DNA from: a virus
Reading direction: 5' to 3' (one strand)
DNA: 64,000 nucleotides
IMG/VR virus record: IMGVR_UViG_3300043449_000492
Span: 105,070-169,069 of that record
Shown here: in pieces, positions 1 through 64,000 of the stretch
Layout: each line of letters starts with the position of its first letter
Numbering within the stretch: position 1 is the stretch's first letter
Translations under genes and position numbers: made by a program
Notes under the pieces: generated by a model
What the model was told of the DNA's origin: nothing
The model's database searches: none
The model's input: the letters and a program-made list of their open reading frames with translations, nothing else

Positions 1-279
1 GTGATGATGGGTGACCGCAACTTTGCAGCTGCAGCTGTATCTGAATGGCTTGATCCAGTTGGTGTTATTCTCTTTAGCACAGTAACTCTTATTGTGCTTG
101 GAGCAATTGCTTTATTTTATATTGCACATCAAGAGGACCTGGCTAGACAGACGTTCAAAGAACAATGTATAGATGCTGGAGGTGTGCCCACATATACATT
201 CGACTATGTTAAAGGTAGCCGAGATGGTTATCTATGTATCAATCCCTCCGCAATCATTAAGCTAAAGGACGAAAAGTAA
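1..279 (+). CDS. hypothetical membrane protein (start uncertain at window edge)
   Basis: ORF with one hydrophobic segment; TAATG overlap with next gene. Confidence 0.6.
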   Translation: MMMGDRNFAAAAVSEWLDPVGVILFSTVTLIVLGAIALFYIAHQEDLARQTFKEQCIDAGGVPTYTFDYVKGSRDGYLCINPSAIIKLKDEK

Positions 280-668
280 TGAACTTAGCAAATACACTTG
301 ACATTGAAGCAGAGTATAAGATTTCATATCTTTTAACCGTGCTTACTAAAAATCGTCTCAATCATATTAATGAATATGCTGAGGCTAAGAAGGGATACGA
401 TGAGGAAAAAGCTGCCAAGTTGAAGGCTCTCATGATTGCCATTCGTAAAGGTGCTGATGCAAAGATTCAGGCTGCTTACAATAGCTATTTTTCAATGAAG
501 ACGCCTATCGACGCAAAGGATATGTATGATGAATATATATCCATTCTTTCCAACTCTGCATCAGATACAGTGAAACTAAGCATTTCAGATGCCAATGCCA
601 TTATCAATGATAAGTGGTCATGGGCAACTGCTGCTAAGACAATCAATTCAACTTATTTTAAGGGTTAA
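279..668 (+). CDS. hypothetical protein
   Basis: 129 aa ORF in gene-dense + strand run. Confidence 0.7.
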   Translation: MNLANTLDIEAEYKISYLLTVLTKNRLNHINEYAEAKKGYDEEKAAKLKALMIAIRKGADAKIQAAYNSYFSMKTPIDAKDMYDEYISILSNSASDTVKLSISDANAIINDKWSWATAAKTINSTYFKG

Positions 669-672
669 TCAA

Positions 673-969
673 ATGGGTATGATTGGACATAACAGCACGA
701 CTACCTCGATTGAAGCACTCTCTCCAGAAGACAAGAAGGTTCTACGTAAGGCAATCATGGAGCTAAATGATTCCATGACACGCACAGGAGCAGAACGTGA
801 CTTGCAAAAAGAGATTATCAACGAGACATATGATAAGCTAGGTGTCGATAAGAAGATGATTCGACGCATGGCAAAGGCTTACTTCAAGGCTAACTTCAAC
901 GATGAAGTGGAAGAGAATAATCAGTTTGAAACCTTCTATGATGAGATTCTTCGGAAGACAATGCCGTGA
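673..969 (+). CDS. dsbA: T4 DsbA-like dsDNA-binding protein
   Basis: AERDLQKEI..LGVDKKMIRRMAKAYFKANF..EE pattern; start moved to ATG 673. Confidence 0.65.
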   Translation: MGMIGHNSTTTSIEALSPEDKKVLRKAIMELNDSMTRTGAERDLQKEIINETYDKLGVDKKMIRRMAKAYFKANFNDEVEENNQFETFYDEILRKTMP

Positions 970-1202
970 CGTATATCATTCATATCAATAGGAACATCAT
1001 TCAAAAGAATGCGAGAAGAGGTGAAACCAATCCTGTCTGTCGTGTTCAGAATGGCAATGATGTTCGCTATTGTATGGAGGTAGAAATCAAAGGACCTTCT
1101 CGAATGGTCTATCGTCCAGACAATCCACGGCCTTGCGGAGCAAAGTTGTGGATTGAAACAGATAGTGAAGTGGAACTGATAGGTGAAGAATGGCAGAATT
1201 AA
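966..1202 (+). CDS. conserved phage hypothetical protein
   Basis: IHINRNII...YRPDNPRPCGAKLWIET; GTGA overlap. Confidence 0.7.
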   Translation: MTYIIHINRNIIQKNARRGETNPVCRVQNGNDVRYCMEVEIKGPSRMVYRPDNPRPCGAKLWIETDSEVELIGEEWQN

Positions 1203-1351
1203 TATTTGAGATACTGGCATCAATCAATGGTGTAATGGGTATTGGGTACTGGATAGCAGATCATGACGATATCATGCACTGGTTGTTTTTCCTAATCTTG
1301 TGTGTTATAATGTATATCAATGCGGCACGTTATGGAAAAGGTGAAGAATGA
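1190..1351 (+). CDS. small membrane protein (53 aa, not in ORF track)
   Basis: MAELIFEILASINGVMGIGYW...HWLFFLILCVIMYI; fills the gap, ATGA overlap with gene 44. Confidence 0.55.
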   Translation: MAELIFEILASINGVMGIGYWIADHDDIMHWLFFLILCVIMYINAARYGKGEE

Positions 1352-2286
1352 GTGAAGAATTTTTGTGGGTAGAGAAGTATCGTCCTCATACAATCGAGGA
1401 CTGTATTCTCCCCGACCGTATCAAGAAAGCTTTTCAAGAATACGTTAATGGCGGAGATATTCCAAATCTTCTCCTGTCGGGACCAGCTGGCTGTGGTAAG
1501 ACTACAGCAGCTATGGCTATGTGTGACGAAATTGGTTGTAACTATCTTTTCATTAACTCCTCAGAAGAGAGAGGCATTGACGTTCTAAGAACTAAGGTTG
1601 TTGGATATGCGTCAACTGTTTCTCTCACTGGTGGACGTAAGGTCATCATTCTAGATGAGGCCGACGGTCTCACTCCAGACACGCAAGATGCCCTTCGTGG
1701 TGTTATTGAAAAGTTCTCCTCTAACTGTTCATTTATCTTTACTTGCAACTTCAAGGCTAAGATCAAGGACGCTATTCATTCACGCTGTTCCGTCGTTGAC
1801 TTTACATTGAAATCAGGAGAGAAGCCTACTATGGCTTCTAAGATGTATAAGAGACTGGAACAAATTCTAACTAAAGAAAGTGTGACATATGATAAGCAAG
1901 TATTGGCAAAAGTTGTCGAGAAATATTTTCCAGATTATCGTAGGACTCTTAACGAGCTACAACGGTATTCTGTTTCTGGAAGCATTGATGCTACTATTGC
2001 TCCTCAACTTGATAGCGTTCGCAGCCTCAGCGAGCTAATCAAAGCACTTAAGGACAAAGACTTTTCTGCTATGCGTAAGTGGGTTGTTCTTAACTCTGAC
2101 ATTGATGCAAGCCGCATCTATCGTTCAGTGTATGATAATCTGTATGAATATCTTAAGCCAGAGACGATTCCAGTTGCTGTCGTCACTCTAGCAAAGTATC
2201 AGTATCAAGCAGCATTCGTAGCAGATCAAGAGCTTAATCTTGTCGCTGCACTAACTGAAATCATGATTGAGTGTGAGGTTAAGTAA
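1348..2286 (+). CDS. 44: clamp loader large subunit (AAA+)
   Basis: LWVEKYRP, GPAGCGKT, DEAD, SRC motifs. Confidence 0.97.
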   Translation: MSEEFLWVEKYRPHTIEDCILPDRIKKAFQEYVNGGDIPNLLLSGPAGCGKTTAAMAMCDEIGCNYLFINSSEERGIDVLRTKVVGYASTVSLTGGRKVIILDEADGLTPDTQDALRGVIEKFSSNCSFIFTCNFKAKIKDAIHSRCSVVDFTLKSGEKPTMASKMYKRLEQILTKESVTYDKQVLAKVVEKYFPDYRRTLNELQRYSVSGSIDATIAPQLDSVRSLSELIKALKDKDFSAMRKWVVLNSDIDASRIYRSVYDNLYEYLKPETIPVAVVTLAKYQYQAAFVADQELNLVAALTEIMIECEVK

Positions 2287-2287
2287 T

Positions 2288-2746
2288 ATGAGCCTATTTC
2301 CTGAACTTGATGAAGATGATATTGTATATGCTATGGGAAAGTTTGCAAACATGACTAGCACAGGTAAAACTTTTGAAAAGAAGATTGCTGAACATCTAAG
2401 AAACAAGTATCCTAACAATGCTATTAGGGAACAAGTTAAAGCTGGAAAGCATATTGGTAGTAACAAGAAAAATTATGTTGTTGACATTTTGTTCAATCAT
2501 GATACACTAGTATCCGCTAAGTTTCAGGGAACTGGCGGAACTGCAGAACAGAAGATTATGTTTGAAATGAATACACTTCAGAAGTTGTGTGATAAGGATG
2601 GATATAAGAAAGCCTATCTTGTCTATGATGGAGCAGGTCTAACTATGACTGAACAGTATAAGTCGGATGAAATGAAAGAGTATGTTCGTGCGCCGTCTGT
2701 GATATTTGTATCGTTCGATGAATTTAAGGAAATGAATATTGCTTAA
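2288..2746 (+). CDS. PD-(D/E)XK-family nuclease, putative restriction endonuclease
   Basis: GKTFE...VVDILF...SAKFQGTGGTAEQKI; adjacent to a Dam-family methylase. Confidence 0.6.
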   Translation: MSLFPELDEDDIVYAMGKFANMTSTGKTFEKKIAEHLRNKYPNNAIREQVKAGKHIGSNKKNYVVDILFNHDTLVSAKFQGTGGTAEQKIMFEMNTLQKLCDKDGYKKAYLVYDGAGLTMTEQYKSDEMKEYVRAPSVIFVSFDEFKEMNIA

Positions 2747-3590
2747 CTCTCCTCTAAAGTGGGTCGGTGGTAAACAGTCTATTCTATCTGCCATACTACC
2801 TTACATAGAAAGTCCAAACACCTTTGTGGAACCTTTTATAGGTTCTGCAACTGTGTCTCTTAATGTCAATGCCAATAGATATCTAATCAATGACATGAAC
2901 TACGATTTGATTAATCTATATCAACATGTAATCAATAACTGTAATCAAATCGTGGAGTTATCTAAGCCATACTTTGAAAATATGACAAGTGAAAGATACT
3001 ATGATATTAGAGATAGATTCAATTCTTTACAATCAAACTGTATTGAAAGAGCTGCTTTGTTTTTGGTTCTGAATAAATTTGCATTCAATGGAGTATGTCG
3101 TTACAACTCTAAAGGTTTGTTCAATGTACCTTACTGCAAACGAAGCACGGCAGGTTTTCCTTTAAATGAACTAATATCCTTTAGTAAACATTTTGGTAGC
3201 AAAGAACATCAACTTTTTCATGGAGACTTTTCTAATGCTATGTTATATGCTAACTTGATAGAAGGTGATGTTGTCTATTTTGATCCGCCTTATCTCCCTT
3301 CGGACGACTTTGAAAGCAACTTTACAAAATATACCAAAGAAAATTTCGAAACACAGCAACATCAACAAATAGTCGATTTGTGTCTAGAGCTAAACACTAG
3401 AGGTGTTGTTTGTTTGGTTTCTAATCATATGACTGCTCAAACAGAACAGCTTTATAGCGAATGTGATAAAATAGTTGTTATACCCAAAAAGAGATTACTG
3501 GCTGCTAACAAGAAAAATAGAAAAGAGATTAACGAGATTCTGGCTATATACGGTAACGTCAAAGTGAGTGGAACCCTATTCGATGACTGA
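2739..3590 (+). CDS. dam: Dam-family DNA adenine methyltransferase
   Basis: LKWVGGK, EPFIGS, FNGVCRYN..G.FNVP, DPPY. Confidence 0.93.
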   Translation: MLNSPLKWVGGKQSILSAILPYIESPNTFVEPFIGSATVSLNVNANRYLINDMNYDLINLYQHVINNCNQIVELSKPYFENMTSERYYDIRDRFNSLQSNCIERAALFLVLNKFAFNGVCRYNSKGLFNVPYCKRSTAGFPLNELISFSKHFGSKEHQLFHGDFSNAMLYANLIEGDVVYFDPPYLPSDDFESNFTKYTKENFETQQHQQIVDLCLELNTRGVVCLVSNHMTAQTEQLYSECDKIVVIPKKRLLAANKKNRKEINEILAIYGNVKVSGTLFDD

Positions 3591-4008
3591 CTTATTCAAG
3601 GACATTATTCCATCTATTCTTCAAAACAAGAAGGACTTCTCGAAGGATGAAAACTTTGAGAAGTCTTTTCCTGCGTTTGTGGTCAATCGTGCTTTGTCGT
3701 TTCATTATGACTGCATTCTGCAGGTAAATGAAATGAATCGTTTTCCAAATCTGCCTGGTACTATGCAATATCACTTCCTACTAAATAGTATTCGTGGATA
3801 TAAGCGTCCATTTAGAAAATGGGAAAAGCGGGAAACCATTGAAGACTTAGAAGCCGTCAAAGAGTATTACAACTATTCTAACGAGAAGGCTAAAGAAGCA
3901 TTGGTTCTGTTAAACGCTACCCAGCTAGAAGTAATAAGAAAAGAACTTAGTAAAGGTGGCATAAATGACAGCAAACCTAGAAGACTTCGTGGAAGTAAAG
4001 CTTCCTGA
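3583..4008 (+). CDS. 62: clamp loader small subunit
   Basis: FVVNRALS, QYHFLLNSIR, VKEYYNYSNEKAKEAL; lies between 44 and regA. Confidence 0.93.
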   Translation: MTDLFKDIIPSILQNKKDFSKDENFEKSFPAFVVNRALSFHYDCILQVNEMNRFPNLPGTMQYHFLLNSIRGYKRPFRKWEKRETIEDLEAVKEYYNYSNEKAKEALVLLNATQLEVIRKELSKGGINDSKPRRLRGSKAS

Positions 4009-4378
4009 TCCTCAAGCCTTCTTGAAAGTGAAGGAGACATTGACTCGTATCGGTGTTGCATCTAAGAAAGATAAAACACTCTATCAGTCATGTCATATAT
4101 TACATAAGCAAGGACATTATTATCTTGTGCATTTTAAAGAAATGTTCATGCTCGATGGAAAGTCTACAGACTTTTCGGAAGAAGATCGTGGTAGACGTAA
4201 CACCATTGCTAATCTATTAGCTGAATGGGAACTTGTTACTCTCGTTGATGCTGACAAGAGCAAAGAACCTCTAACTCCTCTAAACAGAATCAAGATCATT
4301 TCATATACAGAAAAGCCAGAGTGGAACTTGGTAGCCAAGTATTCACTAGGCAAAAAGAGATACAACGAAGACGAATAA
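3965..4378 (+). CDS. regA: translational repressor RegA
   Basis: FLKVKETLTRIG...LYQSCHILHKQG.YY.VHFKEM. Confidence 0.97.
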   Translation: MTANLEDFVEVKLPDPQAFLKVKETLTRIGVASKKDKTLYQSCHILHKQGHYYLVHFKEMFMLDGKSTDFSEEDRGRRNTIANLLAEWELVTLVDADKSKEPLTPLNRIKIISYTEKPEWNLVAKYSLGKKRYNEDE

Positions 4379-4394
4379 CATTGGAGAATATATT

Positions 4395-5015
4395 ATGCCT
4401 ACATTGAAATTTTGGAGAGTGCATACCGACGTTCAACTTCCAAAGCATCAGACAGATGGTTCTGCTTGCTTCGATCTTGCATTTCAAGGACACGGTAAGG
4501 GAAACGTAAAGGGCTTCACTCGTATGAATAAGCCTATTGAACGGGTCATGCGTGGATCGATTACAGTCTCCCCAGGGGATCGTATGCTTATTCCAACCGG
4601 TCTAGTTATGGATATTCCTCATGGTTATTCAGTTAGACTCCATGCTCGTTCTGGAACATCACTTAAGCAAGGTCTAGTGCTTGCTAATGCTGAAGGCGTA
4701 ATCGATTCAGATTACGTTGAAGAGGTTTTTATTCTTCTTTACAATATGTCAGAGAATGCTCATACAATTAACTTTGGTGATCGGATCGCTCAGGCAGAAC
4801 TTGTTAAGAATGAAGAATATGATATCGAAGAAACAGCTACAAGACCTAGCGTCAAGTCAAGTCGTGCTGGTGGAATGGGTTCGACAGGAGTGTCAGAATC
4901 TGGTAATCTTCTAACGATTACTGTGCCAGACGAAGACATTATGGTTGAAAGCTTTCAACCTGTAGAAAAACGTGGTAGAGGGAGACCGAAGAAGAATGCC
5001 GGGAGTATTTCGTAA
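4395..5015 (+). CDS. dut: dUTPase with C-terminal extension
   Basis: SACFDL, ARSG, GVIDSDY, GDRIAQ, RAGGMGSTG motifs. Confidence 0.95.
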   Translation: MPTLKFWRVHTDVQLPKHQTDGSACFDLAFQGHGKGNVKGFTRMNKPIERVMRGSITVSPGDRMLIPTGLVMDIPHGYSVRLHARSGTSLKQGLVLANAEGVIDSDYVEEVFILLYNMSENAHTINFGDRIAQAELVKNEEYDIEETATRPSVKSSRAGGMGSTGVSESGNLLTITVPDEDIMVESFQPVEKRGRGRPKKNAGSIS

Positions 5016-5541
5016 TCTAGATCCTAGATTCTGTGGGGCTATAACTCAAGTCATAGGACAGCAAAAGCTTTTCATTAATAATGTCCTTGCTGCTGTAGAA
5101 GGAGATATAAACTCACATAATGGTCTAGGAGCTTTAATCTCGCAATCACCAGGAACAATTATCGTTCAGGGTAAGAAGATGATTGTATCTATGATGGACG
5201 GATCTGCTCCAGATCAGCTTGGAATCATAACACATGTTACTAATCTACCAACTCCAGCACAAGGTTCACAAAATTGCTTTGCATATGGTGGAGCGGGATC
5301 ATTTGGTGGTGGTCTAGGCATACCAGGATTGTCTGGGTTTCCTGGTATAGGTGAGATTATGCAACTAGGTTCGCAAGCTGTAGGACAAGTATCTAAGTCC
5401 GTCAATCAAGGTGGAGGAAGCGGCTTGCTTACCATGAATAATATGACTCCACAAACCCAATCATTGTTGACAGCCGGCTCAACTGTTGTAAGTGCTAATA
5501 CAGGAAAAACATTTACATTTTCCTCATTTATTTCTGGTTGA
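4996..5541 (+). CDS. PAAR-like protein with Gly-rich linker and C-terminal extension
   Basis: R..D.R.CGA, FINN..AAVEGD..SH, GSQNCFA resemble PAAR repeats. Confidence 0.55.
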   Translation: MPGVFRNLDPRFCGAITQVIGQQKLFINNVLAAVEGDINSHNGLGALISQSPGTIIVQGKKMIVSMMDGSAPDQLGIITHVTNLPTPAQGSQNCFAYGGAGSFGGGLGIPGLSGFPGIGEIMQLGSQAVGQVSKSVNQGGGSGLLTMNNMTPQTQSLLTAGSTVVSANTGKTFTFSSFISG

Positions 5542-5566
5542 CATATGTGAAAGTTTACTATATAAT
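5538..5566 (+). promoter_or_regulatory. sigma70-type promoter of hsp20
   Basis: TTGACA-N17-TATAAT. Confidence 0.85.
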
Positions 5567-5570
5567 AACA

Positions 5571-5626
5571 GACGATACCAAGAGGTGTCGTTCCTTATTT
5601 CTCGCTAACTATAGGAGAACAACATG
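5571..5626 (+). promoter_or_regulatory. ROSE-like RNA thermometer in hsp20 5' UTR
   Basis: 5' hairpin 5571-5592, then TTCTC-G-CT/AG-GAGAA hairpin with bulged G over the SD. Confidence 0.65.
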
Positions 5627-6169
5627 GGTAATAATAAGTCTACAGATAAGTTCTGGTTTGATCCTTTCTCTTTTTCCAATGACATTTCAAAGGGCGCTAT
5701 CGGCTTTGAACATGTGCTACAAAGATTGGCAGAAGCGAATGAGTATCTTCCAAAGATTCCAGCATATCCTCCTTACAATGTAAAGAAAGTGGATGACGAG
5801 CATTTCGTCATTGAAATGGCTGTCGCTGGTTTTGGCAAGCATAATCTTGATATCGAACTAAAGAACGATGTGTTAACTATCTCTGGCAATACCGAAACCG
5901 AAGAAGGCGATTACCTTCATAAGGGTATTGCAAACAGAGCATTCACTCGGAAGTTTACCATCGCTGATACAGTGGAGGTTAAGAATGCAGAACTTGTTAA
6001 CGGTATGCTCAAAATCTTTCTTGAACGCTTTGTCCCCGAGGAGAAGAAAGCGAAGAAGATCGATATCCTGGATCCATTCGGCTTTCAGGAAACGACGAAG
6101 CAACTGTTAACAGAGAGTGCTAAAGTATGGTCCGATCTTGTCGGCGTGAAAAAAGAAGAAACTAAATAA
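5624..6169 (+). CDS. small heat shock protein Hsp20 (IbpA-like)
   Basis: YPPYNV, IEMAVAGF, YLHKGIANRAFTRKF, AEL.NGML. Confidence 0.95.
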   Translation: MGNNKSTDKFWFDPFSFSNDISKGAIGFEHVLQRLAEANEYLPKIPAYPPYNVKKVDDEHFVIEMAVAGFGKHNLDIELKNDVLTISGNTETEEGDYLHKGIANRAFTRKFTIADTVEVKNAELVNGMLKIFLERFVPEEKKAKKIDILDPFGFQETTKQLLTESAKVWSDLVGVKKEETK

Positions 6170-6178
6170 GATTGACAT

Positions 6179-6219
6179 GGCTGGGGCCTCTGTTGAAAGA
6201 CACGCCCCAGTCTTCATTT
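6179..6219 (+). terminator. probable intrinsic terminator
   Basis: GGCTGGGGC...GCCCCAGTC stem after hsp20 stop, followed by T-rich bases. Confidence 0.55.
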
Positions 6220-6235
6220 CATAATGGAGTATAAA

Positions 6236-6817
6236 ATGCAATACACTTTTGTTGATGGTCCCCTCGGTGAAGATTACGAATCCCCTCCAGTTCATGTCTC
6301 AGAAGAAAATCTAAGAAAGTATGGAACAGGTAATGTGTTTGTTGAAACAGGCACGTATCTTGGCGAAACTGTAGATTTGGTTCTTAAGACAAAGCTATTC
6401 AAGACCATTCATACAATCGAACTAAATGATACGCTTTATAATGACGCAGTTGCAAAGTATAAGAATGAAAAGATCGTCAAGCTATGGCATGGTGACTCTA
6501 TTGATTCTCTCAAGGATATTGTATCAAAGCTAAAAGAGCCTGCAACATTCTGGCTAGATGCTCATGCGTCTGGAGAACTTGTTGGTGGTAAGTCTGGCGG
6601 TTCTCCTGTTCTCGATGAGCTAGACATTATTGCTTCTTCTCCAATCAAGACACATACAATCATTATTGACGATTGCCGCCTGTTTGGTTCTGCTGAATGG
6701 TCCTTTGTCAAGAAGGAAGATGCAATTGAACGCATCATGAAGATCAATCCAGATTACAAGCTTCATTATCTTGATGGTCATATTCGCAATGACGTTCTGT
6801 GGGCAACAGTAAAGTGA
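6236..6817 (+). CDS. class I SAM-dependent methyltransferase-like protein
   Basis: FVETGTYLG, HGDS, FWLDAH, IIIDD. Confidence 0.75.
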   Translation: MQYTFVDGPLGEDYESPPVHVSEENLRKYGTGNVFVETGTYLGETVDLVLKTKLFKTIHTIELNDTLYNDAVAKYKNEKIVKLWHGDSIDSLKDIVSKLKEPATFWLDAHASGELVGGKSGGSPVLDELDIIASSPIKTHTIIIDDCRLFGSAEWSFVKKEDAIERIMKINPDYKLHYLDGHIRNDVLWATVK

Positions 6818-7545
6818 AGCTAACAATCGAAAGACCTGTTACGGTTATTACTCCTACGATTGGTAAGCCTGAACTAAAAAAGGCTATCGAATCAGTTAAG
6901 AATCAGACATACAAATGTAAACATCTTGTGATTATTGATGGACTAGAACATGCTAGAAATGTTCCTGGTTCAGATGGTGATTATTTACAAGTTTGTTATA
7001 CTCCCGAGAACACAGGAGCTAATGGTTACTACGGTCATAGAATCTATGCGGCATATCCTCATCTTGTCAATTCGGACTATGTCCTTTTTCTTGATGAAGA
7101 TAATTGGTATGAACCAAATCACGTTGAAACCCTAATCGAGACAATTGAACAGAAGAACCTAGACTTCTCATATTCGCTTCGTAAGATTTTTGATAAGAAT
7201 GAAAACTATCTTATTGACGATAACTGTGAAAGTCTAGGCAAGTGGGAAATCTTTATGTCTCGTTCTTCACCTCATGGTAAGCAGTATCTAGTTGATACAT
7301 CATCTTACTGCTTCAAGCGAGAGTTTATCCAACAGGCTTGTCATCTATGGCATTCTGGCTGGGGTGGTGACCGTCGCTTCTTTCATATTGTGAAAGATCA
7401 AGCAAAGTATGATACAAATGGACTCTACTCTCTTTGCTATCGTCTCGACGGTAATCAAGGATCTGTCACTAAAGAGTTTTTTGAATCAGGTAATAAGACA
7501 CAAGAGCAATACTTTGGAGGGAACTATCCGTGGAAAAAGACGTAA
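6814..7545 (+). CDS. glycosyltransferase family 2
   Basis: VITPT, SVKNQTY, FLDEDN. Confidence 0.85.
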   Translation: MKLTIERPVTVITPTIGKPELKKAIESVKNQTYKCKHLVIIDGLEHARNVPGSDGDYLQVCYTPENTGANGYYGHRIYAAYPHLVNSDYVLFLDEDNWYEPNHVETLIETIEQKNLDFSYSLRKIFDKNENYLIDDNCESLGKWEIFMSRSSPHGKQYLVDTSSYCFKREFIQQACHLWHSGWGGDRRFFHIVKDQAKYDTNGLYSLCYRLDGNQGSVTKEFFESGNKTQEQYFGGNYPWKKT

Positions 7546-8423
7546 TCATAGGTGGAGCATCAGGCTATACATGGGATCAACTCAAGTATTGGGTTAACTC
7601 GATTAAGAAGACAGACTTCAAAGGTGACATTGTTCTAGTCGTTACCAATATGAATAAAGAAACGATTGATAAGCTTACTGACGAAGGTGTAATGCTTTAT
7701 GCATATGGTAAGCAAGACGAAAAGGGTAACATCACTAATCAGTCTCAGAATGCCCCACATGTCGAGCGTTTCATTTTCATTTGGGACTTTCTAAGAAAGC
7801 ATAAAGACACATATCGTTATGCAATCGTAACAGATACCAGAGACGTTATCTTTCAGAAGAATCCAAGTGACTTCCTAAAGAAGAATCTTTCCGCTAATTC
7901 AATCGTTGCTTCCTCAGAAGGATTGGAATATAAGGACGAGCCTTGGGGTAATAAGAATTTGTTTGACACATTCGGTCCATTAGTATATAATGAAATGTCT
8001 GGTGAGTTGATACACAATGTAGGAACGATTGCAGGATATAGTGAAGAGGTTCGTGATCTGCTTCTACAGCTATTCTATCAGTCAGTGAATCGTCCTATTC
8101 CAATTGTTGATCAGGCAGTATATAACTTTCTAATCAATCTTTATCCTCTAAGAGGCGAAGTTCTTAGAACTACTAATAAAGAAGATTGGGCAGTTCAGCT
8201 AGGAACAACCGAAGCTGCAATCAAAGCTGGAGCTGGTGATATTGGTCAGATTATTAAAACCAATCCAGAAATGATCGAAGGATATCGTAAAGCATATCAA
8301 GACATTCAGCCAGTGATTGAAAATAATCATCTTGTAACAAACGGCAAGAATACATATCACATTGTCCATCAGTGGGATCGTGTTCCTGAGATTAAGAAAA
8401 TTGTGGAGCGTCTATATGGCTGA
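7530..8423 (+). CDS. putative GT-A glycosyltransferase
   Basis: TDTRDVIFQ.NP, NVGTI.G, DQAVYN, IVHQWDR. Confidence 0.7.
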   Translation: MEKDVIIGGASGYTWDQLKYWVNSIKKTDFKGDIVLVVTNMNKETIDKLTDEGVMLYAYGKQDEKGNITNQSQNAPHVERFIFIWDFLRKHKDTYRYAIVTDTRDVIFQKNPSDFLKKNLSANSIVASSEGLEYKDEPWGNKNLFDTFGPLVYNEMSGELIHNVGTIAGYSEEVRDLLLQLFYQSVNRPIPIVDQAVYNFLINLYPLRGEVLRTTNKEDWAVQLGTTEAAIKAGAGDIGQIIKTNPEMIEGYRKAYQDIQPVIENNHLVTNGKNTYHIVHQWDRVPEIKKIVERLYG

Positions 8424-9114
8424 TGGTATCTTTTTCATTAACAATGCTCTAAGAGCTAATAAACGCTTATCAGTCTTTAATGATGAAGAACGATATGAGC
8501 AGACTTTAGAAACATTAAAGTCTATTGATAAATATTGCCCTGATAATGTTAAGATTATCTTTGACATGTCACCTGAGCCTGTTAATGAAGAATACCTAAA
8601 GGTTATTGGAAATTGGAACAACACCTGGTTTCTTGATATGGGTCAGCATGAATATGTTAAGATGTATTCCTTGCATGGTCTTCGTTCACTAGCAGAGACA
8701 TATGCATTCATGGGTGTGCTTGATTGGTTTACTAACTCATCTATCGGTGTCAAGGCTAAGCGTATCTACAAGCTATCAGGTCGTTATCAATTGACTGATA
8801 ACTTTGTTCTAGATGCGCCTGAATATAAAGATGCTTTTGTGTTTGCAGAAGCATTAGAGTCTTGGATGGATGATAATGTTAAGAAGACCTTAGAACTTGA
8901 TCGACTTTATCGTCTTCGGCTTTGGCACATGGACTATAACTTGCTTGATACATTTCGTGAGGAACTACCCTATATATTTGCAGAATGTTCAAACAATAAC
9001 ATTGATATTGAACATGCTTATTACAAGTATCTTCATGACTATAAGGTTGTAGAAGTTCCTAAGATAGGCGTGACTGGACATATTGCACCAAGTGGAGAAT
9101 TTATTGATGAGTGA
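8416..9114 (+). CDS. hypothetical protein (glycosyltransferase-like)
   Basis: YKLSGRY motif; inside the sugar cluster. Confidence 0.6.
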   Translation: MADGIFFINNALRANKRLSVFNDEERYEQTLETLKSIDKYCPDNVKIIFDMSPEPVNEEYLKVIGNWNNTWFLDMGQHEYVKMYSLHGLRSLAETYAFMGVLDWFTNSSIGVKAKRIYKLSGRYQLTDNFVLDAPEYKDAFVFAEALESWMDDNVKKTLELDRLYRLRLWHMDYNLLDTFREELPYIFAECSNNNIDIEHAYYKYLHDYKVVEVPKIGVTGHIAPSGEFIDE

Positions 9115-10309
9115 TTGCCAACCAATTAAGAATTGTATTGCATGTGGTAGTGATATGTTATCTGAGGTACTTGATCTTGATACCCAGCCGCTCGCAAATG
9201 ATTACAAGAACACAAAGGATGAAGTGCAGCAGGAGTTTCCCCTTGCTATTAATCGCTGCACAGTATGTGATCATGTCCAACTAACACATCAAGTCAATCC
9301 AGAATTGATGTTCAAGAATTATGCTTATGTGTCTGGAGTTTCGCAAACTCTTAAAGATTGGTTCACGTGGCTTATATCTTATACTAATCAGACCTTTGAT
9401 GGAACAATCAATAACACACTAGACATTGGTTGCAACGACGGATCCATGCTTGATGCATGGAGTAACAATGTTGAAACATACGGTGTCGATCCTGCAGAGA
9501 ATCTTCATTCTATTTCAACTGGTAAAGGTCACAAGGTTCATTGTGGATTCTTTTCAGGTAAAGAGTTTGAAGGAAAGACCTTTGATGTTATCACTTGTCT
9601 AAATGCATTTGCACATAATGCCAATCAGTTAGAGCTACTTAAGAACGTCAAGGAAGTTATGCATGATAACTCAGTTTTAATTTGCTCAACATCACAAGCA
9701 GACATGATTCGTAATGGAGAGTTTGATACAATCTACCATGAGCATGTTTCTTTCTATAACATTCTATCTGCGAAGAGAATTAGTGAAAGAGCTGGTCTAA
9801 ATCTAATTGATGTTGTTAAGCATCCTATTCATGGTAATAGTTTTATCTTTTTCATGTCCAAGAATAAAAAGAATCAACATTATATTGACGCTATGTTAGA
9901 GATTGAACAGCTAACAGGTTTGCATGATGATAAAGTCTATAAGGAGTTTGCTGAGAAAGCTTATAACACAGCTAACACGTTTGGCATCACCATTCGTTCT
10001 TTTCGAGGACAATATCCAATCATAGGTTATTCTGCACCCGCAAAGGGTATGACCCTTATGAACTTTGCTAAAGAAGGTCCAGATGTTATCTTTGAAGATA
10101 CTATTCAGAAGCAGGGCAAGTTTACTCCTGGTCTAGGTATTCCAATCATTGCTCCAGACTACAAAGCTTATGAAAATGAAGAAAGAGTTGTTTGGGTTGT
10201 TCTAGCTTGGAATGTGTATGATGAGATTGTGGCTAAGATCAAATCTAATCGACCTGGCAAAAATGATATCTTTGTAAGATACTATCCAACATTTGAGGTG
10301 ATTACATGA
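9107..10309 (+). CDS. NDP-hexose C-methyltransferase
   Basis: CxxC...CxxC Zn site, DIGCNDG, FDTIYHEH, APAKG. Confidence 0.88.
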   Translation: MSDCQPIKNCIACGSDMLSEVLDLDTQPLANDYKNTKDEVQQEFPLAINRCTVCDHVQLTHQVNPELMFKNYAYVSGVSQTLKDWFTWLISYTNQTFDGTINNTLDIGCNDGSMLDAWSNNVETYGVDPAENLHSISTGKGHKVHCGFFSGKEFEGKTFDVITCLNAFAHNANQLELLKNVKEVMHDNSVLICSTSQADMIRNGEFDTIYHEHVSFYNILSAKRISERAGLNLIDVVKHPIHGNSFIFFMSKNKKNQHYIDAMLEIEQLTGLHDDKVYKEFAEKAYNTANTFGITIRSFRGQYPIIGYSAPAKGMTLMNFAKEGPDVIFEDTIQKQGKFTPGLGIPIIAPDYKAYENEERVVWVVLAWNVYDEIVAKIKSNRPGKNDIFVRYYPTFEVIT

Positions 10310-11175
10310 AGCCAGTTTTGAAAGTAGGATTTGTTGATTACTTCAATCCAGTCGATGAGTTTTTCACAGACATTCTTTCAGAAGATTTTGAGGTAGTTAG
10401 GGATGATAATAATCCCGACTATCTTTTTTTCTGTGACGAGACGTTTGGTGAGCGTAATAAGTTGTATGATCCTAATAAGGTGAAAAAGATTTTCTACACC
10501 GGAGAGAATCGTCGTCCCTGGGGATATTCAGCACATCATGCCGTTTCATTTGATCACTTAGATAGTCCACAGTTTTATCGGCTTCCATTATATGCACTAG
10601 AGAACTGGGTCAATCAAAAGAAGCTTGGTTGGAAGAACGTCAAAGACTTTAAGAGAACTATGAAAGCTGACGACAAGGAAGGCTTCTGTTCTTTTGTTGT
10701 TCGTAATGGAGGTTGTAATGAGCGTAATGAAATTTTTAACATACTCAATTCTTACAAGACGGTTGACTCTGGTGGACCTCTATTCAATAACGTCGGCGGT
10801 CCGATCGATCAAGATGGCTTCAACTCTCATGTAACGAAGACCGACTTTATTAAGAAGCGCAAGTTCCACATTGCATATGAGAATAGCATGTGGCCGGGAT
10901 ATGTAACGGAAAAGATTCTTCATGGCTTTCTAGGTGAGTCTATTCCAATCTACTGGGGTTCTCCTTGCGTAGAAATGGATTTTAATCCTGACGCTTTCAT
11001 TAGTCGTCATAAGTTTAAATCAACTGCAGAGATGGTCGAATTTATTCAGCTTGTGGACACACACGATTCGTTGTATAATGAAATCATGGCTCAACCTCTA
11101 TTTAACAAGAACAATCGATTCCTAGACTTTAGGAACTTTAGATATTGGTTCAAGGAGAATGTATATAAGCCATGA
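10306..11175 (+). CDS. GT10 alpha-1,3-fucosyltransferase-like protein
   Basis: FYTGEN, KFHIAYENS..GYVTEKI, IPIYWG. Confidence 0.9.
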   Translation: MKPVLKVGFVDYFNPVDEFFTDILSEDFEVVRDDNNPDYLFFCDETFGERNKLYDPNKVKKIFYTGENRRPWGYSAHHAVSFDHLDSPQFYRLPLYALENWVNQKKLGWKNVKDFKRTMKADDKEGFCSFVVRNGGCNERNEIFNILNSYKTVDSGGPLFNNVGGPIDQDGFNSHVTKTDFIKKRKFHIAYENSMWPGYVTEKILHGFLGESIPIYWGSPCVEMDFNPDAFISRHKFKSTAEMVEFIQLVDTHDSLYNEIMAQPLFNKNNRFLDFRNFRYWFKENVYKP

Positions 11176-11969
11176 AGAAGATCGGTTATTATCATGTGTT
11201 TCTAACAGAAAACGAATCCACTTGGCTTAGTATGCTCATGGAGCAATACAAGGTCATGGAAGATTCTGGCTTGTTTGAAGCATTAGATGAGTTTCATCTT
11301 GTCTGTGTAGGAAGAACAGATGAGCAGTTTGATAAGGCATTATACTTTACAGGTCTTTACTATCCATCTGTAATGCAGATTCGTGTAATAAATCCTGTTG
11401 AAGATAGTAACCTTATTGAATCAATTAAAACTCAGCCAAATGTTCTTATGACCGAAAATATTACCATGCGCCTAATATACGATAGAGTAAAGTCTACTAA
11501 TGAAGAAGAATACATTCTTTATTTTCATACTAAAGGCATTACATCTACTCTAAGACATTTTCAAAATAGCTACGAGGAGATTAATCTTTTCAGGACTTAT
11601 CAATACTGGAGACATTATCTCAACTATGGTGTTTTAGAGAAGTGGGAAGAATGTGTTAGAGCATTAACATTCGGTTATGATATTGCAGGTATCAATCATC
11701 AGTTATATCCTCATTCACATTATAGTGGAAACTTCTGGTGGGCAAAGTCAAGTCATCTTGCATCGTTGCCTGATCCGGGAACATATGATTGGTGGGAAGA
11801 AGTCAAGGCTAATGCACATGATCCTTGGTTGAAGCAAGCTGACAATCGTTATGCTGATGAGCAATGGCCATGCTCTAAGAAAGATGGAAGATACTATAAC
11901 GTAGAAAAGGGTATTCCAAATCCTGCTAATGTTTACACACCAAGAAAGGTATATGTAACATGCGATTAG
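11172..11969 (+). CDS. hypothetical glycosyltransferase-like protein
   Basis: ILYFHTKG...HYSGNFWWA motif family. Confidence 0.6.
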   Translation: MKKIGYYHVFLTENESTWLSMLMEQYKVMEDSGLFEALDEFHLVCVGRTDEQFDKALYFTGLYYPSVMQIRVINPVEDSNLIESIKTQPNVLMTENITMRLIYDRVKSTNEEEYILYFHTKGITSTLRHFQNSYEEINLFRTYQYWRHYLNYGVLEKWEECVRALTFGYDIAGINHQLYPHSHYSGNFWWAKSSHLASLPDPGTYDWWEEVKANAHDPWLKQADNRYADEQWPCSKKDGRYYNVEKGIPNPANVYTPRKVYVTCD

Positions 11970-12661
11970 CAATTGCTTTCTTTGGAATTCTCTATGGTAA
12001 GGGTGGTAAGACTGGTTGCGATAGAGACTTTAGACATTGTTGGCCTAACATTGAGCGTATGGTTGTGCAACCGTATCGAGACGCTGGTCATGATGTAAAG
12101 TTATTCTTCTCTAGCTATCCTTTTGAAGACAAAGCTATCGAACAAGAGTTTTACGATATGGTAAAGCCTGACAAGATTGTATTTTCGCAGCTTGCAGGTT
12201 CCGATGCATTCACTTCTAAGACTGCATTATTTCAGACATTCATGAATGACTCCAGTGTAGATACCATCATATATACTAGAGCGGATATGCACTGGAACAA
12301 AAAGTTCATAGACACTAATATTAATTATGATAGGTTTAACTTTCTATTCAAAGAAAGAGACTGGTGGCAATCACACATGTATGCCTGTGATAACCTCTAC
12401 ATCTTTCCACAACATATGTCAGAAGCAACTCTTAGAGCAATGTTGGACGATCACGCTTCTCCTGCTAAGTCGATCCATAAGCATGAGTTACCTAGATTTC
12501 TTATGAGATATATCAATCCTGATCAGATAAACTTTATGTCTAAAGAACATCAATATAGTGATATGAATAACTTTTACACACTTTGTCGAAACGAACTAAG
12601 ACCAGAGTGTAGAGGTGAGTTTATGCATCCTGACGTAGCAGAAAGGTTTGGTTACGAATGA
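11960..12661 (+). CDS. hypothetical protein (MRLAIAFFG family)
   Basis: RAD and CDNLYIF motifs; sugar cluster context. Confidence 0.6.
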   Translation: MRLAIAFFGILYGKGGKTGCDRDFRHCWPNIERMVVQPYRDAGHDVKLFFSSYPFEDKAIEQEFYDMVKPDKIVFSQLAGSDAFTSKTALFQTFMNDSSVDTIIYTRADMHWNKKFIDTNINYDRFNFLFKERDWWQSHMYACDNLYIFPQHMSEATLRAMLDDHASPAKSIHKHELPRFLMRYINPDQINFMSKEHQYSDMNNFYTLCRNELRPECRGEFMHPDVAERFGYE

Positions 12662-13290
12662 ATATTATATTTGAAGTAGGTGCAAATCAAGGACAAGATA
12701 CAGAACAGTTTCTAGCTGATCCTAATAATGAAGTTTATAGTTTTGAACCTGTACCGGATTTGGCACATTTTCTTTGGCAGAGATTTGGTGACAATCCTAG
12801 ATTTCATCTTTCGACATGTGCTATTGATATGGATAATGGATGGAAGCCATTTAACATTTCAAAGAATGGTGATTGGGGCTGTTCAAGTCTTCATAGCTTT
12901 GCCAAGAACATTAACGAGACATGGCCAGGCCGTGATGACTTTGCCTTTCAGCAGACTATTCAGAATGTAATGTGTATGCGTCTTGACACATTCATGGACA
13001 TTTATAATATTGACCATATTGACTATATTCACATTGATGCACAGGGTAATGACTTTAGAGTTATTCAGTCTCTTGGTACCAAGATTGATTCAGTTAAAGC
13101 TGGTGTTGTTGAGGTTGCTAATAAGGTTGAGCTATATGATGTTCCTGATAATCATATTACAACTGTGCTTCCTTGGCTGGAACATCGTGGCTTCTCTGTT
13201 AGAGCGGAGTTTGATGGTGTAGGAAAGCCTTATGTTGGTGCATGTGCTATCAATGGAAATGAGGTCAATCTATTCTTTCATAGGCCATAA
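12658..13290 (+). CDS. FkbM-family methyltransferase
   Basis: EVGANQG, SFEP, IDYIHIDAQG. Confidence 0.9.
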   Translation: MNIIFEVGANQGQDTEQFLADPNNEVYSFEPVPDLAHFLWQRFGDNPRFHLSTCAIDMDNGWKPFNISKNGDWGCSSLHSFAKNINETWPGRDDFAFQQTIQNVMCMRLDTFMDIYNIDHIDYIHIDAQGNDFRVIQSLGTKIDSVKAGVVEVANKVELYDVPDNHITTVLPWLEHRGFSVRAEFDGVGKPYVGACAINGNEVNLFFHRP

Positions 13291-13292
13291 TA

Positions 13293-13979
13293 ATGAAGAT
13301 TGCATTATGTTTAAGTGGTCGTCCAAGATCATATCGAAAAGGTTTTGAATATCATAAGCGTAATCTATTAGATAAACATGATGTGGAAGTTTTTGTTCAC
13401 ACATGGCAAGATATAGAAGATGATGCTTTTCAGTTTCTTGATTATGAATATGATCCTGTTTCAATAACAACGTCCCCCACATTTTCAGATGATGCTTTTA
13501 TAAACTATCCTGTCGAGCATCCTGACTGGCCGCCGAAGAATGCCATTCATATGATGTATGGGGTATTCAAGGCAAATGAACTAAAGAGAGAACGTGAATT
13601 AGTAAATGGCTTCCGTTATGATATTGTCATCCGTTCTCGTTTTGATTTCGCATTGAATCGAGAAATTGATTTTGAGGTAGAGCCTGGGAAAGTATATGTT
13701 CCAAATGATTATATCAAAGGTCGTATTGCTCCTAACGGAATCATTTGTAATGACCAGTTTGCTGTTGGTGATAGTCCGACAATGGATCTATACTCTAACA
13801 CATTCTGGAACATTGATAGAGCAGTAGCTTTAGGTGCACCTGTGATTGGTGAAGACTTGCTTTCTGTCAATCTACAAATCGCTGGCATCATCAATGAGAA
13901 GATGGTCTATATAGATATGAACCACCCATTCCCACCGGGTAAGTATAACAATACTCCACATTCGTTATTGAGAGATTAA
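13293..13979 (+). CDS. hypothetical glycosyltransferase-like protein (MKIALCLSG family)
   Basis: SGRPR, YDIVIRSRFD, NDQFA. Confidence 0.65.
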   Translation: MKIALCLSGRPRSYRKGFEYHKRNLLDKHDVEVFVHTWQDIEDDAFQFLDYEYDPVSITTSPTFSDDAFINYPVEHPDWPPKNAIHMMYGVFKANELKRERELVNGFRYDIVIRSRFDFALNREIDFEVEPGKVYVPNDYIKGRIAPNGIICNDQFAVGDSPTMDLYSNTFWNIDRAVALGAPVIGEDLLSVNLQIAGIINEKMVYIDMNHPFPPGKYNNTPHSLLRD

Positions 13980-13981
13980 TC

Positions 13982-15364
13982 ATGAGCTACAACAAACTTG
14001 TAATCTTTGACCTTGATGGTGTTCTCCTAGATTCCCGTGATCTACATTTCCATGCATTAAATGCCGCTCTAATGGAGCAGGACACGCATTATGTGATTAC
14101 AAGAGAAGAACACTTATCGACCTATGATGGTCTTCCTACCAAAGTGAAGATGAAGTTCCTAACCGAGAAGAAAGGTCTTCCTCCTACTCTTTATGATCAA
14201 GTATGGAAAGATAAGCAGGATGCTACAATTAAACTCTTGACACAATTGCAAGTTGATGATAAACTGGTACATATATTCAAGAGTCTTAAGGAACATGGCT
14301 TCCAGATTGCAGTTGCATCTAACTCTATTCGTAATACGGTAAAGATTACTTTGCTTCGCCTAGGCATTATGGATTACGTTGACTATTACCAAACCAACGA
14401 AGATGTGAAACGCTCTAAGCCATATCCTGAAATGTATTGGAATTGTATGATGGCTTGTAATGCCATTCCTGATACAACAGTGATCGTTGAAGATAGTCAT
14501 ATTGGTAGACAAGGCGCAATTGACTCTGGAGCTAAGTTGCTTCCTGTAGAAGATGCACATGATCTAACGTGGGAAAAGGTTGAAAAAGTGGTTCATGAAT
14601 TAAAAGATACAAATGTAAAGAAGATTCCGTGGCGTGATAGTAAACTCAACGTCCTGATTCCTATGGCGGGAGCAGGCTCTCGCTTTGCTACGATGGGTTA
14701 TACATTTCCCAAGCCTCTTATTGAAGTTCGTGGTAAGCCAATGATTCAGGTCGTTGTTGAGAACTTGAACATTGAAGCCAACTATCATTTCATTGTTCAG
14801 AAAGAACATTACGAGAAATATAATCTAAAGTATTTACTTAACCTTATTGCACCTGGCTGCAATATCATTCAAGTTGATGGAATGACAGAAGGTGCTGCTT
14901 GCACAACGCTCCTTGCTAAGGAGTTTATCAATAACGGTTGCTCGTTATTGATTGCTAATTCAGATCAATTTATTGAGTGGAATTCTAATGAGATTATGTA
15001 TGCTTTTAATAATGATGAGATTGATGCAGGTATGCTCACATTTAAGGCTACGCACCCTAAATGGTCATATGCGAAAATTGGTAAGAATGGTTTTGTTGAA
15101 GAAGTTGCGGAGAAGAAAGTCATATCAGATAGCGCAACTGTTGGTGTTTATTTCTGGAAACATGGATCTGATTATGTCAAGTATGCGGAGCAGATGATCG
15201 CCAAGGACGTTCGTGTCAATAACGAGTTTTATGTCTGTCCGGTATTCAATGAAGCAATTGCGGACAAGAAAAAGATTCGTGTAAAACAGATTCCAAGAAT
15301 GTGGGGTATTGGCACACCAGAAGATTTGAACTCTTTTCTAGATACATACAAAGGTGAACTATGA
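13982..15364 (+). CDS. HAD phosphatase / sugar-nucleotidyltransferase fusion
   Basis: DLDGVL, KP.P, EDS (HAD); IPMAGAGSRF..PKPLI, GTPEDL (NTP transferase). Confidence 0.9.
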   Translation: MSYNKLVIFDLDGVLLDSRDLHFHALNAALMEQDTHYVITREEHLSTYDGLPTKVKMKFLTEKKGLPPTLYDQVWKDKQDATIKLLTQLQVDDKLVHIFKSLKEHGFQIAVASNSIRNTVKITLLRLGIMDYVDYYQTNEDVKRSKPYPEMYWNCMMACNAIPDTTVIVEDSHIGRQGAIDSGAKLLPVEDAHDLTWEKVEKVVHELKDTNVKKIPWRDSKLNVLIPMAGAGSRFATMGYTFPKPLIEVRGKPMIQVVVENLNIEANYHFIVQKEHYEKYNLKYLLNLIAPGCNIIQVDGMTEGAACTTLLAKEFINNGCSLLIANSDQFIEWNSNEIMYAFNNDEIDAGMLTFKATHPKWSYAKIGKNGFVEEVAEKKVISDSATVGVYFWKHGSDYVKYAEQMIAKDVRVNNEFYVCPVFNEAIADKKKIRVKQIPRMWGIGTPEDLNSFLDTYKGEL

Positions 15365-15822
15365 GATTAATCTCCCATCGTGGAAATCTAACCGGTCCAA
15401 ACTTTACTGATGAGAATAAGCCTTGGTATATTGAAGAAGCTGTTAAAGCAGGATTTAATGTAGAGGTTGACATTTGGTATGTTAAAGGTAAGTGGTTCAC
15501 TGGTCATGACGAGCCACTTCATGAAGTAACGATTGAATGGTTATCTAATAAGAACTTTTGGCTACATTGTAAGAATGTAGAAGCATTTGAACAGATGACT
15601 TACATTTCACCACAGCTTCATTACTTTTGGCATGGCATTGATTGTTATACTCTAACAAGTGCTAATATACCTTGGGTCTATCCAGGGAAGCAGACATTCA
15701 AGACTGCGATATGTGTATTGCCCGAGCATGGTGAAGGACTTGATAAGATTAGGAATCTAGATGTGTATGGTTTCTGTTCCGATTATATTGAAAAGATTGC
15801 GGAGATTGTGAAATGCAAGTAA
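15361..15822 (+). CDS. PLC-like/glycerophosphodiester phosphodiesterase-like protein
   Basis: ISHRGN, EN, VEVDIW, GHD, CSDY. Confidence 0.8.
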   Translation: MRLISHRGNLTGPNFTDENKPWYIEEAVKAGFNVEVDIWYVKGKWFTGHDEPLHEVTIEWLSNKNFWLHCKNVEAFEQMTYISPQLHYFWHGIDCYTLTSANIPWVYPGKQTFKTAICVLPEHGEGLDKIRNLDVYGFCSDYIEKIAEIVKCK

Positions 15823-17048
15823 CTGTAATTGGCGCCGGCGGCCACGTTGGACTACCTTTTTCTCTTGTCGTTGCTGCAGCTGGGCATAATGTCTATGGTG
15901 TTGATATCAATGAAAAGGTTGTAGAAACACTAAATAAAGGTATCGTACCTTATATCGAACACGGTGCGGAAGAACTGTTGGCTAAGCATCTTAAGCAAGG
16001 CAACATTGCTTTTACTACACAATTTTTTTCTATTAAGGTCTCAGATGTTATCGCTGTGATGCTAGGGACACCAGTAGATGCAGAGAATAATCCTCGTCTT
16101 GATGACTTATTTAATTTCATTGATAATGCTCTTTTGCCTCGTATTCAGCGAGGGCAGCTTATCATCCTTCGTTCAACTATTTCGCCAGGTACTACAGAAG
16201 TAGTCAAAGAACGAATTGAAGAAGCTACGGGTTGGATTGAAGGCAAAGACTTTTATCTAGTCTTTTGTCCAGAACGAGTGCTGCAAACAAAGGGTATTGA
16301 AGAAACCTCAAAGTTGCCTGCACTCGTTGGAGCGTTCTCTGATGAGAGTTATAAGAAGGCTGCAGAGTTTCTAGCTACGTTTATTGATAATAGTTTGTTT
16401 CAGCTTACACCAAGAGAAGCCGAAATTGCAAAGTTAATGACAAACATGTGGCGTTATGTCTCGTTTGCTTTTGCTAATGAAATGTATATGATCGGAGACA
16501 AGCATGGCGTTGATATTCATGAAGTCATTAAAGCCTCAAACTACGGCTATGAGAGAATGGCTGTTCCAATGCCGGGACCAAATGTCGGTGGTCCTTGTCT
16601 CTTTAAAGATGGTAGGTTTCTTCTTGATAGTGTACCTTTTGCTGACCTTATTCAGGTTAGCTTTCTTGTTAATGAGGGGATGCCTGACTATATCTACCAC
16701 TCTATCACGAAACTTACTCCGAAACTAAAGAACGTATTGATTCTTGGTGCTACGTTTAAGGCAAACTGTGATGACACAAGAAACAGTCTATCATTCAAGA
16801 TGAAGAAAGTTTTGAAGAAGCATGGTGTAGAGGTAGACATGCTTGATCCTTTTATCAAGAATCTACAACCATCCGATAGCACTTTTGAGACTTATGATGC
16901 AGTAATTGTTATGACTCCTCATGACATGTTTAAAGATTATTATGGTCCACACATGTTTAGAAAAGATTGCATCGTTGCAGATGTTTGGAAGATGTGGGAC
17001 AAGAGTAAAGAAACAAAGAATGGAATTTATAGAGCAGGAGGCTTTTGA
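15813..17048 (+). CDS. UDP-glucose/GDP-mannose dehydrogenase family protein
   Basis: GHVGLP, GTP, RSTI.PGTT, CPER, GGPCL.KD. Confidence 0.93.
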   Translation: MQVTVIGAGGHVGLPFSLVVAAAGHNVYGVDINEKVVETLNKGIVPYIEHGAEELLAKHLKQGNIAFTTQFFSIKVSDVIAVMLGTPVDAENNPRLDDLFNFIDNALLPRIQRGQLIILRSTISPGTTEVVKERIEEATGWIEGKDFYLVFCPERVLQTKGIEETSKLPALVGAFSDESYKKAAEFLATFIDNSLFQLTPREAEIAKLMTNMWRYVSFAFANEMYMIGDKHGVDIHEVIKASNYGYERMAVPMPGPNVGGPCLFKDGRFLLDSVPFADLIQVSFLVNEGMPDYIYHSITKLTPKLKNVLILGATFKANCDDTRNSLSFKMKKVLKKHGVEVDMLDPFIKNLQPSDSTFETYDAVIVMTPHDMFKDYYGPHMFRKDCIVADVWKMWDKSKETKNGIYRAGGF

Positions 17049-18043
17049 TGAGTAAGATTTTGGTGACGGGATCAGAAGGATCCTTGATGCAAGCAGTCAT
17101 TCCTAGATTGATTGCAAATGGTCATGTTGTTTATGGTGTTGATAATCTTGCTCGATATGGTGAGCGCCTAGGACATGCTGGAACAGATTACACATTCATC
17201 AAGGCTGATCTAACAGATAAAGAATCGGTCAATAGACTAGTTGAGCAAGTAAAGCCTGACTTTATTATTCAGGCCGCAGCTACAATCTATGGTGTGGGAG
17301 GCTTCAATAAGTATTGTGGTGAAATGTATAAGGACATTGCACTACATGACAATGTGCTTCGTGCTGCTGTCGCTGCTGGTGTTAAGAAGGTTGTTTATAT
17401 CTCTTCGTCAATGGTCTATGAGAATTGTCCACAAGTTATTGGTGAGCCAGTTACAGAAGACATGCCCGATCGATATCCTGCTCCATATACAGACTATGGT
17501 CTATCTAAGTTTGTTGGTGAGCGTGTATCAAGAGCCTACTTTAAGCAGCATGGTCTTAAGTATACCATTTGGCGCCCGTTCAATATCATTACACCATATG
17601 AAAAGAGTGAGAATGAAGAAGTCGGTATCTCACATGTCTTTGCCGACTACATCAAGAACATCGTTGTAGAGAGAAAGCATCCACTTCCAATCATTGGTGA
17701 TGGTATGCAAGTTCGTTGCTTCACTTGGATTGATGAAGTTGCACAGGCTATTGCAGACTATTCGTTTCTTGATAAGACAGACAATGAGACTTACAATCTA
17801 GGTAACGCAGAGCCAATCTCTATGCGTGTTCTCGCTGAGAAAATCATTGATATGGCAGCAACCGAGTTTCTACTATTTCCATCATACTATCCTCTATATA
17901 CTACGATTGGTGAATATGAAAACGATGTTAAGGTTCGTATTCCAGATGTTGATAAGGCAGATAGAGAACTTGATTGGAAAGCTAAACTAAAGGTAGACGA
18001 TTCAGTTCGTATGTGCCTTAAATATGTTGTGGAGAATAAGTAA
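17048..18043 (+). CDS. NAD-dependent epimerase/dehydratase
   Basis: ILVTGSEG, SSS.VY, YGLSK, R.FN, QVRCF. Confidence 0.92.
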   Translation: MSKILVTGSEGSLMQAVIPRLIANGHVVYGVDNLARYGERLGHAGTDYTFIKADLTDKESVNRLVEQVKPDFIIQAAATIYGVGGFNKYCGEMYKDIALHDNVLRAAVAAGVKKVVYISSSMVYENCPQVIGEPVTEDMPDRYPAPYTDYGLSKFVGERVSRAYFKQHGLKYTIWRPFNIITPYEKSENEEVGISHVFADYIKNIVVERKHPLPIIGDGMQVRCFTWIDEVAQAIADYSFLDKTDNETYNLGNAEPISMRVLAEKIIDMAATEFLLFPSYYPLYTTIGEYENDVKVRIPDVDKADRELDWKAKLKVDDSVRMCLKYVVENK

Positions 18044-18333
18044 TGAATAGTAATTGGAAATGGGAACAGCTTCGTCTTTTGATTGAAGGCACACTAGCAC
18101 ACAATGTTCAGTATTCACATGATAAGGCATTCGACCGATATTCTTATCAGCGTGTTCTTGAATGGATGGATTCACTAGATAAGAGAGCGGAAGAAAAAAA
18201 GACTGCTGAACCAGATAGACGAATTCCAGAACCTCCATCAGAAGGAGGATTCATCTTCACTGGTATTCCTACGTTCGATCAAAAAGCGTGGGAAGAAATT
18301 TTAGAACGAAAGGGCTTACAGGGACTATCATGA
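18043..18333 (+). CDS. hypothetical protein
   Basis: ORF coupled to both neighbours. Confidence 0.6.
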   Translation: MNSNWKWEQLRLLIEGTLAHNVQYSHDKAFDRYSYQRVLEWMDSLDKRAEEKKTAEPDRRIPEPPSEGGFIFTGIPTFDQKAWEEILERKGLQGLS

Positions 18334-18830
18334 GTCATACAAATCCAACAAACCCAAATGCAGATTTGCATATCTCGCCTGATGGACAAGACATTATCAA
18401 AGAATTTGAGTCTCTTGTTCTAGAGGCATACGTTGATACAAAAGACAAGCATGGAGATCCTATCTATGCTGTCGGCTGGGGTCATACTGGTCTAGTTGAT
18501 GGTAAGAAGATTGAAAAGGGTCTTAAGATTACCGAAGCAAAGGCACAAGAGTTATTCATGGAAGACATTGCTGAGTTTGAGCGCAAAGTCAAGCATTATG
18601 TAACTGTGCCACTAAATCAGCATCAGTTTGATGCTCTTGTCTCTATGGCATATAATGTTCGCACTTCTAACTTTGTGCAGATGGTTGAGCAGTCAGAACT
18701 TAATAAGGGTGTCTATGATAAGGTTCCCGACGCTATGATGCATTATAATGTATCGGGTGGAAGAGTTTTGAAGGGTCTTACTCGTCGTCGCAAGATGGAA
18801 GCTAACTTGTGGAAGAAGGAGGGGAAGTAA
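18330..18830 (+). CDS. GH24 lysozyme
   Basis: IKEFE..LEAY.D...AVGWGHT, NQHQFDALVS, GLTRRR..E. Confidence 0.92.
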   Translation: MSHTNPTNPNADLHISPDGQDIIKEFESLVLEAYVDTKDKHGDPIYAVGWGHTGLVDGKKIEKGLKITEAKAQELFMEDIAEFERKVKHYVTVPLNQHQFDALVSMAYNVRTSNFVQMVEQSELNKGVYDKVPDAMMHYNVSGGRVLKGLTRRRKMEANLWKKEGK

Positions 18831-18839
18831 TCCCCTCCT
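18817..18839. terminator. hairpin between convergent genes
   Basis: AGGAGGGGA-AGTAA-TCCCCTCCT. Confidence 0.6.
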
Positions 18840-18848
18840 ATAAAACTC

Positions 18849-19151
18849 TTAGGATTCTAGGTCAACGTGGGAAGATGGAGGATATACTGCACCATGTAGT
18901 CTTTCGGCAGTTGCCTTTAGAGTATCTGCAAGTGCTTCGATATCGTCTGCATCTGGGTGTGGCTTAGTTGCACAAACACGAAGCTGCTCAGCAAGATCGT
19001 GAATTTCGTTGACAGCCTCATCAACTGCTTTATTAACAAGCGCAACGGCTTCTTTTAGTTCTTCTAGTTCTAGACTCATTTGTGCTACCTTTCCTTCTAA
19101 GTTGATGATTCTAAGATCATCCAATAATAGATAACGGATCCATTGAAACAT
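18849..19151 (-). CDS. hypothetical coiled-coil protein
   Basis: minus-strand ORF preceded by TATAAATA. Confidence 0.7.
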   Translation of the reverse strand: MFQWIRYLLLDDLRIINLEGKVAQMSLELEELKEAVALVNKAVDEAVNEIHDLAEQLRVCATKPHPDADDIEALADTLKATAERLHGAVYPPSSHVDLES

Positions 19152-19180
19152 CTTTTAACTCCCGGAGTTTGCCTCCTTTC

Positions 19181-19188
19181 TATTTATA
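19181..19188 (-). promoter_or_regulatory. T4-type late promoter
   Basis: TATAAATA on minus strand upstream of 18849..19151. Confidence 0.65.
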
Positions 19189-19199
19189 GGAATCAATAA

Positions 19200-20858
19200 A
19201 TGAAATACACTGCACCTGTCGATTCTACTCTCTTTCTTCTCAAAGACGTTCTCAAGTTTGATAATGAACTAACAGAGCCAATTCTTAGAGAAGCAGCAAA
19301 ACTATGTGAAGAAGTGATTGCTCCTACAAATCAAGAGGGTGATGAAGAGGGTTGTAAGTATGTCGAAAAAGAAGTCAAAACACCACAAGCATTCAAAGAA
19401 GCATGGCAAAAGTTTAGAGACGGAGGTTGGCTCGGACTCTCCGTTCCTGAAGCGTATGGTGGACAAGGCTTACCATATACACTTGCGTCTGCTATCAACG
19501 AATTTATATCCTCTTCTAACATGGGGTTTTCTCTTTATCCTGGCCTTACACGTGGAAATATCCAGGCTCTCCTCGAAGTAGGTAGCGAACCACAGAAGAA
19601 TATCTGGATCCCTTATCTAGCATCAGGTAAGTGGACTGGCACGATGAATCTTACTGAGCCTCATTGTGGAACTGATCTTGGTTTGTTGAAGACTAAGGCA
19701 GTTCCTGTTGGTGATGAAGGATATCATATCACAGGTCAAAAGATTTTCATTTCATGCGGTGAACACGATCTTGCGGAAAATATTCTACATCTTGTGCTTG
19801 CTCGAATTGAAGGTGATCCAGAAGGAGTCAAGGGCATTAGTATGTTTGCTGTGCCAAAGTTTATAGGTCCAGAGAGAAACAATGTCTCTTGTGGATCAAT
19901 CGAACATAAGATGGGTATTCACGGTTCATCAACTTGTGTTATGAACTATGATGGAGCATACGGTTATCTTGTTGGTGAACGCTGCAAAGGTCTCAATGCA
20001 ATGTTCATTATGATGAATGAAGCAAGACTTGGTGTTGCCGTTCAAGGTCTATCACAATCGGAGTTGGCTTATCAAAATGCTGTCTCATATGCTCAAGAAC
20101 GTATTCAGAGCGTTGCGCTTACGGATCCAAAAGGTGGATCAGTTGCCATTATCAATCATCCCGATGTTCGTCGTATGCTTATGGATATTCGTTGCATTAA
20201 CGAAGCTGCTAGACTTCTATGCTTGGAAGCGTCGATGCTTTGTGAAGATAAAAGCGATGCTGCTCAAGATAGATTAGGTTTGATGACACCAGTTCTCAAG
20301 GGTGTGTTAACAGACTATGGATTTGAGAATGCAGTAAAGGCTCAACAAGTTTGGGGAGGTCATGGTTACATTCGTGAGAACGGAATGGAGCAGATTGTTC
20401 GTGACGCTCGTATTGCTCAAATCTATGAAGGTGCTAATGGTATTCAGGCGCTTGACCTTGTTGCTCGTAAGTTGCCAAAGAACATGGGTCGTGCTATTCG
20501 TACCTTCTTTAAGGATAGTGAAGACTTGATTAACAAAGCATATGGTGCTGATCTGCATACAGTCGTGCAGCCTCTCACATCAGCAAGAGACGAACTAAGA
20601 CAAGCAACAGAGTGGCTTGTTGGTAATGCATTGACACTTCAAAATAATGCTGGTTCTGCATCGTATGATTATATGAAAATGTTCGGACTCGTATTGCTAG
20701 GTCTTGCTCATGTTCGTATCTGTATGGCTTCGGATGATAAGGAAAGACACCTAAATGCCAAATACTTTATGGAAAGGATTCTTCCTGAAACTCGATTCCT
20801 TTTGGAAAGAATTAAATCGGGAAGTGAAACAATGATGGAAGTTTCGTTTTTTAATTAA
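19200..20858 (+). CDS. acyl-CoA dehydrogenase (DmdC/FadE5-like group)
   Basis: GTMNLTEPHCGTDLG, GQKIFIS.GEHD, IEHKMGIHGS, GGHGYI, IYEGANGIQALDL. Confidence 0.95.
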   Translation: MKYTAPVDSTLFLLKDVLKFDNELTEPILREAAKLCEEVIAPTNQEGDEEGCKYVEKEVKTPQAFKEAWQKFRDGGWLGLSVPEAYGGQGLPYTLASAINEFISSSNMGFSLYPGLTRGNIQALLEVGSEPQKNIWIPYLASGKWTGTMNLTEPHCGTDLGLLKTKAVPVGDEGYHITGQKIFISCGEHDLAENILHLVLARIEGDPEGVKGISMFAVPKFIGPERNNVSCGSIEHKMGIHGSSTCVMNYDGAYGYLVGERCKGLNAMFIMMNEARLGVAVQGLSQSELAYQNAVSYAQERIQSVALTDPKGGSVAIINHPDVRRMLMDIRCINEAARLLCLEASMLCEDKSDAAQDRLGLMTPVLKGVLTDYGFENAVKAQQVWGGHGYIRENGMEQIVRDARIAQIYEGANGIQALDLVARKLPKNMGRAIRTFFKDSEDLINKAYGADLHTVVQPLTSARDELRQATEWLVGNALTLQNNAGSASYDYMKMFGLVLLGLAHVRICMASDDKERHLNAKYFMERILPETRFLLERIKSGSETMMEVSFFN

Positions 20859-20894
20859 AACAAATGGTGCGACAATGTGTCGCACCTCCACCTC

Positions 20895-20923
20895 TTGACA
20901 ATAGACCCTCGATTTGATATACT
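20895..20923 (+). promoter_or_regulatory. sigma70-type promoter
   Basis: TTGACA-N17-TATACT; preceded by palindrome 20866-20886. Confidence 0.8.
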
Positions 20924-20945
20924 GTAAGTCACTTATGGAGGTTCT

Positions 20946-21344
20946 ATGCCACTTCTTCCCGTTTACTATACTACCACTAATCTTCGCAAGCGTAAGTCTA
21001 AAAAGACGAATACTTCCGAGCATGAGAAGTGGCTAAGAACAATGGGTCTAGCTCCAAAGCAAATCAAAGCAAAGAAGACAGCGAATACTTCGTGGAAAGC
21101 AGAGTATTCTGATTCCTTAAAAGTTGATAGGTCTTCCGCTCAATACGATTCCGCAGGCATGTCAGGTGATGCGTCTTCCTGCGCTAATCGTTCGATTATG
21201 GCAAACCTTCATAAGGAGTCCGAAGAGACACGGGCAGCAATTCTAGCAAAGGCTGCCCGTGTCATGCCTCTATATAATAAAGGTGGACTTCAAGTTCTAA
21301 CGGACTCTGATGACCTTAAATGCTTAAACAAGGTAGCACGATGA
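20946..21344 (+). CDS. conserved basic phage protein
   Basis: GGAGG SD; PLYNKGGLQV C-terminal motif. Confidence 0.75.
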   Translation: MPLLPVYYTTTNLRKRKSKKTNTSEHEKWLRTMGLAPKQIKAKKTANTSWKAEYSDSLKVDRSSAQYDSAGMSGDASSCANRSIMANLHKESEETRAAILAKAARVMPLYNKGGLQVLTDSDDLKCLNKVAR

Positions 21345-21577
21345 TGTTAAATCTAATAGTTCCAGTCGTATTCTTTTGTGCAACCTTGCCTAATAAAAAT
21401 ACATGTGATGGATTTACTTCATTGATACATGAAGAACTTCCACCCGTTCCTACTCCAATGAAATGTCTGCTTGATGGTACAGCATTTGCAACTCAATACA
21501 TTGTTGAGTTTGAGAAAGATCATCCTAAATTAAAACTGGAATATAGAATAGTCTGCAAGTCAACCGAGAAAACTTGA
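21341..21577 (+). CDS. hypothetical exported protein
   Basis: hydrophobic N-terminus, 4 Cys. Confidence 0.55.
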   Translation: MMLNLIVPVVFFCATLPNKNTCDGFTSLIHEELPPVPTPMKCLLDGTAFATQYIVEFEKDHPKLKLEYRIVCKSTEKT

Positions 21578-21615
21578 CAGCATAAATACACTATGGTCTT
21601 TTTAAGGAGATATAA

Positions 21616-21813
21616 ATGCTTGTAGGAGATAAGGTAAGTTACGATTCTGTGAATGAAGCATACTGCTTGCTTACATCATACATTCGGGAAGATGGTAAGC
21701 TTGGCACAAAGTATAATCAGGAAAATCTACAGAACTTTGTTGTCTTCCTCGCAGAAATCTTGAAGCATCCAGATAATTTTACAGACGCAGATAAAAAAGA
21801 AGAATCTGCATAA
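21616..21813 (+). CDS. hypothetical protein
   Basis: AGGAG SD. Confidence 0.65.
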   Translation: MLVGDKVSYDSVNEAYCLLTSYIREDGKLGTKYNQENLQNFVVFLAEILKHPDNFTDADKKEESA

Positions 21814-21833
21814 CATAGAAAGGTGAAAATATA

Positions 21834-22094
21834 ATGAATAAGTTTATCCTAGCAACTGCACTTGTGTTTGCTCTAACTGGTTCCGCACTAGCACATAAGA
21901 AGGCTGTTGTTACTGATGTGCCTCTAGTTCCTGGTGCTGTCATTACCCCACAGGGTGTAAAGGTTCAGGCTCCCGTCGGCTCTGATGTTCAGGTTGACGT
22001 TGATGGTAAGGACGTTGATATTACGATTACCGGTCCAGAGTCAAAGACTGGTTTCAATTCGCTTCTACCCTGGAACTGGCGTTTCTGGCGGTAA
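21834..22094 (+). CDS. hypothetical secreted protein
   Basis: signal peptide MNKFILATALVFALTGSALA. Confidence 0.7.
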   Translation: MNKFILATALVFALTGSALAHKKAVVTDVPLVPGAVITPQGVKVQAPVGSDVQVDVDGKDVDITITGPESKTGFNSLLPWNWRFWR

Positions 22095-22144
22095 AATATA
22101 CTAAATAGTATTGTCCAATCCAGGACATGCTATGGAGTGTAAAA

Positions 22145-22369
22145 ATGAACTTAACTGCACTAAGAGCAAACTGGAGAACAACAGTTCTTGGTTTGATTCC
22201 GTTGGTAGCATATGCTTTAAATTATTTTGGATTATGGCCTGCGTCAATGCCGCTTCCTCCACTGGATCAAGTGTGGCCATTCGTGTTTGCCCTATTTGGT
22301 ATGGGCGTCGTTGCCAAGGATGGTAACGTCACAAACGCACACGATCCATCTCCACCAACGACTCTCTAA
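22145..22369 (+). CDS. putative holin (2 TM)
   Basis: NWRTTVLGLI...GMGVVAKDGNVT; CTAAATA late-type promoter at 22101; next to spanins. Confidence 0.55.
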   Translation: MNLTALRANWRTTVLGLIPLVAYALNYFGLWPASMPLPPLDQVWPFVFALFGMGVVAKDGNVTNAHDPSPPTTL

Positions 22370-22371
22370 AG

Positions 22372-22398
22372 ATAAGGGCGGGTTTATCTCGCCCTTAT
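22372..22398. terminator. hairpin between convergent genes
   Basis: ATAAGGGCGGG-TTTAT-CTCGCCCTTAT. Confidence 0.6.
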
Positions 22399-22659
22399 TC
22401 TTACATCTGCATCATTCAAAAACTTACGAATAGATTCAATAGAACTTTTACAGGTTAGATTATTCTTGTGTAGCTGTACAATTACTTTAGCTACTTGTGC
22501 ATCTGTAAGCGTCTTCCAGTTTGGAAACTCTTTCAATACAGGACAGGCATACATAGCTTCGTCGGGGCGAACGACTAGATACTTGTATGTGGTGATGACT
22601 TGCTGAGTATCATTACAACCAACAAGTAACAAAGCAAACAATAGAACAACAAACTTCAT
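22384..22659 (-). CDS. o-spanin-like lipoprotein
   Basis: lipobox LLVGC; follows a TM+coiled-coil gene. Confidence 0.75.
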   Translation of the reverse strand: MKFVVLLFALLLVGCNDTQQVITTYKYLVVRPDEAMYACPVLKEFPNWKTLTDAQVAKVIVQLHKNNLTCKSSIESIRKFLNDADVRIRAR

Positions 22660-23039
22660 TTAATTTCTCCAAGCATTTTGATTGTATCTTTTAGTATCTG
22701 TGAGGATTGTTTATCATGACCAGCGCCGACATGTTGATTGATTGATGCGTCAATCTTCTGTAGTTGTTCTTCTAGTCTATCTCTTTCGATGTATAGCTTA
22801 GCCAAAATCTCACTCTTATTTGTGCTAATCTCTTCCATCTGTTGGATATAGATATTCTTATCCTTGACATTCTGTTGTAGTTGATCGATGGTAAACTTTT
22901 GTAAAGCTGAGTCTTTTTCCATATCGACAATCTGGCGATGCTTAAGGTATAGACTACTGGCGAGTCCAAAGACGATCATTAGGATCGCTATCCATTTGAA
23001 ACTACCTGCCGTAAAGAATGAAATGAGAAAAGAAAACAT
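22656..23039 (-). CDS. i-spanin-like protein
   Basis: N-terminal TM plus long coiled coil; GGAGG SD. Confidence 0.7.
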   Translation of the reverse strand: MFSFLISFFTAGSFKWIAILMIVFGLASSLYLKHRQIVDMEKDSALQKFTIDQLQQNVKDKNIYIQQMEEISTNKSEILAKLYIERDRLEEQLQKIDASINQHVGAGHDKQSSQILKDTIKMLGEIK

Positions 23040-23040
23040 A

Positions 23041-23069
23041 TTGACCTCCAAGAACATCTATGCTATAAT
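23041..23069 (+). promoter_or_regulatory. sigma70-type promoter
   Basis: TTGACC-N17-TATAAT. Confidence 0.7.
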
Positions 23070-23093
23070 ATATATGTAAGTAGAGGTATAGAA

Positions 23094-23291
23094 ATGATTC
23101 TATGTTCCTGTAATCTTATAACTGACAACAATGTTAGGCAAATCATGGAAAGTCGGCCTTCATATGCTAGACTTCCGTCTGTTGAGGAAATCATGGAAAA
23201 GCATGGTTGCTCTGTTGTATGTGCAACCTGTGTTCGCAACTTGAAAATTGAAATAAGGAAACACTATGAAAGTGAAGATCGGACCGTATAA
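23094..23291 (+). CDS. bfd: Bfd-like [2Fe-2S] ferredoxin
   Basis: MILCSCN.ITD...CATC. Confidence 0.8.
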   Translation: MILCSCNLITDNNVRQIMESRPSYARLPSVEEIMEKHGCSVVCATCVRNLKIEIRKHYESEDRTV

Positions 23292-23799
23292 GACTTGGAT
23301 TGGAGTCTATCAAGTCACTGATAAGATACCATTCGTTAGTGAAGATACCCGAGACAAGATTGGAGACTGGCTTTCCAATACTTGGGTTAATGATATCTTC
23401 AAGTGGTTTGATGAGAAGAAAGAACGTAAGATTGATATTCGTATCGATCCTTATGATACTTGGTCTATGGATCATACACTTGCTCTAATCATTCTTCCAA
23501 TGCTTAATCAGCTTCGTATCACCAAGCAGGGTGCTCCTTGGGTTGATGATGAAGATGTTCCCGACTTCATTAAGTCAACAACTGCTCCTCCTAAAGAAGA
23601 GGATTGGGACGTTGACGACTATCATCATATTCGTTGGGACTGGGTTCTCAATGAAATGATCTTTGCCTTTGAGAACATTCTTAATGATGATTGGCATGAT
23701 AAAATGAACCTTGACAAAGACGAGTTTACATACTATAATGATCGTATTGACAATGGATTGCGCCTCTTCGGTAAGTATTATCGGGCGCTTTGGGACTAA
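23266..23799 (+). CDS. conserved phage hypothetical protein
   Basis: DTWSMDHTLA.IILPML, RWDWVLNEMIFAF, GLRLFGKYY..LWD. Confidence 0.8.
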   Translation: MKVKIGPYKTWIGVYQVTDKIPFVSEDTRDKIGDWLSNTWVNDIFKWFDEKKERKIDIRIDPYDTWSMDHTLALIILPMLNQLRITKQGAPWVDDEDVPDFIKSTTAPPKEEDWDVDDYHHIRWDWVLNEMIFAFENILNDDWHDKMNLDKDEFTYYNDRIDNGLRLFGKYYRALWD

Positions 23800-23810
23800 G
23801 GAGATTGTCC

Positions 23811-24017
23811 ATGAACTTTAGTGAAAAGACTATGCACGTCCTCGAAACTCAGTTTAAGCAGAGGGCGCTCGACGGAAAGTGGGAAAGGATCGTCAAGATC
23901 ATTGACCCAGACAACGCTTATTCATTCGTGAATGAGAATGGCAACCGCACTACATTGATTCCTGAGAAATGGGTCACTGTCGGTGTTTATGATTATCTAA
24001 TGGAGATTATTGACTAA
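23811..24017 (+). CDS. hypothetical protein
   Basis: AGGAG SD. Confidence 0.6.
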   Translation: MNFSEKTMHVLETQFKQRALDGKWERIVKIIDPDNAYSFVNENGNRTTLIPEKWVTVGVYDYLMEIID

Positions 24018-24319
24018 TGGCTACAAATCTAAAAATTCTACGCTTCCTCAATGAGGAAATTATGGGCGAGATTGTTACTGAGAGCAAGGACACAGTCACA
24101 GTAAAGAATCCTGTTCGTATTGTTGTTATGCCAAACAAGGAAGATCCTAAGAATCCTTCAGTAGGCTTCGCTCCATACTGCGAATGGACTGAGGACAAGG
24201 ACTTCACTCTTTCGAAGAACTTTCTTGTTTTTACAGCAGAACCTCTTAAGGTTTTTATCAATCAGTATAATCAGCAGTTTGGTGGTATCATCGTTCCAGA
24301 CACAAAGATCATTATGTAA
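24017..24319 (+). CDS. Sm-like conserved protein upstream of gene 43
   Basis: EEIMGE..V.NPV...Y.QQFGGIIVP. Confidence 0.7.
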   Translation: MATNLKILRFLNEEIMGEIVTESKDTVTVKNPVRIVVMPNKEDPKNPSVGFAPYCEWTEDKDFTLSKNFLVFTAEPLKVFINQYNQQFGGIIVPDTKIIM

Positions 24320-26871
24320 TGACAAAATTCTATACCAATGTTGAAGTGTGGGGTGGCAAGATCCTATACCGTGGCGTTGAGAATGGAAAGCGTATCAAGA
24401 GTAGGGTGGACTATCACCCTACTCTTTTCGTTCGTTCAGACAAGCCTACGAAGTATAAGACAATCTATGGAGAGTATGTCGGTCCTATTAAGCCAGGATC
24501 GATCAAGGACTGTCGTGAGTTTGCCTCTCAGTATGATGATGTTCCTAACTTTAAAGTGTATGGCAATCAACGCTATCAGTATTGCTTTATAGCTGATGAA
24601 TTTTCAGATGTTATTGACTGGGACATTCAGCATATTCGTATCGCAAACATTGATATCGAAGTTGGTTCTGAGAATGGATTTCCAGATCCTGGGGATGCGA
24701 CTGAGCCTTTGACCGCTATCACTGTGAAGATGAATGGATATTACTTTACGTTTGGTACTGAAGCATACAAGTCTGAGCGTAATGATGTTTCATATTGTCG
24801 CTGTATTAGTGAAATTGATTTGATTCAGAAGTTCCTTCTATGGTGGCAACAGGATCATCCTGACATTATCACAGGTTGGAACGTCGAGCAATTCGATATT
24901 CCATATCTTGTCAATCGTATATCTAATGTGCTAGGCGAGAAAGAAGCCAAGAAGCTTTCTCCTTGGGGCGTAATCAATGCAAAGACGATTGATATGGGTA
25001 TGGGTCGTAAAGGCTCAGGATATACCATTCTAGGTATTGCTACGCTCGATCTTATTTCACTATATAAGAAATATGCTCCAGAGGGTAAGTCTCAAGAATC
25101 CTATCGTCTGGATAACATTGCCCATGTTGAGCTAGGAGAACGTAAACTCTCCTATGAAGATTATGGCTCACTTCATAATCTCTATAGAGAGAATTACCAG
25201 AAGTTCATTGACTATAACATCAAAGACGTTGAACTTGTGGACCGCATTGATGACAAAGGCAAGTTCATTGAACTAGCCCTTACCCTTTCTTATGATAACA
25301 AATGCAACTATGAAGATGTGTTTGCTCAAGTCCGTATGTGGGACGTAATTTGTTTTAATCATTTGAAAGCGAAGAACATTGTCGTCCCTCCTACCGAAAG
25401 ACACGAAAAGGAGGCAGCTTATGTCGGTGCTTACGTTAAAGATCCTATTATTGGTTTCCATGATTGGGTGGCTTCTTTTGACGTTAATTCAGAGTACCCG
25501 TCTGTTATTATGGGGTCAAATATCTCTCCTGAGACGATTATCGAACCTGATTCTTATACTCCTGCTATGCAGTCTATTATCTCCTCTGGTATCACTGTTG
25601 ATAAACTTCTTAATCGTTCAATCGACACCTCTACCTTGAAAGATGAAAACGTCTGCTTGACAGCGAACGGACAGTTCTATCGTCGTGACAAGCAAGGCTT
25701 CATGCCTGAAATGGTTGAGAAGATGTTTAATGATCGTAAAGCCTATAAGAAGGCAATGCTTGAAGCTGAACAGGAGTATGAGCATGAAACTGACAAGCAA
25801 GCGAAAGCGGAGCTTAAGAAGAAGATATCCAAGTTCAAGAACCTACAACTCTCCAAGAAAGTATCACTCAACTCGCTTTATGGCGCCATGGGATCGAAGT
25901 TCTTTCGGTTCTATGATCTACGAAATGCGATTGCGGTCACGACTACGGGTCAACTTAGCATCCGTTGGATCGAAAAGACCCTTAATGAGTATTTGCGAAA
26001 GTTGTTAAAGACAGAAAAGGATTATGTTATTGCAGTCGATACTGACTCGGTTTATTTGCACCTTGCTGATTTGGTCAAGCAAACCATCGAAAAGGATGGT
26101 CAATCTGTTGATGCAGCAAGAGGTATCGCCTTCATGGATAAAGTCTGTGAAAGTGGTCTACAACGAATTATTGATCAGACTTGTTCTGATCTTGGTGCAT
26201 ACACTAACGTCTATCAACAAAAGATTATCATGAAGCGAGAAGTCTTGGCAGACAAAGCAATCTGGACTGCCAAGAAGCGTTACATTCTCAACGTCCATAA
26301 CTCCGAAGGTGTGCAGTATGCTAAGCCAAAGAAGAAAGTTATGGGTCTTGAAATGGTCAAGAGTTCAACCCCATCAGCATGTAGAGAGAAGTTAAAGGAA
26401 GCAATTGATGTTATATTTGACCAAGGCGAATCAGCAGTTCAAGAGTTTGTTCAGCAGTTTCGTTCCGAATATGAAAGTTTACCTTTGGCAGACATTGCGT
26501 TTCCTCGTGGAGTTAACGGTCTCATTAAGTATGCAGATAAGAAGACGATTTACGGAAGCGGAACACCTATACATGTTCGTGGCTCTCTTGTATATAATCA
26601 TATTCTATCTGAGCATAAGCTTACTAATAAGTATCCGTTGATTCAAGGCGGAGAAAAGATTAAGTATGTTCACCTCAAAGAACCTAACACTGTGCAGTCG
26701 AATGTGATTGCATTTCCACAAGGAGGAATCCCTAAAGAGTTTGACTTGAACAAGTATATCGACTATAATACACAATTCGAAAAATCGTTTCTAGAACCAT
26801 TGAAGATCATTCTGGAAGCGATTGATTGGAAAGCAGAACGAACATCTAGCCTAGAGGACTTTTTCTCATGA
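24319..26871 (+). CDS. 43: family B DNA polymerase
   Basis: DIE, GWN..FDIPY, SFDVNSEYPS, K..LNSLYG, DTDS. Confidence 0.98.
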   Translation: MTKFYTNVEVWGGKILYRGVENGKRIKSRVDYHPTLFVRSDKPTKYKTIYGEYVGPIKPGSIKDCREFASQYDDVPNFKVYGNQRYQYCFIADEFSDVIDWDIQHIRIANIDIEVGSENGFPDPGDATEPLTAITVKMNGYYFTFGTEAYKSERNDVSYCRCISEIDLIQKFLLWWQQDHPDIITGWNVEQFDIPYLVNRISNVLGEKEAKKLSPWGVINAKTIDMGMGRKGSGYTILGIATLDLISLYKKYAPEGKSQESYRLDNIAHVELGERKLSYEDYGSLHNLYRENYQKFIDYNIKDVELVDRIDDKGKFIELALTLSYDNKCNYEDVFAQVRMWDVICFNHLKAKNIVVPPTERHEKEAAYVGAYVKDPIIGFHDWVASFDVNSEYPSVIMGSNISPETIIEPDSYTPAMQSIISSGITVDKLLNRSIDTSTLKDENVCLTANGQFYRRDKQGFMPEMVEKMFNDRKAYKKAMLEAEQEYEHETDKQAKAELKKKISKFKNLQLSKKVSLNSLYGAMGSKFFRFYDLRNAIAVTTTGQLSIRWIEKTLNEYLRKLLKTEKDYVIAVDTDSVYLHLADLVKQTIEKDGQSVDAARGIAFMDKVCESGLQRIIDQTCSDLGAYTNVYQQKIIMKREVLADKAIWTAKKRYILNVHNSEGVQYAKPKKKVMGLEMVKSSTPSACREKLKEAIDVIFDQGESAVQEFVQQFRSEYESLPLADIAFPRGVNGLIKYADKKTIYGSGTPIHVRGSLVYNHILSEHKLTNKYPLIQGGEKIKYVHLKEPNTVQSNVIAFPQGGIPKEFDLNKYIDYNTQFEKSFLEPLKIILEAIDWKAERTSSLEDFFS

Positions 26872-27062
26872 GTAAAAAGAAGACCGAAGAAGACAAGCAC
26901 TATAAGCATTCGCCCGCTCGTCTATATGAGTTTGTTCCTGATAACACCATCGATACCAACAACGTCATTGAATTAGCTAAGATCGTGCGTGTTGGTATTG
27001 GTGGCAATCTACTAGAAAAACTTTCGCCTGAGTTACAGAAATTTTTCAAAGAAGTTGCATGA
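26868..27062 (+). CDS. hypothetical protein
   Basis: ATGA overlaps on both sides. Confidence 0.65.
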   Translation: MSKKKTEEDKHYKHSPARLYEFVPDNTIDTNNVIELAKIVRVGIGGNLLEKLSPELQKFFKEVA

Positions 27063-27823
27063 CGACTGTTCATCAGATTATCATTGTTGATGGTATGAAG
27101 ATACCAGACATGAGAACCAATCCCGTAGCTATGAACCGTTCAATGCAGAGCGTTAATGTTATGTATGGTCAACATGACTACCATCTTTGGTCAGGAGAAG
27201 AATGTATTGAGTTCATTCATTCTAACTTTGACAAAGAAGTATTAACTACATTTCATCGGCTTAACGCATATGCAAACAAGGCAGATTTAGCTCGGGCTTG
27301 CATTCTATATCTTCAAGGAGGTTTCTATACAGATATCTTCATTGAATGGTTGCAGCCAATTGACTTTGCATTACTAAATCAATTTGACTTCTGTGCATTT
27401 CGTGATCAATCAAAATTCAACTATCGCTTTCTATCTGTGCTGAATGGTATTCAGCTTACTAAGCCTCGTTGTAAAGTGCTAGAGGAACATATTAAACTTA
27501 TCATTCAAAACTCAAAGAATGAGTATTATGGTTATCCTCAACCTACAGCAATCTCAGGTCCAGTTGCATTAGGAAGATCAATAGCTAGAGCAATTGAGAC
27601 TGGATTTGATGAACAGAGAATTGGTTTAATCGGAGACATAATCAATCTTACAGTGGGTTATGGAAAAGAAAACTTCGGATTCGTTGCTAACAATGGAGAT
27701 ATCCTAGCACTACGAACTAAAGTTAACAATATGAATCAAATGGGCTTGACAGGAGCTAATGATTACTATACAATATACTGTGAGGGTCAGATATACAATA
27801 AGGAAGTGACTTATGATACCTAA
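27059..27823 (+). CDS. GT32 (OCH1-like) glycosyltransferase
   Basis: KADLAR..ILY..GGFYTDI, SGP.ALG. Confidence 0.8.
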   Translation: MTTVHQIIIVDGMKIPDMRTNPVAMNRSMQSVNVMYGQHDYHLWSGEECIEFIHSNFDKEVLTTFHRLNAYANKADLARACILYLQGGFYTDIFIEWLQPIDFALLNQFDFCAFRDQSKFNYRFLSVLNGIQLTKPRCKVLEEHIKLIIQNSKNEYYGYPQPTAISGPVALGRSIARAIETGFDEQRIGLIGDIINLTVGYGKENFGFVANNGDILALRTKVNNMNQMGLTGANDYYTIYCEGQIYNKEVTYDT

Positions 27824-28505
27824 GATTATTCACCATACTGCTCCCAGGGATAAAACAAAATGGGGGCCACTCTGGAGTGTATGCCTAGATTCCTGGTATG
27901 AACATTTTCCTACAGATCAATATACTCATATCTTTTGGACAGACGAGGATCTAAATGATCTAGCTCATAATGACTTTGCTCCTTACTGGGATTTGTATTC
28001 ATCATTTCCTTTTGATATCATGAAAGTGGATATTGCACGATATATGATGCTATATAAGTTTGGTGGTCTTTATGTTGATATGGACTACTACTGCTATAAG
28101 AATTTCCACTCTACAATTAGTCATGTTGATCTAGTTATGGTTCAAGCATTAGGACATGATGAGGTTGTGCAGAATGCAATGATGGGTAGCAAACCAAAGC
28201 ATCCGTTTTGGTTAGATTGTTTAGAAGAAACTAAGCGTTTCAATTATAACTATATCGAAACACTATCTAAGACGCATTATGTCAAGGATATCACAGGACC
28301 TTATTTTCTCTCTCGTCAAGGAATGAAATGCACATATCCAATTCATATTCTTGACAAGAATGACTACAATCCTCCTATTGATTACGTTAGTAATAGTGTC
28401 ATTACAAGACATATGTTAACGAGCGTTTGGGTTGCAGACGGTAAGGATCTAAAGGAGTTTTATAAAGAAAATAGAAACGTAGACGCAGATACATTTAAAT
28501 TCTAG
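27813..28505 (+). CDS. GT32 (OCH1-like) glycosyltransferase
   Basis: MIPKIIH, DIARY..LY.FGGLYVDMD, NAMM.S.PKHPF, TGP. Confidence 0.9.
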   Translation: MIPKIIHHTAPRDKTKWGPLWSVCLDSWYEHFPTDQYTHIFWTDEDLNDLAHNDFAPYWDLYSSFPFDIMKVDIARYMMLYKFGGLYVDMDYYCYKNFHSTISHVDLVMVQALGHDEVVQNAMMGSKPKHPFWLDCLEETKRFNYNYIETLSKTHYVKDITGPYFLSRQGMKCTYPIHILDKNDYNPPIDYVSNSVITRHMLTSVWVADGKDLKEFYKENRNVDADTFKF

Positions 28506-28544
28506 ATAGGGAGATTCCTATTCTAGTTACACAAGGAGAAACTT

Positions 28545-29603
28545 ATGTCAAATATTTTTAATCAGCTTTTGGCTGAAACGGATAACGAATACGCTTCCGT
28601 TGTTGACGACGGTGTAGCAGCAGGAGATGTGTCAGGCTTCATTGGCACAGGCTCATATGCTATGAATGCATTGCTCTCTGGCTCGATCTATGGAGGTCTA
28701 GCCCAGAATAAGGTAACAGCACTTGCAGGTGAGCCGTCTGTCGGTAAGACATTCTATGCACTTAATATCGTAAAGCAGTTTCTAGAGGATAACGCAAATG
28801 GATTTGTTTTCTATTTTGAGTCTGAGTCTGCTATTAGTAAGCAGTTTATTACTGATCGTGGTATTGATGCTAAACGTGTGGCTATCGTCCCTGTTGCTAC
28901 GGTGCAGCAGTTTAGAACTCAAGCAGTCAAGATACTGGACAAGTATCTGGAGGGAAAAGAAAAGCCCCCGATGCTGTTCGTCCTCGACTCACTCGGAAAC
29001 TTGTCAACCGACAAAGAAATGAATGACATTGCTGAGGGCAAAGATACTAGAGACATGACCCGAGCCCAGCTAGTTCGTGGTGCGTTTCGTGTTCTTACTC
29101 TTAAGCTTGGCAAGGCTAAAGTACCACTGATTGTTACTAACCATGTTTACGATGTTGTTGGTTCATATGTACCAATGAAGAAGATGGGTGGCGGCTCTGG
29201 ACTAGAGTATGCAGCTTCCACTATTATCTTTCTATCAAAGAAGAAGGATAAGACTCTGGACAATGATGACGGACGAACTGGTGCAGTCATTACAGCACAT
29301 ACCAAGAAGTCTCGTATGACTGTTGAAGACCGTAAGGTAGAAACCTGGCTCAACTATCAAACAGGGTTGGACAAGTATTATGGCTTGCTCGACCTTGCAG
29401 AGCGTTATGGTATCGTCAAGAAGATTGCCAACAAGTATGAGTTTCCTGACGGAACTAAGGCATTTGAGTCGCAAATCAAAAAGAATCCAGAAAAGTTCTT
29501 TACAAGTGATCTATTACATGCTATAAATGAAGGGTGTGAAGCAGACTTTCTTTACGGAAAGTATAGTGTAGAGGAAGAGGAAGATAATGCTCCCACAGCA
29601 TGA
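28545..29603 (+). CDS. uvsX: RecA-like recombinase
   Basis: GEPSVGKT, LDSLGNL, DMTRA, MGGGSG..YAAS. Confidence 0.96.
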   Translation: MSNIFNQLLAETDNEYASVVDDGVAAGDVSGFIGTGSYAMNALLSGSIYGGLAQNKVTALAGEPSVGKTFYALNIVKQFLEDNANGFVFYFESESAISKQFITDRGIDAKRVAIVPVATVQQFRTQAVKILDKYLEGKEKPPMLFVLDSLGNLSTDKEMNDIAEGKDTRDMTRAQLVRGAFRVLTLKLGKAKVPLIVTNHVYDVVGSYVPMKKMGGGSGLEYAASTIIFLSKKKDKTLDNDDGRTGAVITAHTKKSRMTVEDRKVETWLNYQTGLDKYYGLLDLAERYGIVKKIANKYEFPDGTKAFESQIKKNPEKFFTSDLLHAINEGCEADFLYGKYSVEEEEDNAPTA

Positions 29604-30225
29604 GTTCTTTAGAGACAATGGTTTTATGTTAGTTCAAAACGTATTTACTCCAGAGGAATGTTTAGAAGTAACAGAAAGAATGTTTCTAAAGTGCGAACCA
29701 CCAGATTCCATGTGTCCAAAGTCAGAGGGGGCTTATGCCCTCTTTGACGACTATCTCTATAAGAAGAAGGAAATCTTTGAAAGAGCGATTGGATTAGAAT
29801 TGCATCCAACTTACACATATACACGATTATATCGTCCTAATGAACTTCTATGGATGCATGTTGATAGAGAATCTTGTGAGGTTACTGCATCTGTAACTAT
29901 AAGCTTTAAGGGAAACTCAATCTGGCCTATCTACTTTCTAGAAAGACAAAAATCTTTAGAAGTTAGAGACAAGTATATTATGAAAAATATTCAGTATTAT
30001 GAGGTAGATCAAAACGACATTCAGAATCAAATTGCTGTAACTATTGATGCTGGTGATGCAGCGGTGTTTCGAGGAATGGAACTATTTCATTGGCGCAGAG
30101 AATATACTCAAGGCGAATGGCAAATACAAATGTTCTTACACTATGTTGATGCTAATGGTCCTTGTAAGGACTTTAAATGGGACAAGAGAGAACAATTGGG
30201 TATTAAAAAGAAAGGACCTTATTAA
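29587..30225 (+). CDS. 2OG-Fe(II) oxygenase
   Basis: HVDRESCE, GDA..F.G..L.HWR, FLHY. Confidence 0.85.
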   Translation: MLPQHEFFRDNGFMLVQNVFTPEECLEVTERMFLKCEPPDSMCPKSEGAYALFDDYLYKKKEIFERAIGLELHPTYTYTRLYRPNELLWMHVDRESCEVTASVTISFKGNSIWPIYFLERQKSLEVRDKYIMKNIQYYEVDQNDIQNQIAVTIDAGDAAVFRGMELFHWRREYTQGEWQIQMFLHYVDANGPCKDFKWDKREQLGIKKKGPY

Positions 30226-30593
30226 TGGAACCGGGAACTGATTACAAGTTTAGGGATGATATGTTTGACGCTAATCAATCAGAATCTACCGTTCCTATTG
30301 AATTATTGATTGAACCATTCAATGGAGTCATCTATCGTTATACAACGGTAAGATTCAAGTTAGGTGAAGACGATGTTCCTAGACTACAGTATGATTATGA
30401 TATCGTGAAGACGAATGACCTTTCGATGATTACACTAAGAAAGAATCAGAAGTTCAATGATATTCTAGGATTGATTCTTAATGCGATGTTGCTAGACCTG
30501 GGGGATGCGAGTGAAACTACGACTGGAACAAATAATTCTGAAGAACCTAATTCAGAGGGAAGACTTCACGAGGAAGGTCCTACCGTTCCTTAA
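30225..30593 (+). CDS. 40: gp40-like head vertex assembly chaperone
   Basis: position between uvsX and 41; GVIYRY..V.F..L.YDY. Confidence 0.6.
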   Translation: MEPGTDYKFRDDMFDANQSESTVPIELLIEPFNGVIYRYTTVRFKLGEDDVPRLQYDYDIVKTNDLSMITLRKNQKFNDILGLILNAMLLDLGDASETTTGTNNSEEPNSEGRLHEEGPTVP

Positions 30594-31902
30594 AGAGGAG
30601 TATTTTACCAGTCTAGAAGATCGGCTACTTTATAAAGAAGTAGCCGACTTCGTCCTCAAGTATAATCAACAACCAACCTTTGATGCTCTCTCTATTGCGG
30701 TTGATGAAATCCGTGGTGGCACGGATGATACAATCAAGCAAATCCAAGAGACATTAGATGCTCTCAAAAAAGACACAGATTCGACAAATCCAGATTGGCT
30801 TCTAGACACAACCGAAAAGTTTTGTCAGGAGAAGGCAATCTATCTGGCGATCACTGAGTCTTTGGAGATTATGAATGGTAAGGGCAAACTAACTAAGGGA
30901 GCAATCCCTTCTCTTTTGTCAGATGCCTTGTCTATCTCGTTTGATCCTAATGTTGGTCATGATTACTTTGACAATGCAGATAATCGTTATGAGTATTATC
31001 ACCGTGTGCAGGAGAAGCTTCCCTTTGATCTGGAATTTCTTAACAAGATTACAAAGAATGGAGTCCCACGAAAGACGCTTAATGTTGTCATGGCTGGTGT
31101 TGGCGTCGGTAAATCTCTTACTCTTTGTCATCTTTCTGCTGCTTATCTCAATCAAGGTAAAAATGTTCTATACATAACTCTTGAACTTGCAGAGGAAGAA
31201 GTGGCGAAGAGAATCGATGCAAACCTTCTAAATGTAACAATTGACGACCTTTTGGTTCTTCCAAAGGATCTATATGATAAGAAGGTTGGCAACATTCGTA
31301 AGAAGACCGATGGCAAGCTTATCATCAAGGAATATCCAACTACAACTGCATCGACCAATCACTTCAAGAGTCTGCTCAATGAGCTAAGCCTCAAGAAAAG
31401 TTTTGTGCCTGATGTTATCCTGATTGATTATATTAACATCTGTGCTTCTGCAAGAGTGAAGCCTGGAGTTGCTAACTCATATACATACATCAAGGCAATT
31501 GCAGAAGAACTTAGAGGACTTGCAGTTGAATATAATGTCCCACTCTGGACAGCTACACAGCTAACGAGAGGCGGTTACGGTTCGTCTGATCCTGACATGA
31601 CAGATACTGCAGAGTCGTTTGGTCTACCTGCAACTGCGGACTTGTTTCTTGCAGCAATCACCAATGAGCAACTGGAACAACTAAACCAATTGATGTTCAA
31701 GCAGCTAAAGAATCGTTACAATGATCCATCATTAAATAAACGATTCATTATTGGGGTTGACAGATCACGCATGAAGTTGTATGATGTAGAACAATCAGCA
31801 CAAGACATTGTTGACTCCGGGCAAGAGGAAGAAGAAAAGCCAAAGCCTAGATTTGGAAACACATCAACCAGCAATAACAAGTTTAAAGGATTGAAAGTAT
31901 GA
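30505..31902 (+). CDS. 41: replicative helicase
   Basis: AGVGVGKS, KEYPT, IDY, AEELRGLA, TATQ, ESFGLPATAD, LKNRY. Confidence 0.97.
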   Translation: MRVKLRLEQIILKNLIQREDFTRKVLPFLKEEYFTSLEDRLLYKEVADFVLKYNQQPTFDALSIAVDEIRGGTDDTIKQIQETLDALKKDTDSTNPDWLLDTTEKFCQEKAIYLAITESLEIMNGKGKLTKGAIPSLLSDALSISFDPNVGHDYFDNADNRYEYYHRVQEKLPFDLEFLNKITKNGVPRKTLNVVMAGVGVGKSLTLCHLSAAYLNQGKNVLYITLELAEEEVAKRIDANLLNVTIDDLLVLPKDLYDKKVGNIRKKTDGKLIIKEYPTTTASTNHFKSLLNELSLKKSFVPDVILIDYINICASARVKPGVANSYTYIKAIAEELRGLAVEYNVPLWTATQLTRGGYGSSDPDMTDTAESFGLPATADLFLAAITNEQLEQLNQLMFKQLKNRYNDPSLNKRFIIGVDRSRMKLYDVEQSAQDIVDSGQEEEEKPKPRFGNTSTSNNKFKGLKV

Positions 31903-32138
31903 AGCTATATACATATTATCCAGAGTTTGATGAAAACGAAGACGTTAAGTGGCTTGTCAATGAGAAGACAACCGAACAGATTGTTGGTGAATTTTGGTTT
32001 GAGGAAGATGCAACAGAGTTTGCGACGTTTCTGGAACGTGGTGGAGGATTCGCAGGATTTACTCCTGCTTTCATCTTAAAAAAGACACATTCCTATGATA
32101 TCAATGACGCATTCGCTGCGGAGTTCGTGGAGGAATAG
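31899..32138 (+). CDS. hypothetical protein
   Basis: GGGFAGFTPAF; ATGA overlap with 41. Confidence 0.7.
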   Translation: MKLYTYYPEFDENEDVKWLVNEKTTEQIVGEFWFEEDATEFATFLERGGGFAGFTPAFILKKTHSYDINDAFAAEFVEE

Positions 32139-32151
32139 TAGTCAGAGTGCC

Positions 32152-32179
32152 TTGACATTCCTTAGCGACCGTATATAAT
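32152..32179 (+). promoter_or_regulatory. sigma70-type promoter heading the tRNA array
   Basis: TTGACA-N16-TATAAT. Confidence 0.7.
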
Positions 32180-32185
32180 GGAAAC

Positions 32186-32290
32186 ATGATCGAGAAACAA
32201 AACTTTCGCTTGGAAATGTTCAAGTCAATCTTATGGGGATGGCTAACAGGAAACATGATAGGCATGTTGATCTGTTCTATCGCCTTCTAG
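32186..32290 (+). CDS. possible 34 aa membrane peptide
   Basis: MIEKQNFRLEMFKSILWGWLTGNMIGMLICSIAF, ATG near the predicted TSS (leaderless?). Confidence 0.35.
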   Translation: MIEKQNFRLEMFKSILWGWLTGNMIGMLICSIAF

Positions 32291-32298
32291 GAATCAAT

Positions 32299-32375
32299 GG
32301 TCCCGTAGCTCAGCCGGATAGAGCATCTGCCTTCTAAGCAGAGGGTCGCACGTTCGAATCGTGCCGGGATCGCCA
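32299..32375 (+). tRNA. tRNA-Arg(TCT)
   Basis: full cloverleaf, CCA. Confidence 0.95.
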
Positions 32376-32379
32376 ATTT

Positions 32380-32471
32380 GGGGGTGGGTGTTGGTACACA
32401 GGGAGGCCTTATAAGCCTTCTAGCGGCAGATTACCGTTCTCGACAGGGTTCGAATCCTTGCACCCCTACCA
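32380..32471 (+). tRNA. atypical tRNA with TAT anticodon (Ile?) and long V-arm
   Basis: GGGGGTG/CACCCCT-ACCA, GAGGC-CTTATAA-GCCTT, TTCGAAT T-loop. Confidence 0.75.
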
Positions 32472-32501
32472 AAAAAGTGAGAAAAAACGTAAAAATATCG
32501 C

Positions 32502-32530
32502 TTGACATTACTGTTTGTGTGCTATATAAT
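32502..32530 (+). promoter_or_regulatory. sigma70-type promoter
   Basis: TTGACA-N17-TATAAT. Confidence 0.85.
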
Positions 32531-32563
32531 GATGCAACAATGAAACTTCGGAGAGTGCGAACG

Positions 32564-32758
32564 ATGAAGGACGAGAACGTAAAGAGAGAATCCTACTGGA
32601 TAGTCGAAATGGCTCAGGGTGAGAAGGTATTATACCAGAACACCTTTAAGAATTTCGAGTCTGCTTGGACCAAGTATGAGTCCTTCAAAGAGAAGGATAT
32701 AAAGGGTAAGGCTTCTGTCATGTTACAGAGACGTTACAAGGAATACAAGATAGCTTAA
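32564..32758 (+). CDS. hypothetical protein
   Basis: GGAG SD; 3' part of track ORF 32378..32758. Confidence 0.6.
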   Translation: MKDENVKRESYWIVEMAQGEKVLYQNTFKNFESAWTKYESFKEKDIKGKASVMLQRRYKEYKIA

Positions 32759-32899
32759 CTGACATGAAGGACGGTACCCGTATGCGAAACGGGGAGAACA
32801 TTCTGGGTGATCGCACATCTGGCATTAAGTATCCGTTAAACCCTTTGGTAAATGACGGAGCGTTTCTTCTTCTTAATGCGTATAAATGGAGATAGTGAA

Positions 32900-33142
32900 A
32901 TGAAGTATGCAATTATTGGTATCGCTATGTTAGTCTCGGGTGCTGCTTTCGCTGCTCCGTATGGCACTTACCAGAATCCTGTTCAGGATCCGCCGTTCAC
33001 TGGTGATTGGTCCGTTCCAGTTCATCGTGGCTTGTATTGTGTCCAGGGAACTTGGCACTATGGTTGGCTTCGTCCTTGGGAAGGTCAGATGGTTGTGAAG
33101 TCGTCATGTGGAACCGCTGTTTATCAGGTTCCTGTTAACTAA
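32900..33142 (+). CDS. small secreted protein
   Basis: signal peptide MKYAIIGIAMLVSGAAFA. Confidence 0.7.
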   Translation: MKYAIIGIAMLVSGAAFAAPYGTYQNPVQDPPFTGDWSVPVHRGLYCVQGTWHYGWLRPWEGQMVVKSSCGTAVYQVPVN

Positions 33143-33148
33143 TACAAT

Positions 33149-33223
33149 GGGGCATGAGTCGGACGCTAAGGCGCAGGACTGCAAATCCTTGAGAACCCGG
33201 TTGAACTCCGGGATGCCCCTCCA
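33149..33223 (+). tRNA. tRNA-Cys(GCA)
   Basis: cloverleaf, U73, CCA. Confidence 0.85.
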
Positions 33224-33329
33224 TTTCTTTCATAAGTGTTCTCGCCTAGAGAACATGGTTGCAAACTTGCTAGGTCGTTTCTTGGATAAGCTGAAATAGG
33301 CAAAGCGGAGAACACTTATGAAAGAAATG
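33222..33329 (+). ncRNA. putative ncRNA closed by a 22-bp perfect stem
   Basis: CATTTCTTTCATAAGTGTTCTC / GAGAACACTTATGAAAGAAATG. Confidence 0.5.
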
Positions 33330-33334
33330 AACAT

Positions 33335-33410
33335 TTCCCGATAGCTCAGTTGGTAGAGCAAGCGACTGTTAATCGCTGTGTCCCTGGTTCGAGCCCAGGT
33401 CGGGAAGCCA
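33335..33410 (+). tRNA. tRNA-Asn(GTT)
   Basis: cloverleaf, CCA. Confidence 0.95.
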
Positions 33411-33482
33411 ATACTATAGTGGTCTACTGGAATGATGCCACGTCGGATAAGCAAGCAACGGCAAGTTGCTTCACCACTATAT

Positions 33483-33558
33483 GGGTCCATAGCTCAATAG
33501 GTAGAGCAAGGGTCTTTTAAACCCAAGGTTCCGAGTTCAAATCTCGGTGGACCCTCCA
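33483..33558 (+). tRNA. tRNA-Lys(TTT)
   Basis: cloverleaf, CCA. Confidence 0.93.
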
Positions 33559-33559
33559 T

Positions 33560-33635
33560 GCTGGTATAGCTCAGACGGTAGAGCAGTTGCCTCGTAAGCA
33601 TCAGGTCGTGGGTTCGATTCCTGCTACCAGCACCA
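33560..33635 (+). tRNA. tRNA-Thr(CGT)
   Basis: cloverleaf, CCA. Confidence 0.92.
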
Positions 33636-33650
33636 CTTTTATAGAGAGTA

Positions 33651-34190
33651 ATGAGTATAAAGCATAAACATCACATTATACCGAGGCATATGGGCGGAAC
33701 AGATGATTCAACAAACATCGTTGACCTGACGATAGAGGAACATGCCGAAGCGCACAGAATCTTGTATGAGAAATATGGTAATGAGAAAGATAAACTTGCT
33801 TGGCAAGGATTGCTTGGTCTTGTTCCAAAAGCTGATATTATGCAAAGTCTTCATCGATTAGGTAGAGAGAAGGCAGATAACATTATAAAAGAAAAATATG
33901 GAGTATCTAATCCAGGTCAGTTGTTACATAATAGACAAAGAACCTCGGAACAAAATAGAAGACTACATAAAGAAGGTAGAATGTCCGCTCCTGATTGGAC
34001 GGGCAAAAAACATAGAGAAGAAACGAAACGATTGATTGGAGCGAAAAACTCAGTGATACAATCGGGGAGTGGAAACTCACAGTTCGGTACTATGTGGATA
34101 ACAGATGGCAAACAGAGTAAAAAGATAAAAAGAGTAGATGCTATACCCGAAGGATGGTATAGAGGTAGAGTTATTGCGGACGTGGTATAG
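33651..34190 (+). mobile_element. free-standing HNH homing endonuclease
   Basis: [13 protein letters not shown]...N...LT.EEH..AH; NUMOD3-like [12 protein letters not shown]. Confidence 0.85.
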
Positions 34191-34251
34191 ATAGATGTGC
34201 CCTAGACTTCCAATCTAGAGAGGACCAGAGCGTTACTGGCCGTCCGCTCCA
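34176..34251 (+). tRNA. tRNA-Gly(TCC), non-canonical D/T loops
   Basis: GCGGACG/CGTCCGC-TCCA; CTAGA-CTTCCAA-TCTAG. Confidence 0.8.
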
Positions 34252-34463
34252 ATAACCATCATAGGAGTTGAACGCCCTATGGTCACTATATATTCTCTGA
34301 GTTGTCGAGGTATATAGACATGAGTATCTGGCTACTCGGAGGTCCAGAAGACAACTCGTCTTATCAGTTCAATAATCTGCCACAACGAAATAGTGGCTGG
34401 GAGATAGTAGTAACTCCCGACGAGTTCGTCCATGGGGCCGACGTTAAATGTCCCCACCAGTTT

Positions 34464-34538
34464 AGCGGGTGGGTGGTTTAGTATCACAGGTGCCTCATAC
34501 GCACCTAGAAGTGGGGGCAGATCCCACACCCGCTTCCA
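34464..34538 (+). tRNA. tRNA-Met/Ile2(CAT), non-canonical T loop
   Basis: AGCGGGT/ACCCGCT-TCCA; GGTGC-CTCATAC-GCACC. Confidence 0.75.
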
Positions 34539-34550
34539 ATAACCGTGCTT

Positions 34551-34642
34551 GGCCCGTCACGGCATATAAATCTTTCGGGGGTCAACATTAGGGGTTCGCC
34601 TTCCATCGTGAGCGCCTTGTGTCAATGGCTAACGGGCCGCCA
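34551..34642 (+). ncRNA. tRNA-like RNA with acceptor stem and CCA but no cloverleaf
   Basis: GGCCCGT/ACGGGCC-G-CCA. Confidence 0.55.
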
Positions 34643-34646
34643 GTTT

Positions 34647-34720
34647 ATCGGTGTGGTGTAATGGTAGCACAAGGGTCTCCAAAACTCTTAGTTGGGGTTC
34701 GAATCCTCACTCCGGTGCCA
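34647..34720 (+). tRNA. tRNA-Trp(CCA)
   Basis: cloverleaf with one acceptor mismatch, CCA. Confidence 0.88.
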
Positions 34721-34721
34721 G

Positions 34722-34824
34722 TATTATAATGTGAGTGGATAACTATCAGGACGCTGCCGTTGAAGTGGGATATCGGGTTGATCGCCGAGAAGACATGGAG
34801 GGGTTATCCACTCTCATTATAATA
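34722..34824 (+). ncRNA. putative ncRNA closed by a 22-nt stem (1 mismatch)
   Basis: TATTATAATGTGAGTGGATAAC / GTTATCCACTCTCATTATAATA. Confidence 0.5.
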
Positions 34825-34827
34825 TAT

Positions 34828-34905
34828 CGGGGTGTAGCGCAGTCTGGTTAGCGTGGCTGATTTGGAGTCAGTAGGTCGCAGGTTCGAATCCTGCTACCCC
34901 GACCA
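34828..34905 (+). tRNA. tRNA-Pro(TGG)
   Basis: cloverleaf, CCA. Confidence 0.95.
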
Positions 34906-34923
34906 ACAGAAGAGGATAATTAA

Positions 34924-35109
34924 ATGTTTGAGATTACAGAACAGACAAAGGTCGCAGCAGTGGAAGCAATGCGTGAAGCACTTCTATCAGGTGTAAATGA
35001 AGACGTTCTTAAGAGCGTTTTGGCAGGACATGAAGCTGACTTTGATGCTCGTCTTGGTGCTGCTTTCGATGCTGCTGTTGTTTGTGTTAAGGCACAGTTC
35101 GGCATGTAA
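34924..35109 (+). CDS. hypothetical protein
   Basis: GAGGA SD; sits between tRNAs. Confidence 0.65.
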   Translation: MFEITEQTKVAAVEAMREALLSGVNEDVLKSVLAGHEADFDARLGAAFDAAVVCVKAQFGM

Positions 35110-35118
35110 TGATTATGT

Positions 35119-35204
35119 GGATCGTGGGCAGGATGGTAATGCAGCGGTTTGCTAAACCGTAGAACCGCAAGGTTCAATTGGTTCGACTCCAATACGATCC
35201 GCCA
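35119..35204 (+). tRNA. tRNA-Ser(GCT)
   Basis: V-arm, G73, CCA. Confidence 0.92.
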
Positions 35205-35288
35205 GGAGGATAGCGTTCATGGTGAGCGAAGCGTCTTGAAAACGCTGCCCCCGAAAGGGTGATGGTTCGATTCCTTTATCCTCCGCCA
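35205..35288 (+). tRNA. tRNA-Ser(TGA)
   Basis: V-arm, G73, CCA. Confidence 0.88.
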
Positions 35289-35538
35289 AAGATTAGGTCA
35301 AAAGAATGCTAAAGTTACTACTTGTGTTATGGATATCAATAGGGATTTTAGCATTTCTCTTGAGCCTAGGAGATAGATAGATGTAGCATGTATAGCAGGG
35401 CCTCCAAGCCTAGACATGCCTGACCGAAGCACAGCCACCTTGATTGATCGTCTATGGGTGCGTCGAGGCCTAGGAAGGTGGGGCATACGATCTGACCCTT
35501 AGAAGGAGTAGCGCCCTTCCTCTATCTTATAAGTTTAT

Positions 35539-35614
35539 GGATCCTTAGCTCAGTTGGTAGAGCGTCTGCTTTACACGCAGAATGTCGGCAGTTCGAACCT
35601 GTCAGGATCTACCA
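35539..35614 (+). tRNA. tRNA-Val(TAC)
   Basis: cloverleaf, CCA. Confidence 0.95.
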
Positions 35615-35618
35615 ATAT

Positions 35619-35695
35619 GCCCTTCTAGCCCAACTGGCAGAGGCGTCAGTCTTAGGAACTGAAGGTTCTCCGTTCGAATCGGAGGAGGGGCACCA
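35619..35695 (+). tRNA. tRNA-Leu(TAG), short variable loop
   Basis: TCAGT-CTTAGGA-ACTGA; 77 nt. Confidence 0.9.
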
Positions 35696-35696
35696 A

Positions 35697-35772
35697 GGCC
35701 TTGTAGCTCAATCGGGAGAGCGCCAGCTTGTCACGCTGGAGGTAGTCGGATCGAAACCGATCAAGGTCGCCA
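35697..35772 (+). tRNA. tRNA-Asp(GTC)
   Basis: cloverleaf, CCA. Confidence 0.92.
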
Positions 35773-35848
35773 GGGGGATTAGCTCAGTTGGGAGAGCGTC
35801 TGATTTGCATTCAGAAGGTCATCGGTTCGATCCCGGTATCCTCCACCA
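35773..35848 (+). tRNA. tRNA-Ala(TGC)
   Basis: cloverleaf, G3-U70, CCA. Confidence 0.95.
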
Positions 35849-35854
35849 GTTTAT

Positions 35855-35929
35855 AGACCTGTAGCTCAGAGGCAGAGCAGAGGACTCTTAATCCTCGTGT
35901 CGGGATTTCAAAATTCCCCAGGTCTACCA
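35855..35929 (+). tRNA. tRNA-Lys(CTT)
   Basis: cloverleaf, CCA. Confidence 0.9.
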
Positions 35930-35934
35930 ATAAC

Positions 35935-35991
35935 GGGCAAGTGCCAGGGGCATTCTAGATAGATGGGGTTCGAGTCCCCTCTTGTCCACCA
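35935..35991 (+). ncRNA. 57-nt anticodon-less tRNA-like RNA with Ala identity
   Basis: GGGCAAG/CTTGTCC-A-CCA (G3-U70); T arm GGGG-TTCGAGT-CCCC. Confidence 0.65.
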
Positions 35992-35995
35992 TTTC

Positions 35996-36070
35996 GGCTC
36001 CATCGTCTAACGGTTAGGACAGCGGCCTTTCAAGCCGTCAATACGAGTTCGAATCTCGTTGGAGTCACCA
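35996..36070 (+). tRNA. tRNA-Glu(TTC)
   Basis: cloverleaf, CCA. Confidence 0.92.
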
Positions 36071-36139
36071 TTAAATAAGAGTTGCCACGCTTCCTCTATG
36101 CTTAACGAGATAGATAGCGCACCCGGCAACTTACTTTTC

Positions 36140-36215
36140 GCTTCTCTAGTGTAGGTGATCCGCACGACTGTTTGAAGCACAGTAGGACTGAGTTTGATTC
36201 TTAGGGGAAGCACCA
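36140..36215 (+). tRNA. tRNA-Phe(GAA), divergent
   Basis: GCTTCTC/GGGAAGC-ACCA; ACTGT-TTGAAGC-ACAGT. Confidence 0.8.
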
Positions 36216-36375
36216 TGAAACATGTAGGCGGTATTATAGGAGCAACAAAACAAGTTGACTTCTATTGTGAAGTGCCATTGAGAATAAAAAACAACAATCC
36301 TATTAACTGGAATCCAGGCATTTATCTCGATAAAAGAACATGCTATCCAGTTTTGATTATTGTTCAAGAAAGATT

Positions 36376-36453
36376 GCCCTCGTAGCCCAATCTGGTAGAG
36401 GCACATGACTCAAAATTATGTAGTTGTCGGTTCGACTCCGACCGAGGGTACCA
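36376..36453 (+). tRNA. tRNA-Leu(CAA), short variable loop
   Basis: CATGA-CTCAAAA-TTATG; 78 nt. Confidence 0.88.
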
Positions 36454-36456
36454 ATT

Positions 36457-36533
36457 GCTTCTGTAGCTCAACTGAATAGAGCATCGGTCTTCGAAACCGA
36501 GGGTTGTGGGTTTGAATCCTACCAGGAGCTCCA
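36457..36533 (+). tRNA. tRNA-Arg(TCG)
   Basis: cloverleaf, CCA. Confidence 0.9.
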
Positions 36534-36538
36534 TTTTT

Positions 36539-36612
36539 GCTGGCGTGGTGTAAAGGAAGCACTACTGTTTGTGGAACAGTTAGACTAGGATCGATACCTG
36601 GCGCCAGTACCA
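36539..36612 (+). tRNA. tRNA-His(GTG), alphaproteobacterial type
   Basis: ACTGT-TTGTGGA-ACAGT; no G-1; G1-U72, A73. Confidence 0.88.
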
Positions 36613-36620
36613 GGAATATA

Positions 36621-36649
36621 TTGACTTTCTTCTATTCCTATTGTATAAT
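36621..36649 (+). promoter_or_regulatory. sigma70-type promoter
   Basis: TTGACT-N17-TATAAT. Confidence 0.75.
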
Positions 36650-36678
36650 GAAACATAATGTGAAAAAGAGAGGAATAG

Positions 36679-37149
36679 ATGAAGAAGGTATGGGTATTTG
36701 ATATTGACGGAACGCTTGCGGATAATGAGCATCGGCAGCATCACTTAGATGGTAAAAAGAACTGGGACGCTTTCTTTGCGGAACAGCATAAGGATGAGCC
36801 ATACCAGGCAGTTCTAGATGTTCTTCATGCTCTCGCTTTTGATCGCTGCAAGGTGCTTGGTGATAGAGTTATCATTGTTACTGCCCGTGACGAGCGGTTC
36901 CGTGATGATACACTTGATTGGCTGCATAAGCATATCGAGTTTGATATATCCGATAGTGTCTATATGCGTCCTCTGGGTCATCGTGGTAATGACGATGTTC
37001 TAAAGGTCGATATCATCAAGCAGTGGCTTGTTGATCATCCTGGTTATAAAGTTGGCGCCATCTTTGATGATCGTCACCGTATCATTGATGCGTTTCGTAA
37101 CGAAGGTTGGTATACCTTCGAGTGCAACCAGGCTCGTAAAGAGTTTTAA
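36679..37149 (+). CDS. PseT-like HAD polynucleotide 3'-phosphatase (stand-alone)
   Basis: FDIDGTLA...R, VTAR, YMR..G.R..D..K, FDDR. Confidence 0.85.
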   Translation: MKKVWVFDIDGTLADNEHRQHHLDGKKNWDAFFAEQHKDEPYQAVLDVLHALAFDRCKVLGDRVIIVTARDERFRDDTLDWLHKHIEFDISDSVYMRPLGHRGNDDVLKVDIIKQWLVDHPGYKVGAIFDDRHRIIDAFRNEGWYTFECNQARKEF

Positions 37150-37225
37150 TGTCCTGTAGCTCAATCGGTAGAGCGCAGTCCTGATAAGACTGAGGTAGTT
37201 GGATCGAAGCCAACCAGGACAACCA
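37150..37225 (+). tRNA. tRNA-Ile(GAT)
   Basis: cloverleaf, CCA. Confidence 0.92.
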
Positions 37226-37229
37226 ACAT

Positions 37230-37321
37230 GCGTGGGCGACAACGACGGTGGTGTTGTGACGGACTGTAAATCCGTTCCCTTTGCGGTAACATTGTAGGTT
37301 CGACTCCTACCCCACGCACCA
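37230..37321 (+). tRNA. tRNA-Tyr(GTA)
   Basis: ACGGA-CTGTAAA-TCCGT, V-arm, CCA. Confidence 0.88.
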
Positions 37322-37337
37322 AACTTGGAGAAGTAAA

Positions 37338-37640
37338 ATGAAAAAGTTAATCGCTGCTATTATTGCTCTTGCTTTACTCGCTACGCCAGCTCAGGCATGG
37401 TATCGTGGTGGATATGGAGGTTACGGCTGGCGTGGTCCTGTCTATAATAACTACAATTATTATGGTGGTTGGGGTGGAGGCTGGAACAACGGCTGGGGTG
37501 GTTACGGTGCTGCTGCTGGAATCGGTCTCGGCTTAGGATTGCTTGGTGGAGCTATTGCTTCTCAACAGCGTTATTATGGTGCTGCTAATTGTCCTGTGTA
37601 TGATTCATGGGGTTACATTGTAGCCTATACTTACTGCTAA
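37338..37640 (+). CDS. secreted Gly/Tyr/Trp-rich protein
   Basis: signal peptide; GLGLGLLGGAIA. Confidence 0.75.
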   Translation: MKKLIAAIIALALLATPAQAWYRGGYGGYGWRGPVYNNYNYYGGWGGGWNNGWGGYGAAAGIGLGLGLLGGAIASQQRYYGAANCPVYDSWGYIVAYTYC

Positions 37641-37648
37641 AGGTTTAT

Positions 37649-37723
37649 TCCCCTGTCGTCTAATTGGTAGGACGCTAGATTCTGGTTCTTGCTATCTAGG
37701 TTCGAGTCCTAGCGGGGGATCCA
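37649..37723 (+). tRNA. tRNA-Gln(CTG)
   Basis: cloverleaf, CCA. Confidence 0.88.
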
Positions 37724-37740
37724 CTTACAAAGGATATATT

Positions 37741-38220
37741 ATGAACAAGTTCTTGACAACCACAGCGGTGTTTATCACCCTTACAACTTCGGCAGTCGCC
37801 GACCCCGTTACCGATTTTTTCGGTGGTATCTTTGGCGTTCACTCACCGCCACAATCGACACAAGGAAGAAATAGACATGCGAGAGCAGTTCAAGGTCAGT
37901 CTGATTCTGATTGGTCTTCTTACTGGAGCAATCATGCTAGTGGAAGCAATCGTGTCGTTGCTTCGTTCTACGGGCATGGTGAGCGTCTAAGTCGTCATAC
38001 AGCATCTGGTGCAGTATTCAATCCACATGCTATGACTGCCGCTCATAGAACATATCCCTTTGGTACCCACTTGAGAGTTTGTCATCATGGTTGTGTCACT
38101 GTTACCGTCAATGATCGTGGACCTTTTGTCCGTGGTCGCTCACTTGATCTTTCTTATGGTGCCGCTAGGACTATCGGCATGGGCTCTACTTCGACTGTCA
38201 CAGTCCAGAGACTAAACTAG
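37741..38220 (+). CDS. rlpA: RlpA-family lytic transglycosylase (DPBB), secreted
   Basis: ASFYG, TASG, TAAHRT.PFGT, VNDRGPF, DLS. Confidence 0.92.
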   Translation: MNKFLTTTAVFITLTTSAVADPVTDFFGGIFGVHSPPQSTQGRNRHARAVQGQSDSDWSSYWSNHASGSNRVVASFYGHGERLSRHTASGAVFNPHAMTAAHRTYPFGTHLRVCHHGCVTVTVNDRGPFVRGRSLDLSYGAARTIGMGSTSTVTVQRLN

Positions 38221-38230
38221 GAGATAGAAA

Positions 38231-38482
38231 ATGCCTACCATCTATACCGAAGTTGCTGTTGATGTTGAACTTGATGATTTTAACACTGACGAACTAATCG
38301 ATGAGTTGGAAGAGCGTGGCTATTCCATTCAAGCTAAAGATGAGGTTACTGCTCTAGAGGATCAGATTCGGAATCTCAAGGAAGACTTTGTCCTCTGGAA
38401 GGATCTAGGCATGAAGAATGAAATGTTTGAAAAGATTATGCAAAATTTTTTCAAGGAAACCATTGACGAGCATGTGATTTGA
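38231..38482 (+). CDS. hypothetical acidic protein
   Basis: GGAG SD; DELIDELEERG. Confidence 0.7.
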   Translation: MPTIYTEVAVDVELDDFNTDELIDELEERGYSIQAKDEVTALEDQIRNLKEDFVLWKDLGMKNEMFEKIMQNFFKETIDEHVI

Positions 38483-38491
38483 CTATATACT
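38463..38491 (+). promoter_or_regulatory. sigma70-type promoter
   Basis: TTGACG-N17-TATACT. Confidence 0.7.
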
Positions 38492-38545
38492 ATTGTGCAA
38501 TGCAATATTGCATGACAACTTCGCTAACTTTAGGAAGGATAATAT

Positions 38546-38734
38546 ATGAGAACTTTAATCGTAACACTTGCTGCCATGCTCATTGGTGGTAGCGCAATTG
38601 CAGGAGACGTAATCGCTCCTCCAATTACAAAGTATGTTGATGTGCCTACGCCTCCAAAGCGTCCAACTAATTTCGGCAAAGTCGATTATCAGAAGGTCGC
38701 TCAGAAGGTGCAGGAAGTCACTACAAAGAAGTGA
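38546..38734 (+). CDS. small secreted protein
   Basis: signal peptide; VPTPPKRP. Confidence 0.7.
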   Translation: MRTLIVTLAAMLIGGSAIAGDVIAPPITKYVDVPTPPKRPTNFGKVDYQKVAQKVQEVTTKK

Positions 38735-38750
38735 TAAATAATCACGCAAA

Positions 38751-38772
38751 GGAGATCCCTAACGGGGTCTCC
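38751..38772 (+). terminator. hairpin, possible terminator
   Basis: GGAGATCCC-TAAC-GGGGTCTCC, no U-tract. Confidence 0.4.
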
Positions 38773-38797
38773 AACATACTATTTTGGCGAGGGTAAA

Positions 38798-39094
38798 ATG
38801 TGCTACTATACATTAACACTTGACCATAATGACACTGAAGGTCATATTCGTGCCATTATGATACTGGATGAAAAAGATGAGATTGCAGCCAAAGCACGGT
38901 TCGTTGATACGTTTGGTTCTCAATATCTAGTCTTTGTAAATGCTATTAAGGGCATTCATATCCCTCAAGGATTCGATAGACTCTTGACAGATCATTCAAG
39001 AAAGTATATAATCAAAGCTAAGAGTGCAGCTAACGATGCTCCTCTTGTCTCATATCAGAACATGATTCGGCTTAACCACAAAGGTGAACTATGA
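38798..39094 (+). CDS. hypothetical protein
   Basis: GAGG SD. Confidence 0.65.
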   Translation: MCYYTLTLDHNDTEGHIRAIMILDEKDEIAAKARFVDTFGSQYLVFVNAIKGIHIPQGFDRLLTDHSRKYIIKAKSAANDAPLVSYQNMIRLNHKGEL

Positions 39095-39408
39095 AATATT
39101 TTATGATTGCCTGCCTACTATTCACTACCTCTGCATTTGCCGAAACAACAAAAGAAGAAAAGACACCATGTGGTGATCCTTCTTCAATGGAAGAAGTCCT
39201 TCATGAGAAGGGTTACTTTCATCTTCTAGATATGAAGAATGAGAATGGTGTGACGACTCAGCTATGGACTGGTGGTCGCTCTATGGTTATTACCGCTGAA
39301 AAGGATAAGAAGATTTGTTTTGTCTCATCCGCTGACGAGGTAACATATAATCCAGTTACGCTTCAGAAGATCATTGAAGTTTTTAAGAAGACGCAGAAGG
39401 AACTATAA
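39091..39408 (+). CDS. hypothetical secreted protein
   Basis: signal peptide, Cys pair. Confidence 0.7.
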   Translation: MKYFMIACLLFTTSAFAETTKEEKTPCGDPSSMEEVLHEKGYFHLLDMKNENGVTTQLWTGGRSMVITAEKDKKICFVSSADEVTYNPVTLQKIIEVFKKTQKEL

Positions 39409-39410
39409 TC

Positions 39411-39758
39411 ATGGCTTGGGGTTATCATCTAATTATCGACGCTTATGCTGCTCCGATTGAGCTAATTTCAAGCGGACCAAACATCGAGCAGTTTGCCAAG
39501 ACGCTCGTTAATCGTATTGACATGAAGGCATATGGTGAACCTGCTGTTATTCACTTTGGTGAAGACGACAAGCTTGGTTATACGCTTGTGCAGCTAATTG
39601 AGACAAGCAATATCTGCGGTCACTTCTCAGAAGAGACAGGCAATTTTTATCTCGATGTGTTCTCTTGCAAGCCCTATGACCAGCAGGAAGTTATCAATAC
39701 GGTCAACCAGTTCTTTAAGCCAGAACGAGTGGAGACAAAGTTTATCGAAAGAGGATGA
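39411..39758 (+). CDS. speD: S-adenosylmethionine decarboxylase proenzyme
   Basis: GYHLIID, LIETSNI..H, YLDVFSCK. Confidence 0.8.
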   Translation: MAWGYHLIIDAYAAPIELISSGPNIEQFAKTLVNRIDMKAYGEPAVIHFGEDDKLGYTLVQLIETSNICGHFSEETGNFYLDVFSCKPYDQQEVINTVNQFFKPERVETKFIERG

Positions 39759-39759
39759 T

Positions 39760-40224
39760 ATGCGTAAGAGACTTGATCTGAATGAAGTTCGTTCATTCAT
39801 AGAAAATACCAGCAACAGCACCAAGATTTACATTGGTGCAGACTCTGAACGTCATAGACGTGGTGGAGTTTGGTTCTCTGATACAGCAGTTGTCATCGTC
39901 GTTCACTATGAAGGTAAGCACGGTGCCAAGGTCTTTGGAGATATCACTACAGAACGTGACTGGGATCAGAACAAGGCTCGTCCTCGTATGCGTCTAATGA
40001 ATGAAGTTTACAAGGCTGCAGAAATGTATCTTGAACTTGCAGAAGCTATTGGTGATCGTGAATGTGAGGTTCATATCGATATCAACCCAAACGAAAAGCA
40101 TGGATCATCTTGTGTGATTCAGGAAGCTGTAGGTTACATTCGTGGTATGACTGGTGTTACACCAAGAGTGAAGCCAGAAGCTTGGGCAGCATCTATTGCG
40201 GCTGATAAGTTTCCAAGCCTATAG
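39760..40224 (+). CDS. RNase H-like YkuK-family protein
   Basis: IYIGADS, RLMNEV, EVHIDIN, KPEAWAAS..AD. Confidence 0.8.
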   Translation: MRKRLDLNEVRSFIENTSNSTKIYIGADSERHRRGGVWFSDTAVVIVVHYEGKHGAKVFGDITTERDWDQNKARPRMRLMNEVYKAAEMYLELAEAIGDRECEVHIDINPNEKHGSSCVIQEAVGYIRGMTGVTPRVKPEAWAASIAADKFPSL

Positions 40225-40241
40225 TATCTGCTAAATAGAAT

Positions 40242-40394
40242 TACCACACGCCGACCATAGTGTGTGGTATCATAGTGCCGACCACGGAGGTAATGGCGGC
40301 ACTATACCAACCCCATCGTCTCGTCAGGCATTTCGCCTAAAACAATCCCACTTTCCGCTATCTTTCGTTTGCTGTGGGTCTGTGCGGGACGATG
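40242..40394 (+). ncRNA. putative multi-hairpin ncRNA or leader
   Basis: three GC-rich stems after CTAAATA (40231). Confidence 0.5.
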
Positions 40395-40419
40395 TTATCT
40401 AAAAACAGAAAGGTAAGTT

Positions 40420-40956
40420 ATGAAGAAGATTTTTCTAGTCGTTGCAATATTGTTTGCGACAGCGACAAATGCAATGGCGAAGCCAAATCAGTATTCACCA
40501 GAACCACCCAGTCTTCTGGACCAAATTCTGGGCAATGAAAGTTCTGAGTGGCACACTGTGCCGCAGATGAATATTCGCTATCGTATTCGTCATGGTGGTC
40601 ATTTTGTCCATGTTCATGGGCATCATCCACAGTATGCGATTCATACCACACATCTACCCTATCATGCAATGGGTCATATGTCGTCATCAATTGTTGCTTA
40701 CGGTCATATGCTTCAACATGCAGGATTTAGGGTATCCGAGCATCCAGCGTTCGGAGGGGTCCATCATGTTCATCACGGATGGGCACATTACGCTGGCCGA
40801 GCCATTGACATTAACATTGGCAACGGTAATAGAGAAGCATTCGTTCCTAGCATGAGAGCTAGATTCGATGCATTGGCCGCTCGGGCCAGAGCAGCAGGTT
40901 ATACCGTGCTTTGGAAAGTAGCTGGTCATTTTGATCATATACATTTACAACGATAA
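40420..40956 (+). CDS. secreted His-rich protein with M15/Hedgehog-like Zn peptidase domain
   Basis: signal peptide; HYAGRAID...HIH. Confidence 0.65.
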   Translation: MKKIFLVVAILFATATNAMAKPNQYSPEPPSLLDQILGNESSEWHTVPQMNIRYRIRHGGHFVHVHGHHPQYAIHTTHLPYHAMGHMSSSIVAYGHMLQHAGFRVSEHPAFGGVHHVHHGWAHYAGRAIDINIGNGNREAFVPSMRARFDALAARARAAGYTVLWKVAGHFDHIHLQR

Positions 40957-40959
40957 GGG

Positions 40960-40982
40960 AAGGGGGCTACGGCCCCCTTTTT
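40960..40982 (+). terminator. intrinsic terminator
   Basis: AAGGGGGC-TACG-GCCCCCTT followed by T run. Confidence 0.85.
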
Positions 40983-40985
40983 CAT

Positions 40986-41180
40986 ATGCTTATACTTAAG
41001 ACAATCTGGACCGAACGTAAACGTATCTCAAAAGAGAGATTAAAGATTTGTGAAACCTGTGATCAATACGACGATGGTTTATGTAAAGAGTGCGGTTGTG
41101 TTCTAGAAATTAAAACTATGTTTCCGTATTCGGAGTGTCCACTAAATAAGTGGGAATCCTACAAGGACGGAGAAACGTAA
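40986..41180 (+). CDS. small Cys-rich protein
   Basis: CxxC...CxxCGC...K...CP..KW. Confidence 0.7.
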   Translation: MLILKTIWTERKRISKERLKICETCDQYDDGLCKECGCVLEIKTMFPYSECPLNKWESYKDGET

Positions 41181-41620
41181 TGGATGAAGTAGTAGAAAAG
41201 GCAAAAGTTCTTCTTGGTAACATGTTTGTGCTTTATATGAAGTCACATGCATATCACTGGAACTATATCGGAGACAACTTTCCACAGTATCACGCATTCT
41301 TCGGTGACTTCTATGGTAGTGTTCACGACGAGATTGATGCCGTCGCAGAACACATTAGACAAATGGATTCGTTTGCTCCAGCGTCTCTTGCACGGATGAT
41401 TGAACTATCCGAGATTAAAGAAGATCCGCAGATTACAAAGCCTGAAAAGATGTTCTCCAATCTTTTTGATGCCAATGAGCAGGTGCTAGCCTGTCTTCAG
41501 GAATGCTACGAACTAGCAGGAAGAGAAAAGGCATATGGTTGGCAGAACTATGTTCAGGACTTGATCACCGCTCATAAAAAGCAGCGTTGGATGCTCAAGG
41601 CAACAATGGGTCAAAAATAA
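41180..41620 (+). CDS. dps: Dps/ferritin-like protein
   Basis: HWN..G.NF...H.FF...Y, D.VAEHIR, H.K..WML. Confidence 0.92.
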   Translation: MDEVVEKAKVLLGNMFVLYMKSHAYHWNYIGDNFPQYHAFFGDFYGSVHDEIDAVAEHIRQMDSFAPASLARMIELSEIKEDPQITKPEKMFSNLFDANEQVLACLQECYELAGREKAYGWQNYVQDLITAHKKQRWMLKATMGQK

Positions 41621-41657
41621 GACTTGATTTCCTGAGCTAGTTAGTATATAATGTATC

Positions 41658-42068
41658 ATGAAGTCAATCAATCAAGGCATTCTTAATACGCTATTTAAGG
41701 TAGCGGCCGCTAATCCGACGCAATCGGAAAAGATGGCCGCTGCTATCGTTTATAGGAATCGAATCATTTCTATAGGGCTGAATAGCATGAAGTCCCATCC
41801 CCTTCAAGCCAAGTATGCAAAGAACGATCATGCAATCTACCTTCATAGTGAGATTGCAGCGATCAAGAATGCTTTGCGAGAAGTGGAGATTGATGATCTG
41901 GCTAAGTGTGACATTTACATTGCAAGGGTTAAGAAAGAAAAGCCGTTCACTAAAAAATATGTGTATGGCTTGGCTAAGCCGTGTGCTGGTTGTGAGAGAG
42001 CAATCGCTGAGTTCGGATTGAAAAGAGTCGTCTATACCTGTGACGACGGAACGCATGAGGTAGCATGA
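41658..42068 (+). CDS. cytidine/dCMP deaminase-like Zn protein
   Basis: HSE...PCAGC; promoter TTGATT-N17-TATAAT ends 5 nt before the ATG. Confidence 0.8.
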   Translation: MKSINQGILNTLFKVAAANPTQSEKMAAAIVYRNRIISIGLNSMKSHPLQAKYAKNDHAIYLHSEIAAIKNALREVEIDDLAKCDIYIARVKKEKPFTKKYVYGLAKPCAGCERAIAEFGLKRVVYTCDDGTHEVA

Positions 42069-42242
42069 AACACTGGCACGATAATTATCCAAATAGATTT
42101 GGTGTGATATTTTTACTACTATATGGTTTGCTTGACGTTGCTGATGCTCGATGGTTCATTCCAAGACTAGCAAAAGAAACAACGAACTGTGAACTTAAAG
42201 GTACATGTAACTGGATTCAGATAGTGAAGCATGAGGATTGAT

Positions 42243-42779
42243 ATGGCAACGACATACGGAACGGGAACTACTTCGACAGGTAACTTTCGTTTTAACCCTA
42301 TGACAAATGAATATGAAGTCTATGATGGAAAAACTTGGACTTCTGTGAATCAGCAAAGAGGCATATCTATTCAAAATCATACTATGCCAATTGGTGTAGT
42401 TGGTCCGGCTGACTCTGCAATTAAGCATTCTCATGATAATAAGTTTGAGGTTCACTCTACTCATGGTAGATTTATTATCGATCTAGAAACTGGTGATCTG
42501 ACGATGCCTGCTGGTGTTGCAAAGCATGATGGTCTACGTCAATTCTGGCTAGCTTTTCAGGAGAATTTCAAAGGAACTTATAATAAAGAATATGAGCAGC
42601 AGATTATCAAGCTAAAGAATGAAGTGAACTATTTCAAGGACAAGATTTCTTCTATTAATAAGAACGCAGAGAATGATATCAAAAACAAGCTAATCGACAA
42701 GGTTCGTAATAAGTATGGATCAGAGAAGTTTATCATGACCAAGCCAGACGAACTAATCAAGCTACTGGAGAGCGAATGA
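42243..42779 (+). CDS. hypothetical protein
   Basis: GAGGA SD. Confidence 0.7.
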   Translation: MATTYGTGTTSTGNFRFNPMTNEYEVYDGKTWTSVNQQRGISIQNHTMPIGVVGPADSAIKHSHDNKFEVHSTHGRFIIDLETGDLTMPAGVAKHDGLRQFWLAFQENFKGTYNKEYEQQIIKLKNEVNYFKDKISSINKNAENDIKNKLIDKVRNKYGSEKFIMTKPDELIKLLESE

Positions 42780-43021
42780 GAAACGATTATAAAGAACTAA
42801 TCGATCAAATGAATGAACTGGCTGACTGGGTTGAGAAACACAACTCAGTCAATTCTTTTTCTGCACCACGCTGGGCAGCGATTACGATTGCTCGCTTGGA
42901 GGAAGAAAATCATCAGATGAGATTGCGTCTAAACAAAAAAGACGTTACTATTGTCGAGCGATTCAATCGAGTCATTGGTATGATTAAGCTTTGGTGGTAT
43001 CTAAGATCAACTCGTAAGTGA
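42776..43021 (+). CDS. hypothetical protein
   Basis: ATGA overlap. Confidence 0.6.
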   Translation: MRNDYKELIDQMNELADWVEKHNSVNSFSAPRWAAITIARLEEENHQMRLRLNKKDVTIVERFNRVIGMIKLWWYLRSTRK

Positions 43022-43744
43022 AAACGGATTCTTCTTTGACGATCCTGGCTTAACGGAGAACTGACTTGCAGGCATGTTCTTAATTTTAATCTCTGCCTGA
43101 ACCTCATAATACTCGGAACGGGTAGCCACTCGAACCTTAAAGTCGCCTCGCCCAGATAGAACTGGAATCTTTGTAGAAAGCTTAAGAGGATTTTTCTTTG
43201 ATATCATATAGAAATCATCGCCCGCTTGCATGTAGTAAGCGGGTTCTTTCTTACCAATGGTATAATGATCCGTAACTAGTTTACCAAGATTATAGTCATT
43301 CTCATTTGCGATATAACGATTGACACCATCCTGATCAAAATACTTTTTCATAACATCTAAAGGCACTGCATTAGGATCTGATAGCATGCCCTTGTTTGTT
43401 GGAATTATAATTTTAGCAACCGGAATGCCTGAAAACTTGGCAATCTTTTTGATAAAATCTTTTGCATCTGTGGATGCATTTAGAATATCAACAGCAGCAT
43501 GAGCGGCAGGAGTCTTATATGTCGTTTGCCATTTTCCCTTAGCATAGAACACACGAGGATTGGAAAGATTATCCGTATGATTCATCTTCACCTCGACCCA
43601 CGTTCTAGCAGGCTTATTATTAAACTTTTCAATTAGAACATCTGATAACGCAGTATCGGCCGAGGGCCTTGTTGCTTTCATCCCCTTGACAGAATTAATC
43701 GCCTTAGCTATGTTAGCTTCATAAAGATCGGATGCAACACTCAT
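43007..43744 (-). CDS. putative PD-(D/E)XK nuclease
   Basis: YE..IA...SDVLI...WVEVK; AGGAG SD on minus strand. Confidence 0.55.
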   Translation of the reverse strand: MSVASDLYEANIAKAINSVKGMKATRPSADTALSDVLIEKFNNKPARTWVEVKMNHTDNLSNPRVFYAKGKWQTTYKTPAAHAAVDILNASTDAKDFIKKIAKFSGIPVAKIIIPTNKGMLSDPNAVPLDVMKKYFDQDGVNRYIANENDYNLGKLVTDHYTIGKKEPAYYMQAGDDFYMISKKNPLKLSTKIPVLSGRGDFKVRVATRSEYYEVQAEIKIKNMPASQFSVKPGSSKKNPFSLTS

Positions 43745-43813
43745 TTAAAAACTCCTCTTACGATATATGTAGTTATTTATTAAGCTAAATATATTATAAT
43801 CGAGAGGAAATCG

Positions 43814-44797
43814 ATGAAACTATCCGTATCTGATCTTTTTAAAAGATATTCAAAAGGACCACTCGTCGGCAAACCTAGAATTGTTAAGTTTGCTGAAAAG
43901 TTCAAGAACGGCGAAGAGTTTGAATTGAATACTGGAGAAAAGGTCAAACTCAAATTTAATCCAGAGCAATACAATATTCTTATTGAATCTTCAAAATATC
44001 CTTCTAAGTTTCAGAAAGAACTGCAGAAGGCTCAGTTTCTAGCAGTAGCTGGTAAATCTTATTATAAGATAACTGACTTCAAGAAGACGATTGAGTTTGA
44101 TGGAAAGCCCGATCGACCACCTGCAGGTATTGAAGGTGAAACGAAAACTGTGAATAGACTAAACTTAATGTTTAGTAATCTGATTAAGAAATATAGCTAC
44201 ACTAAAGGTGTTCCATTGATCATCAAGGGAAAGACTGTCTATGTTAGTCAATGTATGAAAGTTCCTGGAACACCTAAAGCCGATCTGGCATTGTTAAATC
44301 CTAAAGGCGAAGAAGTCGCATGGATATCATATAAGATGGGTAAGAGTGTTAAAGACTTTCAACAATGGGGAGGCATAAGCGATCCAGCGATGCAAGCCTT
44401 TCCACAGGTTCAAGATTTTATTAAAAAGATGGCAGCAAAGTTTCCGCAGGGTATGAAATCAGGCAATAATGCTGGAATGAAAATTAAAGGACCGAACTCA
44501 ACCAAGCTAAAGAATAAAGCTGTCTATGGAGTTGACTGGGAACCAAATGCCAAGATGGGACGAAACAATGTTAGTTACGTTATTCAAGGTAGAATAGATA
44601 TTAAACAATCTGGTAGTAAATATGTTCTCTATAGTTCAAATGCACATGCTTATGAAAATGGTGATCGATTAAAGAGTAGTGAAGATCCTATTTTCTATGC
44701 AAAATATACAGGTGATCGTGGACAGTATGGAGTAAAAAATTCTAGAATGACAATAAGCCCATATGCAGGTTCAAACATTAAGGAATGGTTAGATTGA
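43814..44797 (+). CDS. putative PD-(D/E)XK nuclease
   Basis: GIEGE...PKADLAL...WISYK...FQQWGG. Confidence 0.55.
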   Translation: MKLSVSDLFKRYSKGPLVGKPRIVKFAEKFKNGEEFELNTGEKVKLKFNPEQYNILIESSKYPSKFQKELQKAQFLAVAGKSYYKITDFKKTIEFDGKPDRPPAGIEGETKTVNRLNLMFSNLIKKYSYTKGVPLIIKGKTVYVSQCMKVPGTPKADLALLNPKGEEVAWISYKMGKSVKDFQQWGGISDPAMQAFPQVQDFIKKMAAKFPQGMKSGNNAGMKIKGPNSTKLKNKAVYGVDWEPNAKMGRNNVSYVIQGRIDIKQSGSKYVLYSSNAHAYENGDRLKSSEDPIFYAKYTGDRGQYGVKNSRMTISPYAGSNIKEWLD

Positions 44798-46035
44798 TTA
44801 GACTTACACAATATCTCAATGAAGCTGCGGCTGAAAAAGACCGTCACCTCACACATATTGAGGATGCTGTTCTAGAAGGCGGTGTTGCTGGAACTCGTAA
44901 TGCTATTGAGTTTCTTCGCTCTCTCCGAGACATGTTTGCTGATGATGGTCAAACATTATCGGAAGCAAGAGGTGGACTTATTCTAAGAACCAAGTTCGAT
45001 GGTGCGCCTGCTATCTATGCAGGTATCAATCCAGAGAATGGCAAGTTCTTTGTCGGCTCTAAGTCTATCTTTGCTAAGAATGCCAAACTCAATTATACGG
45101 AAGCTGACATTCGTGCTAATCATGCTGGAGGTCTTGCTGATAAACTATCACAAGCACTCAAGTATCTACCAGCACTTGGTATTCAAGGTATTGTGCATGG
45201 CGACTTCATGTTCTCTAAGTCTGATCTTAGTCCTCAGACAATCGACGGAAAAAGATATATCACCTTTCGTCCAAACACAATCACATATGCTGTGCCAGAA
45301 GGAACTCCACTGGCTAATCAAATCAAAGCTGCACAGATCGGTATTGTCTTTCATACAACATATACTGGTAAGACGATGCAGACTCTATCAACTCACTTTG
45401 ACATTGATATTTCTGCTTTTAGAAAGTCTAGAAATGTTTGGTTCAGAACAAATAGATTACTAGACGTTACATCTGCTGCAAGACTATCGCCAGCAGAGAA
45501 TAAGAGACTAACCGACATTCTATCACAAGCAGGTTCTTTGTTTAGAACTATTCCAGCCTCATTGCTCAACCAAATTGCATCAAACGAGACATATCGTATT
45601 CCTATTATGACTTATATGAATCAAAAGGTTCGTTCTGGTGAGCATATGGGTTCTAACTTCTCTAAAGAGGTAATGGATTTCGTTGCTGCTAAATACAATA
45701 AGACTATTAATGACGCTAAACGTCCTGATACTAAAGCAAATCGTAGAAAAGAAAAAGATGCAGTCATGCGTTGGTTTCATAACAATCAAGCAGGACTAAG
45801 ATTAATCTATCAATTGCAAAATCTCTTGATTGATGCTAAGCTGCTTTTGATTAGAAAGTTTAATCAGGTTAATGACATTGGAACTTTTCTACACACACCT
45901 TCAGGCGGTTATAAAGTAACAACCCCTGAGGGATATGTTGCTGCTTGGTCATCTGGTGGTGATGCAGTAAAGCTAGTCGACCGCATGGAGTTTAGTCGAG
46001 CAAACTTCCTAGCCACAAAGAACTGGGGAAAGTAA
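44794..46035 (+). CDS. DUF6267-like covalent nucleotidyltransferase (ligase superfamily)
   Basis: KFDG (I), HGDF (III), PEGYV (IV), VKLVDR (V); TTG start 9 nt after AAGGA. Confidence 0.75.
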   Translation: MIRLTQYLNEAAAEKDRHLTHIEDAVLEGGVAGTRNAIEFLRSLRDMFADDGQTLSEARGGLILRTKFDGAPAIYAGINPENGKFFVGSKSIFAKNAKLNYTEADIRANHAGGLADKLSQALKYLPALGIQGIVHGDFMFSKSDLSPQTIDGKRYITFRPNTITYAVPEGTPLANQIKAAQIGIVFHTTYTGKTMQTLSTHFDIDISAFRKSRNVWFRTNRLLDVTSAARLSPAENKRLTDILSQAGSLFRTIPASLLNQIASNETYRIPIMTYMNQKVRSGEHMGSNFSKEVMDFVAAKYNKTINDAKRPDTKANRRKEKDAVMRWFHNNQAGLRLIYQLQNLLIDAKLLLIRKFNQVNDIGTFLHTPSGGYKVTTPEGYVAAWSSGGDAVKLVDRMEFSRANFLATKNWGK

Positions 46036-46155
46036 ATGAAAGTCAAAGAGCATTGTGGTTGTGAGACTGGTCATCCAGAGACTAAGCCCGTGCCTATTAT
46101 TCAGACAATCAAGAAGATTGTTAAGGCTGCAAGAAAGAAAAAGACTTATAAATAA
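46036..46155 (+). CDS. small basic protein (39 aa, not in ORF track)
   Basis: MKVKEHCGC...KKIVKAARKKKTYK immediately after the upstream stop. Confidence 0.5.
   Translation: MKVKEHCGCETGHPETKPVPIIQTIKKIVKAARKKKTYK
46147..46154 (+). promoter_or_regulatory. T4-type late promoter
   Basis: TATAAATA upstream of 46180. Confidence 0.7.
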
Positions 46156-46179
46156 ACAATAAGATACCGCAGAGGTAAG

Positions 46180-48144
46180 ATGAAGAAAATTGTATTTACA
46201 TTTGGACGTTATAATCCACCTACGATTGGGCATGCAGAGTTAATCAACTACACAGTTAGACTAGCTCAAAAGCTTGGTGCCGAGCATCGTATCTATACTT
46301 CCCAATCACAAGACCCATCTAAGAATCCTTTATCAGCAAGACAGAAGCTATCGTTTCTTCGTCAGATATTTCCTGGCGTTAACTTTGTAAACGATGCTTC
46401 GGCTAAATCTGCTTTTATCATTTGCAAGCAACTAGCTGACGCTGGCTATGACGATGTTACATTCGTCGTAGGTGATGATCGTGTCGCAGAGTTTAAGACT
46501 GCTTTAAGCAAGTATGTCAAGCCTAAGACAGCAAAAGACTTCAATCCTAAGATTCATTATCCATTCAAGAAATTTCAGGTCGTTTCATCAGGCTCTCGTA
46601 AAAGAGGTGTGTCTGGAACGGATCTTCGTAACTATATTCGTAAGGGAGACTTTGCTTCATTTGCCCGAGTCTCTGCAGCAAGAGATAAATCATTGGCGAA
46701 AAAGATTTTCGATACAACAAGAGCGCAGCTAAGAGAAGAATCACTTAACGAGGAAATGACTCGTAAGGATTTCGACTCACATCTTAAAAGTTTTATTGAC
46801 TTTTCATGTGAGAAGCTTGGCATTCTAGAAAAGCCTAAGCTATCATATAAAGAACCAGACGAACAAGGAGAGCAGCCATCGTTTGCTGCATACTCACCTT
46901 CTGCAAAAGAAGTTATCATCATGACGAAGAATCGTCATCCGATGGACGTTTTTAGATCAGTGGCTCATGAGCTAGTGCATCATAAGCAGAACGAAGACGG
47001 CAAGCTAAACGATGTTGCCAAAGAAGGTGCAACAGGTTCACCAATAGAAGACGAAGCAAACTATATGGCTGGACGTATCATGCGTTGGTTTGGCAAAGCT
47101 AATCCACATATGTTTGGCAAGTCTCATATCATCGAGCATAAAGCAATTATTCTTGCAGGCACACCAGGTTCTGGCAAGGATAAGATTCTTAAAGAAGCTA
47201 TTCTGCCTCATGGATTTAATGAAGTATCTACAGACACATTTGACGTTAAGAAAGTCAATGAGAATGTGGTTGTCAATGGTTCAGCAGGCTATGAGCGTAT
47301 TCGTTTCATTAAAGAGCAGCTAGAGAATGCAGGCTATGAAACAATCATGGTCTTCGTTAATACAAGCAATGAAGTCTCCAAGCAGCGTAATGAAGCCAGA
47401 GCTGACAAGGGCGGAAGAGTTATTAATGAAGCAGTTCGTTTCACCAAGTGGAAGAATGCACAGGATAATCTTTCCAAGTATGATATGATATTTGAAAAAG
47501 TTATCGAGGTCAAGAATGATCTGGACCTTAATCAAAGTGCAACGGTCATTAAAGAAACATATGACAAGCTAATGTCATCTGTCTCAAAAGAGATTGCGGA
47601 GTTTACTCTAGCTGAATCAGATCGTCAATTTGAGCAAATGCTAAACGAAGTTGGTGGCGCTGGTAACTTTGGCACAACGAAACTTGCAAATCGTTATAAG
47701 AAAGATACTCCTGGTCAAGAGCCAGGCAAGCGTCGTAAGATGGGCATTTACAAGCCGCAGGTTAAAGTCTTCGGCAATCTTCCTGGTATGGGTGATCGTC
47801 TTGGCCAGACATTTACATCGGCTAAGAATCCATCATTTGTCGGTGACACATCTTCCGATCCAAATCCATTCATGAATATGTCCCCGATCGACCGCTGGAT
47901 GGTCAAAGAAGAAACCCGAAAGAGATTTAAACAGAAGTATGGAGAGCTAGCCGATCAAAAGATGAGGGAAACGGCTAATAGAATTAAAAGTGAAAGTTTG
48001 ATTGACCCGTATATGGGGTCTATGGGTTCAACACCCAATGCGTCGAACATTGATGATGTAAGACCTGATGTAAATGCGGAATTCGAGAAGATGAGCATTT
48101 TCAGAAAAGTCAAAGCTAGAAATAAGCTAAATAACAAGAAGTAA
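46180..48144 (+). CDS. cytidylyltransferase-like + HExxH + P-loop kinase multidomain protein
   Basis: FGRYNPPTIGH, GDDR, SGT.LR; AHELVH..Q...E.EAN; GTPGSGK, R..R. Confidence 0.8.
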   Translation: MKKIVFTFGRYNPPTIGHAELINYTVRLAQKLGAEHRIYTSQSQDPSKNPLSARQKLSFLRQIFPGVNFVNDASAKSAFIICKQLADAGYDDVTFVVGDDRVAEFKTALSKYVKPKTAKDFNPKIHYPFKKFQVVSSGSRKRGVSGTDLRNYIRKGDFASFARVSAARDKSLAKKIFDTTRAQLREESLNEEMTRKDFDSHLKSFIDFSCEKLGILEKPKLSYKEPDEQGEQPSFAAYSPSAKEVIIMTKNRHPMDVFRSVAHELVHHKQNEDGKLNDVAKEGATGSPIEDEANYMAGRIMRWFGKANPHMFGKSHIIEHKAIILAGTPGSGKDKILKEAILPHGFNEVSTDTFDVKKVNENVVVNGSAGYERIRFIKEQLENAGYETIMVFVNTSNEVSKQRNEARADKGGRVINEAVRFTKWKNAQDNLSKYDMIFEKVIEVKNDLDLNQSATVIKETYDKLMSSVSKEIAEFTLAESDRQFEQMLNEVGGAGNFGTTKLANRYKKDTPGQEPGKRRKMGIYKPQVKVFGNLPGMGDRLGQTFTSAKNPSFVGDTSSDPNPFMNMSPIDRWMVKEETRKRFKQKYGELADQKMRETANRIKSESLIDPYMGSMGSTPNASNIDDVRPDVNAEFEKMSIFRKVKARNKLNNKK

Positions 48145-48173
48145 TTCAGTTTAACTTTTAAAAGGAATCAAAA

Positions 48174-50012
48174 ATGTTTTCAAATAGATTTAATACAAAG
48201 AATGATCCCATTCTTGAAGCCGTAGAAGGAGCCATGAAGGATGGCGAAGTTCGCCGTCAGGCCGAAGCACTCGTCAATGAGGAGTTCGGTGTATATTCAC
48301 GCAAGGCAGTTGTTCGTGAACACCTTGCGGCATATGATGCTCGCCTTGAGGAAGCATATAAGTGTATGAAGGAAGGTGATGATACTATACCAGGAAGAAA
48401 GTTGACTCCTGATGGAAAACTTCCTCCTGTTGGTAGAGGCATGTCATCAAAAGAAATAGATCCATATAAAGGAATGGATTTAACTACTAAGGGTGTTAAA
48501 GAAGAACTAGCTAAGAAGGACTATGACAAGGACGGCAAGATTGAGTCACCAAAAGACGAAGTTTGGGGTTCTCGTCTTCGTGCCGCTAAGATGGCAGGCA
48601 AGCTTAAGGAAGAAGAACAGATTGACGAAGGTGCACACAAGGCACTAAAAGCAGCAGGCTTCACCGCTGGTCGTAAAGGATCTGATACAGGCTTTGGTCG
48701 TTCTTATTCTCATCCAAAGCATGGATCGGCTTATGTTGATGCTGATGGTTTTGCACACTTTGGTAGCGGTAAGAAAACTACTGTTACTCATGGTGCAAAA
48801 GATACTGCTGCACATCTTGGTAAGTTGAAAGAAGAACAGATTGATGAAGTCTCAAAGAAGACTGCCATTCGTGCCTATCGTGAGCGTGAATCGCAGCACA
48901 GAGGTGAATACAATCAGGGTTGGGGTAGTGAAGGACAGAATCCTAACGATGACTATGGTGAGCGTTCAGGTAAAAAGGCCTTAAAGACTCTTTCAAGAAT
49001 TGGTAAAAAGTTTGGATCAAAAACAGCAGCACAAGCAAAGCGTGGTGCCGAGGTAGATTCCTCTGGTAGAGGACATGGTGGAAAAAGTGATTATCTATCT
49101 GCTAAAGAGCGTGTGTATAGCAAGTTCTCTAAGCCTACATCTAAAAAGGGCACGAAAGAGAGAAAAGACTATATGTCAATGAATAAAGGCAGATTTGCTA
49201 AAGAAGATTACGAACTTGATGAAGCAGCATACTCAGCAAAGGCTGGTCGTGCTGGTAAGGATCTAGGAAAGCCTGGCAAGTCATTCAAGAAGATTGCTGC
49301 TAAGGCTGGTGAACGCTACGGTTCAGAAGAACGTGGTAAGAGAGTGGCTGGTGCTATTCTTAAGCGTATTCGTGCAAAGCATATGGAAGAGCAAGTAACC
49401 TTTATGCCATCAGCAGGAGCTAAGCCTAAAGTATCTGGATTTGGTGCTGAATTTGCCAAGCAGAGAGCATCAGGTGCAAAGACATTTTCTTATAACGGTA
49501 AGTCTTATTCAACCGCACTTAAGGGTTCTTCGGCACCTGCTTCTAAACCTGCTGCAACATCTACAGCCACAGATTCGGGTACTCGCACACCAGTAGCTGC
49601 AACAAAGACAAGCACAGGTATTAGCAAGTATGGAACAGCAACAGGTAAAGACTTTGCTTCAATTGATAAGAAGTCTTCTGCAGTTCCAAATTCTCCAGCA
49701 AGACCAGTCGATAGAGAAACTACATCAGCAGGTCCAAACACGGGCGGCGAAAAGGGTATCACTAGCGGCAACACAGTTTCGCTTGATAGACCAACGCCAA
49801 CAGATAAGCCAGCTACATCACCATCACTAGGCGTTTCAAAGGATAGCACTCCAGGCGGCGTCGATGCTTTCGAGAAGAAGGTAAATACTCCTTCAGCTCC
49901 TCCAGTAGCTACTAAGCCAAAGGGTGGAATGGTAACAGGCGGTACTTTTGAAGAATCTGTACAGCTTGGTGAATCAGTTCAAGTTGGAACAAGTAAGTAT
50001 AGGATCGTTTAA
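48174..50012 (+). CDS. modular basic virion (internal head) protein
   Basis: repeated EEQIDE-like linkers; DYDKDGKIES..DE..GSR; CTAAATA upstream. Confidence 0.65.
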   Translation: MFSNRFNTKNDPILEAVEGAMKDGEVRRQAEALVNEEFGVYSRKAVVREHLAAYDARLEEAYKCMKEGDDTIPGRKLTPDGKLPPVGRGMSSKEIDPYKGMDLTTKGVKEELAKKDYDKDGKIESPKDEVWGSRLRAAKMAGKLKEEEQIDEGAHKALKAAGFTAGRKGSDTGFGRSYSHPKHGSAYVDADGFAHFGSGKKTTVTHGAKDTAAHLGKLKEEQIDEVSKKTAIRAYRERESQHRGEYNQGWGSEGQNPNDDYGERSGKKALKTLSRIGKKFGSKTAAQAKRGAEVDSSGRGHGGKSDYLSAKERVYSKFSKPTSKKGTKERKDYMSMNKGRFAKEDYELDEAAYSAKAGRAGKDLGKPGKSFKKIAAKAGERYGSEERGKRVAGAILKRIRAKHMEEQVTFMPSAGAKPKVSGFGAEFAKQRASGAKTFSYNGKSYSTALKGSSAPASKPAATSTATDSGTRTPVAATKTSTGISKYGTATGKDFASIDKKSSAVPNSPARPVDRETTSAGPNTGGEKGITSGNTVSLDRPTPTDKPATSPSLGVSKDSTPGGVDAFEKKVNTPSAPPVATKPKGGMVTGGTFEESVQLGESVQVGTSKYRIV

Positions 50013-50239
50013 TGAAAAGAACGAAAATACAGAGAGGTGCCTTGCATAGAGGCCCAGCATCTTTAGCTGGCACCTCTCGTCATAGATATGCTGCTTCAAA
50101 GAAACTAGCTGAGGAAGCCAAAGAGGCAACCAAGCAGGTAGTTAATAAAGTGAACAAAACAAAGAAGCAGGGCGATGTTGTCGAGATTAATCCGGAGAAG
50201 GATATTCTTGGCAACGGGTTACAGCAACAATCATCATAA
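50012..50239 (+). CDS. hypothetical basic protein
   Basis: TAATG overlap. Confidence 0.6.
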   Translation: MKRTKIQRGALHRGPASLAGTSRHRYAASKKLAEEAKEATKQVVNKVNKTKKQGDVVEINPEKDILGNGLQQQSS

Positions 50240-50254
50240 AGAAGGAAAACTAAA

Positions 50255-50869
50255 ATGCCACTATGGGGTAAAGTAGACAACGCTGCTAATTCAGACATTG
50301 CAGCAGTCATGCAAGTCAACAAGTCAATCACATCAGCGAATCAGACTTCGCTTTATAAGAATGTTACACCAGGCGATTTCTTCCCTAACGTCGCTATCGG
50401 ACAGTTCGCTGCCGACGTTAACGAAGTAAGAGCTAATCCAACAATTCCACACGCTGGCTGGGTCCTTCGTAAAGAAGGCACAGGTCTTCGTGCTGGTCGT
50501 GTAACATACGAAGTTCTAGTTGCAGGTCGTTCAATCGGTTCACCAGACGGTACCGATGACACATATTTCCCAGATTATAGACTAGCAATCGGAACTCAGC
50601 CAGTAAGCACAAATGGTGCAGGCAACGTAACACTTTCAGTCGTTGCAACATCTACACCATCAGGTGCTACATTCACATATCTTTGGCAGCGTAATGCCGG
50701 CGGTGGATGGCTCACTGTTGCCAATACAGCTGGTCTATATTTCAACAATACATCACCAACTCTTACAGCAAATGCTGCAGTTGCAAATGCAAACACCTTC
50801 CGTGTTCTCGTTTCCGCAGCTGGTGCAAACACAGTTACATCTGCAAACGCTATCGTAACAACACCATAA
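50255..50869 (+). CDS. virion structural protein with C-terminal Ig-like domain
   Basis: MPLWG..D, HAGWV.R..G.G.RAGR..YE.LVA; QP...LSV.A...YLWQ...FRVLVS. Confidence 0.75.
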   Translation: MPLWGKVDNAANSDIAAVMQVNKSITSANQTSLYKNVTPGDFFPNVAIGQFAADVNEVRANPTIPHAGWVLRKEGTGLRAGRVTYEVLVAGRSIGSPDGTDDTYFPDYRLAIGTQPVSTNGAGNVTLSVVATSTPSGATFTYLWQRNAGGGWLTVANTAGLYFNNTSPTLTANAAVANANTFRVLVSAAGANTVTSANAIVTTP

Positions 50870-50880
50870 GGAGAGCTTAA

Positions 50881-52818
50881 ATGAAGACTTTCCTTGATTA
50901 TCTAAATGAAGATGTTGTGCCTGCCGCTCTAGTAACGAATGGCACAATCTCTCTCGACAACGAAGACACAAGGGCCTCAGTTAATATGGCCCTTGCTAAA
51001 GTTACGGCAGATAGTTCTATTACACCATACATTGCGTTGAATAGAATCTCTAAGGCTCTATCTTACTTCTCTATCATTCTACCCAAGAGAATTTATCTTG
51101 AAGGTGCAAAGGGTGTTGAAGTTCATGAGATTCTTCAATTTGGTGACAAGATGGGCATGACTAACCAGGGTGAATTTATTCGTGACGTTCCTGGGAAGTT
51201 TTATCTATTCATGCAATATGGTATGAACTCTCCAATGGGTTATGGCGGCCAGCTTGCCTATCCTTCAATGGGCGGAACATTTAGAGTATTTGCTAAGGTT
51301 GTTGACAAAGAAGAACTTGATAAGCTTATATCAATGGCAGAACTTGCGCTCGCCGAAGAGTGTGATGCAGAAATGCAGCAAAAGAGAGCAAAGATGCTTG
51401 CTCCTCATGATACGATGAATGATGTTACTTCTGATCCTAAGAAAGTCGGTAACAAGAAAGCCGTTGCTGATTCTAATAAAGGTATCAAGGAAGATGCAGG
51501 CGGTTTTATCAGAGGCTTGTTCACTGGAGGCAATGCTGATACTAATAAGAATAAAACACAGCAGGCCGTTCAAGATACTGCACAATCTACTGCTAATAAA
51601 GCATCTGGTGGTATGTTAGGTTCATTGACAGATAAGCTATCTGTACCAGGAGCAAAAGCACAAACTGTTAAAGAAGAACAGATTGATGAACTATGGGAAC
51701 CAATTACAGGTCATGCCAAGAAGGGATCAAATGAACGTAAGCGTAAAGCAGTTCAGATGGCTCTTGGTAGAAAACACAAGGGCGAAGAAGGTTGGAATGA
51801 TAAAATCAATCCACAAAATGCTGCCCTAAGAATGGGTCGTGCCCTACAAAAGAAGGGTGTGACTAAAGAAGAAACCATCAACGAAATCTCTCAAAAACTT
51901 GCTCTAAAGGCAATGAAGGCGTCCGAAAAGCGTTCCGACGATGAGTGGGAAGCAGATGCGGCCTATGATCGTCTATCTGATTGGAAAACACATGATGCCC
52001 GTGCCCATCGTCTTCGTGGCCATATGAAAAGAAAGTTTGGCAAAAAAAAGATCAAGACTGATGGAGAAGATCACCTAAAAGACTATGATGGATATAGTGG
52101 TAGACAAGGCGTTCATACTGTAAACACACACGGCAAGAGAGCAGGACTTCCTCCAAAGGAGCAAGTAAACCGTCTAAAGAATAACATTAGATATTCACTT
52201 GGAAAGCATCGTAAGCCAAATCTTCCTGAGGAAACACAGATTAATGAAGTTGGCGATACAACTCGTGGTAAACTTGCTCTAAAATCTTATGCTAGAAAAG
52301 CGGATAAGTGGGTTGATAAAGAAACTGGTAGATTGTCATTAGATTATGATAAAAAACCAAGAGATATCGGCAAAGAACTAGATAAGATTGATAGACGCAT
52401 TGGATACTCAAAAAAAGCAAAAAGAATGGCAGAAGAAACTCAGTTAGACGAACTAAGTCGTGGAACTGTTGCAAGATATAAGAAGGCAGCAGTTGACGAC
52501 AAGAAGTCTGCCGAATCTTCTGCCGAGACTTCACACGCTCACAGAAAGAACCGTGCGCTTCCTCTAGCAAAGCGTAATGCTTTTCATGATGAAGAAAAGT
52601 GGCTAAAGGGCATTGCAAAGAAGCGTGAAAAAGGCATTGCAATGGCTGATAAGCGCCTTGAAGAAAAACTAACCAAGGGCATGTCTGCTGCTGATGTTAT
52701 CCATGACTTCGTTCATTCTGATGATCCTAAGTTCAAGGGCAAGTCAGTCAAAGAAAGACAGAAGATGGCCCTAGGTGCTTATTACGGTATGCATCCGGAG
52801 AAGTCTAGTAAAGAATAA
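50881..52818 (+). CDS. modular internal head protein with capsid-targeting N-terminus
   Basis: MKTFLDYLNE; repeated EEQIDE/EETINE/EETQLDE linkers. Confidence 0.7.
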   Translation: MKTFLDYLNEDVVPAALVTNGTISLDNEDTRASVNMALAKVTADSSITPYIALNRISKALSYFSIILPKRIYLEGAKGVEVHEILQFGDKMGMTNQGEFIRDVPGKFYLFMQYGMNSPMGYGGQLAYPSMGGTFRVFAKVVDKEELDKLISMAELALAEECDAEMQQKRAKMLAPHDTMNDVTSDPKKVGNKKAVADSNKGIKEDAGGFIRGLFTGGNADTNKNKTQQAVQDTAQSTANKASGGMLGSLTDKLSVPGAKAQTVKEEQIDELWEPITGHAKKGSNERKRKAVQMALGRKHKGEEGWNDKINPQNAALRMGRALQKKGVTKEETINEISQKLALKAMKASEKRSDDEWEADAAYDRLSDWKTHDARAHRLRGHMKRKFGKKKIKTDGEDHLKDYDGYSGRQGVHTVNTHGKRAGLPPKEQVNRLKNNIRYSLGKHRKPNLPEETQINEVGDTTRGKLALKSYARKADKWVDKETGRLSLDYDKKPRDIGKELDKIDRRIGYSKKAKRMAEETQLDELSRGTVARYKKAAVDDKKSAESSAETSHAHRKNRALPLAKRNAFHDEEKWLKGIAKKREKGIAMADKRLEEKLTKGMSAADVIHDFVHSDDPKFKGKSVKERQKMALGAYYGMHPEKSSKE

Positions 52819-52882
52819 ATAAAAAGTGCGGGCCACGATGTTACAGCATCTGCCCGCTCTATGTCTAATAAGGAGACACAGC

Positions 52883-53443
52883 ATGTTCTATATTTATGCT
52901 TATCTTAGAGAAGATGGCACACCCTATTATATTGGCAAAGGTAAGGGTGAACGATCAAACTATAAAAGCAAGAAGCATAGAATCAAAGTTCCTGATTTTG
53001 ATAGAATAGTCATTATGGAATCTAATCTAACAGAGATTGGAGCTTTTGCTCTAGAACGATTTTACATTCGTTGGTATGGTCGTAAAGATATCGGCACAGG
53101 TATTCTTCGTAATCTCACTGATGGAGGAGACGGTGTCTCAGGTATCAGATTTTCTGATGAAACAAAAAAGAAAATGAGTGACGCTAGAAAAGGGAAATCT
53201 AGATCACCAGAAACAATAGAAAAGATTAGAAAATCGCATCTTGGTAAAAAGCATACCGACGAAACAAAGAAAAAGTTAAGTGAGAAGCGTTCAGGAGAAA
53301 AACGCAAACCTCTATCCGAAGAAACTAAGAGAAAAATTGGTGAAGCAAACCGTAGATGGATGACAGGAAGAGTAATGTCGGACGAAACTAAGAAAAAGAT
53401 AAGTGAGACTATGAAAGTTGTTAGACGGCAATGTTCGACTTAA
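52883..53443 (+). mobile_element. GIY-YIG (Seg-like) homing endonuclease with NUMOD3 repeats
   Basis: FYIYAY...YYIGKG..R, E...[11 protein letters not shown]; repeats of S/T.ETKKK.S. Confidence 0.85.
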
Positions 53444-53817
53444 ACGACGAAAACTTCTATCTATATGCTGCAAAACATTATGAGTCTTCTCGTCTTATAC
53501 AGCATGAACTGGATGAGGATCTCAAACATATTAAATATATTAAAAGACTCCTGAGAAAGTATCGACAAACAGGTGAGTTTAAGGAACGTCTTATCCTCAA
53601 TCATGTAATAATTCTTGCTAATGTTTTTGGTGTCGAAGCAACAGTCAATATGCTCTTTCTCAAGATTGACAATGAAGACTATCCCATTCTAAAGACCTTA
53701 CTCATTTACCTAAACTATTTGCCAACACGATTGAAACTTACATTCAATAAATATACCATAAGACAAGAAGAGATTCCTGTCGATCTAACTATCGCAGACA
53801 TACTGAGGAACCTATGA
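53431..53817 (+). CDS. conserved T4-like hypothetical protein
   Basis: KYIKRLL.KY...ERLILNH.I.L.NVFG. Confidence 0.8.
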
Positions 53818-54431
53818 CTAAGACAATTATAGAATCATCAATAGGTAAGTTAACCAAGTATGTTGTGGACTCAGGACGCAATATGCAACATCAGTATGAT
53901 AAGCGAAAAGAACTTAGAGACGCAGGCAAGCACAAAGATCCTGAAATGGATAAGACAGACGACAATCTTAGAAAGCGTCAACGTGGTCTAAGTCTAGCTG
54001 CTAACGCAATTCATAGAAAAATAGATAACAAACAAGTAAGAGAAGAGGCCGTTGTCAATAATGTAGGATCAGGCGCTATTGCTGGAGCAGGTATAGGTGC
54101 AATGGGCGAACCAGGTGTTTCTAAGAAAGCACAAAGAAAGCATAACAAAAATCAGTCAACACCTACACCTGTTATTCTAAGTATGTTAAGACGCAAGGCT
54201 CCAAATGGTCTTGCTGAAGAAACATTTGCTGGCGCTACAGTATTTGAAGTATCATCAAAGATATTTCATAACCTCACACATGCCAAGCGTAAAGGTAAAC
54301 ATTGGAGAACATATCTTGATGAAGATGACTCCTATGCAGAGATTAGAGAATGGGCAAGAAAGAACAAAGGCCCGATTGTAGTTAGAAACGAATGCACAGG
54401 CGAAATGAGATACGTCAGATATAGGAGTTAA
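53814..54431 (+). CDS. modular virion-associated protein
   Basis: REEAVVNNVGSGAIAG...EPGV; LAEETFAG. Confidence 0.6.
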   Translation: MTKTIIESSIGKLTKYVVDSGRNMQHQYDKRKELRDAGKHKDPEMDKTDDNLRKRQRGLSLAANAIHRKIDNKQVREEAVVNNVGSGAIAGAGIGAMGEPGVSKKAQRKHNKNQSTPTPVILSMLRRKAPNGLAEETFAGATVFEVSSKIFHNLTHAKRKGKHWRTYLDEDDSYAEIREWARKNKGPIVVRNECTGEMRYVRYRS

Positions 54432-54433
54432 GA

Positions 54434-54949
54434 ATGTCAGAACTATGTAAGAAAATATTTCCACACGAAGATCCAGTTAATCTAAATAAGTTCTTTGGTG
54501 ATCCTCGTGGTAGTAACGGACAAGTAAGTAGAAAGTGGTATGCAGAGAACATCGTTAAGTGGACTCCACCTTATCCTCTATTCTATTCAGATGGTAAGAA
54601 AACACCACTAAGAACTCTCTTGCTTCACAAGAAGGTTATTGCTGTTTACACTTCAGCGTTTGAGGAAGTAAAAGCGAACTTCACACCAGCAGAGATTAAA
54701 GAGAATCATCTTGATATCTGCGCTGGCACATTTAACTATCGTCCAATGAGAGGCGGCTCAAGACTATCAGTTCATTCTTGGGGCATTGCTATTGATATCG
54801 ATCCTGCAAGAAATCCATTCCCTTCTACTTGGAGAGAGGGAATGTTAAATCATGAGTTTGCTGATATATTAGAGAAGCATGGTCTATGGTGGAGAGGTCG
54901 TCCAGGTGATAGGGACCCAATGCACTTTCAATGCGCTTGGAGAAAGTGA
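54434..54949 (+). CDS. M15-family peptidase (endolysin)
   Basis: FNYR.MRG, SVHSWGIAID, DPMHFQ. Confidence 0.88.
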   Translation: MSELCKKIFPHEDPVNLNKFFGDPRGSNGQVSRKWYAENIVKWTPPYPLFYSDGKKTPLRTLLLHKKVIAVYTSAFEEVKANFTPAEIKENHLDICAGTFNYRPMRGGSRLSVHSWGIAIDIDPARNPFPSTWREGMLNHEFADILEKHGLWWRGRPGDRDPMHFQCAWRK

Positions 54950-55245
54950 CCTCCGTATATGATCATGAATGGTGGTATACCAGATACTGGCGTGCCACTA
55001 TTGCTTGGATGTATGTTATCATTTGTATGTTTGATTTCGTTATTGCTCCAATAGCACATGATTGGTTTGGTTGGTATGCAGGTTTGATGAATACAGATCA
55101 TTTTATTGAAGGTTGGAAACCACTAACGCTAGGTGCTGGTGGTCTATTTCATATTTCGATGGGTGCTATTCTTGGCGTTTCATCTTGGTCGAGAGGCAAA
55201 GAGAAGATTAAAGAAATGGAGACATTCAATCCAAATCAGGAATAA
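54946..55245 (+). CDS. holin (GTA 3TM-holin-like)
   Basis: WR..IAW.Y..IC.FDF; FH..MGAILGVSSW.RG.EK. Confidence 0.75.
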   Translation: MTSVYDHEWWYTRYWRATIAWMYVIICMFDFVIAPIAHDWFGWYAGLMNTDHFIEGWKPLTLGAGGLFHISMGAILGVSSWSRGKEKIKEMETFNPNQE

Positions 55246-55262
55246 TAGAAAGAAGGATATAA

Positions 55263-55706
55263 ATGAACGCATACCATCATAGGGAAGATCGTGATGGTGA
55301 CGATGAAAGAGAAGATAATATTGAAAATTGGGATGGAGAAGAAAGAAGACATACAGTAGATAGAAGATCACAATGGGATTTTACTCCGCAAACAGTATCT
55401 ACTATTTTAGGTGTATTGTCCATTATCGGTGCAAGCGTTTGGGGTTTCAGTAATGTAAGAGTTACATTAGAAACCTTAAATCAAAGAATGAATATAATGG
55501 CTGAAAGAATGAATGATAGTGATAAGAGACTTACCGAAATTGATCTACATGGTTCTAGACCTCTTGCAACTACACAAGCAACTATAAAAAACTTACAAGA
55601 TGAGATTGATGATCTTAAACAGACTACAAAAGAACTGACTTCATCATTCATACAGCATAACGATATGACAGTGGATCTTTATAAAAGATCAATACATAAA
55701 AAGTAG
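55263..55706 (+). CDS. TM + coiled-coil protein
   Basis: single TM followed by heptads. Confidence 0.7.
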   Translation: MNAYHHREDRDGDDEREDNIENWDGEERRHTVDRRSQWDFTPQTVSTILGVLSIIGASVWGFSNVRVTLETLNQRMNIMAERMNDSDKRLTEIDLHGSRPLATTQATIKNLQDEIDDLKQTTKELTSSFIQHNDMTVDLYKRSIHKK

Positions 55707-55718
55707 AGGAAGAAAGGA

Positions 55719-56060
55719 ATGGAACTATCAATGGTTAGACAAACCAACGACGACGAAAATGAAGTTGGTACAGTAATAGATAAGGTGCCACATCTAATCA
55801 CGGCACTAATTGCTATAGGCGGCCTCATTGCCGCTTACTTTATGACCATTGGCGATTTTAGAATGAAAGATATGGAATTAAGTCAAAGAGTAACTTACCT
55901 TGAACAAAAGGTAAGTCACATTGAACAGACTACAGAGGCAATCAAGTCTAAACTCGATTCCAGAATTCCTGTAGTGGATGAAGATCGTCAAAACCTCAGA
56001 CGGGAAATTGACAATCTTAAGGACATTCTCACTCAGATTAAACCATACCTTAAAAAATAA
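55719..56060 (+). CDS. TM + coiled-coil protein
   Basis: single TM followed by heptads. Confidence 0.7.
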   Translation: MELSMVRQTNDDENEVGTVIDKVPHLITALIAIGGLIAAYFMTIGDFRMKDMELSQRVTYLEQKVSHIEQTTEAIKSKLDSRIPVVDEDRQNLRREIDNLKDILTQIKPYLKK

Positions 56061-56118
56061 ATCTTGACATTGAAGCAAGAATGGTTTAATATGCTACTTC
56101 ATTATGTTCAGGTGAATC

Positions 56119-57120
56119 ATGTCGGTATACATTGATAAAAAATACATTACTCTCCTCGCTCCTAAACTTTCACAGTTCAAGCAGCGAGGAGAATTCCTTT
56201 GGAACTTCCGTTGTCCAGTCTGCGGAGATTCCCAGAAGGATAAAGTCAAAGCACGTGGTTACATCTATAAGCGCAAGGAACACTTTGGCTTTATGTGTCA
56301 TAACTGTGGAACCACAATGGGTCTGCAAAAGTTTATTAAGGTTATTGATCCCGGACTATACAATGAGTATCAGTTAGAATCGTTTACACAGATAAAGTCT
56401 AATACAAAGATTGATGCTAGTGAGTTTGTCACTAAGCCAGTCTTTAAGCCACAATCAAAGACGCTTGATGCTACACCTATCAAGGATCTAAATTCAAATC
56501 ATCCTGCTAGGAAGTATCTTGAGGATCGCAAGGTTCCTATTGAAGGTCTTTTCTATACCGATGACTTTGCAAAGTTTGTTAAAGACACGTTCCCAAACAA
56601 TGACAAGACACTATATAAAGAAGAACGCATTATCATTCCATTTTATGACAGAGAAGATAATATCCTCGGTGTTCAAGGAAGGGCCATAGGTGCCTCGAAG
56701 ATCAAATACATCACGGTTAAGGCTGATGAAGTATATCCTAAAATATTTGGTTGGAATAGAATTGATCCTCGTCACGTTTTGTATGTGGTTGAGGGGCCCA
56801 TCGATTCTCTTTTTATTGATAATTGTGTGGCTACTATGGATGCAGCACTTTATACTGCTCCTAGCGTCGTAGGACTTGACAGCGACTACGTTTTCGTATA
56901 TGATAATGAACCTCGTAACAAACAAATCGTAAGCAATATGCGGAAGACTATTGCTATGGACTGGAAGATTTGTGTTTGGCCTTCTGATATCAAGGAAAAA
57001 GATATTAACGAAATGGTTCTGGCAGGAATGCATCCAAGTCAAATCCAACACATCATAGATACTAATACATTCTCAGGATTACAAGCGACAATGAAGATGA
57101 ACCAGTGGAGTAGAATATGA
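56119..57120 (+). CDS. 61: DNA primase
   Basis: CPVCGDS..K.RG, CHNCG, VVEGPIDSLF, YDNEPRN, KDINEM. Confidence 0.96.
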   Translation: MSVYIDKKYITLLAPKLSQFKQRGEFLWNFRCPVCGDSQKDKVKARGYIYKRKEHFGFMCHNCGTTMGLQKFIKVIDPGLYNEYQLESFTQIKSNTKIDASEFVTKPVFKPQSKTLDATPIKDLNSNHPARKYLEDRKVPIEGLFYTDDFAKFVKDTFPNNDKTLYKEERIIIPFYDREDNILGVQGRAIGASKIKYITVKADEVYPKIFGWNRIDPRHVLYVVEGPIDSLFIDNCVATMDAALYTAPSVVGLDSDYVFVYDNEPRNKQIVSNMRKTIAMDWKICVWPSDIKEKDINEMVLAGMHPSQIQHIIDTNTFSGLQATMKMNQWSRI

Positions 57121-57326
57121 AACTAGTTAAACTTACTAATTCAGCAGCCGATAGAAAAGGCGATCCCGTTTACATTAACCCTTCTCAGATTATTTCAGTT
57201 TATGAAGATCCTATAGACGGTGGTTCTCTTGCCACTAAAGTTTTTGGTGGAGGATTGACATGGACTGTGGAAGAAGGTCTAACAGAAACAGTAGACCTCA
57301 TTAAGAAAGCATTTAACGATGAATGA
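57117..57326 (+). CDS. FlbD-like small protein
   Basis: VKLT...VYINP.QI..V...VEE. Confidence 0.55.
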   Translation: MKLVKLTNSAADRKGDPVYINPSQIISVYEDPIDGGSLATKVFGGGLTWTVEEGLTETVDLIKKAFNDE

Positions 57327-58119
57327 CGCTAAGATTATTGCTGTAACGCAGCCATTAGTCAAATCACAGAACACTCAAGGTGGATCGTGGATCAAGACAG
57401 GAGAAGTCTCGACTGGTCCTTATATGAATGCCGAAGAATTTCTAGCATACACAGCCAGAGTATCAAACCCAAGCAATCAGAATAACACACTAACAGCACC
57501 TAAGCTCCTCAAGTATCTAATCAAACACAAGCACTGGTCTCCTTTTGAAATGGTTTCTATCACAATGGAAATCAATACAACCCGAGACATTTCACATCAG
57601 ATCATTCGTCACCGTTCATTCTCTTTCCAAGAGTTCTCACAGCGTTATGCTGATCCAACTAAGGACATGCAGTTCGTAACGAGAGAAGCACGATTGCAGG
57701 ATGCCAAGAACCGTCAGAATAGTATTGAGACGGATGATAAAGACTTACAAGATAAGTGGCGAACAAGTCAGAATGAAGTAGCACTTACTGCATTAGAAGA
57801 ATATAAGAGAGCAATTGAACGTGGCATTGCCAAAGAGCAAGCCAGAGCAGTTCTACCAGAAGGTCTAACTTCTACTCGTCTATATATGGCAGGGACGCTT
57901 CGTTCGTGGATTCATTACATTGACGTTCGTGCAGAAGAAGGCACACAGAAGGAACATCGTGAGGTTGCTATTGCTGCCCGTAATGAAATTCTAAAGCACT
58001 TTCCATCTTTGGAAGAGTATTGGTATCCGACTCCTCCAACACCAGAAGAGTTAGAAGCGACATACGGTGTTGAAAAAATTGAACAACTCTGTAAAGAACC
58101 TTGGTGGAGGTTTTGGTGA
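57319..58119 (+). CDS. thyX: FAD-dependent thymidylate synthase
   Basis: HWSPFE, RHRSFSFQEFSQRY, EQAR.VLP, R...TQKEH. Confidence 0.96.
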   Translation: MNDAKIIAVTQPLVKSQNTQGGSWIKTGEVSTGPYMNAEEFLAYTARVSNPSNQNNTLTAPKLLKYLIKHKHWSPFEMVSITMEINTTRDISHQIIRHRSFSFQEFSQRYADPTKDMQFVTREARLQDAKNRQNSIETDDKDLQDKWRTSQNEVALTALEEYKRAIERGIAKEQARAVLPEGLTSTRLYMAGTLRSWIHYIDVRAEEGTQKEHREVAIAARNEILKHFPSLEEYWYPTPPTPEELEATYGVEKIEQLCKEPWWRFW

Positions 58120-58292
58120 TGACTCCTATTATAAAACAATGTATTGATAGATTAGAAGAGGCGTTGGATAACATTGATGATGATGGTAATGTGAAACTGC
58201 GGGCAGAATCGGCAGTTATGATCCAAACTTGGTTAGTTATTTTAGAAAGAGAGAATGAGGTATTACGCCGTGAGCAAGACCTATCTAATTGA
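58119..58292 (+). CDS. hypothetical protein
   Basis: TGATG overlap. Confidence 0.55.
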   Translation: MTPIIKQCIDRLEEALDNIDDDGNVKLRAESAVMIQTWLVILERENEVLRREQDLSN

Positions 58293-58575
58293 GACACGAC
58301 AGACATTCATCATTGGTTATGCCGTTGTTATGGATGACGACATGGACCCAAAGACAATCGCTGGCAAGATTATCGCAGACGAGACTCATGGCGGGGAATA
58401 TCCAAGAGAACTTTATCAGTATGATGCTGGTGAACAATTTGAACAATGTATTCCATTAGCAGATGGACAAGTATCAAGAATTTTTAGAGCAAAGAACGAT
58501 TATCTCTCTATGTTAAGTGACGAAGAGATAATCGAGAAGTTTACTATGGATTTTAGAACGAACAAAGAGGATTAA
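58255..58575 (+). CDS. hypothetical protein
   Basis: ORF in run. Confidence 0.6.
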   Translation: MRYYAVSKTYLIETRQTFIIGYAVVMDDDMDPKTIAGKIIADETHGGEYPRELYQYDAGEQFEQCIPLADGQVSRIFRAKNDYLSMLSDEEIIEKFTMDFRTNKED

Positions 58576-58577
58576 GA

Positions 58578-60470
58578 ATGGATAGTTTATATCAAGAGTT
58601 TATTTACAAGAGCAGATACTCACGTTATCTGCCTGAAAAGAATCGTCGTGAGAATTGGCCAGAGACAATCAATCGTTATCTTGACTTCATGCAAGGTCAC
58701 TTAAAGGAGAAGTATTCATACGATATGCTTCCTGTTCGTGAAAGGCTATTCAATGCTATTCACGATCTAAAGGTCATGCCATCGATGCGGTCACTAATGA
58801 CTGCTGGCAAGGCACTAGAACGTGATCATACATGTGGTTACAATTGTTCATTCCTCCCGATCGATGATCCCAAGGCTTTCGATGAAGCCATGTTCATTCT
58901 TCTCTGTGGCACAGGTGTTGGCTTCTCAGTCGAGCGCCAGTTCATCAATCAGCTACCTGAGATTCCAGAAAAACTATTTGATTCAGAGACTATCATTTCC
59001 GTTCGTGACTCTAAAGAAGGTTGGGCTAAAGCACTTCGTATGATGATCGCTCTACTTTACACTGGAGAGATTCCGAAGTGGGACCTGACGAAAGTAAGAC
59101 CTGCCGGTGCTCCTTTGAAGACATTTGGTGGGCGTTCGTCAGGTCCTGGTCCACTATCTGATCTATTCAAGTTCGTTGTTAAGATTTTTAAGGGCGCAAA
59201 AGGTCGTCGTCTCACTTCTCTAGAATGTCATGACATTCTTTGTAAGATTGGTGAGGTTGTTGTCGTTGGTGGCGTTCGTCGTTCTGCTATGATTAGCTTG
59301 TCTAATCTTTCTGATGACCGTATGCGTCATGCTAAGGCTGGTGCATGGTGGGAAGCAAATCCACAGCGAGCATTGTCTAATAACTCTGCTGTATATAATG
59401 AGAAGCCAGAGATTGGATCATTCATGTCCGAGTGGCTTGCTCTATATGATTCTAAGTCAGGTGAGAGAGGATTATTTAGTCGTGAAGCTTGTCAAAAGAT
59501 CGCTAAGAGAAACGGTAGACGAAATTCAGACCAATTGTTTGGAACAAACCCATGCTCTGAAATCATTCTACGACCATACGGGTTTTGCAATCTCACAGAA
59601 GTTGTCATTAGGGCAACTGACACCGTGGACGATATTCGTGATAAGATTGAAGTGGCAACTATTCTCGGCACTTTTCAATCTACTCTTACGGACTTTCCGT
59701 ATCTAAGAAAGATTTGGGCTAAGAATGCAGAAGAAGAAAGACTCCTAGGTGTATCACTTACAGGCATCTATGATTCCAAGCTATTCAACAATCCAGAAGA
59801 CAAGGGCATCAAAGAACGCCTTGCAGCTCTAAGGGATTATTCTATCGAGGTAAACAATGAACTTGCTAATCAACTTGGGATTAATCCTGCTGCTGCCATT
59901 ACTTGCGTTAAGCCTTCTGGCACAGTTTCCCAACTCTGTGACTCGGCTTCTGGTATTCATCCACGCCACAGTAATTATTATATTCGCCGTGTCCGTGCAG
60001 ATAATAAAGACCCTCTTACACAGTTCATGAAGGACAATGGTGTTCCTTTTGAACCAGACGTTATGAAGCCTGATTCTACAACTGTCTTCTCGTTTCCAAT
60101 GAAGGCACCAAAGGGAGCTATGGTTCGTGACGATACTGACGCCATCAAGCATCTAGAACTTTGGGCAATCTATCAGGAAGCTTGGTGTGAACATAAACCT
60201 TCTGTCACAATCAACGTGAAAGAAGATGAGTGGATGGACGTTGGTGCATGGGTATATCGTCACTTTGATGAAATGTCTGGTGTATCGTTTCTTCCACATG
60301 ACGGCGGCTCATATCGTCAGGCACCATATGAAGAAATCACCGAAGATATGTATAGTGCATTGCTTCCATCGATTCCAAAGCATCTTGATTGGGATTCACT
60401 TGTTGAAATGGATGACAATGTTGAAGGTGTGCAGACTCTGGCCTGTAGTAGCGGCTCATGCGAAATCTAA
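58578..60470 (+). CDS. nrdJ: class II (B12-dependent) ribonucleotide reductase
   Basis: YNC, GTGVGFS, GGVRRSA, TNPCSEI, VKPSGT, C-terminal CSSGSCE. Confidence 0.95.
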   Translation: MDSLYQEFIYKSRYSRYLPEKNRRENWPETINRYLDFMQGHLKEKYSYDMLPVRERLFNAIHDLKVMPSMRSLMTAGKALERDHTCGYNCSFLPIDDPKAFDEAMFILLCGTGVGFSVERQFINQLPEIPEKLFDSETIISVRDSKEGWAKALRMMIALLYTGEIPKWDLTKVRPAGAPLKTFGGRSSGPGPLSDLFKFVVKIFKGAKGRRLTSLECHDILCKIGEVVVVGGVRRSAMISLSNLSDDRMRHAKAGAWWEANPQRALSNNSAVYNEKPEIGSFMSEWLALYDSKSGERGLFSREACQKIAKRNGRRNSDQLFGTNPCSEIILRPYGFCNLTEVVIRATDTVDDIRDKIEVATILGTFQSTLTDFPYLRKIWAKNAEEERLLGVSLTGIYDSKLFNNPEDKGIKERLAALRDYSIEVNNELANQLGINPAAAITCVKPSGTVSQLCDSASGIHPRHSNYYIRRVRADNKDPLTQFMKDNGVPFEPDVMKPDSTTVFSFPMKAPKGAMVRDDTDAIKHLELWAIYQEAWCEHKPSVTINVKEDEWMDVGAWVYRHFDEMSGVSFLPHDGGSYRQAPYEEITEDMYSALLPSIPKHLDWDSLVEMDDNVEGVQTLACSSGSCEI

Positions 60471-60937
60471 TCCTAGTCCTGTGTCTATTGCCTTCATTGG
60501 CATGGGCACAGGATCCCATCACTCCACACCCAGTGCTAACACCTGGGGAAGTTGATCCGAATGCTACTCTTGAAAAGGTATGCACAGTCGGATATACAAA
60601 GACAGTTCGTAACGTATCACAATCAAAGAAAGATCATGTTTACGAACTATATGGCATTCAAAAGGTGCCTAATCAATACGAGATAGATCATCTTATATCC
60701 CTTGAACTTGGCGGCACTAACTCTATGCGTAACCTATGGCCTCAGGCATTCTTTGGCGAGCCATGGAACGCTAGGGTGAAGGACGTCCTAGAACATCAGT
60801 TAAATAGACAAGTATGTGACGGCAAGATTAGTCTGGAGACTGCACAGAAGGCAATTGCTACAGACTGGATCGTCGCCTATTGCACATACTACAATAAAAA
60901 GCCCGCTTCATGTTTTGAGTATATGAAAGGAAAGTGA
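60458..60937 (+). CDS. secreted HNH-like nuclease
   Basis: signal peptide; EIDHLISLELGG.N...NLWP...K..LE. Confidence 0.75.
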   Translation: MRNLILVLCLLPSLAWAQDPITPHPVLTPGEVDPNATLEKVCTVGYTKTVRNVSQSKKDHVYELYGIQKVPNQYEIDHLISLELGGTNSMRNLWPQAFFGEPWNARVKDVLEHQLNRQVCDGKISLETAQKAIATDWIVAYCTYYNKKPASCFEYMKGK

Positions 60938-61362
60938 AAATGAAGAAGCTACTAATGGCACTAATGCTAACAACAACACCAGCAATGGCGACAACCAACA
61001 TCGTCATTGACAAATCGACCCAAACAATGACGGTGGACTCAGATGAAGGACAATACGAATGGCTCGTCTCTACGGCTCGTAAAGGCGTCGACCCAAAAAC
61101 ACATCACCCCTACACTACACCCACAGGATATTTCGTTCCACAAAGTCTTGAACGAATGCACCACTCAAAAAAGTATGACAACGCACCAATGCCGTATTCA
61201 ATCTTTTTCACGGGCGGTTACGCTATTCATGGAACCCCTCATGTTGGTAACCTTGGTCGCCCTGCAAGTCATGGTTGCGTTAGACTTCATCCAGAGAATG
61301 CTCGGACCCTATTCTCCATTGTAAGTCAGGATCGTAGTGGAACCAGAATCACTATTCGGTGA
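60934..61362 (+). CDS. L,D-transpeptidase (YkuD), secreted
   Basis: VSTA, TP.G, YAIHGT, SHGCVRL. Confidence 0.92.
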   Translation: MKMKKLLMALMLTTTPAMATTNIVIDKSTQTMTVDSDEGQYEWLVSTARKGVDPKTHHPYTTPTGYFVPQSLERMHHSKKYDNAPMPYSIFFTGGYAIHGTPHVGNLGRPASHGCVRLHPENARTLFSIVSQDRSGTRITIR

Positions 61363-61696
61363 CTTGGATCACATTCTTTTAGATCAGCTGCACAACGCTA
61401 AACAGAGCAGGAAGATCATTAAGAGAGCAAAGAAACTGCTACCTAATGATCCTCTTGTTCATGTTGGCGAAGAGCTAGTTGAAAAACGTATTCAATTTTT
61501 TGAGAGTATGGTAAGTGACAAATCATTATTACATAAGAGACACAAAAGAAAAAAGAAAAAAGAGCTAGACATATTGGCAAAGAATCCTGTTTGGGACTGG
61601 TATAAAACAGTCTTCATGGCGACAACCTTCGGTTATAAGATGTTTACGGATTCGGTTTCACAGTATATGTCTTATTTCAAGAAAGGTAAACAATGA
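61337..61696 (+). CDS. hypothetical protein
   Basis: ORF in run. Confidence 0.55.
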   Translation: MEPESLFGDLDHILLDQLHNAKQSRKIIKRAKKLLPNDPLVHVGEELVEKRIQFFESMVSDKSLLHKRHKRKKKKELDILAKNPVWDWYKTVFMATTFGYKMFTDSVSQYMSYFKKGKQ

Positions 61697-61908
61697 CGGA
61701 AAGATCAGCTATATTTGGACAGTTCATTGAGCGATTGTCTGAAACCGATATCAATATTCTAGAACGAGAAGAGGTCTATAGTGTTTTATTGGATCTTTTG
61801 GAAGAGTTTGATATTAAAGGTATGGATGGTTATCTAGACATAGATCCTGCATTTGATGAGGTCTATAACGAGAAATATCCTCCTGAGATATCAGACTATG
61901 AAGAATGA
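61693..61908 (+). CDS. hypothetical acidic protein
   Basis: AAGGT SD; DPAFDEV. Confidence 0.65.
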   Translation: MTERSAIFGQFIERLSETDINILEREEVYSVLLDLLEEFDIKGMDGYLDIDPAFDEVYNEKYPPEISDYEE

Positions 61909-62000
61909 TTGATATGCAAGCATTCGCATTTTTCTATCTGCCATTGAGTATCATACTAGCTGTTGCACTCTACACGTTCTTTAGTGGGTTAAACGACTAA
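61905..62000 (+). CDS. 31 aa membrane peptide (not in ORF track)
   Basis: MIDMQAFAFFYLPLSIILAVALYTFFSGLND; ATGA overlap. Confidence 0.45.
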   Translation: MIDMQAFAFFYLPLSIILAVALYTFFSGLND

Positions 62001-62012
62001 CTATATATCCAT

Positions 62013-62417
62013 ATGTGGATATATGAAAACAAACCTTTTGTAGAAGTGCCAGACGGCATCATTGGCTTCGTGTATGAAATTACATGTAAGTCTAATGGCA
62101 AACGCTATCTCGGAAAGAAGAACTTCTTTTTCTCTAAGACCAAACAGGTCAAAGGTAAGAAGAAAAAGTTCAAGATCGATTCCGACTGGCAAACATACTT
62201 TGGTTCAAACAAAGAAATCCAAGAGCATGTAGCACTTTATGGCGAAGACAAGTTTGAACGAAAGATTCTTCGGCTCTGTTCTTCCAAAGGTGAAATGACA
62301 TATTATGAAACCAAACTCATCTTTGAGACTGACGCTATCATATCAGAACAGTATTATAACGATTGGTGCATGTGTCGTGTCCGAAGATCGCATGTGGTGA
62401 AGAAAGGTAAATCATGA
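62013..62417 (+). CDS. GIY-YIG family nuclease
   Basis: GFVY.IT...YLGKK, DW..Y.GS, E..L, YYN. Confidence 0.8.
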   Translation: MWIYENKPFVEVPDGIIGFVYEITCKSNGKRYLGKKNFFFSKTKQVKGKKKKFKIDSDWQTYFGSNKEIQEHVALYGEDKFERKILRLCSSKGEMTYYETKLIFETDAIISEQYYNDWCMCRVRRSHVVKKGKS

Positions 62418-62641
62418 AAATCATCATCTATTCCAAGAATGATTGTCCTTATTGTGACAATGCTCGGGAACTCCTAAAACGGTTAGGAAAGGAATTCATC
62501 GAGTATAAACTGGATAAGGACTTTTCCAGACCTCTTCTAAAGGAAATCTTTCCTGATGCTAAAACTTTTCCTGTAATAACCCTTGACAAAAACTACATTG
62601 GCGGTTATACTGAGTTATCTGAAATAGCGAAAGGCTGGTAA
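62414..62641 (+). CDS. glutaredoxin
   Basis: CPYC, TFP, IGGY. Confidence 0.93.
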   Translation: MKIIIYSKNDCPYCDNARELLKRLGKEFIEYKLDKDFSRPLLKEIFPDAKTFPVITLDKNYIGGYTELSEIAKGW

Positions 62642-62645
62642 GGAA

Positions 62646-62897
62646 ATGTGGAATAAGTATGAATTGAAGGAAACGCTGCGTGATGGTGTCTTTACCGTTG
62701 TCTTTGAAAAGGTCGACGGAACGATTCGGGAAATGCAATGCACACTAAATCCTGCACTTATGCCTCCGCAGCTCTTGACAGAGCAACAAGAATCTGCTAA
62801 GATTAGAAATGAAAACGATGACGTCCTTGCCGTTTGGGATATCGATTCCAAGGGCTGGCGTTCATTTCATGTAAGTAAGGTGAGAGAGGTACTTTAA
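62646..62897 (+). CDS. SH3/WYL_2-like conserved phage protein
   Basis: V.FEKVDGT.REM.CTL, VWD....WRSF. Confidence 0.8.
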   Translation: MWNKYELKETLRDGVFTVVFEKVDGTIREMQCTLNPALMPPQLLTEQQESAKIRNENDDVLAVWDIDSKGWRSFHVSKVREVL

Positions 62898-62998
62898 TGG
62901 CATGGCCACATAAGAATAGACCCCGAAAGGGTAGACGTAAAATTGGATCTACTAAACGCAAGGCTCGTCGTCTTAAGGGTAGAAAGAGGAAGGGCTAA
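62897..62998 (+). CDS. 33 aa highly basic peptide (not in ORF track)
   Basis: GAGG SD, TAATG overlaps at both ends. Confidence 0.65.
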   Translation: MAWPHKNRPRKGRRKIGSTKRKARRLKGRKRKG

Positions 62999-63252
62999 TG
63001 ATCGAGTTACCTAAGGGGATTACAAATATGAAGAACCTAGAGAATATGAGGGTCATTAATGTGACCACTTCGTCTGACTCCATTAACTTTATGGACGGTC
63101 TAGCGTTGCTTCTAATCGGTCTTAAGCTTACTGAACATTTAGAGAGTTGGACCTGGGTAGAAGTTCTAGCTCCGCTTTGGGGTCCGATCATGGTCTCTTG
63201 GTTCATCGAGTTGGTTAAGAGAACCTTTTTCACTCATGACGAGGAAGAGTAA
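62998..63252 (+). CDS. membrane protein
   Basis: LLLIGLKLT..L..WTWVEVLAPLW. Confidence 0.7.
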   Translation: MIELPKGITNMKNLENMRVINVTTSSDSINFMDGLALLLIGLKLTEHLESWTWVEVLAPLWGPIMVSWFIELVKRTFFTHDEEE

Positions 63253-63545
63253 TGTCTGCTGATAACGGTGTCTACGTTTTGCTAACTGAGACCGAGAAAG
63301 GCCCTGAGTATCGTGTGGCCTATGCTAATGCTATCGATAACATCTACGGTAAATATAATAACGATCTAGGTCGTTATGAAGGTGATGTTAAGTGTATCAA
63401 GTCCACTTTTGCAGAAGCTCCCATCTTTCATTCGCTAAATGAAGCACTGGATCATGCCGAAGAACTTGAAAATGATTATGAGTATCTAGAAGATGGAGTT
63501 TGTGTTATCACAGACTTCAAGGACTTAAGTCATATTTTCGAGTAA
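63252..63545 (+). CDS. hypothetical protein
   Basis: MSADNGVYVL..T...EYRV. Confidence 0.7.
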   Translation: MSADNGVYVLLTETEKGPEYRVAYANAIDNIYGKYNNDLGRYEGDVKCIKSTFAEAPIFHSLNEALDHAEELENDYEYLEDGVCVITDFKDLSHIFE

Positions 63546-63549
63546 ACAA

Positions 63550-64000
63550 ATGGCAACGATCATCATTCACGGAACACCAAAGAAGATTACAAGACAGCAG
63601 CTAAGAGAAGCTGCTGTTTTTTTCTCTGACATTCTTCTAAAGAGACTAAGTAAGAATGTTACCGTTGTGTTCAAGCTTAAGAACAATCTATACAAAAGGA
63701 CTAGATGCTTTGGTTTTGCGACGTGGACTGATGAGGAAGCTAGAAGTGACAGGCACCGTGAGTTTGAGATTGAACTGGAATCCAACATGGGTCCTGTGTT
63801 CATGTATAGAACGATTGCACACGAACTGGTCCATGTTAAACAGTATGCTCGGGCCGAACTTGTTCACCCTCGTCACTATGGTAATTACCAAAAGTGGAAT
63901 GGGTTCATGTTTAACGAGCATCTTGTAGGTTACAAGGATCTACCCTGGGAGCAAGAGGCTCATAAGCTTGAACTAGAACTATATCAAATGTGGAAAGACA
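63550..64000 (+). CDS. HExxH zinc metallopeptidase-like protein (runs off window)
   Basis: own translation: TIAHELVHVKQY...LPWEQEA. Confidence 0.75.
   Translation, partial: MATIIIHGTPKKITRQQLREAAVFFSDILLKRLSKNVTVVFKLKNNLYKRTRCFGFATWTDEEARSDRHREFEIELESNMGPVFMYRTIAHELVHVKQYARAELVHPRHYGNYQKWNGFMFNEHLVGYKDLPWEQEAHKLELELYQMWKD

Follow-up and report, generated by a model that had tools for sequence, protein, structure and literature searches.

Mycobacteriophage DS6A encodes a TLD-only (CDS-less) tmRNA, reported by Mao et al. 2009, and for a molecule similar to this RNA a strong inhibition of tmRNA is reported, with titration of SmpB as a possible cause (PMC4131195, PMC11915505); the DS6A RNA was placed at JN698994 28478–28560. 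CDS-less tmRNAs were also described in jakobid mitochondria (PMC3590771) and, as plastid forms of ~65 bp, in Mallomonadaceae (PMC11915505); these organelle RNAs are thought to rescue ribosomes without tagging (PMC3590771, PMC11915505). An acceptor/T-arm minihelix with G3.U70 suffices for charging by AlaRS (Francklyn & Schimmel 1989; Hipps & Schimmel 1995, listed in PMC9976931). Alanine identity is governed by G3.U70 and A73, minihelices included, and the identity set for bacterial AlaRS further includes G2-C71 and the minor G4-C69 and G20 (PMC9976931).

The species 1 and 2 RNAs of T4 (rnaC, rnaD) are stable non-tRNA RNAs inside a T4-type tRNA cluster, as is the RNA treated here; they adjoin the homing endonuclease gene segB, and the end of rnaC is T-arm-like (CCGGGTTCGAATCCCGG). 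To our knowledge, the function of both is still unknown. They are of 139 and 119 nt, with no evident G3.U70/A73/CCA acceptor module and, by eye (NC_000866 70908–71171), no similarity to the present RNA; the likeness is one of genomic setting, not of family.

The window (the whole stretch of DNA that was analysed, 64,000 nt) makes up the final 64 kb of a virus record of 169,069 bp, which is complete, has direct terminal repeats and was obtained from a freshwater metagenome assembly. The phage is a T4-like myovirus, kin of cyanophages and Melnitz-like phages (gp41-type helicase, UvsX and others; 57–59% protein identity). In its tRNA array, at 35935–35991 (plus strand), lies a tRNA-like gene of 57 nt, CCA included, that has no anticodon; it is referred to below as the element. 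Like the DS6A RNA, its nearest known counterpart, it is phage-encoded and small, has no mRNA-like domain, carries G3.U70, A73, a 7-bp acceptor and a canonical T arm, and cannot decode. The DS6A RNA, however, is longer (~80 nt) and retains a capped helix 2a as well as the D-loop of tmRNA (UGG..CGAC), and its score with the Rfam tmRNA model is 34.7 bits, whereas in the 57-nt element (10.4 bits) a mini hairpin comes straight after position 8 and is followed by a 13-nt linker. The settings differ as well: DS6A, a temperate siphovirus, has no tRNA array; the element stands in a T4-like array, with encoded CCA, in genomes that have a full two-piece tmRNA. With the organelle CDS-less tmRNAs it shares a tRNA-Ala-like domain alone, G3.U70 and A73, and the lack of a tag frame; those RNAs, in contrast, are demonstrably tmRNA-derived, mostly two-piece and accompanied by SmpB, while the genome of the window phage has no SmpB gene. 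The synthetic tRNA-Ala minihelices are laboratory constructs of ~35 nt with no D-like hairpin or linker; the element, by contrast, occurs in nature as a conserved gene. From phage tRNA-Ala(UGC), with which it has in common the acceptor type GGGC.../...GTCC-A-CCA and the T arm (GGGGTTCGA.TCCCC), it differs in being 19 nt shorter, in having no anticodon arm and a D arm reduced to a 3-bp hairpin, and in being missed by tRNA finders. Its ancestor may have been either a tRNA-Ala or a tmRNA. Judged by these features, the family to which it belongs appears to be a new, smaller variant among the 'tRNA-domain-only' RNAs.

Results and Discussion

Structure of the element and its place in the array

The tRNA array (32299–37723) comprises 23 tRNAs by ARAGORN, to which Rfam adds tRNA-Cys (33149–33220); CCA is encoded in all of its tRNA genes. 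An extra non-canonical tRNA-Gly(UCC) with aberrant D and T loops (34175–34251), a PNKP phosphatase domain of the tRNA-repair type (36679–37149) and an abundance of other structured non-tRNA spacers were also noted in the array. The element is located 5 nt downstream of tRNA-Lys(CTT) (35855–35929) and 4 nt upstream of tRNA-Glu(UUC) (35996–36070), both on the plus strand and called by ARAGORN and Rfam.

The RNA of the window copy reads: GGGCAAG U GCC-AGG-GGC AUUCUAGAUAGAU GGGG-UUCGAGU-CCCC U CUUGUCC A CCA. The 5' strand of the acceptor stem (GGGCAAG, 35935–35941, G3 at 35937) finds its partner at 35981–35987 (CTTGTCC, U70 at 35985), giving G1-C72, G2-C71, G3.U70, C4-G69, A5-U68, A6-U67 and G7-C66; A73 (35988) and the encoded CCA (35989–35991) complete the 3' part (35981–35991). 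The mini D-like hairpin GCC-AGG-GGC (35943–35951) has 3 bp, or 4 if U8-A18 is counted, and keeps its loop GG. A linker of 13 nt (35952–35964) stands in place of the anticodon arm and variable loop, so that ~23 nt are found where the D and anticodon arms belong. The T arm GGGG-TTCGAGT-CCCC (35965–35979) has a canonical T loop and a stem of 4 bp (GGGG/CCCC) plus U.U at 49:65. The canonical features of a tRNA in the element are the 7-bp acceptor stem, the discriminator base, the 3' CCA and the 7-nt T-psi-C-type loop; the layout (position 8, mini D-hairpin, linker, T arm) is that of a tRNA-Ala minus the anticodon arm and most of the D loop.

A preliminary description of this DNA had given the acceptor GGGCAAG/CTTGTCC with G3-U70, A73 and CCA, a canonical T loop, a mini hairpin, and an acceptor unlike that of the nearby tRNA-Ala. 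The sequence is as described there; the hairpin GCC-AGG-GGC is real and conserved in the homologues, and the canonical tRNA-Ala(UGC) of the same array (35773–35848, plus strand; ARAGORN, Rfam) starts with GGGGGAT (acceptor GGGGGAT/ATCCTCC) in place of GGGCAAG. Two details of the structure had to be corrected: the T stem has 4 bp and the U.U at 49:65, not 5 bp, and the TCT/AGA stub of the middle part is not conserved in the homologues. The window linker contains the palindrome TCTAGA and an array-specific 10-mer (TAGATAGATG); linker palindromes are at chance level (12–28% each). An origin of the element as a remnant of an att site was rejected, both acceptor strands being present in it.

Detection

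No call was made at 35935–35991 by ARAGORN, nor by the Rfam tRNA model at its gathering score. In a permissive Rfam scan the best matches were mascRNA (18.3 bits) and tmRNA (10.4 bits), both far under threshold; for mascRNA/menRNA (RF01684) the gathering threshold is 42.5 bits, and the match has E = 0.11. The resemblance to mascRNA is one of generic tRNA-likeness. A purpose-written scanner, which looks for a T loop and an adjacent 7-bp acceptor, was run over both strands of the whole 169-kb genome. Since it returned only tRNAs, the element and one 67-nt match without CCA, the element is real and not a chance pattern. Genes of this type are overlooked by standard tRNA and tmRNA finders.

Homologues and their distribution

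A second variant was found in a complete 172-kb phage whose gp41 is 76% identical (locus L093, genome G001): 17326–17382, 57 nt, within a 69-nt gap between tRNA-Tyr and tRNA-Gln; GGGCGAG A GCA-AGGA-UGC AUCCUAGGUUAUA GGGG-UUCGAUU-CCCC CUCGUCC A CCA. These 57 nt stand letter for letter in five IMG/VR viral contigs in all with differing flanking tRNAs; the 5' spacer of the copies is AATTAC, preceded by three different upstream tRNAs, and on the 3' side there follows a diverged tRNA-Gln or another small RNA. The third variant, of 58 nt (L247:3781–3838), reads: GGGCCCG A GCC-AGGC-GGC ACUUGACCGGUCU GGGG-UUCGACU-CCCC A CGGGUCC A CCA. An ORF precedes it, and a C5 methylase gene and three tRNAs are close by. 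It came from a metagenome scan whose pattern specified nothing but the 5' strand, the loop of the hairpin and the T arm; a complementary 3' acceptor strand, A73 and CCA were present in it though outside the search pattern.

The family thus consists of three sequence variants in seven contigs (the window and six viral or metagenome contigs), 57–58 nt in length and 74–81% identical; in the arrays the element was met between Lys and Glu, between Tyr and Gln, between His and a 73-nt RNA, and after an ORF. Three further patterns gave no new variant in IMG/VR; one genome per species of prokaryotes (185,579 species) gave only chance matches without the 3' acceptor strand; among 50,697 phage records of GenBank there was no full-length match; the covariance model R2, run on about 160 fetched loci, yielded no further member, and in 80 related loci BLAST detected nothing full-length. 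The short matches of model R2 in other loci were dismissed as internal parts of ordinary tRNAs or tmRNAs, and in a scan of IMG/VR for the exact acceptor nearly all matches were attributed to chance and lay in coding DNA. The same acceptor stem was seen in IMG/VR in a tRNA-Ala(UGC) (L081) and in an odd 77-nt Ala-type tRNA-like sequence (L045). In these searches the element was restricted to phage and metagenome contigs; the family is rare, and close relatives do without it.

Eighty loci around gp41 homologues were taken from IMG/VR, and their tRNA arrays were mapped. In the array closest to that of the window (L110), the order is Ala(5)Lys-ctt(4)Glu-ttc(4)Phe, with the slot of the element empty. 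When contigs of four other freshwater metagenomes were compared with the region, those of two studies joined 35932 to 35996, a single T replacing the 63 nt 35933–35995; one of these element-less contigs is otherwise identical across the next 108 nt. The element and its spacers (35933–35995, plus strand) thus form a cassette of 63 nt that some of these near-identical phages have and others lack. The preliminary description had considered that relatives might hold a full tRNA at this place, as after a recent deletion. Close relatives were found to be empty there, and more distant ones carry a homologue of the same length elsewhere; the element is not a recent local deletion.

Conservation, covariation and folding

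The model R2 takes its sequence from the window copy and has the acceptor, mini hairpin and T arm of that copy as its structure. Scores: window copy, 93.4 bits; homologues, 47.4 and 40.2 bits; any full tRNA-Ala, ≤ ~30 bits, the next-best matches being full tRNA-Ala(UGC) of related phages with GGGCGUG acceptors. Over the 14 modelled pairs and three variants, all 42 pair cells (42/42) were standard. Three pairs changed on both sides: 5:68 (A-U, G-C, C-G), 6:67 (A-U, C-G) and the third pair of the hairpin (C-G to A-U in the L093 variant). As a control the 3' partners were slid by 1–3 columns, and pairing fell to 51–63%. The basis of the covariation is three variants in an alignment (A3) fitted to the model, and its statistics are thin; RNAalifold gave the same three helices independently, mini hairpin included. 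In all variants G1-C72, G2-C71, G3.U70, C4-G69, A73, CCA and the four T-stem pairs are invariant, the mini hairpin is kept with a conserved loop AGG(N), and the linker has 13 nt of diverging sequence. The identity between the window element and that of L093 is 0.81; the median for the 18 tRNAs common to both phages is 0.755.

The single-sequence minimum-energy fold of the window copy is not tRNA-like and no better than those of shuffles (z = −0.71); that of the L247 variant is tRNA-like. The AGGR segment may alternatively pair with the first nucleotides of the linker (AGGR/YYCU). Position 49:65 is U.U in the window copy and U-A in L247, and is absent in L093, where position 65 is deleted; the imperfect T stem in two of the three variants could be decay.

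These data bear on the view that the element is a decaying tRNA-Ala pseudogene or a selfish cassette of the array, that is, a remnant left by deletion of the anticodon arm that shuffles with tRNA modules and has no function. Consistent with it are the dispensability of the element (near-identical phages without it, and adjacent Lys and Glu genes in L110), the imperfect T stem in 2/3 variants, the window fold that does not surpass shuffles, the small size and rarity of the family, and the nature of the closest matches of the model outside it (full tRNA-Ala of related phages with GGGCGTG acceptors). Decay, however, would not be expected to leave 14/14 stem pairs intact, with three of them compensatory, and the G.U wobble unchanged alongside an unpaired linker that diverges; nor does it account for a length held at 57–58 nt, for 100% identity in five contigs with differing flanking tRNAs, or for a conservation equal to that of bona fide tRNAs. 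This view is consequently rated as unlikely. The pattern of conservation points instead to a genuine, selectively maintained gene and not to a fresh pseudogene.

Alanine identity and the missing anticodon arm

The major alanine determinants G3.U70, A73 and G2-C71 are all present in 3/3 variants. The preliminary description had spoken of 'complete alanine identity'; this stands for these three, but all variants have C4-G69, a pair also seen in many tRNA-Ala genes of phages, where the minor bacterial determinant would be G4-C69, and no nucleotide of the element is assignable as G20. The GGGC... start of the acceptor is likewise common to many phage tRNA-Ala genes.

An anticodon arm (5-bp stem, 7-nt loop) could not be drawn in any of the three variants, nor was another conserved stem-loop seen in its place. 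A decoding role was nevertheless weighed, with the element as an unconventional tRNA that is shortened like the armless mitochondrial tRNAs and uses the linker as anticodon: without CCA the element has 54 nt, within the size range of those tRNAs, and its array holds other non-canonical tRNAs, e.g., the tRNA-Gly(UCC) at 34175–34251. Apart from the missing stem and loop, this is contradicted by the linker, whose sequence diverges and has no conserved U33-NNN-R37, so that the anticodon-like reading of it was rejected, and by the canonical tRNA-Ala(UGC) found in every element-carrying phage; a decoding function is very improbable. Since a conserved member of the array retains only the charging half of tRNA-Ala, a non-decoding role is implied. 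The element is taken to be a real gene, and its non-decoding RNA is probably charged with alanine.

Another possibility is a functional tRNA-shaped RNA that is uncharged or acts independently of alanine, either as a decoy or sponge (for host defence toxins that target tRNAs, AlaRS, or modification and processing enzymes, all of which would recognise the acceptor/T-arm/CCA end) or as an RNase P 'punctuation' unit of the array. The conserved parts are precisely the acceptor/T-arm/CCA module, and the array holds genes of the tRNA-repair type (PNKP phosphatase domain) and other structured non-tRNA spacers, as would suit such a role. It leaves unexplained, however, why G3.U70, A73 and G2-C71 are invariant while neighbouring acceptor pairs change, and there is no candidate target; its probability is put low, a little below that of a decaying cassette.

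Relation to tmRNA and trans-translation

The stem-less D-loop specific to tmRNA (..GG..CGAC), helix 2a and ..GGAC before the T arm are missing from the element. Rfam tmRNA scores (gathering 47 bits): window copy, 10.4 bits; L093 type, 17.5 bits; the TLD-only RNA of DS6A as control, 34.7 bits. As the tmRNA-specific features are absent, the element was not filed as a tmRNA, and as the D-loop and helix 2a are missing, binding of SmpB is doubtful. The traits that it has in common with a tmRNA or its TLD are the alanine identity, the T arm and the lack of an anticodon; by analogy, it may still act like the DS6A RNA.

A permuted two-piece tmRNA is present in 3/3 element-bearing phage records checked (the window phage, G001 and G002). 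That of the window phage lies at genome 15077–15454 (tag AANDNAPFEGYALAA), that of G001, the phage of the L093 element, has the tag AANDNVPFDYALAA, and in the contig of L199 a small permuted tmRNA lies directly after tRNA-Gly. In a related complete genome that lacks the element (G005), ARAGORN gave no tmRNA in two regions with weak Rfam matches; the sample is too small for statistics on this co-occurrence. Why a phage with its own tmRNA should inhibit trans-translation is not obvious. A cloverleaf of 73 nt with G3.U70, A73 and CCA immediately adjoins the element on its 3' side in two contigs; its 'anticodon arm' is CAACC-GAAA-GGUUG with a tetraloop (fold z-score −3.6; 23.2 bits, tmRNA; 25.6 bits, tmRNA_permuted). 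The element and this cloverleaf bring the anticodon-less RNAs of alanine type that are predicted in these phages, besides the full tmRNA, to two kinds or more.

The idea of a TLD-like RNA, put forward in the preliminary description, is accordingly retained in part: it is favoured by the precedent of DS6A and by the co-occurrence with two-piece tmRNAs, whereas the absence of the tmRNA D-loop and helix 2a speaks against it. No FemAB-type transferase, CCA-adding enzyme or peptidyl-tRNA hydrolase was found in the window phage, so nothing points to an alanyl-donor pathway.

Proposed mechanism

The element belongs to the packed run Val-Leu-Asp-Ala-Lys-[element]-Glu, with spacers of 1–6 nt; no promoter-like site was found in 35200–36500, and the sole terminator-like hairpin (35502–35519) lies upstream of tRNA-Val. 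In view of the short spacers and the missing promoter-like site, the element would be transcribed inside this run, in one precursor with the tRNAs. Substrates of RNase P and of 3' trimming are marked by the acceptor/T-arm stack, the T loop and RCCA. Host RNase P would generate the 5' end of the element; on the 3' side, the cut that RNase P makes at the downstream tRNA-Glu would leave a trailer, which exonucleases would then shorten as far as the encoded CCA. Host AlaRS would then alanylate the RNA by way of G3.U70, A73 and G2-C71. Having no anticodon, the product would select no codon and would be a mimic of tRNA-Ala or tmRNA, limited to their upper half. The likeliest site of its action would be the trans-translation machinery (SmpB, EF-Tu or the A site of the stalled ribosome), where, as with the DS6A RNA, it may be a competitor or a tag-less acceptor.

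Taken as a whole, this reading (a maintained phage gene for a non-decoding RNA of ~57 nt that is alanylated and acts on trans-translation as a DS6A-like mimic) is considered the best explanation and is held with moderate confidence. A bolder version is offered tentatively and is thought possible but doubtful: these RNAs (57–58 nt, and the 73-nt form) would be the smallest natural alanine-accepting RNAs; charged by host AlaRS, they would enter trans-translation or elongation without decoding and either supply stalled ribosomes with untagged Ala or block the host tmRNA–SmpB, so that the tmRNA and proteins of the phage escape tagging by the host.

Conclusion

The tRNA arrays of phages are commonly seen as serving either codon supply or anti-defence. 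The TLD-only tmRNA of the DS6A type is the one experimentally touched precedent for another use, and it points to interference with ribosome rescue; the present family is smaller and structurally distinct, and it occurs in abundant freshwater T4-like phages that have full two-piece tmRNAs. If the bolder version is true, it would be a new RNA-based takeover of ribosome rescue by phages. The element would offer a natural system for studying the minimal RNA that is recognised in vivo by RNase P, AlaRS, EF-Tu and SmpB, and also for studying why phages manipulate trans-translation.

Anticodon-less, tmRNA-like and other RNAs

73-nt cloverleaf RNA: A second type of anticodon-less alanine-type RNA is encoded directly downstream of, and adjoining, homologues of the 57-nt element (the anticodon-less alanine-type tRNA-like gene of the window) at L199:4972-5044 and likewise in L226, L243 and L246. 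The alanine determinants G3·U70 and A73 are present together with CCA, a GAAA tetraloop takes the place of the anticodon loop (z = −3.6), and 23–26 bits were obtained on the Rfam tmRNA models (tmRNA and tmRNA_permuted).

RNAs with the acceptor stem of the 57-nt element: Exactly the same stem (GGGCAAG/CTTGTCC-A-CCA) was found in RNAs of two unrelated viral contigs, namely in a normal tRNA-Ala(UGC) at L081:7237-7311 (+) and in a 77-nt tRNA-like RNA with aberrant D and anticodon regions at L045:2069-2145 (−).

tmRNAs: A permuted two-piece tmRNA with the tag AANDNAPFEGYALAA is encoded in the phage's own genome outside the window (C1:15077-15454); its acceptor is GGGGACG/CGTCTCC with G3·U70, and its T loop GGCAGUA. 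The genome of this phage has no SmpB gene. A small permuted tmRNA-like gene lies directly after a tRNA-Gly within a tRNA array at L287:1476-1680, on a contig that bears the 57-nt and 73-nt RNAs too; the acceptor piece ends in ...CTTCCCCACCA and the coding piece begins with GGGGAAG.

Hairpin RNA: A strong hairpin is located between tRNA-Glu and tRNA-Phe (window 36079-36132, +); MFE −18.6 kcal/mol, z = −3.7, equally stable shuffles 0 of 200; no CCA. The spacer bearing it (36071-36139) is missing from L110, the array most like that of the window, and the Glu–Phe gap there is 4 nt.

Other constituents of the tRNA arrays

tRNAs overlooked or doubtfully called: A non-canonical tRNA-Gly(UCC) at window 34175-34251 (+) was called neither by ARAGORN nor by Rfam, even at E ≤ 1; acceptor GCGGACG/CGTCCGC, U73, CCA; anticodon loop CUUCCAA; GG missing from the D loop; T loop AGCGUUA. 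The ORF of an HNH homing endonuclease (33651-34190, +) overlaps the 5' portion of this tRNA with its stop codon, and an ordinary Gly-tcc stands at the matching position of L110. tRNA-Cys(GCA) at 33149-33220 (+) was matched by Rfam (39.6 bits) and not called by ARAGORN. tRNA-Ile(UAU) at 32380-32471 (+), given by ARAGORN the unusual length of 92 nt, overlaps the start of ORF 32378-32758 and may contain an insertion or be a mis-call. In the relatives' arrays ARAGORN overlooked several more tRNA-like genes in which the D arm is odd, the variable arm long or the T loop unusual (L093:12952-13033, L095:6022-6124, L097:12270-12349, L110:15066-15145); many other spacers of 60–180 nt there are strongly paired, non-tRNA sequence.

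Protein genes: Two protein genes lie within the window's array: one encodes a PNKP-type HAD phosphatase domain that stands alone (36679-37149, +; PF25109, 65.7 bits), the other is the HNH endonuclease gene. The pair is reminiscent of T4, with its tRNA repair genes and segB.

Recurrent 10-mer: The 169-kb genome contains three copies of the sequence TAGATAGATG, each on the + strand and within the tRNA array. One falls in the D arm of tRNA-Gly (34188), one in a spacer with no assigned gene (35374) and one in the 57-nt element, where it is part of the linker (35956); a variant form is found at 36106. The 10-mer is not conserved among homologues of the element. Its repetition could be due to gene conversion or to a common recognition site.
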